In this document: positions 1-32,000 of the stretch, piece after piece
Layout: each line of letters begins with the position of its first letter
Position numbering within the stretch: position 1 is the stretch's first letter
Assembly: GCA_003056265.1 (NCBI GenBank)
Contig: NBVN01000002.1
Location: forward strand, 600,001 to 632,000
Length of the DNA: 32,000 nt
Reading direction: 5' to 3'
Source: Zestosphaera tikiterensis
GTDB taxonomy: Archaea; Thermoproteota; Thermoprotei_A; Sulfolobales; NBVN01
The notes under the pieces: model-generated
Databases searched by the model: none
What the model saw: the letters and a program-made list of their open reading frames with translations, nothing else
What the model was told of the DNA's origin: nothing
Made by a program: the position numbers and the translations under genes

Positions 1-942
1 GTTCCGCCTGGAACTGGATGGACTAAGGACCCGTTTAAACCCGTTGTTGAAGATAGTAAGATCTACGGTCGTGGAGCTACAGACATGAAAGGCGGTATAG
101 CGTCTATACTGGGTTTTTTAAAAGTAGTAGCTGAAGAAAACCTTAGGTTTAAAGGTACTTTAGAAGTGGCTTTCGTACCTGATGAAGAATCGGGTGGGGA
201 CGGCTCCAGATATTTAGTTGAAAGCGGTTTAACAAAACCGCGTTACGTAATAATAGGTGAGCCCTCAACATCTAAGAGAGTTGTGATAGGGCATAAAGGC
301 TTTATAAGGGGTTTAGTCCGCGTTTTAGGTAAGCAAACACATGGTAGCGTTCCTTGGTATGGAGAGAACGCCTTCTTAAAGGCTTCCCAGCTGGCGTTGA
401 AGTTTATGGAGCTTTACGAACCTCTATTAAACTCTAGAGCGACTTCAGCCCCTGTGAGAACCCCTCAAGAAGCGCATCCATCAATAAACCTCGGTGGGTA
501 TGCGGAATCAACTGCAAGGAAGGATAACACAGTACCGGGTGAGTTCCTATTCAGCTTTGACAGAAGGGTTTTACCGGAGGAAAACCTCGATGAAGTCGTG
601 AATGAATTGAAGGAATATTTTGCTAAAGCAGCTGCTAACGTTAGATATGAGGTAAGTATCTTAAGTGCTGTCCCACCGTCTTTAACGCCTGTAGAATCCG
701 AGATAGTTAACGTAGCTAGTGTTTGCGCCGAAAAAATCACAGGCTTTAAACCTAGGGCGGAGCTCTCGCCGGGGAGGAACGACGCGGTATATTACGTAAA
801 CTTTACGAGAAGTCAAGCGATAAACTTCGGTCCTGGCGTTGAATGGACAGCGCATGCTCCAGACGAGTATACAGACGTTGAAGAACTCGTTAAATTCGTG
901 AATATCTACAGATGCGTAGCTGAGAAAATCCTAATGAAGTAG
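1..942 (+). CDS. M20 family metallopeptidase / ArgE-DapE-LysK-type deacylase (5' partial, continues upstream of the window)
   Basis: Frame 1 is open from nt 1 and reads VPPGTGWTKDPFKPVVEDSKIYGRGATDMKGG. The conserved M20 GRG-x-x-DMKGG block therefore lies upstream of the ATG at 85 listed in the ORF track. VPDEESGG (metal-binding Glu-Glu) and HGSVPWYGENA follow. Stop TAG at 940-942. Confidence 0.85.
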   Translation, partial: VPPGTGWTKDPFKPVVEDSKIYGRGATDMKGGIASILGFLKVVAEENLRFKGTLEVAFVPDEESGGDGSRYLVESGLTKPRYVIIGEPSTSKRVVIGHKGFIRGLVRVLGKQTHGSVPWYGENAFLKASQLALKFMELYEPLLNSRATSAPVRTPQEAHPSINLGGYAESTARKDNTVPGEFLFSFDRRVLPEENLDEVVNELKEYFAKAAANVRYEVSILSAVPPSLTPVESEIVNVASVCAEKITGFKPRAELSPGRNDAVYYVNFTRSQAINFGPGVEWTAHAPDEYTDVEELVKFVNIYRCVAEKILMK

Positions 943-1110
943 CTTTAATATCTCGATGTTTTTAGATAACGCTATTGAACAGCGGATATATTACGGATTT
1001 TAAAGATGGAGGTTTAGCATAGGTTCAATGTTCAACCCTTTGAACAGGTATGTTCCAGCACTAAGTTTTTCAAATATGTAATCGAGATTAAATAACGAGG
1101 TGTAAAATCT

Positions 1111-1983
1111 ATGAAGCGCTCTCACATAGCCCTTCTAATCATCGGTGTTGGCCTGCTTTCAGGCCTTATAGTCTTTAGCGAGTTAAATCCGTTGAAGCTT
1201 TTCGAAGTTAACGTTAGCGTTCAAGTACCAAGCGAGGAAAACGTTATAGAGTTGAAACTCGACGTTAGAAACTCTTCAGGCTCCGTAACATACTCTAACG
1301 TATCTTCGCTATACCTAGATAGAGACGTTAACGTCATGTTTAAGTTGTTATCTGCTGAGGTTAATGGAGACGTTAAAATAACGTTAAGTGGGCAGGTAAC
1401 GTTAGTTAGCGATGATGGAATTAAGTACGTAGTGCCTATGCCCTGCTTATTCGCAAACAACGGATGCTTCAGAGTGCTTATGCTCATACCCGGTTATGAT
1501 ACTCCAATGTCGTTGCCTAGGGGTAAGTACTCAATATCTTTAACGTTAACATGGTATGGAGCTTCAGGTGAGGGGATTATTAAGTTAAGAGTAGGCCTAG
1601 TGGAAGAAACTGTTGAGGTGGTTAAAATTGGTTCAAGACCTGAGAACACTACAGGTTGGGTAACTGTTGAAGGATCCACTAAAAGTTATGCTGTGTTGGT
1701 AGATCCTAAAGCAGTTAAGGTTGGGGGATGTCTTTACGCGACGCACGTATGGGTTTGGATTTTCACGCCGTCAAACACTACAGACGTAAAGAACGTTAAA
1801 GTAGTTGTTGAGGATTTATACAGTGGTAAACAACTTTATAACGCCGACGTAGACCTAGATAAATCAGGTATTTATAGGGAAGCTTTAATGAAGGTTATAT
1901 TACCGCAGGGCAAGTACATATTGAAAATCTTCATAACCCCGGAAACAGCCTTACAGACTACCTTATCTGTTGAAACATGTTAA
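1111..1983 (+). CDS. hypothetical secreted / N-terminally anchored protein
   Basis: 290-aa ORF. The N-terminus has basic residues then one hydrophobic helix (MKRSHIALLIIGVGLLSGLIVF). The remainder is beta-rich with several N-x-S/T sequons. No catalytic motif recognised. Confidence 0.6.
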   Translation: MKRSHIALLIIGVGLLSGLIVFSELNPLKLFEVNVSVQVPSEENVIELKLDVRNSSGSVTYSNVSSLYLDRDVNVMFKLLSAEVNGDVKITLSGQVTLVSDDGIKYVVPMPCLFANNGCFRVLMLIPGYDTPMSLPRGKYSISLTLTWYGASGEGIIKLRVGLVEETVEVVKIGSRPENTTGWVTVEGSTKSYAVLVDPKAVKVGGCLYATHVWVWIFTPSNTTDVKNVKVVVEDLYSGKQLYNADVDLDKSGIYREALMKVILPQGKYILKIFITPETALQTTLSVETC

Positions 1984-2138
1984 CTAGAACCTTAAGGAAA
2001 GCTTTTTAAATTATTAACGTTAACTGGACAACCTCTAACTCTATACTCGACTTTCACAACATAAACTAGATAGCCGTGCACTAAATTAAAATCGAGTTAA
2101 ATGCTCTCATCTAACCGTGAAGTTTTACTTTTATGGAT

Positions 2139-3452
2139 TTAGATGTGGTGGATGGACATAGTGGAGGAAGACGAGGTAATATTTAAAGAATCGTGGTTAA
2201 CGACGCGTACTAACTTCCTAGCCATATAGGCTAGGAGTGGTGTGATCAGAAATGATAAAGCTATGAATATCGCGTGTGTGTTTAATGAGGGTTCTGTTGA
2301 GGTGTTTTGAGTTGTTTGTGTGTGGTTAGGGGTTGTTGATGTTGTGGGTGGCTGTGGTGTGGTGGTTGTGTTGATGTTTTGAGGGTTTAGATAACTCCGT
2401 AGTGTTTTGATTGGGTCGGATATTACGTGTTTAATGAATTCCGTAGTTGTTGCGTTGATTTCGTATGTCGCTAGTAATTCTATGTATGAGTATTTACTGT
2501 ATTCTTCCCTTACCTGATTAAGCGTTTCTTCCGTTATTTGGATGTCAGTTGTTTCTCCAGTTATTAAGACTGGATAGTGTAGTCTAGCGTAAGCTAGGAG
2601 GTCTAGAGAGATCCAACCAACTTTAGGTACGTATGCCGTAACGAATCCGTGAGGTCCTGCGTTAATAAACCTTAAGTAGGAGCCGTAAATCCCTATGGTT
2701 TCGTCGTACGGTAGGTAAACATAACCGTAAACTATCTTAGCTGGGATTCCGTAATACCATAGAATGCTTAGTAAGATTCTGGACATGTCGTCGCAGTCTC
2801 CCTGCCTACTTTCAATCACTTCCTTAGTTGTTCTAGGTAATGCGCTAGCGTTATATTTTATGAAGTACCTACCGTATATAAACTCAGCTGCTTTAACGGC
2901 TAAGTAAGTTTTCGATATATCCGTCGGTGCGGTTATTTTATAACGTTCTTTAAGCCAATTCTCAAATTCCGGGATTACGTACTTAACTACTAAAGGGTCT
3001 GGATTCAACACATATTTAGAGAGTAGTTCCTCAGGATATGGCGACGAGTAAGCTTTAGTATCGTTGGAAAACCTAATGTAGGTTATTAACCCAAGCTCTC
3101 TACTCATGTTATGCTCTACAGTAACGTTTAAGATTAAATAGCCGTACGTCCCGTTAGATATTAGAATTTTAAAAGACGTAGCGGACTCGCCTACTTTAAC
3201 TAGTGAAACATTCCCACCGTAGCTTACTAAAAACACTTTTTGACTGTAGAGACCATCACTATAGTTAATAGGGATTTCAAAATAACCTTCGCTATAACCT
3301 CTAGCTTGAGTTACTTCAGTAATATCCACATAATAGAAATATAGCCTATCCTGAGACGATTGAGTAACCACAAACGAGAAGTTCGTGATTATCGCAAACG
3401 ACATTATCAACGCAACAACTACAGGTTTAAAACTAAAGCCACCCATAAACAC
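2139..3452 (-). CDS. membrane-anchored transglutaminase-like (cysteine protease fold) protein with Thr/Pro/Gln-rich stalk
   Basis: Transglutaminase-core pattern QGDCDDMSRILLSILWYYGIPAKIVYGY ... GPHGFVTAYVPKVGWISLDL (Cys, His, Asp in the canonical order). N-terminal signal/anchor MFMGGFSFKPVVVALIMSFAIITNF. Low-complexity TTTTPQPPTTSTTPNHTQTTQNTSTEP linker followed by a C-terminal TM helix and basic tail. Confidence 0.8.
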   Translation of the reverse strand: MFMGGFSFKPVVVALIMSFAIITNFSFVVTQSSQDRLYFYYVDITEVTQARGYSEGYFEIPINYSDGLYSQKVFLVSYGGNVSLVKVGESATSFKILISNGTYGYLILNVTVEHNMSRELGLITYIRFSNDTKAYSSPYPEELLSKYVLNPDPLVVKYVIPEFENWLKERYKITAPTDISKTYLAVKAAEFIYGRYFIKYNASALPRTTKEVIESRQGDCDDMSRILLSILWYYGIPAKIVYGYVYLPYDETIGIYGSYLRFINAGPHGFVTAYVPKVGWISLDLLAYARLHYPVLITGETTDIQITEETLNQVREEYSKYSYIELLATYEINATTTEFIKHVISDPIKTLRSYLNPQNINTTTTPQPPTTSTTPNHTQTTQNTSTEPSLNTHAIFIALSFLITPLLAYMARKLVRVVNHDSLNITSSSSTMSIHHI

Positions 3453-3686
3453 TCACCGCCTATCTTTCCCCACCCACATATAACTCAAACTTAGAATTAC
3501 TTAATATTTAAGCAAGTCTATGGGAATATAAGGTTATAGATTTATATTTATATATAGAATTTAAAGCGCTGTATTTATCTACGTCGGTCGATCTCTAGTA
3601 ACACTTGCTAACCCTTTAGGTTATAAATCTTCATATATAGAAATATCACACCTATCTAGTGACGATTTGCTTATATATCGTACTTT

Positions 3687-5168
3687 TTATTTATGAATTA
3701 TTCTCGTGAATTTCTTAAATAACGTGTTATAATACTTGATTAACTCTGGCGTCGGTAAATCTTCAGAACATTCATTCATCATTGACTCATATATTTCCTT
3801 CAATTCCTTTTCAGAACCGTATCTTAAGGCTTTAAATGCCAGCAAAGCATTTCCTACATGACTTACGTGTGGAAATCCACAATAAGTGATTTTCTTAGCA
3901 ATCACATTAGCTAGAATCTTCCTTACTATCGGTTGCTGAGCTAATTTACCACCTATTAGAAGGTTTTCATAGGTTACGTTGTTTTCGATTAAGCCGTCAT
4001 TTATTATCTTTAATAGGAATATAATTCCCTCAACAGCTGCTTTAAACACGTCACTTAAGGTGGTGTTAGGTTTTAAACCTATTAATGCTCCACCACCTCC
4101 GGCAGGTTTAAAGATACTTAGCGGAAGTCGTTCCGGGTAGATTGTTGGTATGAATAAAACGTTACTTCCTACGTTTAGCTTATCTTCTATTTCTTTGAAC
4201 ATCATGTTAAAGAATTCCTCCTTTGTCCTGCTTACCCAGAACAGATTGTGTAGATAATCAAGTACTATGCCAGCGTTGTTTACGCCTCCTCCGCTTATCC
4301 ATTTCCTTCCTAGAAGGTAGTATGTTTGAAACCTTACTTGAACGTTCTTATCCAACACCGGATAATCTGTTACTACCCTTAACATAGCGCTAGTACCTAA
4401 GTTAACGACGCCCTTGCCACTCTGCCCTAACGTCATGCCGTAAATCATTGTAGCCCCATCATAAAGTCCTAAAATAAGTGGTGTTTTGTTTTTAAGGTTA
4501 AGTTCCTCAACCAGATTGTCCTTAATTTCTAGGACTTCATAACCTTCTCTTAACTCAGGAAGTTGATTTTCATCTATGCCAGCAAGTTCTAAGGCGAAAG
4601 CATCCCATCTTAACTCATTTATATTTAATAATTGATACGTTCCTGAAGCCGACGAAAGATCTGTTACGGCATTGCCCGTGAAAGCGTGAGTTATGAAAGA
4701 CTTAACATCTAGGTAGAATGTGATATTCCTGGAAACGCTTGACTTAAATTTCTTAAGCCATAGAATCTTAGGTAAGCCATATATGTGTAGAAGAGGGCAT
4801 CCTGTTCTTAAGTATATTTCCCTATCATATGTTTTTAAATAACGTAAGGCTTTAGTAGGCCTCTCATCAACCCACGTTATAACGTTAGTTAAAGGTCTAT
4901 AACTCTTATCAACCCCAAGAATACCGAAAAGGTATGTAGATAAAACTATAGCGTCTGCTTTCGTAACTACTTTCCTCACGGCTTTATATAGAAGCTTAAG
5001 CACTTCTTTAGGGTTATGTTCATAAGCCCTAAGGGCAGGCTTCACGTATGGGGTAGGTATTTCCACGCTTTTAGTTATCTTAGGTGCTACCCCACTTTCT
5101 ACAAATACATTCGCCACTTTAATGTAGGTAGTCCCGAGATCTATGGAAACTACATTCAAAATTAACAC
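3687..5168 (-). CDS. FGGY-family carbohydrate kinase (substrate unknown)
   Basis: 493 aa. N-terminal phosphate-1 motif SIDLGTTYIKVA, the two-domain length typical of FGGY kinases, and Gly-rich GGGVNNAG / LIGGKLAQ segments. Confidence 0.8.
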   Translation of the reverse strand: MLILNVVSIDLGTTYIKVANVFVESGVAPKITKSVEIPTPYVKPALRAYEHNPKEVLKLLYKAVRKVVTKADAIVLSTYLFGILGVDKSYRPLTNVITWVDERPTKALRYLKTYDREIYLRTGCPLLHIYGLPKILWLKKFKSSVSRNITFYLDVKSFITHAFTGNAVTDLSSASGTYQLLNINELRWDAFALELAGIDENQLPELREGYEVLEIKDNLVEELNLKNKTPLILGLYDGATMIYGMTLGQSGKGVVNLGTSAMLRVVTDYPVLDKNVQVRFQTYYLLGRKWISGGGVNNAGIVLDYLHNLFWVSRTKEEFFNMMFKEIEDKLNVGSNVLFIPTIYPERLPLSIFKPAGGGGALIGLKPNTTLSDVFKAAVEGIIFLLKIINDGLIENNVTYENLLIGGKLAQQPIVRKILANVIAKKITYCGFPHVSHVGNALLAFKALRYGSEKELKEIYESMMNECSEDLPTPELIKYYNTLFKKFTRIIHK

Positions 5169-5194
5169 CTAAAATTGAGTTTTAATGCGCAGAG

Positions 5195-6214
5195 CTAAAA
5201 AGACCTTCGCCTAAGGTTTTTAGGTAGGACTACAACACCATCTATTGGCTTTCCATCTATGAAGTTCTTTATAGCGTAAACCATTGCCATATCCATACCC
5301 TTTAAAGCTTCCCACGTGTAAGCAGCAATATGCGGTGTTATTATAACGTTACCGTATTTTAGCAAGCGATGCTCTGCTGATATAGGTTCCCCCTCAACTA
5401 CATCCATAGCGACCGCTGAAACTATACCTTTATCTAAGGCTTCGCATAAGGCCTGCTCGTCGATAAGCTCTCCTCGGGCTGTATTGACTATTATTATCCC
5501 TTCCTTAGCGTTGAATAAGACGTCCTTATTTACCATATGGTAGTTTTCCTTAGTTAAGGCGGCGTGTAACGTAACTATATCACTAACTTTAAACAGTTCT
5601 TTAAGGTCTGATACGTATCTATAGCCTAATGCCTCCACAGCCTCCTTAGATACGTAGGGATCGTAGACAACGATTTTAGAGTTAAAGCCCTTAGCTAGGA
5701 TTTCAGCTACTCGAGAACCTATGTTACCGAAACCAATCACACCAACTGTTAAGTTAGGTAATTCCCTACCAATAAATTTTGCTCTATCACCCCAACGACC
5801 TTCTTTAACAGCTATGTAGCTCTGCGGAACCATCCTCAAGGCTGAGATCATTAAAGCTACCGTATGCTCAGCTACAGCTTCTCTCTCGACATAACCAGGG
5901 ACGCGAGCAACCACAACTCCATGTCTTTCAGCTGCTCGCAGGTCTATATTATCTACGCCGATGCCGTGTCTTACGATCATTAACACGTCGTTATTAAGGT
6001 CGAAAAACTCAGCTGAGTAGTAAGGTGTTACGCTAGCGATAACGAATTGAAAGCCGTTTAATACCTTAGCCAGCTCCTTACCGTTTATGTCTTTAGGAAC
6101 TTCAATAAACTCAACCCTACCTAACTTTTTCAGTTCTTCTACAGCGTTTGTATACCTACCGAAAGACTTAGAGTTAACTACCGCTATATTTACATTCATT
6201 AAACCAACCCTCAA
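5195..6214 (-). CDS. D-isomer-specific 2-hydroxyacid dehydrogenase (glyoxylate/hydroxypyruvate reductase or PGDH-like)
   Basis: NAD-binding GVIGFGNIGSRVA. Catalytic-region pattern NTARGELID ... MDVVEGEP ... TPHIAAYT (Arg/Glu/His). An alternative start at Met6 (nt 6199) is possible. Confidence 0.85.
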   Translation of the reverse strand: MRVGLMNVNIAVVNSKSFGRYTNAVEELKKLGRVEFIEVPKDINGKELAKVLNGFQFVIASVTPYYSAEFFDLNNDVLMIVRHGIGVDNIDLRAAERHGVVVARVPGYVEREAVAEHTVALMISALRMVPQSYIAVKEGRWGDRAKFIGRELPNLTVGVIGFGNIGSRVAEILAKGFNSKIVVYDPYVSKEAVEALGYRYVSDLKELFKVSDIVTLHAALTKENYHMVNKDVLFNAKEGIIIVNTARGELIDEQALCEALDKGIVSAVAMDVVEGEPISAEHRLLKYGNVIITPHIAAYTWEALKGMDMAMVYAIKNFIDGKPIDGVVVLPKNLRRRSF

Positions 6215-6223
6215 AACCTATGT

Positions 6224-7171
6224 TTACGTTAAAGTTAAGTATTGCTCAACAAGTTTCCTCAGTTCTTCTCTCTCCTGAGGTTCTAACACGCCTAAGTACG
6301 TCAGCGGATATCCAGCGTTTATCCCCTTAAGCTTTAATAGCTCTCTCAGTACTTCCGGAGACTCTACGCTGAATTTACCTGTGATGTTCCTTAATTTATT
6401 TATTACGTTCTGTATTTCTTTAGCTTTCTCTATGTCGCCATTTACAACAGCTCTATAAAGCTCTGTTACATATTTTGGAAATACGTTTGATAATCCACAT
6501 ATATGTGCGTCGGCACCGATTACAAACGTGTATAGAAGCATGTTATCTCCTGCCCCAGCTACGAAGTATTTCCCCTTAAACCTCATCACATACTCAAGTA
6601 GTTGTTCTACAGAGTAGCTAGTGTCTTTTATACCAACTATGGCTGGTACTTCACGAGTAAGTTCTTCAAACATTGATGGCGTAATGTTATATCTTTGCCT
6701 ACCGCTGTTGTTGTAAATAACTACCTTAGCATCGCTTTTAGAAATGCGATTGAAATACTCTACTAAACCCCTTTTTGAGGATTTGTAGTAAACAGGACCC
6801 ACAGAACTTACTACCTCATAGCCCAAGTCCCTAGCATATTTTGCTAATTCGTAACTAGCTTCAACATCTGAAGACGCTATATGAGGCAGTACTACAGCTT
6901 TATTAGGAACGTACTCTATGGCTTTCTCTAAGAATTTCCTCCTAGTTTTCTGACTGAGTAGAAGGCCTTCCCCGTAAGTACCCATGATAAAAAGCCCGTT
7001 AACGCCGTTAGTTAATTGATATGATATCAATTCTTTAAGACAGTCTTCACATAAGTCACTATCCTTATTAAGTGGGGTGATGAGAGCCGTGATAACACCT
7101 TTTAACTCCCAACTCATTTTATCCACCATTAAGCGTCTTAAGTTAATAGATTTAGGTTTGTTATAAAACAA
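6224..7171 (-). CDS. DHDPS/NAL-family class I aldolase, 2-keto-3-deoxy-sugar-acid (KDG-type) aldolase-like
   Basis: Family N-terminus KGVITALITPL, a YNN-x-G segment and Schiff-base lysine context VGIKDTS. The likely true start is ATG at 7117 (MSWELKGVITA), preceded by GGTGGA 6 nt upstream; the track start at 7171 adds 18 residues atypical for the family. Confidence 0.85.
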   Translation of the reverse strand: MFYNKPKSINLRRLMVDKMSWELKGVITALITPLNKDSDLCEDCLKELISYQLTNGVNGLFIMGTYGEGLLLSQKTRRKFLEKAIEYVPNKAVVLPHIASSDVEASYELAKYARDLGYEVVSSVGPVYYKSSKRGLVEYFNRISKSDAKVVIYNNSGRQRYNITPSMFEELTREVPAIVGIKDTSYSVEQLLEYVMRFKGKYFVAGAGDNMLLYTFVIGADAHICGLSNVFPKYVTELYRAVVNGDIEKAKEIQNVINKLRNITGKFSVESPEVLRELLKLKGINAGYPLTYLGVLEPQEREELRKLVEQYLTLT

Positions 7172-7198
7172 GTTCTATTGTTATGATTTAAAAATTGA

Positions 7199-7963
7199 TT
7201 AAATGGGGCCGCCATAACTTACGTAACCGCCATCAATAAGTATTGTGTCACCTGTTATAAAACTTGCTTCATCTGAAGATAGAAACGCTATAACTTTAGC
7301 TACTTCCTCAGGCGTGCCTAACCTACCCATTGGAGTCATCATTTTAATAGCCTCTTCATTAACGACGCCTTTCTTAGCTAGGTTTAGAACTCTTTGCGTA
7401 GCTATCCATCCAGGAGCTACACCAACAACTCTAATTCCATACGGCGCTAGTTCGACAGCTAATTCCCTAGTTAGACCTATAACACCCGCTTTTGAAGCGC
7501 TGTAAGCAGCTCTTCTTGGGATCGCTACAAAGCCTAAGCTAGAGGCCATATTTACAATAACTCCTCTGCCTTGTTGAACCATAACTCTCGCTACCGCTTG
7601 AGTACATAAGAAGACCCCAGTTAAGTTTATGTCGATTACTCTACGCCAGTCTTCTAATGCCATTTCAAGGAGTGGTTTTTGTATGGAGATCCCAGCATTG
7701 TTGACTAAGATGTCTATCCTGCCGAACCTCTCTAAAGTCTTAGAAACCATGGCATTGACTTCATCAGGGTTTGTAACATCTACTTTAACCGCTATAGCCT
7801 CGCCTCCAAGGCTTTTAAGCTCCTCAACAGTTTTTTCAGCGAGTTCTAAATTCACATCAGCCACGACTACCTTAGCCCCTTCCTTAACGAATTCAATCGC
7901 TATTGCCTTTCCTATACCTTCAGCTGCCCCCGTAATTATAGCGACTTTATCCTTGAGTTTCAT
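7199..7963 (-). CDS. short-chain dehydrogenase/reductase (SDR)
   Basis: TGAAEGIGKAIA cofactor motif, NNAG, and catalytic S...YSASK. Confidence 0.9.
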   Translation of the reverse strand: MKLKDKVAIITGAAEGIGKAIAIEFVKEGAKVVVADVNLELAEKTVEELKSLGGEAIAVKVDVTNPDEVNAMVSKTLERFGRIDILVNNAGISIQKPLLEMALEDWRRVIDINLTGVFLCTQAVARVMVQQGRGVIVNMASSLGFVAIPRRAAYSASKAGVIGLTRELAVELAPYGIRVVGVAPGWIATQRVLNLAKKGVVNEEAIKMMTPMGRLGTPEEVAKVIAFLSSDEASFITGDTILIDGGYVSYGGPI

Positions 7964-8000
7964 ACATTATCAACCATAAAGATGTGGTTTATCGGGAGTT

Positions 8001-8007
8001 AAAAAAA
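8001..8007 (-). terminator. oligo-T (T7 on minus strand) candidate terminator downstream of dctM
   Basis: The A7 run on the plus strand at 8001-8007 gives T7 on the transcribed strand, 34 nt after the dctM stop (8041). Archaeal termination typically occurs at oligo-T tracts. Confidence 0.35.
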
Positions 8008-8040
8008 CATAATAAAACATGTTTGAAGCTCTTTAAAGGG

Positions 8041-9345
8041 TTATACGCTAAGGCCTAAAGCTTTAGGAAGCCATAAGAAAGAGTCCGGAATATATACTAT
8101 TATTACATATATTAAGAGATACATCACTATGAAGGGTATCATAGCCTTCAGAAGCTTCTCAACCTCGATATTTAAAGATTGAGCAGTAACAAAGACCGCA
8201 GCCCCTACTGGTGGTGTGGCAGTACCCAATAAAACACCGAAGAGGAAGAGGGCGTTGATATGGTATGGATTGATCCCATATGGTGTGAAAGCGCTTATTA
8301 TAGTAGCCCCCCAAGCAATCGCTAAAACTATAACATCGAAGAACATGCCAAACACAGCTAATATCGCCGCTAAAACAGTGAGAGCGATTAACGGACTTAT
8401 AGCAGTACTCATACTAGTGAAGAATTCAATCATAGCGTAATTTAACTTGCTGAGCGACCACGCGTAATTTAAGATATAGGAATTACCTATCATGAATATA
8501 ACCACCGCAGTTGTTTTACCTGATTCCAAAATTATATCGAGTATTTTCCTCGGTGTTAAAGTTTTATATGCTGCAGCAACAGCTAAAGCCGATAAAGCCC
8601 CTAACGCACCCGCTTCAGTCACCGAAAACACACCTAAATATATACTTCCTAAGACAAGTAAAGGAACCGCAAGCAAAGGCATAGCTTTAGCGATATTGAG
8701 GAGCATTTCTCTTAAGGTATATCTGCGCTCCAAACCTCCTAAATTGTTTTTATAGGATATAATCAGTATTAAAATTATTAAACCGAGCAATACGAGAATC
8801 CCTAACGCACCCCCAACAATAAACATAGTTAAGACCGAAGTGTTCGTAGCGGTTGCTATAATTATAGCTGGTATGCTAGGCGGTATGAAAGCTCCTAAAG
8901 GAGCTGATGCCGTTATAACGGCAGCTGTAAATCCTCTAGGATACCCTCTACGCTCCATCTCACTTCCCATCAACCTTGAGAAAGCAGCAGCCGTTGCTGC
9001 TACAGCACCAGTGAGCAGTCCGAAAAACGCGCAGCCCACAGCTACAGCTACTGCTAACCCACCTTTAACTCGTCCTAATATTGGTTGAAGGGCGTCTACT
9101 ATAAGTTTCGTAAGTCCAGTCTTTTCAAAGACAACACCCATGAACGTGAAGAGAAACACCCCCAAAAGTGGGAAGGATCTGAGAGGTTGCATGACTGCTG
9201 TGGTGGCGGTTGTTAAGTCTACGTTGGCTAATAACATAAGCACTATACTGCTTAAACCTATGGAGAACGTTACTGGAAGTCCGGAGAATATTAAAGCGAA
9301 TAAGACTATAAAGAATATAATACCAAGTGTTAAGGGATCCATCAT
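8041..9345 (-). CDS. dctM: TRAP transporter large permease subunit
   Basis: 434 aa and very hydrophobic, with roughly 12 predicted TM segments. It sits directly after the small DctQ-like subunit with a 4-nt overlap, following a DctP-type binding protein in the canonical P-Q-M order. Confidence 0.85.
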   Translation of the reverse strand: MMDPLTLGIIFFIVLFALIFSGLPVTFSIGLSSIVLMLLANVDLTTATTAVMQPLRSFPLLGVFLFTFMGVVFEKTGLTKLIVDALQPILGRVKGGLAVAVAVGCAFFGLLTGAVAATAAAFSRLMGSEMERRGYPRGFTAAVITASAPLGAFIPPSIPAIIIATATNTSVLTMFIVGGALGILVLLGLIILILIISYKNNLGGLERRYTLREMLLNIAKAMPLLAVPLLVLGSIYLGVFSVTEAGALGALSALAVAAAYKTLTPRKILDIILESGKTTAVVIFMIGNSYILNYAWSLSKLNYAMIEFFTSMSTAISPLIALTVLAAILAVFGMFFDVIVLAIAWGATIISAFTPYGINPYHINALFLFGVLLGTATPPVGAAVFVTAQSLNIEVEKLLKAMIPFIVMYLLIYVIIVYIPDSFLWLPKALGLSV

Positions 9346-9824
9346 CGACTACCTCCATCTAAAGTAATTGCTTTAATCACATACCTTACTATCATGAAAA
9401 ACAACCCGAGCAACATGGCTAGGTAGAATGTATACATAGGCAATCCTAAGATAATAGTTTTCTGGAGTTTGTAAACGTCGTAGAAACTTAAGTTCGAATA
9501 TATCATGATTATGGCGTATACGATACTTAAAAACCAGATAAATCTCTTATATAACCTCCCTCTCCTATCCCTAAGTATTCCAACGTAGGGATGATCGCCT
9601 AAACCTCTGCAAACCATGCTAACACCCATGAACACAAGCCATGTATGGAAAAACCAAGTCAATTCAGGTTCTTCTGGGAAAGGTACGTGAAGGAGGTACC
9701 TAGCTAAGGCACCGTAGAATAACGCAGCTAAAATGCCAACACCACATACGACAATCGTTACTGCCTCTAAGACGAATAGTGTTTTATCAACGTAAGAAAT
9801 CAGTCTTTTCATATCTAACACCAT
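9342..9824 (-). CDS. dctQ: TRAP transporter small permease subunit
   Basis: 160 aa with 4 hydrophobic segments. Positioned between dctP and dctM; its stop overlaps the dctM start. Confidence 0.75.
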   Translation of the reverse strand: MVLDMKRLISYVDKTLFVLEAVTIVVCGVGILAALFYGALARYLLHVPFPEEPELTWFFHTWLVFMGVSMVCRGLGDHPYVGILRDRRGRLYKRFIWFLSIVYAIIMIYSNLSFYDVYKLQKTIILGLPMYTFYLAMLLGLFFMIVRYVIKAITLDGGSR

Positions 9825-9861
9825 CCTCTATTTTTAATAGAGAAAAATTTTAAAATTAAAT

Positions 9862-11025
9862 TTAGCCGAACCCTTTCCTAAAGTTTTCAAGCCATGAACG
9901 GACTTCTGCAGGTATCTTGTCTAAGTACTTGTTTAAGAAGCATGTTTGTAACCGGTCGAATATTGGTTTAGTGTCAAAGTAGTTTATCTTAGCTCCCTGT
10001 TGTATTAGATACTGAATACCGACTATCCTCTCTACGTAGAAGCCCCAAGCATTCTTTTCTTTAGCTGCTTCTTGCGCAGCCTCTAGGACTATCTTCTGTA
10101 GATCTGGTGGTAGTTGCTCGAATAACTGCTTGCTTACTACAACGAAGTGCCACGCGTAAGCCCAACCAACCATAGCTATGTTAGGTGCGACCTCATAGAA
10201 CCTCATAGATATAATAGCACCTACCTCATTCTCCATAGCGTCAATAGCTTTAGTTTGTAAGAGGGTATAGCATTCGGAGTATGGCAGTGCTTGTGGATTA
10301 GCGCCTAAGCATTGACCCGCCTCTATAAAGACTGGTGAGCCCATAACCCTAAGCTTCAATCCCTGAAAGTCTTGAAGGGACTTTATAGGTTTCTCCGGTA
10401 CTGAGAGGAAGTAACGAGCCCCGCCAACCGTAATTGCTAGGACCTTCCATCCAAACGGCTCCAGGGCTTGGTTAACGTAATTAAGTGCTACGTCGGACTC
10501 GCCGAAAGCTATAGCTTCTTCTGTACTTCTGAAGAGGCCTGGATAACTGAAGAACAGCAACTTATCGGTGTATGTCGCGAACCTGGAAACTTCAATCGTA
10601 GCGATGAAGAGTTGCCCTTTCCTCATAAGCTCTAGGTATTGGTCTTGATCGCCTAACTCACCGCCGGGATGCAAAATTACTTTTATTCTTCCACCAGACC
10701 TATATTCAACCTTCTCCTTAAACCTTGTGAAGAAGTAATGGTGGGTATCAAGCGGTGACGGTGCCGTTAAATATGCTGCATGAAGTTCATACTCAGCCTT
10801 AGGTGCTGTAGCCGCGGTAGCTGTGACCGTAACTGGCGATGTTACTGTCGCTGTAACGGTTCTCGTCACGGTTGAACCGGGACCAGCTCCACTTACTGTT
10901 ATTGTGGTTGTGGCTGGTGTAACGCCACTACTTCCTGCGAAGTATCCTACGATACCGGCTACTATTATTAAAACTACAAGTATAGGTGTTATAAACTTAC
11001 TCTGCGCTAACATTCTTAATTTCAC
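9862..11025 (-). CDS. dctP: TRAP transporter substrate-binding protein (DctP type), membrane-anchored via N-terminal helix and Thr/Val-rich linker
   Basis: DctP-like core (HPGGELGDQDQYLELMRKGQLFIATIEV...FSYPGLFRSTEEA). N-terminus KFITPILVVLIIVAGIVGYFAG followed by TTTITVSGAGPGSTVTRTVTATVTSPVTVTATAATAP. GGTGA lies 12 nt upstream of the ATG and a TTATTTAAAAATA TATA-like box lies further upstream. Confidence 0.8.
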   Translation of the reverse strand: MKLRMLAQSKFITPILVVLIIVAGIVGYFAGSSGVTPATTTITVSGAGPGSTVTRTVTATVTSPVTVTATAATAPKAEYELHAAYLTAPSPLDTHHYFFTRFKEKVEYRSGGRIKVILHPGGELGDQDQYLELMRKGQLFIATIEVSRFATYTDKLLFFSYPGLFRSTEEAIAFGESDVALNYVNQALEPFGWKVLAITVGGARYFLSVPEKPIKSLQDFQGLKLRVMGSPVFIEAGQCLGANPQALPYSECYTLLQTKAIDAMENEVGAIISMRFYEVAPNIAMVGWAYAWHFVVVSKQLFEQLPPDLQKIVLEAAQEAAKEKNAWGFYVERIVGIQYLIQQGAKINYFDTKPIFDRLQTCFLNKYLDKIPAEVRSWLENFRKGFG

Positions 11026-11099
11026 CTTCCGTAATGTGAAGCGTGTTATTTTTAAATAAGGTTTACATAGAACAAGTTTTATTTTCGTTTAGGTCTTTA

Positions 11100-11903
11100 T
11101 TAAGTCGGTACGTTTTTATATTTAGTCAAGGCTTCCTTTACTGGGAGTCTAGGATTTACAAACGTTAACCCACCATCAACTATGAACACCTGACCTGTTA
11201 TGAACTCTGCTTCATCACTTGCTAGGAAAGCAACCATATTAGCTACGTCAGAAGGTTTACCAAACCTCCCTAAGGGAGTTACTAACTTCTGCAACTCTAT
11301 ATCTAGTTCTGACCATATGCTCCTAACACCAGGTGTTTCTATAGGGCCTGGAGCTATAGCGTTTACAGTTATGTTGTAAGGTGCTAACTCAGCCGCTAGG
11401 CACTTAGTAAATCCTACGAGAGCGGCTTTAGCTGTACCGTAGTGTACTAGACCCGGCACTCCATGTATTATCCCAGTTATTGACGATATGTTGATTATCC
11501 TGCCATACTTTCGTGCGATCATGTTAGGCACTACAGCTTTAGAAGCGTAGAACGCGCTCTTAAGGTTTAAGTTGATTATGTAATCCCAGTCGTCTTCACT
11601 CATCTCTAAAAATGCTTTTCTTGGGTAAGCACCTACGTTATTAACTAATATATCAATCTTACCGAATTGCTTAATTGCCTCGTCAACAGCTTTCTCCACA
11701 TCGCTTCTCTTAGTTGCGTCACCCACGAAGAACGCTACGTTAACGCCTTTAGTTCTTAATTCATTAACGACCTCAATAAGTTTCTGTTCTGTTAAGCTAA
11801 ATAGAAAGATGTCCGCGCCTAAGCTAGCTAGTTTCACCGCTATTTCCCTACCTATTCCACGACCGCCCCCAGTTATTAAAGCGGTCTTTCCTTTAAGGTT
11901 CAC
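11100..11903 (-). CDS. short-chain dehydrogenase/reductase (SDR)
   Basis: TGGGRGIGREIA, NNVG, and S...YGTAK catalytic pattern. Confidence 0.9.
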   Translation of the reverse strand: MNLKGKTALITGGGRGIGREIAVKLASLGADIFLFSLTEQKLIEVVNELRTKGVNVAFFVGDATKRSDVEKAVDEAIKQFGKIDILVNNVGAYPRKAFLEMSEDDWDYIINLNLKSAFYASKAVVPNMIARKYGRIINISSITGIIHGVPGLVHYGTAKAALVGFTKCLAAELAPYNITVNAIAPGPIETPGVRSIWSELDIELQKLVTPLGRFGKPSDVANMVAFLASDEAEFITGQVFIVDGGLTFVNPRLPVKEALTKYKNVPT

Positions 11904-12075
11904 GTATACTCACCACAAAGAAGCTAGGAAGCAATAGTTAAAAACCCTGTATAGAATATGTTTTATTTTCTTGCTTCTTAAGATTTATTTACTTCATTCT
12001 CATTTAAGTTATTAACTCCTTAGATAATAATCGCATTGATGTTCTTAACCTGCTAGATTTTTAGGAGGTTTTAGC

Positions 12076-12085
12076 TTTTTAAATT
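12076..12085 (+). promoter_or_regulatory. TATA-like box candidate for the HTH_10 regulator gene
   Basis: TTTTTAAATT about 40 nt upstream of ATG 12123, in the 219-nt divergent intergenic region. Confidence 0.3.
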
Positions 12086-12122
12086 TTCTAAATCGCATGC
12101 TATAACCATTAAAAATTTATTA

Positions 12123-12866
12123 ATGTCTAAACGGAAGTTTTACAGGGTAATGATGAAGAGGAATTTACGCGTCCCCAGCGATTTAAGTATTTTAGAATTT
12201 GAGATTAGGAAGCCTAGCCGTAGTTTCTTCGGCAAGTTAAGTGAGGTTAGTTCTTCAACGTTAAACTTAGAGGTCGTGAAAATTCCCGATTCTGAAAACT
12301 ACGTTGTGTTTGGTTATTCCTTCAGCAAAGACCTTGATAAGTACATAGATAGCGTTAAATTCATGACGAGCGTTCCTAGGAATCACATAAGGAAGTTTAG
12401 GTATTGGAGGGATGGTAAGTTAGTTTATATGATGGCCTTGAAGTCTAAATGTGATTTTATTCAGTTAGCTGAAGAGAATAAAGTGAGTATTCTATCTCCT
12501 TACGTGTTCGATAAGGGAATTAGGAAATATCTCGTGTTAGGCAATACAGCTAACTTAAGTAGGTATAGGGAAAGTGTTAGCGAGTTTTACGGTGAATCTA
12601 ATGTATATTCAAGACCTATTAGCTTTACAGAACATTTAAGCATGTCGTTATCTAAGAGGGTTGCTTTCTCTGTGATCTCAGACAAGCTAACGACGAATGA
12701 GGTCGAGGTGTTAAAACATGCGTTTATTTCCGGCTACTTTGACTACCCAAAGCAGATAACTTTAGACGCTCTAGCTTCATCACTAGGGCTTTCTAAAGTT
12801 ACTGTAGATATACACATAAGGAAAGCCGTTAGGAAAATCCTTGAGGAAATGTTGAAAGTTGCTTAA
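12123..12866 (+). CDS. transcriptional regulator with C-terminal HTH_10 (bacterio-opsin-activator-type) DNA-binding domain
   Basis: The C-terminus LTTNEVEVLKHAFISGYFDYPKQITLDALASSLGLSKVTVDIHIRKAVRKILEEM matches the HTH_10 pattern LT-x2-Q-x-E-x-L-x2-A-x3-GYFD-x-PR-x2-TL-x2-LA-x2-LGIS-x2-T-x3-H-LR-x-A-x2-K. The N-terminal ~180 aa were not recognised. Confidence 0.8.
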   Translation: MSKRKFYRVMMKRNLRVPSDLSILEFEIRKPSRSFFGKLSEVSSSTLNLEVVKIPDSENYVVFGYSFSKDLDKYIDSVKFMTSVPRNHIRKFRYWRDGKLVYMMALKSKCDFIQLAEENKVSILSPYVFDKGIRKYLVLGNTANLSRYRESVSEFYGESNVYSRPISFTEHLSMSLSKRVAFSVISDKLTTNEVEVLKHAFISGYFDYPKQITLDALASSLGLSKVTVDIHIRKAVRKILEEMLKVA

Positions 12867-12876
12867 GAGCCACACC

Positions 12877-12891
12877 TTTTAAATAAAAAAA
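12877..12891. terminator. bidirectional oligo-T region between convergent genes
   Basis: T4 (12877-12880) on the plus strand after stop 12866. A7 (12885-12891), which is T7 on the minus strand, after the minus-strand stop at 12919. Confidence 0.35.
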
Positions 12892-12918
12892 TATAAATGA
12901 ATGGGTTTTTAAGCAATG

Positions 12919-13416
12919 TTAGATCTCACTTAGCAAGCCTTCTAAGGTTTGCCTGACCTTAGCTAGCTTCTCCTTCAACGTCGTGACTTCAGCTTTAAGC
13001 TCATTGATTACTTTCTCCTGCTCTTCTAACTTCTTAGTTAACTCACGCACTTTAGACTCAACATGCTCTGTTGTTGGTAGAGGCAGTTGAATTTCTAACC
13101 TACCGTTTTTCTGCCTTAATAACTCGTAAGTTTCTTTAATTATTTTCCCGGCCTCTGTCTTCCCAGTTAAGTGGTTTCTAATCGTTGATTCTGTCCTACC
13201 TAACTCCTCAGCTATCTTGGCTGTTGAATACCCGGCCCTATCCCTAGCTAAAGCTCCAGCAGCTATAACTAGAGAGTCTAGCCACGTCAACCTATCCTCA
13301 GCCGACCTTATCTTCTCCAACACGTCGGGCCTGAATAGCGTTCCGAAGAGGAGAGCTAATTCAAGCTTACGGACTTCCTCCTTACCTAAAGGTTTTAAAG
13401 GTATTTCCTCACTCAT
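12919..13416 (-). CDS. HTH plus C-terminal coiled-coil protein, partner of the KaiC-like ATPase
   Basis: HTH-like YSTAKIAEELGRTESTIRNHLTGKT and a C-terminal heptad-rich VRELTKKLEEQEKVINELKAEVTTLKEKLAKVRQTLEGL. Its start ATG shares 1 nt with the upstream stop (TAATG). Confidence 0.65.
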   Translation of the reverse strand: MSEEIPLKPLGKEEVRKLELALLFGTLFRPDVLEKIRSAEDRLTWLDSLVIAAGALARDRAGYSTAKIAEELGRTESTIRNHLTGKTEAGKIIKETYELLRQKNGRLEIQLPLPTTEHVESKVRELTKKLEEQEKVINELKAEVTTLKEKLAKVRQTLEGLLSEI

Positions 13417-14177
13417 TACTCAACACCTCCGTAAATAACCGACCTACCTAAGGACTTAACGACCTTACCTACGTTGATTACGACTCCCCTATCCGATATT
13501 TCAAAGGGGTGTCTCCTCATATCGTGTTTAGTACCGCGCATCTTCCAAATAATTATCGACCTAACCAACTCACCGTCGATTTCATCCAGATCCAACCTAA
13601 TTATCCCGTCAACAGCGTGTTCAACGCCGGGACCTCCAAAACCCCTCTCAGTAACGCTTACTTGAGAGACTAGAAACGCCGTAACGCCTAAACCGGATAG
13701 CATCCTCTTAAGCTGCATTAAGACGTTCCTAGCGACTGAAGGCTTCGTTAAGTAAAGCGTTGAGACGGAGTCTATAACGGCTCTCTGAGCTCTGATATCC
13801 TTTAAAGCCTGCCTAGCAACATCAACGAACTCACCAATATCGTCAACGCTTTTAACGACGTAACGCTCTTTTTTAGCGGCTTCCCCAATACCTCCGGTGA
13901 AGGCATCGACAACCGCGAAAAGCCCTTCATCCTCATATTTCCTAACGTCCCAACCGAACTCAGCCATATTCCTCCTAACCTGCGCTGGATGCTCCTCCAA
14001 AGTAACTAAAACTCCAGGTTCACCTAAGCTAAGACCGTAATATAGGTATTGCTGACTGAAGATCGTCTTACCCGTGCCGGGCCCTCCAGAAATTAAAACT
14101 ATATTCCTCTTAGGTATGCCTCCATTAAGCAACTCATCAAGTCCTGGAATACCACTCTTAACCCTTTCTATAACCAC
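13416..14177 (-). CDS. single-domain KaiC/RecA-superfamily ATPase
   Basis: [30 protein letters not shown] (Walker A in KaiC/RadA context), Walker B-like RAVIDSVS, and a 253-aa single domain. Confidence 0.85.
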
Positions 14178-14310
14178 TTTTCAACTCCCAATATATATTA
14201 CATAATGTTATTTAAATTTAATTTATAGAAAGCAACGATTACGTAGCACCTATAGCGAAGGTAAGAAGAACAAAATTTAAAACATTGCTGGAATCTATAT
14301 CGTGGTGATT

Positions 14311-14315
14311 AAAAA
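14311..14315 (+). other. A5 homopolymer at which the peptidase reading frame appears broken
   Basis: GTG GTG ATT AAA AAC GGC TGA (14302-14322) stops after 6 codons. Removing one A of the run gives VVIKTAEDVLVKELASIVNVPRYSLIGLTHNY, in frame with ATG 14399. Confidence 0.5.
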
Positions 14316-14398
14316 CGGCTGAAGATGTTTTAGTTAAGGAGTTAGCATCTATAGTTAACGTACCTAGATATAGTTTAATCGGCTTAACACACAACTAC

Positions 14399-16081
14399 AT
14401 GGTTTTCGGATCTACAGCAGAGGGAGTATACAACTTATATGCTTTAAACCTCTCTAAGGGGGAAACGTTTAAAATAACTAAGGAGCCACCTCACTTATAT
14501 GCTAAGACCTCACGCATATCGCCTTACGTAGTTTACACGTTAGATGTTTCTAAAGGGTTTGAGTTAGTTAAGTTGTACGCCATTAACTTAAACACTCTAG
14601 AGTTGGTTGACGTCTCTAGAGAGGTTCCGCCGCAGAGGGTTGTGGGTGTGGGTTTCGACGGCGTTAGGGTTGCCTGGTCCGGGTCGACCAAGGAGGCTGC
14701 GGGTATTTACCTAACTAAGGTTCCTGATGGGGAGCCTGAACTTATAGCTAAGACTAAAGGGAGGGAATTCGTTACTGACGTGAGTGGGAACTATATCGTG
14801 GGTTTCGGTCATTTACGTGATAATCCATACTCTATGGAGATATTCGTCATAGACCTAAAAAGCAACGAGTTTAAAGTGGTGACGCCTAAGGAAGGCTCGA
14901 CCAACACCTCACCTAGGATTAAAGATAATGACGTGTTCTTCGTAAGCGATTTTAAAACTTTAGATAAGGAGAGACTTTATTCATTTAACGTAAGCTCTGA
15001 AGAGTTTAAAGACGTTACGTTTGAAAGCAGTGACTTAATTGCTTACGACCCTACAGAGATAGTTAACTACGGCTGGAGCGATGCCGGTGAGTTATGGGTT
15101 ATAGGTAAGAGAGACGGTAGGACTAAACTCTTCTTAAACGGGAGGGAGATACCGACACCTAAAGGCTTTATAACGGACGCAGATTTATATGAAGGTAAGG
15201 CCTACATAGCGTTTTCATCGCTTAAGGAACCTCCTAAAATAGCGTCGGTAGACCTAACGTCGGGTGAGGTTAAGGTAGTTATAGATAATAAGTTACCTGA
15301 GGAGATCTCTAAGAAGTTTGGTGAGGTTTTATTCGTTAGGTTTAGGTCCTTCGACGGCTTGGAAATACCTACGTATGTGCTTAAAAACGCTGAAGTCAGC
15401 GCTCCAGGACCTACGGTTATTTACCCACATGGAGGTCCTTGGTCTGAAGTAGCTGATTCCTGGTCTTCATTCATAGCAGCTTTAACTGTCTTAGGCTATC
15501 ACGTCGTAGCTCCAAACTTTAGAGGCTCGACGGGATATGGCGAAAGCTTTAGGAAGCTTGATTTAGGGGATCCCGGCGGTGGTGACCTTCTAGACGTGGT
15601 TTACGCTAGGGATTGGGCTGTGAAAGCCGGTATAGCTAGAGAGGACAGCGTTTGCATCGTAGGCTATAGCTACGGAGGGTATATGACGTTCATAGCTATG
15701 ACTAAATACCCCGACTTATGGAGGTGTGGGGTTGCTGGAGCTGGAGTAACTGATTGGAGGGAAGATTACGAGTTAGCTGACGCCTACTTTAAGAAATTTG
15801 ATGAGATTCTCTTCGCGGGTAAGCTAGAGCTCTTCGAGGAGAGGTCCCCAATAACCTACGTAGAGAACACTAAAGCACCGATATGTATAATACACCCTCA
15901 AAACGACAGTAGATGCCCGCTTAAACCGGTTATGAAGTTCGCCTTTAAGCTAATGGAGCTAGGCAAACCCTTCGAACTACACGTAGTGCCGGAGATAGGG
16001 CATGCTATAAGTCTCGACAACAAAAGCCTACTGAAATTCTTCATATACACAGGCATGTTCTTAAAGAAACACCTAACGTAG
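14399..16081 (+). CDS. S9-family serine peptidase, acylaminoacyl-peptidase-like (beta-propeller plus alpha/beta hydrolase)
   Basis: Nucleophile elbow GYSYGGYMT, acid IHPQNDSRCPL, His PEIGHAI, preceded by a ~330-aa propeller-like region. The true N-terminus is probably about 32 codons further upstream (see the 14302-14401 finding). Confidence 0.9.
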   Translation: MVFGSTAEGVYNLYALNLSKGETFKITKEPPHLYAKTSRISPYVVYTLDVSKGFELVKLYAINLNTLELVDVSREVPPQRVVGVGFDGVRVAWSGSTKEAAGIYLTKVPDGEPELIAKTKGREFVTDVSGNYIVGFGHLRDNPYSMEIFVIDLKSNEFKVVTPKEGSTNTSPRIKDNDVFFVSDFKTLDKERLYSFNVSSEEFKDVTFESSDLIAYDPTEIVNYGWSDAGELWVIGKRDGRTKLFLNGREIPTPKGFITDADLYEGKAYIAFSSLKEPPKIASVDLTSGEVKVVIDNKLPEEISKKFGEVLFVRFRSFDGLEIPTYVLKNAEVSAPGPTVIYPHGGPWSEVADSWSSFIAALTVLGYHVVAPNFRGSTGYGESFRKLDLGDPGGGDLLDVVYARDWAVKAGIAREDSVCIVGYSYGGYMTFIAMTKYPDLWRCGVAGAGVTDWREDYELADAYFKKFDEILFAGKLELFEERSPITYVENTKAPICIIHPQNDSRCPLKPVMKFAFKLMELGKPFELHVVPEIGHAISLDNKSLLKFFIYTGMFLKKHLT

Positions 16082-16131
16082 AAGCCGTAGCGCATTCTAT
16101 ATAATTTCTTGATATTCTCAAATATTCTTAA

Positions 16132-16422
16132 TCACTTTCCTCTTGAAGCGTTGTAATCAACTAAGGCTGGAAAACTAGCACGACTACCGGCCGCTATAAC
16201 CCTCACTAAAGTCTTCGAACCTTTACCAACGACCGTAGTAAAAGCTGTAAGGTGCCTACCCGTCCTAAGAAACGCTTTCTCACCTAAAGCTACAGCTATC
16301 TTAGGACTTGAGCTTAAAACCTCTAGAAAGATGTTCGAAGCCTCATCTACTTCCTCAAGAGCTCTAACTACCTCAGCAAAAGAAGTTTTAAACCTAACCA
16401 ACATTCCATGAGCTAAAACCAT
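16132..16422 (-). CDS. hypothetical protein (96 aa)
   Basis: ORF only. Same strand as, and downstream of, the AOR operon. No motif recognised. Confidence 0.4.
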   Translation of the reverse strand: MVLAHGMLVRFKTSFAEVVRALEEVDEASNIFLEVLSSSPKIAVALGEKAFLRTGRHLTAFTTVVGKGSKTLVRVIAAGSRASFPALVDYNASRGK

Positions 16423-16518
16423 ATCTCATCTAGGCATTAATCACTCTTAACTTTATAAGCGTAAATTAAGAAGCTCGTAAGTTCCCTATTACTGACGTTC
16501 ATCAACTTTACGTGATTA

Positions 16519-16767
16519 TTATCCGCCGCGATAAACCTTCACAACAAAAACTTCAGAAACTTCACAAACGTTTTTGCTTTCATCCACTAATCTTCCGTCG
16601 CTAGTTACTAAGGTTATGTCTTCAAGGTTTGTGGGTATGTTAAAACTTCTTAATACTTTATCTACTACAGCATGTATGGGTAGGCACTCACTTAGCTGTA
16701 GGCAGTACTTCTCCCCTAACACGGCGGCTAAGTTGCCGCGGAATTTTAAGCAGAAGGATACGTTCAT
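16519..16767 (-). CDS. MoaD/ThiS-like beta-grasp small protein ending in Gly-Gly
   Basis: 82 aa with C-terminus ...VVKVYRGG followed directly by the stop. It starts 4 nt after the AOR stop. Size and the terminal GG are typical of sulfur-carrier / ubiquitin-like proteins. Confidence 0.65.
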   Translation of the reverse strand: MNVSFCLKFRGNLAAVLGEKYCLQLSECLPIHAVVDKVLRSFNIPTNLEDITLVTSDGRLVDESKNVCEVSEVFVVKVYRGG

Positions 16768-16771
16768 ATTA

Positions 16772-18625
16772 TCACGTAGTGAGTTCCTTCCTTAAGTTCC
16801 TAACGACTTCTACGGCGTCGTAAAGCCCTAACTTCTTAAGGGTTTCTTCAGTCGGTATCCCGAGTTCGTCCCAACCTAGGCTTAAGTAATATTCCTTAAG
16901 TTTGGATTTAACCTCCTCAGAATCCCCTTTGGCTCCTTTGTAAGGTCCGGAAGGTAATGGTTCGTAAAACCTCGGCGGGTTGTCATCGTGTTTTCTGGGG
17001 TCCCAAACCACGTCCGATCCTCCGAGTAGGAGAAGTATGCGTTGTAGAGATAGTATGCGAGGCGCTATAACGCCGTAGAACTCCTCCTTACTTAAGTTCC
17101 ACCCCGTTACGGCGTTTAAGTACTTTATCATGGTGGTGTCGTCTATGGCCGTGAACATACATACTACACCGCTATCTATGAGCACAGCCCAAGCCTCGGA
17201 TTCCTCGCTATTCGCTGGCAAGCCAGCTACCGACGTGTGATCACCGCCTTGAACTGAGGCAGCGTAAGCTATAGGTTGCGGGTAGTCCTTCCTACTTCTA
17301 ATTCCGTGTGCGCCAACACCCACGCCCTTAACCTGCACCGCGTATTGAAGCAATTCATCAACGCCCACCTTCTTAAGCTCAGCTATTTTCAACGCAGCTC
17401 TGTAGGTCCCCTCAGCTAAAACAGCTCCAAACCCCCTCCTGAAAGCTACGTCTTCAAGCAACCTACTCAAGCATTTGAAATCACCCCAGCTTAACTCATA
17501 ACCTAAATCCTCCCTGCTTAAGTACCCCCTCTCATAAAGCTCTAACGCAAACCCTAACGCATTACCTGTTTGAATACCGCATAACCCAAGCTCGTCGGCT
17601 AGCGACGATAACGCAGTAGCTTCCTCAACTTTAAACACACCTAAATTACTCCCTAAATACGCACCCATCTCATAATCGGGGCCGTCCGTATAGTAGGTCT
17701 TACCATCTATCGAGACCTTACTAACTTTCATGCACGCTAGCGGGCAACCCCAATCAGCCCACGGATTCTTAACCCAGTACTTCCTCTCCATAACCACGTG
17801 GCTAAATTCGGTGTTATCATGCCATTCCTCAATCCAGTTCTTTATCGGTTCGGAGCTGGTGTCATGGCCTGTCGACCATAACCCAGCCGTGGTACCCCAC
17901 TGCCTAAACGTCTTCCTCTGGGAGACCTTATCCAGGACTTCATACCTTAGTTTGAGGAATTCCTCAGGGTTGGCAACCTTAGGTAGGGGGCCTGAACCCT
18001 TAACGACTATAGCCTTCAGTTTTTTAGAGCCCATAACCGCTCCGTAACCTCCGTAACCAGCTGCGTGGAACCACCTACTCATCACCACGGAAGTTCTAAC
18101 GAGGTTCTCCCCCGCTGGGCCTATGTAAAGTGAGGGTAGGTCACGACCTAAGTCCTTCCTTAAAGCTTCAAGGAATTCAGAACCTTTTAAACCCCATAAC
18201 CTTCCAGCATCTCTAACCTCTACTTTATCGTCCTCCACGTATATGTAGACAGGGTCTTTAGAAGCTCCCCTAACTATTAAGCCGTCGTAACCCGCTGATT
18301 TCAACGCGTAAGCAACGTCGGTTGATATGGCTGAACCAACGACGCCGTTGCTTTGAGGGCTCTTACCCGAAACCACCAGCTTAATACCTGGGTAGTACCC
18401 AGTTAGAGGTCCGGTCATGACTATCAATAAGTTCTCGGGGCTTAACGGATCTACTTGACGCCACTTCCTCCCCAACTCCCTCCAGAGGATGTACGTAGCT
18501 AAACCCCTACCGCCTAAGAACATCCTGTATGTGATTCTATGCACTTTACTTACTGAGGTTTTCCCCGTGCTTAAATCCACGTCCAGTAAGTTGCCTGTTA
18601 AGCCGAAGTAGCTCAACCTACTCAC
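16772..18625 (-). CDS. aor: tungsten-type aldehyde:ferredoxin oxidoreductase family protein
   Basis: 617 aa. AOR-family N-terminal domain (RMFLGGRGLATYIL, GPLTG, SGKSP), GYGGYGAVMGSKKLKAIVV, FeS region DWGCPLAC and distal DSGVVCMF. Confidence 0.9.
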   Translation of the reverse strand: MSRLSYFGLTGNLLDVDLSTGKTSVSKVHRITYRMFLGGRGLATYILWRELGRKWRQVDPLSPENLLIVMTGPLTGYYPGIKLVVSGKSPQSNGVVGSAISTDVAYALKSAGYDGLIVRGASKDPVYIYVEDDKVEVRDAGRLWGLKGSEFLEALRKDLGRDLPSLYIGPAGENLVRTSVVMSRWFHAAGYGGYGAVMGSKKLKAIVVKGSGPLPKVANPEEFLKLRYEVLDKVSQRKTFRQWGTTAGLWSTGHDTSSEPIKNWIEEWHDNTEFSHVVMERKYWVKNPWADWGCPLACMKVSKVSIDGKTYYTDGPDYEMGAYLGSNLGVFKVEEATALSSLADELGLCGIQTGNALGFALELYERGYLSREDLGYELSWGDFKCLSRLLEDVAFRRGFGAVLAEGTYRAALKIAELKKVGVDELLQYAVQVKGVGVGAHGIRSRKDYPQPIAYAASVQGGDHTSVAGLPANSEESEAWAVLIDSGVVCMFTAIDDTTMIKYLNAVTGWNLSKEEFYGVIAPRILSLQRILLLLGGSDVVWDPRKHDDNPPRFYEPLPSGPYKGAKGDSEEVKSKLKEYYLSLGWDELGIPTEETLKKLGLYDAVEVVRNLRKELTT

Positions 18626-19130
18626 CTCCTAAGACGCGTTCTTTAAGGTCTTCAGCTATTACTTCAGGTGGTTTAGCATAAAGCTTTATAGTCGTGCTTG
18701 AAGGCTTTTTAATAAGTTTTAAAGCGTTATATCCAACTCTAGAACATTCCTTAACGCATGCTGGATCCCCACCACATAAGTCACATATGATTACGTAGCT
18801 AAACCCCTTAACTATCCTAGGTATTCCCCCAGGACATGCTTTAACGCAGTTACCGCATAAAGTACATAAAGCAGAATCAACCAATACAGCCCCACTTACA
18901 TCACTAACTTTTAAAGCTTTCGTAGGGCATGAAGCAACGCATGGGTAGTCCGGACACTGCACACATACTTGAGGGACGGGAACCCCAGGGTATGGCTCAA
19001 ACACTTTAATTCTTGAGGCGTCAGGCCATATAAGGCCTTCATGCTTTAACGTGCAGGCGATCTCACATAATCTACAGCCTGTGCATAAGTTATAATCTAT
19101 CAATATCCACACCTGACTTGATGCCGACAT
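18618..19130 (-). CDS. 4Fe-4S polyferredoxin-like electron-transfer subunit (four cluster-binding motifs)
   Basis: CTGCRLCEIAC, CVQCPDYPCVASCP, CTLCGNCVKACP and CDLCGGDPACVKEC. Overlaps the AOR start by 8 nt. Confidence 0.9.
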   Translation of the reverse strand: MSASSQVWILIDYNLCTGCRLCEIACTLKHEGLIWPDASRIKVFEPYPGVPVPQVCVQCPDYPCVASCPTKALKVSDVSGAVLVDSALCTLCGNCVKACPGGIPRIVKGFSYVIICDLCGGDPACVKECSRVGYNALKLIKKPSSTTIKLYAKPPEVIAEDLKERVLGGE

Positions 19131-19218
19131 ATTAAATCACTAGTTTTTCTTATGTCATTAACGTATTTAAGCTTAACGAGGGCTTATTAACTTCCTATAT
19201 AAGGAGTTTTTGTAGGTT

Positions 19219-20121
19219 GTGAGTATGTTTAACCGCGTGCCAAACCCAAAGGAAAGAGTTGATTTAGTTGAGGTGGTTGTTCTAGCTGACGACTTCGCCG
19301 GCCATCACTACGGTTTCTTAGGACATCACGGAGTTTCATATTTCGTTCGAGTTCGTTACGGTGATTTAGAGAAGAAAATACTCTTCGACGTAGGTAGTCA
19401 AGCAGAACCCGTCATTCATAACATGAGGAGGTTAGGTATAGATCCTAAGGCTGTTGACTACATAGTTTTATCGCATAGTCATTACGACCACGTAGGCGGG
19501 TTGAAAGAGTTCCTAAGGCACGTAGGTAAAGAAACGCCAATCATAGCACATCCTGAAGTGTTTAAAACAAGCTTCTCTGTGGAGCCAGCACTACGTCTAG
19601 TCAGCCCTTCATGGGTTAAGGAAGAAGTTGAGAGCTTAGGCGGGAGGTTCATCCTAGTTAAGGAACCTCTAAAGATTATGCCCGGGGTTTGGGTCACTGG
19701 TGAGGTAAGGGATGATGAAAAGTTAGAAGTCGATAGGGGAGTTAGTTACGGGCTGTTTAAAGTAGGCGCTTATGGGGCGGTGGAGGAAGACTTAATAAAT
19801 GAGGAGATCTCCTTAGCTATAAACACGACGTCGGGGTTGGTGGTTATTGTGGGGTGCAGCCATCCAGGAATAGCCAGCATAGTTGAGAAGTCGTCTAAAC
19901 TCTTTAAGCAGGAAAAGGTACGGGCAGTTATTGGGGGTTTCCACCTACTTAACGCTAACGAAGCTAGAGTAGAGGCTGTGGTGAATTACTTCAAAGTGAA
20001 AGGCGTCGAGCATATATACGCAGGTCATTGCACAGGACTTAAAGCTGAGGCAAGATTCTTAAACGAATTCGGTGAAAGTTTTACGAAGCTCTACGCCGGC
20101 TTAACGATAAAGTTCCCGTAG
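19219..20121 (+). CDS. metallo-beta-lactamase fold protein (COG1237-like)
   Basis: LFDVGSQ...LGIDPKAVDYIVLSHSHYDHVGGL (H-x-H-x-D-H), later GCSHPG and GGFHL. The track start is GTG 19219. ATG 19225 lies about 25 nt downstream of a TATATAA box (19197-19203) and could be a leaderless start. Confidence 0.8.
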   Translation: MSMFNRVPNPKERVDLVEVVVLADDFAGHHYGFLGHHGVSYFVRVRYGDLEKKILFDVGSQAEPVIHNMRRLGIDPKAVDYIVLSHSHYDHVGGLKEFLRHVGKETPIIAHPEVFKTSFSVEPALRLVSPSWVKEEVESLGGRFILVKEPLKIMPGVWVTGEVRDDEKLEVDRGVSYGLFKVGAYGAVEEDLINEEISLAINTTSGLVVIVGCSHPGIASIVEKSSKLFKQEKVRAVIGGFHLLNANEARVEAVVNYFKVKGVEHIYAGHCTGLKAEARFLNEFGESFTKLYAGLTIKFP

Positions 20122-20139
20122 GTTGATGCGGGTCTACGG

Positions 20140-20979
20140 CTACTTAACGTATACGTAGCTTACGTTTTTCTGAACGCATAAGTTAACGATCTCCGTCCTG
20201 TCTTCAGAACGCATCTTAGTTATTACGACTTTCTCCACCTTATCCGCGTTTCTTTCAAGTGCTTGAAGCGCTATATCCCTCAGCCTTTCCTTATGCTGCG
20301 TTAATTCGTTGATTGCGTACCTAGATATTATATGTCCGTAACACTCCCTTAACGTAAGCGCTCTCTCCGTGAATTGCTCAGCGTAGTGTGGGCCGCCGAA
20401 ACCTACCGTAGGAACGCACTCAACAGGTGAGGCGTTAGTTAAAGCCGCGATTATGGCTTGCGCTAACGTCTCGTGAGCTTCGCTTAAACTCCATTCAAGC
20501 TCTGAAGAGCCTATCTCAACGAAAGTCAGCGGTTTTTTAACGTTTGTAGGTCCGTGATGCGTTACTTCATAAACCACTTTAAAGTCTGGTAAGGTGTTCA
20601 CGGCTAACTTACTGATGTTCGTTAATATGCTGTAGGATATCCTAGGGTTTGAGTAGGCAAGCTCGTATGGGTTCCCACCAAATAACGCTTCGTTGGTTGG
20701 GTTCCCTGTATGATGCACTGTAAGTGATTTAACACCTGAGCTTGCTGAATGCCTTGAAAGGATTATGAAGTACTCAGCCTCAGGCAGTACGTCATCGAGG
20801 AAGTTAAAGTATATTACGTCTTCGTTGAACTCAGCTAGTAAGGCGTCTATATCCTCAACATACCAAGCCCTTAACGCCTTACTTAAGCGGGCCTCCCTAT
20901 ACTTAAGGATTTTAAGAAGTGATTTAGCTATTCCTGAACCAGCCGGGTCTATAGAGCTATACACCAGCGCCTTCATCAA
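20140..20979 (-). CDS. dtdA: archaeal-type D-aminoacyl-tRNA deacylase
   Basis: Family-typical blocks SRHSASSG, LTVHHTGN, EVTHHGPT, FVEIGSSELEW and GFGGPHYA. About 280 aa. Confidence 0.8.
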   Translation of the reverse strand: MMKALVYSSIDPAGSGIAKSLLKILKYREARLSKALRAWYVEDIDALLAEFNEDVIYFNFLDDVLPEAEYFIILSRHSASSGVKSLTVHHTGNPTNEALFGGNPYELAYSNPRISYSILTNISKLAVNTLPDFKVVYEVTHHGPTNVKKPLTFVEIGSSELEWSLSEAHETLAQAIIAALTNASPVECVPTVGFGGPHYAEQFTERALTLRECYGHIISRYAINELTQHKERLRDIALQALERNADKVEKVVITKMRSEDRTEIVNLCVQKNVSYVYVK

Positions 20980-21054
20980 ACCACACCACGTTAAACATGA
21001 TGTACTGTGTAATTTAACGTAAGAAATAATAAAACTACGCCTTAAGACTATGTT

Positions 21055-22419
21055 ATGGTGTTTGAAGTGGGTAACTACGACGTGTTGGTTGTCGGTGCTG
21101 GTTTGGCAGGTTCTTCAGCTGCGTATTTCCTAAGTAAGTCCGGGCTTAAGGTTTTAATCGTTGATGTTAAACCCCCGTCTAAAGTGGGGGATAAGCCCTG
21201 CGGTGATGCCATCGGTAAACACCATTTCGACGAGTTGGGTTTAGACTACCCGACCAACGACATGCTTGAGGGCTTCGTTAAAGGGATAGACGTATACTCA
21301 CCTACTGAGTCTATGAAATATAGGGTTTTAGGTGAGGGGTTTGAAGTAGATAGGGTTAAATACACGCAATACCTACTTAAGAAAGCCTTAGACGGAGGCG
21401 TTGAGTTCCTAGGCGAGACTCAGGCAGTGGAGCCCATCGTTAAAGACGGTTTCGTGGTTGGCGCTACCTTATGGAGCAGGGGTAGGGGTAAGTGGGTAGT
21501 TAACTCTAAAGTAGTTATCGACGCGTCGGGCGTTTCAAGATCTTTAGTTAGGAAGTTAGATAGTTTGAGTTGGCCTGTGGCTGAGCCGGCAGACCCTAAA
21601 GACTTCAACATAGCTTATAGGGAAGTCAGGAAGTTAAGTAAAGCCGTTGAAGAACCTGAGATATTGAGGATTTACGTGAGTAAGACCGTAGCCCCCGGAG
21701 GCTATTGGTGGTTCTTCCCATACTCCATATACGGCGACGTAGTTAACGTTGGGTTAGGGGTTCAAGGCGGTGTGGGTTACCCACACCCTAAAGACCTCCT
21801 GTATAAGTACGTGTTTAGTAGGGACGTCTTTAAAGGAAGTCAGGTGTTGGAGGCTGGAGGCGCTGCAGTACCTACTAGAAGGCCCGTAGCGTCTTTAGTT
21901 TGGAACGGTGTTGCCGTGGTGGGTGACGCCGCCTACGCGGTAAACCCAGTTCATGGTGGGGGTAAGGGGCCGGCGATGGTTTCCTCTATGTGCGTGTCTA
22001 AAGCAGTCGTTAAAGCTTTAGATGAGGGTGTGGCGTCCGCTGAGAATCTTTGGAGTGCTAACCTCTGCTTTATGAGTAGGTATGGAGCTAAGCAAGCGTC
22101 TCTAGACGTGTTTAGGATATTCCTTCAGAAGTTAAGCGATGAAGACCTCGAGTATGGGATGAGTAGGAAGTTAATTAAGGAGGAGGATTTAAACACAGTC
22201 TCCCTTAAAGGAGACCTAGAGTTAAGCGTCGTTGATAAGGCGTTGAGGTTGTTAAGCGGTTTAAGAAGGCCTTCACTACTTATAAAGTTGAAGGTTGTAG
22301 CTGACTACATGAGTGAGGTTAAGAAGCTATATCTAAACTACCCTGAGAAACCCTCCGGTCTTAAAGAATTCGTAAACCGTGTTGAGGGTTTATTCGCTAA
22401 AGTACGTAGTGAGTTTTAA
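21055..22419 (+). CDS. geranylgeranyl reductase family flavoprotein (digeranylgeranylglycerophospholipid reductase-like)
   Basis: FAD-binding YDVLVVGAGLAGSSAAYFLSKSGLKVLIVD, conserved PCGDAI, and GDAA-x-x-NP-x-x-GGG. Its 454-aa length is like crenarchaeal GGRs. Confidence 0.85.
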   Translation: MVFEVGNYDVLVVGAGLAGSSAAYFLSKSGLKVLIVDVKPPSKVGDKPCGDAIGKHHFDELGLDYPTNDMLEGFVKGIDVYSPTESMKYRVLGEGFEVDRVKYTQYLLKKALDGGVEFLGETQAVEPIVKDGFVVGATLWSRGRGKWVVNSKVVIDASGVSRSLVRKLDSLSWPVAEPADPKDFNIAYREVRKLSKAVEEPEILRIYVSKTVAPGGYWWFFPYSIYGDVVNVGLGVQGGVGYPHPKDLLYKYVFSRDVFKGSQVLEAGGAAVPTRRPVASLVWNGVAVVGDAAYAVNPVHGGGKGPAMVSSMCVSKAVVKALDEGVASAENLWSANLCFMSRYGAKQASLDVFRIFLQKLSDEDLEYGMSRKLIKEEDLNTVSLKGDLELSVVDKALRLLSGLRRPSLLIKLKVVADYMSEVKKLYLNYPEKPSGLKEFVNRVEGLFAKVRSEF

Positions 22420-22446
22420 CTCTTAAATGCTTTTATGACGTAGTGG

Positions 22447-24261
22447 TTAAGCTTCCTTAAGCCATGGATACATGTCAATCCACTTACTTATGAATGGCTC
22501 GTACGTCTTCATATACAGCGGGTGTGAAGTCATCTTCTTAATAAGTTCTAAATCCCTCCTATACTTCATAGCGTCGCCCACGCTTCCCTCACCCTTCAGC
22601 TTAACCCACTCATCAAGCGTGAGCATGTACTTCTTCTGAACGTAGTCTCTATAGACGTCGCTTAACACGTTGAACGTGCAGAACGGCACTACCCTCCCGT
22701 CAGGCATTAGGTAATGTACGTTGCATCTCATAACCCTCTCCACGTCGTAGTTGTAGAGATCCATGAAGTGCATCATGCCTAAGAACATAAACTTATAGTG
22801 CCACTCACCTAAAGATTCGTAGGATTGCTTAGTGAAGATCTCGAAAAGCAGTTTAGGCAGGATCTTCTTAACGTCTGAAGGCACTTCAGACCATTTAATG
22901 TATTTAGTTATCATCGAAAGCAGTATTTTAGACCCTATGACGAACTTAGCTCCGCCACTCCTTAACTCCTTAGCTTTTTCGGAGAGGTAGTCCAGAAAGC
23001 CCTCCACATCTATCATCTTAGTTATGGGTATGAACTCAACCGAGCTATCCACCTTCTTAACGTAGACGTAAGTCCCGACACCGCATTCCGGGTGGTTAGC
23101 CATCTCGAACTTAAACTTCCCAGATAGAGACTCTATAAACTCGGAAACGGATGTTGAGGTAGGTACTGGGAACCAGTCATTTACCGTTATCTGGCCTGAG
23201 GTCTGCTCTTCAATCATCTTTATAGTGTCGTAAATCGTTACCCTCAGCTTCTCCCTCTCAGCCTTCTTAATCATCCCAGTAAGTGAGACTGGCTGGAAGT
23301 TAACCGACCTAACTATGTCCATGTTTAAAGCCGCGAATTTTATTATGTCGCCCAACTCATGCGTGTTAACTCCTTTAATCACTGTAGGAACTAAAACAAC
23401 GCTTGTAACGCCTCCCTTCCTGAAGGTCTCGAAGATAAACGGTATCTCCCAATGGTTTTTAGGGTTGGCCTTAGGTGAGACTCCGTCGAAGCTCATGTAT
23501 ATCGTGTTAACTCCAGCTTCTCTAATGCTCTTAGCTAGTTTAACCGCTTCCTCCTCGCCTTTAGTTAGGTAGAGTCTTGCGAAGGCTATAGCGTGTGTGT
23601 TAAGTTGGATATGTCTAACGCCTAAACCCCTAAGCAGCTTAACTATGTCGACTAAGTCCTCCCTAAGCGTTGGTTCACCACCGGTTAACTGTATGGCCGG
23701 CGTAACGCCCTGCTTAAGGAGTTGCTTAACCATAAACTCAATCTGCTCTATTGAAGGCTCGTATACGAAGCCGGACTTCTCAGCGTAGAAGAAGCAATAC
23801 CAACAGCTTAAATCACATCTGTTGGTAAGCACTAAATTCGCTAACGCAGTATGGTTTTTATGTAGGGGGCAGAGCCCGCAGCTGTATGGGCATGGGGCGG
23901 TTAACTCCGTATATACGTGTCTAGGCCCTCTACCCTCAACAAACCACTTCTCAATCCTTTTAGCGAATTCTGAACTACCCTGATATATTTCTTCGATCTC
24001 GCCGTGTTCCGGACATACCTTCCTAATGTAGAGCTTCCCATCCCTCTCAACTATTACCGCCGGAAGTAACGCGTAGCAGTAAGGGCAGATGGATTGCGTG
24101 TACCTAACTAACTTCTCACCCTCCCTAACCTTAGGTAGTGGGCCGCCAACACGGACTTCCTTATCAGCTATCCTAACGACTTTAGACCTTACGTCAAACG
24201 ATGAAGGACGTATTAATGAGGGCTTACCTAACTCATCGCTTACTTCATTCAAGCACTTCAA
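22447..24261 (-). CDS. tes: radical SAM enzyme of the MJ0619 / tetraether lipid synthase (Tes, GDGT-MAS) type
   Basis: N-terminal rubredoxin-like CPYC...VCPEHG, auxiliary APCPYSCGLCPLH, and radical SAM CDLSCWYC followed by GGEPTL. The large C-terminal domain and the arrangement match what I recall of the COG1964/MJ0619 family. Adjacent to GGR. Confidence 0.6.
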   Translation of the reverse strand: MKCLNEVSDELGKPSLIRPSSFDVRSKVVRIADKEVRVGGPLPKVREGEKLVRYTQSICPYCYALLPAVIVERDGKLYIRKVCPEHGEIEEIYQGSSEFAKRIEKWFVEGRGPRHVYTELTAPCPYSCGLCPLHKNHTALANLVLTNRCDLSCWYCFFYAEKSGFVYEPSIEQIEFMVKQLLKQGVTPAIQLTGGEPTLREDLVDIVKLLRGLGVRHIQLNTHAIAFARLYLTKGEEEAVKLAKSIREAGVNTIYMSFDGVSPKANPKNHWEIPFIFETFRKGGVTSVVLVPTVIKGVNTHELGDIIKFAALNMDIVRSVNFQPVSLTGMIKKAEREKLRVTIYDTIKMIEEQTSGQITVNDWFPVPTSTSVSEFIESLSGKFKFEMANHPECGVGTYVYVKKVDSSVEFIPITKMIDVEGFLDYLSEKAKELRSGGAKFVIGSKILLSMITKYIKWSEVPSDVKKILPKLLFEIFTKQSYESLGEWHYKFMFLGMMHFMDLYNYDVERVMRCNVHYLMPDGRVVPFCTFNVLSDVYRDYVQKKYMLTLDEWVKLKGEGSVGDAMKYRRDLELIKKMTSHPLYMKTYEPFISKWIDMYPWLKEA

Positions 24262-24298
24262 CCTCTGAAATACTTATACAGCGTTAAAATAAAAACTT

Positions 24299-25102
24299 TT
24301 GCTCAATCGATTAAGTGGGTGGTTTAAGGTGGTTAAGCTTTACGTGCATAGACTCTGCTTATCTAGCTATACACTCTATAAAGAACTTAAGGCTAGAGGC
24401 ACCTTAGATAAGGTTAAGTTCGTCGACACCTCAAACAGCTTAAAAGCGGTTAAGAAAGGTGTTTTCAGCGTTCCAGCGTTGGAAACTCAAGGCATGTTAG
24501 TAGCTGTAGACCCGATAGAGGTGGAGTTAGTTGAAGCCGCCGCGTTAAACGAAGACTTAAGTAGGTTCGCCCCAAAAACAGTTGAGGAAGCGGTTGAAGC
24601 TTTCTTTAAAAGCCTCTACGCAAGCGGTTACCTATCATGTGTTTCCTTAATCCACGGGCTGAAGCCAATCCTTAAAGACTTAAGCACGGTGAGACTCCTA
24701 GCTAAGTTAAGGTTAGGCACCACGTTAAAAACCTCTGAAGTTATGGAAGGCATACTTAAAAAGATGGAGGCAAGCGAAGATGAAGTAAGGAGTAAGTTAG
24801 CGTATATATGCTTTAAAAACTACGTTAGAGAACATATATGGTTAAACCCTAAAGCAAGCTATGAAGACATACGAAACACATTAAACGAAAGCAACGTAAC
24901 ATCATGGCTACTCGCTAAAACCTCAGTAGGAAGAACCTTAATACCGAACAACCTAAACACGGTTAAGAAAGCAGCCAACGAATTAATTAAACTAGGGAAT
25001 AACAAACTCGAAACAACAACAGCAAAAACCAAAGAAGAAGTAGAAACCCTATCGAAAGACATAGAATTCCAGAAATACATAAAAACAAAAAGAAGCAGTT
25101 AA
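24299..25102 (+). CDS. hypothetical protein (possible thioredoxin-fold-like N-terminus, helical Lys/Glu-rich C-terminus)
   Basis: ORF from TTG 24299, only 37 nt from the divergent tes start. GVG-type alternative: GTG 24329 (VVKLYVH...) is an alternative start lying downstream of a TTAAAATAAAAA box. There is no CxxC motif. The 3' third lies in an A-rich, T-poor tract. Confidence 0.5.
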   Translation: MLNRLSGWFKVVKLYVHRLCLSSYTLYKELKARGTLDKVKFVDTSNSLKAVKKGVFSVPALETQGMLVAVDPIEVELVEAAALNEDLSRFAPKTVEEAVEAFFKSLYASGYLSCVSLIHGLKPILKDLSTVRLLAKLRLGTTLKTSEVMEGILKKMEASEDEVRSKLAYICFKNYVREHIWLNPKASYEDIRNTLNESNVTSWLLAKTSVGRTLIPNNLNTVKKAANELIKLGNNKLETTTAKTKEEVETLSKDIEFQKYIKTKRSS

Positions 25103-25189
25103 ATAATTAAATCAATAATATATTGAAAACAAACCAACGAAACCATGAGTCAAAAAGCTTAAAAACAAAAACAACACAGAAGTAAGGCA

Positions 25190-25194
25190 GAGGT
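25190..25194 (+). promoter_or_regulatory. Shine-Dalgarno-like GAGGT upstream of the first filament-subunit gene
   Basis: GAGGT lies 9 nt before ATG 25204 and is complementary to the archaeal 16S 3' end (..CACCUCC). Confidence 0.35.
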
Positions 25195-25203
25195 AAAAAC
25201 CAA

Positions 25204-25785
25204 ATGAACAAAAACCAGAAAAGAACGTTGTTGGCGCTTGCGGCCCTAGCTATAGCCGTAGCTGTGGTAAACGCCAGCGTCTTCGCATACTACCAGATAG
25301 ACGTGACAATAACTGGTGTGCAACCACCGGTAGTCTTTGTTGCAGGTAACAACGCTAACAAGGCAGACCTAGGAGCGGGCAACAGCATTGCTGTAGCTCT
25401 AGGAGCGAACAGCACCTCAGCTGCAATAACGATCCACCCAACCTATCAGCACACATACTACCACGACGTACTCAAAGTCAATAACATCGATAGAAATAAA
25501 GCCTATTACGTAGCGTTCAAAGTCACATCAGCTATATCCAGCTGGCCCTCTGATTCGGTTGCGAAGATGATTATATACAGTAGTGGCGGCTCGAAGGTTA
25601 CGGATGTAGACCTCAAAGCTAATAGTGATACGGGCTGGATAGGGCTTCTGGATGCTAACGACTATTACAGGATCGATTTCTACATATACTACCCGGAGGG
25701 TAACCAGCTACCGGGCGGAACAGTGCAAGTTCAGCTGATATATAGCCCGCAGAACCCATCGACAATACCGACATTACCATCGTAG
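25204..25785 (+). CDS. secreted TasA-class-like protein, candidate major filament subunit
   Basis: Signal peptide MNKNQKRTLLALAALAIAVAVVNA with V-N-A at -3..-1, then SVFAYYQIDVTITGVQPPVVFVAG. Beta-rich, 193 aa. The N-terminal block is paralogous to the next gene, and a dedicated S26 peptidase gene follows in the cluster. Confidence 0.7.
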   Translation: MNKNQKRTLLALAALAIAVAVVNASVFAYYQIDVTITGVQPPVVFVAGNNANKADLGAGNSIAVALGANSTSAAITIHPTYQHTYYHDVLKVNNIDRNKAYYVAFKVTSAISSWPSDSVAKMIIYSSGGSKVTDVDLKANSDTGWIGLLDANDYYRIDFYIYYPEGNQLPGGTVQVQLIYSPQNPSTIPTLPS

Positions 25786-25786
25786 C

Positions 25787-25792
25787 GGTGAG
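25787..25792 (+). promoter_or_regulatory. Shine-Dalgarno-like GGTGAG upstream of ATG 25798
   Basis: GGTGAG lies 5 nt upstream of ATG 25798. This supports that ATG as the real start of the second subunit gene even though its frame closes after 13 codons. Confidence 0.4.
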
Positions 25793-25797
25793 TAGAG

Positions 25798-26843
25798 ATG
25801 AAGTACCCTAAACTAAAACTAAGTTTTTTTACATATTAGTTCCGTCACTCTTAGTCCTCACCATATCCTCTGTCTACGCCTCCGTATTCGTTTACTACCC
25901 CCTCTCAACAAATATTCAGGGGGTTAGCCCTCCGGTCGTCTTTCAGGCTGTTTCCGGCATACCTGCTACGATATCTCCTTGGGGTACATACGCAAGTGTA
26001 TCTCTATCGCTACCCCTAATCGTTGTGAACGCCAACTTCTCCGGAACGCTAAGCCCGTGGACTACTATCTCGAGTATCAGTCAAAGTGCATGGAGTCCCG
26101 CATCTGGTGTTCAGGGAGCATCTGATGGATATGTTGCGAGCTTCTCTGAAACTAATAGAGACGTTGATACTGGTTACGGTGAGATATACCAAGAGATATT
26201 TATACCGAGTGTAGCCGGCTCGAGTAGCTATACGGTAACTGTCTACATAAGATTCCAGATTAGTCGGTTTCAGGCTAGGGGAGGCGGTAGTATCTCTATA
26301 ACGTACGGGCTCTTTAACCCTGCCACAAATTCATGGGTATGTGATCAAAGCAATACATATCAAGGAACAACAGGCTGGACTTCCTATTCTGTTAGTTGCT
26401 CCATAAGTGTGTCGGGTAGCTACAGGCTTCGCGCCTACATAACTGTAACCAACACGCGGACGTTCACCATTTATATAGATTACCTCTACATCTCGGTGTA
26501 TAGCTCCAGCAGTGCTGTCCTCAACGTGTACAACCGAGACTCTCAGCCCTACTATGCTAGACTGATGCTAAATTCTGTCACAGGGTTGAATCCTCAGAAC
26601 CTGTTCTGCGAGATAGGCATAGGGGACTCGCAGCCCATACAGATAAGAAGCGGGCAGATAGTTGCGGGCGAAACGTCGGAGGTTGTCCTCTCTTCAGGTA
26701 GCTTCACACCGATAAATGTGAAATGCCTGACAACGTCTAGAGGTAGCTACACGTTGACTCTAACTCTGAGGTATTGCACGGTACCCGGAGGTAACGGTGT
26801 ATGTGTCTACTACCCCTTAACCATAGTTTTAAGTTCTGGGTAA
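25798..26843 (+). CDS. larger paralogue of the preceding subunit (candidate accessory/tip or anchor subunit); frame interrupted at a T7 run
   Basis: ATG 25798 reads MKYPKLKLSFFTY then stop. The frame of ORF 26025..26843 is open back to 25812 with no ATG/GTG/TTG before 26025, yet it encodes FFYILVPSLLVLTISSVYASVFVYYPLSTNIQGVSPPVVFQAV. A -1 shift (or an eighth T) at T7 25824-25830 joins them into a complete signal peptide plus the conserved block. Confidence 0.65.
25824..25830 (+). other. T7 homopolymer / U UUU UUU slippery heptamer at the frame junction
   Basis: The zero-frame codons are AGT TTT TTT ACA, and the heptamer T_TTT_TTT fits the X_XXY_YYZ pattern. The -1 frame continues TAC ATA TTA GTT (YILV...). 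Confidence 0.5.
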
Positions 26844-26849
26844 TGTAGC

Positions 26850-28001
26850 ATGAAGTACCTCGACTATATAGCTCTTGGTGTTATTCTACTCCTGATCGTA
26901 GGTAGGTTGGTTTGGTTTCCCGTAGCTCTTTTCGTGGTTTCCGGGGATTCCATGCTTCCAACTCTTAAGACTGGGGATTTCGTTTTAGGTGTTGCTACGT
27001 ATTTAAGTGGTTATGGAGTTGGTGATGTTGTTGTTTGGTATGCTACGGTAACGCATGGAACTATACATAGGGTTGTTAACGTTTCTGAAGGGTATGTAGT
27101 AACTAAAGGTGATAATAACCCGTTGCCAGATCCTTCAATACCCGCTTCGTTCGTTAAGTATAAGGTCGTGCTCCACATACCTAGGGAGTTTTGGTTTCCC
27201 GCCGCCCTCACGTTAGCTGCTTTCTATATCTTCACGAAGCGTAGGGAGATTGCCTCAACGTTTAAGACCATCACACCGGGTGAGATGAGGGTGGCTTACG
27301 CAGTATTCATATTTTTCGTAGTTGTTGACGTAGCTACTGTGTTTTTAGTGGGTGTTCAGTACTTCAGCCCGGCAACGGTTTTAATTAAGCCTTCGGTTGA
27401 GTTGAGGAGTATGGAAGTCTCTAAAGATGGGGGTAGTATCTACTTAACTTTCACAGTTAAAAACGCTGAGCCTCTAAACGTAAGTTTATGTGAGGTTACC
27501 TTACTAAACGCTACCTTCCCATGTTTAACGCATCGTTTAGTGGGTTCCGTAGCTGTTGTTGAAGTGCCTAGGGAGGCGTATAGCTACGCCTATAGAGCTT
27601 CAAACAACTACATAACTTACGTAAGCTTAAGGCTAAACATAACGTTCGATAAGGGGTGGGTTGAGGGGAGGTATCCATACACTATAAACTGGAGGGCGCT
27701 TCAAGTATCGGTGATTAACAACTCAGTAGTTATTAACAACCCAAACTACATTCAATTCAACTTAACTGAAGTTAAAGTGATTTATATGGGGGTTAAGCAA
27801 CCCTTCAACACACCTGAGGTTTTGAAGATCGAGTACTTAAGCGATTACGTCGTGGAGGCTGGGAAGTCCTTAACGATAGATGTGATGCCTGTAAACGGCA
27901 GTAGATATGCTTACGTAGAGTTTAAATACGAATTTAAGTTCTGGCCTTACGGCGGGGGTGGGGTAGTTCTTGAGAGGAGGAGGGTTGACTTCAAAGGTTA
28001 A
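26850..28001 (+). CDS. S26-family (ER/archaeal/SipW-type) signal peptidase I fused to two TM helices and a ~200-aa extracellular C-terminal domain
   Basis: N-terminal TM, Ser box VVSGDSMLPTLKTGD, His box GTIHRVV and TKGDNNPLPDP box within the first ~115 aa. Hydrophobic helices follow (FWFPAALTLAAFYIF, VAYAVFIFFVVVDVATVFLVGV), then a beta-rich region with N-x-S/T sequons. Confidence 0.8.
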   Translation: MKYLDYIALGVILLLIVGRLVWFPVALFVVSGDSMLPTLKTGDFVLGVATYLSGYGVGDVVVWYATVTHGTIHRVVNVSEGYVVTKGDNNPLPDPSIPASFVKYKVVLHIPREFWFPAALTLAAFYIFTKRREIASTFKTITPGEMRVAYAVFIFFVVVDVATVFLVGVQYFSPATVLIKPSVELRSMEVSKDGGSIYLTFTVKNAEPLNVSLCEVTLLNATFPCLTHRLVGSVAVVEVPREAYSYAYRASNNYITYVSLRLNITFDKGWVEGRYPYTINWRALQVSVINNSVVINNPNYIQFNLTEVKVIYMGVKQPFNTPEVLKIEYLSDYVVEAGKSLTIDVMPVNGSRYAYVEFKYEFKFWPYGGGGVVLERRRVDFKG

Positions 28002-28002
28002 G

Positions 28003-28578
28003 ATGCTTTACGTACTGGCCTGCGTTTCCGCTACGTTCTTAGGGTTGACGTTAATAACGTCTGTAGTGACGCCTATCTACCGTTTCCACGGCGTTGTGGA
28101 GGGTGAGGTCGCTCTCTCATGGTATCTACTGAGCTACTATGATGAGGTAGTGCGTGTTGCTTCGTTAGATGCTGTGAGGGTTTTAACCATTCCTTTATTT
28201 ATATTATCCACGTTTTTAATCGCTTCTTCAGCTTATGCCTTACTAACGTATGTTTTTAAGAAGTTTAACTCCTTACTTTCGGCGGCGGAGTTGCTTTTAG
28301 GCGGTGGTTTAGCCTCGATAACCATGAGTACGTTACTACTCTCAATAGTTAGGATTTTAACGACTGAAGTAAGTGGGTTAAGCGTTGATAACGTATTCTA
28401 TACGTCGGCAGGCTTGGTAAACTTCGGTAGGACATACTACTACGTAAACAGCCTAACTTCAACCCTCCTAAACCCCTTAACGGTTATGGCGTTAAACACG
28501 ATTAACGCTTTACTTGCTGGCGCTACCTACGTATTGCTGACTTCCGAGGTAGGGACTCAAGAGGAAGGGAGTTCTTGA
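28003..28578 (+). CDS. small polytopic membrane protein (about 4 TM), function unknown
   Basis: I prefer ATG 28003 (MLYVLACVSATFLGLTLITSV), 1 nt after the peptidase stop and preceded by GAGAGGAGGAGGG. The track's TTG 27970 start would overlap the peptidase gene by 32 nt. Confidence 0.65.
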   Translation: MLYVLACVSATFLGLTLITSVVTPIYRFHGVVEGEVALSWYLLSYYDEVVRVASLDAVRVLTIPLFILSTFLIASSAYALLTYVFKKFNSLLSAAELLLGGGLASITMSTLLLSIVRILTTEVSGLSVDNVFYTSAGLVNFGRTYYYVNSLTSTLLNPLTVMALNTINALLAGATYVLLTSEVGTQEEGSS

Positions 28579-28592
28579 GGTTTAAGGTTGGC

Positions 28593-28600
28593 TATATATT
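28593..28600 (+). promoter_or_regulatory. TATA-like box candidate upstream of the MoxR operon
   Basis: TATATATT about 40 nt upstream of GTG 28639, in the 60-nt gap after the 4-TM gene. Confidence 0.3.
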
Positions 28601-28638
28601 CTTTATTAATCCCTCCTTAAACATATTATCTTAGTGGG

Positions 28639-29580
28639 GTGGGGTTTCTGACTTCCTTGTCTAGCGTTATATTTGATAGGCTTTCCAACCTACTTATTGA
28701 GAAGGGTTTAGAGATTAAGTTGATTGTGTCCTGCCTTATAGCTAGAGGTCACGTACTTCTTGAGGGTGTTCCAGGCGTTGCTAAGACTTCAATGGCTAAA
28801 TCCGTTGCTAAGCTCTTCAGCCTTAACTTCAGAAGGGTTCAAATGACTCCGGACCTACTCCCTTTAGATATCGTGGGTTACTACGTCTACGACCAAAGAA
28901 CTGGTGAGTTTAGGTTTAAGCAAGGACCTATATTCACTAACATACTCTTAGTTGATGAGATAAATAGGGCTTCCCCAAGAACTCAAAGTGCTTTACTGGA
29001 GGCTATGCAGGAAAGGCAAGTAACTATAGAGGGGAGTACGTTTAAGCTTGAGGAGCCTTTCTTAGTGATAGCCACTCAAAACCCTATAGAGATGGAGGGT
29101 GTTTTCCCGCTGCCTGAAGCTCAGTTAGATAGGTTCTTAGCTAAGGTTGAGACAGGATATTTAAGCAGTAACGGATTTAAAGAAATGCTTAAGAGGATTG
29201 ACGAGATTGAAAGAGGTGTTGAGGAACTTAAGCCCGTGATGTCTCGCGAGGACCTCCTAACGTTAATGAATAGAGTTAAAGAAGTCAGGGTTGATGACTC
29301 GATATACGATTACGTAGTAAACATAGTTGAGGAAACTAGGAAACACCCAGCGGTTAAGTTAGGTGGGTCGCCTAGGGCTGGGATAGCGATGCTCAGACTA
29401 GCTAAGGCTTGGGCCCTTATAGAAGGGAGGGATTACGTAATACCTGACGACGTCAAGGCTGTAGCGACTGCGGCTTTAACGCATAGGTTGATACTTAAGC
29501 CGGAGTATGAGGTTGAAGGCGTTACATCAACTCAAGTCATTAACGACGTGTTAAGTAAGGTTCCGGTGCCTAAACCTTGA
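28639..29580 (+). CDS. MoxR-family AAA+ ATPase
   Basis: GHVLLEGVPGVAKT (Walker A), LLVDEINRASPRTQSALLEAMQERQVTIEG (Walker B plus the MoxR-typical block), VIATQNP, and C-terminal GGSPRAG...LTHRL lid region. Confidence 0.9.
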   Translation: MGFLTSLSSVIFDRLSNLLIEKGLEIKLIVSCLIARGHVLLEGVPGVAKTSMAKSVAKLFSLNFRRVQMTPDLLPLDIVGYYVYDQRTGEFRFKQGPIFTNILLVDEINRASPRTQSALLEAMQERQVTIEGSTFKLEEPFLVIATQNPIEMEGVFPLPEAQLDRFLAKVETGYLSSNGFKEMLKRIDEIERGVEELKPVMSREDLLTLMNRVKEVRVDDSIYDYVVNIVEETRKHPAVKLGGSPRAGIAMLRLAKAWALIEGRDYVIPDDVKAVATAALTHRLILKPEYEVEGVTSTQVINDVLSKVPVPKP

Positions 29581-30725
29581 AAACACGTTTGAAGATAGTG
29601 GCGTTGTCTTTAGCTACGCTACTCCTACTTAACCTACTCAACTTAGCAGTTACTCAAGCTCAGGAAGTCCCTAGACACACCCCTGGGTTCCCAGAAAGCA
29701 GTTTAGAGGGTTTAACGCCTTTCTTAAGTGAATGGCAGAAAATCCTCAACATGTTGTCTAACGCTACGTTAAGTGATGTTTTAAGTAACGCATCAGCTAA
29801 GGAAGAGCTTCAAAACTACGTTAAAGAGCTTGAAGCTGAGAATAAGTTAACTTTAGAGGAGAGGGAAGCTTTAAAAGCTACTTTAAGCGGGGACGTAAGC
29901 GTTGATGAGTTGATGAAGAACATACGTAATGAGGACTTACGTAATGTATTGAATGAGCTTCTTAACATGAGTAAGGAAGGCCTACTTAAAAGCGAGGATT
30001 TAATGAAGTATTTAAGTATGGTTGCTAAGATGCGTGAAGAGGGCTATATCTCAATAAGCGATTACATATCTGCTTTAAACATTATGAAGACTTTAACGAG
30101 GGATGAAGGAGTGCTCACAGCCATAGATAGTGAGTTACTTAAGTCTATGATTAACTTACTAGCTAGCGCTGGGAGCACGCCTGAATTTACAGCACTGCCT
30201 TCAATACCTTCGGGGAGCCCGTCCTTAAGCCTTAAAACCCCTGAGGTCGGTAGCACATCAAGATACTTAGAGGGGTTTAAAATACCCTCCATATCCGTGG
30301 CTTTCCCCTCACTGTCTCCGCTAGCTCTTCAAGACGTTCTACAATACGTGGTCTTAGCTATTGTTTTGATTGTCGTTTTTTCCTTAGGTTTTCTCTTTAT
30401 TAGAAGGTTTAGAGAACCCATAGCTCGGGCGTTCTCTAAAGCCGTTTTAAGTAGGGGTGAGGTAGGTTTAGAAGGGCTTCCCGAACCCATCAAGTATTAT
30501 TGGAGTTCCGTTAAGGCTGTAGAGACATACACGAAGATTAGGAAGTTAGATAACGTAACTCATAGGGAGTACTTAAGTAGGGTATCGCAGTCTTTAGGTG
30601 ATTTAGTTGAGGAGTTTAAGAAAGTAACTCAAGCCTACGAGCTCGTTAGGTTTGGCGGTTCAGTAAGTGATGAAGTGGTTAAGGAAGCTAAAGAGAGTTA
30701 TGTGATGTTGGTGAGGAGGTTGTGA
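29577..30725 (+). CDS. membrane protein: signal peptide, ~230-aa helical extracytoplasmic region, TM helix, cytoplasmic DUF4129-like tail
   Basis: MKTRLKIVALSLATLLLLNLLNLAVTQAQ signal and TM VLQYVVLAIVLIVVFSLGFLFI. The tail THREYLSRVSQSLGDLVEEFKKVTQAYELVRFGG resembles the DUF4129 pattern (T-x-x-E...Y-x-x-x-RYG). The TTG start overlaps the moxR stop by 4 nt. Confidence 0.6.
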   Translation: MKTRLKIVALSLATLLLLNLLNLAVTQAQEVPRHTPGFPESSLEGLTPFLSEWQKILNMLSNATLSDVLSNASAKEELQNYVKELEAENKLTLEEREALKATLSGDVSVDELMKNIRNEDLRNVLNELLNMSKEGLLKSEDLMKYLSMVAKMREEGYISISDYISALNIMKTLTRDEGVLTAIDSELLKSMINLLASAGSTPEFTALPSIPSGSPSLSLKTPEVGSTSRYLEGFKIPSISVAFPSLSPLALQDVLQYVVLAIVLIVVFSLGFLFIRRFREPIARAFSKAVLSRGEVGLEGLPEPIKYYWSSVKAVETYTKIRKLDNVTHREYLSRVSQSLGDLVEEFKKVTQAYELVRFGGSVSDEVVKEAKESYVMLVRRL

Positions 30726-31855
30726 AAGTCGGTGAGTTAATTCTTAAGGTAGTTCCTAGGTTGGTTGCTTTAGCTGTTCTCTGGGATTCCATAACAATCT
30801 TAACTCAAGAGCTGCCTAAGGTTACCGCCCCTCAAGCCTTCATCTTAAGCCTTATCTCAACCCCTTCAAACATGCTTTTAACGGCGTCTTCAGTAGTTGC
30901 TGTGTTAACGGTTGCTACGTCCTCACCAACGCTTTACGTGTTTTCCGTGATACTCCTAGCAGTCGGTAGAGGTGTTTTAGGCTACGCCATATCCCCTTCA
31001 GTAATCGCCGGCTTGGCTCTAGTCCTTATACTGGATACGTTGGCCTTAACTTACAGAAGCGGTCAAAGAACGTCGGTAAGGATGGGTGGGAAAGCTTTTA
31101 CATACGGTGTTTTAAGCGTTGCGTTTGTTTTCTTGGGGGTTATTACGGCCTCCCTATTCTTCAGTCAATACTTAACGACTGTTGTCACAACCATATTGAG
31201 CGTTTCGAAGTATAGCGTCGTTAAGTACGGTGTCCTAGCTTCCTTAATCGATAATCCATTGATTAAATTATGCGTTGTTGTTTTGATTGTGTTGTTCCTA
31301 TATGAGGTGATAGTCAACGTATTCGACACGGCCTCCATCTACCTAAGGCCTTCGAGGAAAGTCTGTTTATCAACCCTTAAGAACCGCTCTGATATAGACG
31401 TAGTTATTGAGAGGCCCCTACAAACTCTATTCACGTTAATATTAGCTAGTTTAGTAGCTCCCGTTATTTACGTGTTTTTAATCGATATAATCACCCCTAA
31501 GTTAGTCGCGGTGCTCACACCGTTAAGTGGGTTTTTAAAGAATCCCTACGTAGCTGCTGCGTTAAGCTTAGCTACGTATGCATTAGCCTTCGCTTTAACG
31601 AAGCCTTTAATCTCCTCGTTAACTGTGGAGGAGGTTAAGTTAAGGAACTTAACCTTGCCAGCCACTTTAAGCTTGTTCATTTATTTAAGCGCTGTTTTAA
31701 TCTCCTACGATAGGGGCTTAACCTTAAGTCAAAGCTTCTTAAGTCCGGACTTCACGACATTAAGCAACACTCTCTATAGAGGTTATTTAAACTTCTACAC
31801 GTCTTTATTTTATATTCTTGAAATAATACCTAAGCTTGTGGGGGCTGCGCCATGA
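30722..31855 (+). CDS. polytopic integral membrane protein (about 9-10 TM), function unknown
   Basis: 377 aa and almost entirely hydrophobic. The GTG start overlaps the upstream stop (GTGA). Confidence 0.65.
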   Translation: MKVGELILKVVPRLVALAVLWDSITILTQELPKVTAPQAFILSLISTPSNMLLTASSVVAVLTVATSSPTLYVFSVILLAVGRGVLGYAISPSVIAGLALVLILDTLALTYRSGQRTSVRMGGKAFTYGVLSVAFVFLGVITASLFFSQYLTTVVTTILSVSKYSVVKYGVLASLIDNPLIKLCVVVLIVLFLYEVIVNVFDTASIYLRPSRKVCLSTLKNRSDIDVVIERPLQTLFTLILASLVAPVIYVFLIDIITPKLVAVLTPLSGFLKNPYVAAALSLATYALAFALTKPLISSLTVEEVKLRNLTLPATLSLFIYLSAVLISYDRGLTLSQSFLSPDFTTLSNTLYRGYLNFYTSLFYILEIIPKLVGAAP

Positions 31856-32000
31856 GTAAATACATACCTAAACTTAAAATTAATAAAGCGTATCTATACC
31901 TCGCCATCGGTTTAGCCTTACTGGTGTTATCTATGATGTTCTTCTTCATGTCGGTTGGGTATATGGAGAGAGCCTTGATAAGTACGTCACTATTGACGGC
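31852..32000 (+). CDS. hypothetical membrane protein, 3' partial (possibly the DUF58-type partner usual in MoxR operons)
   Basis: ATG 31852 overlaps the upstream TGA (ATGA). The frame is open to the window end and reads MSKYIPKLKINKAYLYLAIGLALLVLSMMFFFMSVGYMERALISTSLLT. The DUF58 assignment is a guess from operon context only. Confidence 0.45.
   Translation, partial: MSKYIPKLKINKAYLYLAIGLALLVLSMMFFFMSVGYMERALISTSLLT

What the first reader, a model, noticed from the sequence alone, without database searches (positions are those of the whole stretch)
25204..28578. Candidate TasA/SipW-type donor-strand filament (bundling-pilus-like) locus
Seen in sequence: two consecutive secreted-protein genes share a paralogous N-terminus. 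Gene 1 reads ...AIAVAVVNA/SVFAYYQIDVTITGVQPPVVFVAG and gene 2 reads ...LTISSVYA/SVFVYYPLSTNIQGVSPPVVFQAV. Both have a basic n-region, a hydrophobic core and small-x-Ala at -3/-1, then a conserved SVF-x-YY...GV-x-PPVVF block. The rest of both proteins is beta-rich and Ser/Thr/Tyr-rich with N-x-S/T sequons. They are followed within 7 nt by an S26 (SipW/ER-type) signal peptidase gene and then a 4-TM protein gene.
Established knowledge: Bacillus tapA-sipW-tasA uses a dedicated SipW to process TasA and TapA, whose signal/mature junction (..GGT-x-A-x-F..) is a recognisable class. TasA fibres assemble by donor-strand exchange of the mature N-terminal strand. TasA-like subunits also build archaeal bundling pili (AbpA, Pyrobaculum calidifontis), and donor-strand 'threads' exist in Sulfolobus.
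Inference: this locus encodes a major subunit (193 aa), a larger accessory subunit (TapA analogue, tip or anchor) and a dedicated peptidase, and the conserved mature N-terminus is the donor strand. I cannot verify homology to AbpA/TasA without alignments.
Basis: partly seen in the sequence, partly recalled or inferred. Interest (0 to 1): 0.85.

Follow-up and report, generated by a model that had tools for sequence, protein, structure and literature searches.

The report
Archaeal thread-like pilus operon with own peptidase
This stretch of a hot-spring archaeon's genome encodes a four-gene kit for a surface filament related to the Sulfolobus "thread", with its own signal peptidase and membrane partner, and its minor-subunit gene can only be read through a conserved -1 frame slip on a run of seven T.

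Summary
Window 25204-28578 (Zestosphaera tikiterensis) holds four co-oriented genes:
- a 193-aa secreted protein (P);
- a larger secreted protein (A) sharing its signal peptide, cleavage site and SVF-x-YY...PP-x-x-F strand;
- an S26 signal peptidase (S);
- a 4-TM protein (M).

The correction is that gene A is not one ORF. Its ATG and basic n-region lie in one frame. Everything after a run of seven T lies in the -1 frame.

P is a remote but significant homologue of the Sulfolobus acidocaldarius thread subunit Saci_0406. The evidence is profile E 7.6e-5, hhalign 96%, and the best fold match TM 0.63-0.66, with AbpA second. It has no Pfam TasA or TIGR04088 match.

The P-A-S-M order recurs in most of 47 species-level genomes. 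Sometimes M is fused to A across a retained cleavage site. S has Ser34/His73 plus two extra TM helices and an extracellular tandem Ig-like domain. The Sulfolobus thread locus has no S or M homologue.

Two extras emerged. An oligo-T tract about 40 nt after the pilin stop occurs in 40 of 48 loci. The T7 frame break is shared by four lineages, with purifying selection downstream.

This is a new variant of a known kind.

The parts
25204..25785 (+). P: major pilin gene (193 aa), thread family
   Evidence: Identical to PUA33678.1 / A0A2R7Y817 of Zestosphaera tikiterensis. Profile A1 against PDB sequences hits only 7pnb_A (Saci_0406), E 7.6e-5, full length. hhalign gives 95.9%. AF2 pLDDT is 90.7. Foldseek: 7pnb_A E 4e-7, TM 0.63/0.66; 7ueg_A E 2.6e-6.
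25204..25275 (+). Signal peptide of P (aa 1-24, MNKNQKRTLLALAALAIAVAVVNA)
   Evidence: Predicted as a helix at residues 3-22. It aligns with Met1-Ala23 of Saci_0406, which is absent from the solved filament (PMC9715654). Position -3 is V/A/I and -1 is A in 65 of 71 family members.
25276..25344 (+). Predicted donor strand of P (aa 25-47, SVFAYYQIDVTITGVQPPVVFVA)
   Evidence: Aligns with DVIYYYQGQITVGNVAPPMYFA, the donor strand of the thread. It is unpaired in the monomer model. It is the most conserved block of the family. Insertion into a neighbouring subunit is inferred, not shown.
25798..25830 (+). A, part 1: start codon and basic n-region of the accessory gene in the 0 frame (MKYPKLKLSFF)
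   Evidence: GGTGAG lies 6 nt upstream of the ATG. The same ATG, basic peptide and 0-frame stop TAG two codons after the T run occur in L006/L007, L057 and L004.
25824..25830 (+). T7 tract: the -1 frame junction (U_UUU_UUU) and member of the conserved oligo-T tract after pilin genes
   Evidence: Frame break. Exactly seven T in four lineages. T>=5 within 80 nt after the pilin stop in 40 of 48 loci, against 2/33, 1/40 and 6/29 after A, S and M.
25830..26843 (+). A, part 2: the rest of the accessory subunit in the -1 frame (h-region, VYA/SVFVYY cleavage site at 25880/25881, donor strand 25881-25943, about 300-aa beta-rich body)
   Evidence: Intact single-ORF orthologues exist, e.g. L003 1182-2228 and L014 8525-9556. 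hhalign A5 vs A1 gives 97.3%, E 2.1e-11. pN/pS is 0.29-0.46 in this frame and 0.55-1.59 in the other two frames for the same pairs.
26850..27179 (+). S: N-terminal TM anchor plus S26 catalytic domain (aa 1-110; Ser34, His73, Asp88/Asp94)
   Evidence: TIGR02228 scores 54.6 bits against a cut-off of 51.85. Ser34, His73 and Asp94 are invariant in 32 homologues. Ser34 and His73 align with the catalytic Ser and Lys of S. aureus SpsB.
27183..27347 (+). S: two further membrane helices with a basic loop (aa 112-166)
   Evidence: AF2 helices 112-129/131-140 and 146-166. The loop KRREIASTFK is basic, which places both the catalytic domain and the C-terminal domain outside the cell (inference).
27393..28001 (+). 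S: extracellular all-beta C-terminal domain (aa 182-383), two Ig/FN3-like sandwiches, six sequons
   Evidence: pLDDT is above 90 for most of it. Foldseek hits are tandem Ig-like proteins: RbmA, FimC, PapD, Caf1M and FN3 pairs at E 4e-5 to 2e-3, with low TM. It is conserved in 31 full-length homologues. No Pfam match.
27970..28578 (+). M: 4-TM membrane protein (202 aa from TTG 27970; alternative ATG at 28003)
   Evidence: PUA33680.1. No Pfam or NCBIfam family. It follows S in about 30 loci and is fused to A in six. The outer loops are conserved: P..Y.F.G...G.V.L and TSAG.

Best explanation
The locus is a four-gene operon (P-A-S-M) for a Sec-dependent cell-surface filament of the archaeal thread family, which the literature places in the TasA superfamily.

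**Proposed mechanism**
1. Pre-pilin P and pre-accessory A are exported and stay tethered in the membrane by their signal peptides.
2. The operon's own membrane-bound Ser/His signal peptidase S cuts after VNA and VYA.
3. This frees the strand SVF-x-YY...PP-x-x-F. The strand completes the beta-sandwich of a neighbouring subunit (donor-strand complementation), which polymerises P.
4. A has the same strand and first sheet strand but a large extra body. It is a low-copy end subunit: a tip, cap, initiator or adhesin.
5. The peptidase's extracellular tandem Ig-like domain and the 4-TM protein M form the membrane platform. There cleavage is coupled to assembly or anchoring.
6. An oligo-T tract about 40 nt after the pilin stop attenuates transcription. 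P is therefore made in excess over A, S and M.
7. In the Z. tikiterensis lineage the same T7 tract is also a -1 recoding site needed to make A.

**Shown versus inferred**
- Shown: homology and fold of P; shared N-terminus of P and A; catalytic residues of S; conserved synteny and fusions; T-tract enrichment; conservation of the frame break and purifying selection after it.
- Inferred: cleavage by S; strand insertion; roles of A, of the C-terminal domain and of M; attenuation; recoding.
For: **Pilin P**
- Its only PDB sequence hit is the thread subunit, E 7.6e-5 over the full length. hhalign gives 95.9%.
- Foldseek ranks thread first (E 4e-7, TM 0.63/0.66), then AbpA, cannulae and chaperone-usher pilins.
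- The N-terminal 20 mature residues are unpaired in the AF2 model.

**Accessory A**
- P and A are homologous over signal peptide, strand and first strand.

**Peptidase S**
- TIGR02228 is above cut-off. Ser34, His73 and Asp94 are invariant.
- Zestosphaera has another SPase-bearing pilus locus, abpX (bioRxiv 10.64898/2026.01.04.697558). So S is not the only signal peptidase in the genome.

**Synteny and fusions**
- P, A, S and M keep the same order and strand in about 28 of 47 GTDB loci. The P-S-MA variant occurs in six.
- All six fusions keep a basic loop, a hydrophobic segment and G-A/S-V-F-x-Y between M and A.

**T-tract and frame break**
- T-tract counts: 40 of 48 after P, against 2/33, 1/40 and 6/29 after A, S and M. 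It also follows Saci_0406.
- The thread paper reports lower saci_0405 than saci_0406 expression (PMC9715654).
- Archaeal U-tracts set termination efficacy (PMC8716108).
- The frame break is shared by four lineages, with pN/pS 0.29-0.46.
Against: - No filament, cleavage product or transcript was observed. No multimer model could be run.
- Identity to Saci_0406 is only 21-24%.
- The N-terminal residue is Ser/Ala/Gly, not the Asp of threads. The isopeptide Asn is not clearly conserved.
- There is one sequon per pilin, against five glycans on the thread subunit.
- The characterised thread locus has no S or M homologue. The machinery here is therefore not validated by that system.
- Fold hits of the C-terminal domain to PapD/FimC are no better than those to generic FN3 pairs.
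- No RNA structure follows the T7.
- Some loci lack A nearby (L010) or have a short S (L017, L020).
- Loci are phylogenetically related, so the counts overstate independence.
Confidence: 0.75

Rival explanations
1. Gene 2 is a dead gene in this lineage. The T7 frameshift inactivated the accessory subunit, and the filament, if any, is made from P alone with S and M.
For: - The ORF is broken and GenBank annotates no protein there.
- At least one related locus (Thermogladius, L010) shows P-S-M with no A nearby.
- No stimulatory RNA structure follows the T7.
Against: - The same break, with exactly seven T and the same 0-frame stop, occurs in four lineages from a MAG and three metagenome samples. 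One of them (L004) joins it to a different accessory body.
- The full 338-codon -1 frame is open in the window.
- Substitutions are biased to synonymous sites only in that frame: pN/pS 0.29, 0.29 and 0.46, with binomial p 7e-4, 8e-4 and 0.04.
- The 0-frame ATG, its GGTGA motif and the basic n-region are conserved.
Confidence: 0.2
2. The T7 is a phase-variable tract. Replication slippage between 7 and 8 T switches the accessory subunit off and on in subpopulations, and every assembly seen happens to show the 'off' majority.
For: - Homopolymer tracts at the 5' end of surface-structure genes are the classic bacterial contingency switch (established knowledge).
- This would explain purifying selection together with a broken consensus sequence.
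Against: - All four lineages show T7 and none shows T8.
- Orthologues with an intact gene carry T5-T9 tracts in frame at the same place. The tract is therefore kept for another reason.
- No read-level data were available.
Confidence: 0.12
3. P and A are not filament subunits. They are secreted or S-layer-associated monomeric beta-sandwich glycoproteins or adhesins that share a specialised signal peptide processed by S.
For: - No multimer model or experimental filament exists for this family.
- Jelly-roll and Ig-like folds are common in non-polymerising surface proteins.
- The family has no Pfam annotation.
Against: - The three best structural matches are all donor-strand filaments.
- The conserved mature N-terminus aligns residue for residue with the thread's donor strand.
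- The monomer model leaves that strand unpaired.
- A short major subunit followed by a larger minor subunit with the same strand is the pattern of thread, Tafi and AbpX loci (PMC9715654, PMC11821415).
Confidence: 0.1
4. S is the cell's general signal peptidase that merely sits next to the pilin genes, with no special relation to them.
For: - It matches the generic archaeal SPase I model.
- The thread paper assumes a generic SPase I for Saci_0406 (PMC9715654).
Against: - S, with its C-terminal domain, follows the pilin or accessory gene in about 40 loci across several orders.
- Its full-length family has only about 31 clusters, the same narrow spread as the pilin.
- It barely passes the TIGR02228 cut-off and carries a roughly 200-aa extra domain.
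- L003 has two cassettes, each with its own S.
- Zestosphaera has another SPase I at its abpX locus (bioRxiv 10.64898/2026.01.04.697558).
Confidence: 0.08

Closest known systems
Archaeal thread of Sulfolobus acidocaldarius (Saci_0406; PDB 7PNB; Gaines et al. 2022, PMC9715654)
   Same: - It is the best sequence and fold match.
- It has a Sec-type signal peptide cut just before a YY-containing strand followed by PP-x-x-F.
- A minor pilin-like gene with the same kind of N-terminus lies directly downstream.
- A T7 tract lies about 40 nt after the pilin stop.
- Both are from Thermoproteota.
   Different: - Identity is only 21-24%.
- The mature N-terminus is Ser/Ala/Gly instead of Asp24, and the Asn57 isopeptide partner is not clearly conserved.
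- There is one sequon instead of five glycans.
- The Sulfolobus cluster has no homologue of the peptidase with its C-terminal domain, or of the 4-TM protein.
- The accessory here is a 320-520-aa protein with an inserted body, not a 181-aa pilin paralogue.
Bacillus subtilis tapA-sipW-tasA
   Same: - The operon logic is the same: a major fibre subunit, a minor subunit that also carries a donor strand, and a dedicated ER-type (Ser/His) S26 peptidase.
- Fibres assemble by donor-strand exchange (PMC9674648, PMC10151520).
   Different: - There is no Peptidase_M73 or TIGR04088 match.
- TasA is not among the top 50 fold hits.
- NF046067 (SipW) scores only 20.8 bits against a cut-off of 190.
- The peptidase here has extra TM helices and an Ig-like ectodomain.
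- A 4-TM partner is present.
Tat-fimbriae (Tafi) loci: TafA/E pilins, TafD peptidase, TafG DUF5305 (PMC11821415, PMC12337348)
   Same: - It is an archaeal donor-strand pilus with a genetically proven dedicated S26 peptidase.
- That peptidase has extra TM helices and a second extracellular C-terminal domain of unknown function.
- The cluster also encodes tip and anchor proteins.
   Different: - The pilins here are thread-like, not TafE or DUF1102.
- There is no DUF5305 protein.
- S has three rather than four TM helices.
- The Tafi authors state that the thread and ABP clusters lack tafD and tafG homologues.
- Direct S-TafD homology could not be tested, because no TafD sequence was available.
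AbpA bundling pili (Pyrobaculum, PDB 7UEG) and AbpX loci (Pyrodictium; also a separate locus in Z. tikiterensis)
   Same: - AbpA is the second-best fold match (E 2.6e-6, TM 0.55/0.58).
- The ABP operon contains 4-TM proteins (PMC9245690).
- AbpX loci carry a dedicated SPase I plus minor and tip subunits (bioRxiv 10.64898/2026.01.04.697558).
   Different: - The A1 profile does not hit AbpA by sequence.
- The AbpX SPase has ten TM helices and a DUF5305 partner, and AbpX is acidic with Ca-dependent assembly. Mature P has pI 5.4 and 7% Asp+Glu.
- The Zestosphaera abpX proteins have other accessions (A0A2R7Y7S4, Y7T0, Y9R0) than this locus.
fucA1 of Saccharolobus solfataricus, the only established archaeal programmed -1 frameshift (PMC1616953, PMC8211752)
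   Same: - The gene is split into a 0-frame and a -1-frame ORF.
- The two are joined at a homopolymeric slippery heptamer (A_AAA_AAT there, T_TTT_TTT here) in a crenarchaeon.
   Different: - Here the shift lies within the signal-peptide coding region, 9 codons into the gene.
- No downstream stem-loop is predicted.
- The tract coincides with a conserved oligo-T element after the preceding gene.
- No expression data exist.

Membership tests
Archaeal thread family (Saci_0406-like; within the published TasA superfamily) | Significant sequence similarity to Saci_0406 over the whole subunit | tested here: met
   The A1 profile against PDB sequences gives 7pnb_A as the only hit, E 7.6e-5, residues 4-186 against 3-198. 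hhalign gives 95.9%, E 6e-9, 184 columns. The relationship is remote: 21-24% identity.
Archaeal thread family (Saci_0406-like; within the published TasA superfamily) | Head-domain fold like 7PNB | tested here: met
   The AF2 model has pLDDT 90.7. Foldseek rank 1 is 7pnb_A, E 4.3e-7, TM 0.63/0.66, rmsd 4.5 over 195 columns.
Archaeal thread family (Saci_0406-like; within the published TasA superfamily) | Sec/SPase I signal peptide cut immediately before an N-terminal tail strand with a YY(Y) motif | tested here: met
   VNA/SVFAYYQ aligns with LVA/DVIYYYQ. Cleavage itself was not observed.
Archaeal thread family (Saci_0406-like; within the published TasA superfamily) | Isopeptide bond between Asn57 and the alpha-amine of N-terminal Asp24 two subunits away | tested here: inconclusive
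   The N-terminal residue is S, A or G, not D. Asn60 falls within one column of Asn56/57 but is not invariant, while the invariant Asn50 aligns with Asn49.
Archaeal thread family (Saci_0406-like; within the published TasA superfamily) | Polymerisation by donor-strand complementation | not testable with these tools
   Only monomer prediction was available. The strand is unpaired in the monomer model.
Archaeal thread family (Saci_0406-like; within the published TasA superfamily) | Same accessory genes as the saci_0404-0408 cluster | tested here: not met
   A minor subunit gene with the same N-terminus type follows the pilin in both. However, the S and M profiles find nothing in L008, and the Sulfolobus 276-aa and 266-aa proteins match none of the S, M, A or P profiles.
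TasA / camelysin (Pfam PF12389 Peptidase_M73) with SipW-cognate signal (TIGR04088) | Match to PF12389 | tested here: not met
   No such hit for gene 1 or the repaired gene 2 at E<=1.
TasA / camelysin (Pfam PF12389 Peptidase_M73) with SipW-cognate signal (TIGR04088) | Match to TIGR04088 signal-peptide model | tested here: not met
   No hit at E<=1 in NCBIfam.
TasA / camelysin (Pfam PF12389 Peptidase_M73) with SipW-cognate signal (TIGR04088) | Dedicated ER/SipW-type S26 peptidase in the operon | tested here: met
   TIGR02228 is above cut-off. His stands at the Lys position. Synteny is conserved. It is not a SipW equivalog: NF046067 scores 20.8 bits against a cut-off of 190.
Tafi (Tat-fimbriae) system | TafA/TafE- or DUF1102-type pilin | tested here: not met
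   No Pfam family was found for P or A. There is no twin-arginine motif in MNKNQKRTLL (direct reading).
Tafi (Tat-fimbriae) system | TafD-type peptidase: S26 domain plus extra TM helices plus a second extracellular domain | tested here: inconclusive
   The architecture is the same in kind, with 3 TM and a C-terminal beta domain, against 4 TM in TafD (PMC11821415). Sequence homology to TafD could not be tested.
Tafi (Tat-fimbriae) system | TafG (DUF5305) partner | tested here: not met
   No DUF5305 hit in S, M or 20 M-family members.
S26 signal peptidase I, archaeal/ER type | Catalytic Ser in the S-M motif, His in place of the bacterial Lys, conserved GDN..D box | tested here: met
   Ser34, Met35, His73, Gly87, Asn90 and Asp94 are invariant, and Asp88 nearly so, in 32 sequences.
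Chaperone-usher pili | PapD-like chaperone and outer-membrane usher | tested here: inconclusive
   The C-terminal domain of S hits FimC, PapD and Caf1M (E 9e-5 to 2e-3). It hits FN3 and Ig tandems equally, and TM scores are low. There is no usher-like gene in the cassette.
Programmed -1 recoding site | Slippery heptamer X_XXY_YYZ at the frame junction | tested here: met
   T_TTT_TTT at 25824-25830, with 0-frame codons TTT TTT.
Programmed -1 recoding site | Downstream stimulatory RNA structure | tested here: not met
   MFE is -2.6 kcal/mol with z 0.51 for the 97 nt from the tract. No Rfam match.
Programmed -1 recoding site | Conservation of the site and selection on the -1 frame product | tested here: met
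   Four lineages share it. pN/pS is 0.29-0.46 among three of them, against 0.55-1.59 in the wrong frames.
Programmed -1 recoding site | Frameshifted protein or edited mRNA observed | not testable with these tools
   No transcript or proteome data were available.

The most novel reading that the evidence does not exclude
The oligo-T tract kept about 40 nt after the major-pilin stop codon is a dual-purpose element across this family and the Sulfolobus thread operon. First, it is an intrinsic transcription attenuator that sets a high pilin to minor-subunit and machinery ratio. Second, in the Zestosphaera tikiterensis lineage it is an obligatory -1 recoding site (ribosomal slip on U_UUU_UUU, or RNA-polymerase slippage adding a U). 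The accessory subunit would then be made only from a small recoded fraction. This would be the second documented -1 recoding event in Archaea and the first tied to filament stoichiometry.
Probability: 0.4. Interest if true: 0.8.

Novelty: new variant of a known kind. Interest (0 to 1): 0.62.

Why it matters
How archaeal threads and related donor-strand filaments are assembled is an open question. The thread paper calls the pathway unknown and assumes a generic signal peptidase. This cassette ties a thread-type pilin to three partners: a dedicated peptidase with an extracellular Ig-like domain, a conserved 4-TM protein, and an accessory subunit that is sometimes fused to that protein across a cleavage site. 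That gives concrete, testable candidates for the missing assembly platform. One of the 47 genomes is listed as a complete chromosome without a MAG label (Thermogladius sp. 4427co), so a culturable host may exist.

The locus also bridges the thread/ABP group and the peptidase-dependent TasA, AbpX and Tafi group.

The conserved oligo-T tract and the T7 frame break offer a simple model for how minor subunits are kept scarce. They also offer a possible second case of -1 recoding in Archaea.

As a by-product, the puzzle that Saci_0405 has no signal peptide may be an annotation artefact caused by an in-frame TGA.

Tried and rejected
- **Known families for P and A.** Pfam and NCBIfam scans gave no Peptidase_M73, TIGR04088, DUF1102 or DUF5305.
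- **Known families for M and other accessories.** Pfam on 20 M-family members and on 10 accessory or thread-locus proteins gave nothing usable.
- **Accessory profile (A5) against PDB sequences.** No hit.
- **S and M homologues in the Sulfolobus thread locus.** hhalign and hmmsearch of the S, M, A and P profiles against the S. acidocaldarius locus found none.
  - The accessory profile gave one weak hmmsearch hit to the 442-aa protein, E 5e-6 in a database of 11 sequences. hhalign did not support it (0.9%), so I leave it open.
- **Peptidase C-terminal domain versus pilin or accessory profiles.** Unrelated.
- **A PapD-like chaperone role for the C-terminal domain.** Not claimed, because generic FN3 and Ig tandems score as well.
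- **RNA signals.** No downstream RNA structure at the frameshift, and Rfam found nothing.
- **More copies of the frameshift region.** Two metagenome scans returned nothing. Look-ups of P0032 and P0100 failed. L056 and L058 did not reach the site.
- **My first iterative HMMs for genes 2 and 4.** They merged families through the M-A fusions. I rebuilt them with length filters.
- **Conserved neighbours.** The flanking genes (267-aa protein, MoxR, DUF4129) are not conserved with the cassette beyond a close relative.
- **Identity with the published Zestosphaera abpX locus.** Rejected, because the accessions and peptidase type differ.

Full report
**1. What is in the window**

Between 25204 and 28578 four genes lie on the + strand with spacings of 12 nt, 6 nt and an overlap.
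- Gene 1 (25204-25785, 193 aa) is identical to PUA33678.1 of Zestosphaera tikiterensis.
- Genes 3 and 4 are PUA33679.1 ('signal peptidase I') and PUA33680.1.
- The consecutive accessions show that GenBank calls no protein for gene 2.
- The reason is visible in the sequence. ATG 25798, preceded by GGTGAG, reads MKYPKLKLSFFTY-stop.
That frame has no ATG/GTG/TTG of its own before 26025.
- The frames meet in a run of seven T (25824-25830). With eight T the product would be a normal pre-protein: MKYPKLKLSFFYILVPSLLVLTISSVYA/SVFVYY….

**2. The shared N-terminus is real**

- Alignments of 30 relatives of gene 1 (A1) and 15 relatives of gene 2 (A5) compare at 97.3% probability and E 2.1e-11 over 73 columns.
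- These columns cover the hydrophobic core, the cleavage site, the strand, the PP-x-x-F turn and the next strand (…IAVALGANSTSAAITI against …VSVSLGPNxTSAxVTV).
- Among the 71 of 77 distinct pilins that carry the ..F.Y motif, -3 is V/A/I, -1 is A in 65, +1 is S/A/G, +2 is V in 62, +6 is Y in 59 and +7 is P in 62.
- Both mature proteins are rich in Ser, Thr and Tyr (25% and 33%) but have only one sequon each.

**3. What gene 1 is**

- It has no Pfam or NCBIfam family.
[quoted passage not shown] Local hhalign gives 95.9% and E 6e-9.
- The alignment puts VNA/SVFAYYQIDVTITGVQPPVVF on LVA/DVIYYYQGQITVGNVAPPMYF.
- In the solved thread the chain starts at Asp24. This strand is the donor strand, which completes the sheet of the next subunit and reaches the one after (PMC9715654).
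- An AF2 model built on A1 (pLDDT 90.7) has a helical signal peptide, an unpaired stretch at 23-42 and a beta-sandwich.
- Foldseek ranks 7pnb_A first (E 4.3e-7, TM 0.63/0.66). AbpA of Pyrobaculum is second (E 2.6e-6, TM 0.55/0.58), followed by Pyrodictium cannulae and chaperone-usher pilins. TasA is not in the top 50.
- Published HHsearch work places the thread, AbpA, CanX and AbpX in a 'TasA superfamily' (PMC12518558).
- The family is small: 153 clusters at 50% identity among 1.84 billion representatives.

**4. The cassette is conserved**

- A scan of GTDB species genomes with A1 gave 47 loci.
  - They come from Desulfurococcales, Acidilobaceae, Pyrodictiaceae, Ignisphaera, Zestosphaera and Thermogladius sp. 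4427co.
  - A few MAGs are labelled Nezha-, Brock- or Geothermarchaeota, Methanomethylicia or Nitrososphaeria.
- I classified all ORFs with HMMs for the pilin (P), accessory (A), peptidase (S) and 4-TM protein (M).
- About 28 loci show P-A-S-M in the same order and strand.
- Six loci show P-S-MA, in which the 4-TM protein is fused to the front of the accessory subunit.
- Two distinct loci (L001/L002 and L009) have A upstream on the other strand.
- Most loci lacking S or M are cut by a contig end. Exceptions are L051 (P only), L010 (no A) and L017/L020 (S of 137 aa).
- In all six fusions the junction keeps a basic loop, a hydrophobic segment and G-A/S-V-F-x-Y. This is an internal signal-peptide-like cleavage site. 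It is topologically consistent with four TM helices ending in the cytoplasm followed by a fifth, cleavable one.
- Flanking genes in the window are not conserved with the cassette.

**5. The peptidase and the 4-TM protein**

- Gene 3 passes TIGR02228 (54.6 against 51.85 bits) over residues 8-98 only.
- Ser34, Met35, His73, Gly87, Asn90 and Asp94 are invariant in 32 full-length homologues.
- Against S. aureus SpsB, Ser34 aligns with the catalytic Ser and His73 with the catalytic Lys. This is the ER/archaeal/SipW signature.
- The AF2 model (pLDDT 85.4) shows a TM anchor, the catalytic domain, two more membrane helices around a basic loop, and a confident all-beta domain at 182-380.
- Foldseek matches that domain to tandem Ig/FN3 proteins. 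These include RbmA and the pilus chaperones FimC, PapD and Caf1M, but generic FN3 pairs match equally well and TM scores are low. I describe it only as a tandem Ig-like ectodomain.
- It is unrelated in sequence to the pilin or the accessory.
- Full-length relatives number about 31 clusters. Other hits cover only the catalytic part.
- Gene 4 and 19 relatives have four TM segments and two conserved outer loops. They match no Pfam or NCBIfam family.

**6. Comparison with the characterised systems**

- I fetched the S. acidocaldarius thread locus (L008). It has no homologue of S or M. Its 276-aa and 266-aa neighbours match none of my profiles.
- This agrees with the Tafi authors, who state that the thread and ABP clusters lack tafD and tafG (PMC11821415). 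It also agrees with Wang et al., who found no dedicated peptidase near abpA (PMC9245690).
- Dedicated peptidases are known for four systems:
  - TasA (SipW);
  - Tafi, where deletion of TafD abolishes TafA processing and fimbriae, and TafD also has extra TM helices and a second outer domain;
  - AbpX, with a ten-TM SPase and a DUF5305 partner;
  - a separate abpX locus described in Z. tikiterensis itself, with other accessions.
- The present cassette therefore combines a thread-type pilin with a peptidase whose domain layout resembles TafD's, plus a new 4-TM partner and no DUF5305. I found no description of it in the papers searched.

**7. The oligo-T tract**

- I listed the 100 nt after each pilin stop.
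  - A run of at least five T starts a median 43.5 nt downstream in 40 of 48 loci.
  - The run is at least six T in 32 of them.
  - Same-strand background windows carry such runs in 5.4% (T>=5) and 1.3% (T>=6) of cases.
- The tract is there whether A or S follows.
- It is nearly absent after A (2/33) and after S (1/40). It is moderately frequent after the last gene M (6/29).
- The same T7 follows Saci_0406 in two S. acidocaldarius strains.
- Archaeal termination depends on U-tracts (PMC8716108, abstract). The thread paper reports lower expression of saci_0405 than of saci_0406.
- I therefore read the tract as an attenuator after the major subunit gene. This is an inference.
- The loci are related, so the binomial p-values overstate independence. 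The contrast between gene positions is the stronger argument.

**8. The frame break**

- The same arrangement occurs in four lineages:
  - the window;
  - L006/L007 (pilin 82% identical);
  - L057 (72%), which comes from a different metagenome;
  - L004, whose pilin is about 54% identical and whose accessory body is of a different type.
- In each, an SD-like motif and ATG are followed by a basic nonapeptide, exactly seven T, and a 0-frame TAG two codons later. The long ORF then continues at -1.
- More distant orthologues have one intact ORF with an in-frame T-tract.
- Among the first three lineages the -1 frame shows pS 0.13-0.20 against pN 0.05-0.06. This gives pN/pS of 0.29, 0.29 and 0.46, with binomial p of 7e-4, 8e-4 and 0.04.
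- The same DNA read in the other two frames gives ratios of 0.55-1.59.
- This argues against a sequencing error and against a decaying pseudogene.
- T_TTT_TTT fits the X_XXY_YYZ rule. No downstream structure is predicted and there is no Rfam match.
- Three mechanisms remain open: ribosomal -1 frameshifting, transcriptional slippage on the same tract, or a phase-variable tract.
- Only one -1 frameshift, fucA1, is established in Archaea (PMC8211752).

**9. Verdict**

Its interpretation is supported at the level of mechanism and superfamily.
- The precise placement is a thread-family pilus cassette with a dedicated peptidase.
- I rate it a new variant of a known kind.
- Confidence is 0.75 that it encodes a donor-strand filament processed by S.
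- Confidence is lower for the roles of the C-terminal domain and of M (platform or anchor), and for attenuation and recoding at the T-tract.

Noticed in passing
L008 7632-8171 and L059 3631-4176 (S. acidocaldarius thread loci): - The putative thread cap gene saci_0405 has an in-frame upstream extension from a GTG. It encodes a signal peptide and a donor-strand-like start: MAGVLDKLKKVFLILVLVLASSFVLTTLS/DYVLFYTSTNTI.
- In L008 this extension is cut off by a TGA seven codons before the annotated start.
- In strain SUSAZ that codon is TCA, and the gene is one 181-aa ORF.
- This may explain why Gaines et al. found no signal peptide on Saci_0405.
   Followed up: partly
48 pilin loci (L002-L055) and window 25824-25830: - An oligo-T tract (T5-T9) starts a median 43.5 nt after the pilin stop codon in 40 of 48 loci.
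- It almost never follows the accessory or peptidase genes (2/33 and 1/40).
- It is probably a transcription attenuator after the major subunit gene.
   Followed up: yes
L004 8634-8915: - A locus with a much more divergent pilin (P0030) carries the same SD-ATG-basic peptide-T7-TAG module, almost base for base.
- There the module is joined to a different, longer type of accessory body (…PPYSYTCIALVRTYRGAVTYTDFE…).
- This suggests modular exchange of the 5' module.
   Followed up: partly
L005 8278-10392; L018, L029, L031, L032, L037: - The 4-TM protein is fused to the accessory subunit (570-760 aa).
- A signal-peptide-like fifth TM and a G-A/S-V-F-x-Y site are retained at the junction.
- This implies the peptidase would release the accessory from the membrane protein.
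   Followed up: partly
L003 597-7174: - Two cassettes lie in tandem on one metagenomic contig.
- Between them is a 142-aa remnant of a peptidase gene.
- The second cassette's peptidase has Gly where the catalytic His aligns (LGRV instead of IHRV).
   Followed up: no
Z. tikiterensis MAG, 6460-nt contig (proteins P0032, P0100; not in the window): - The same MAG holds a second contig with a 94%-identical peptidase and a 4-TM protein (B7O98_09560).
- This is either a second cassette or a co-binned strain variant. The contig could not be fetched.
   Followed up: partly
L017 and L020, 9711-10124: In two MAGs, labelled Nitrososphaeria and Geothermarchaeota, the peptidase ORF after P-A is only 137 aa. 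It has the catalytic domain without the TM hairpin and Ig-like domain, and no 4-TM gene was detected.
   Followed up: no
window 28639-31855: Directly downstream of the cassette lie a MoxR-type AAA ATPase (AAA_3, E 8e-64), a DUF4129 protein and a multi-TM protein. They are not conserved next to the cassette in other loci and look like a separate, ordinary MoxR module.
   Followed up: partly
window 25770-25960 vs L006 and L057: The start of gene 2 is 94% identical in DNA among three lineages whose pilin genes are only 72-82% identical in protein. The pilin evolves much faster than its neighbour (pN 0.10-0.16 against 0.05-0.06).
   Followed up: partly
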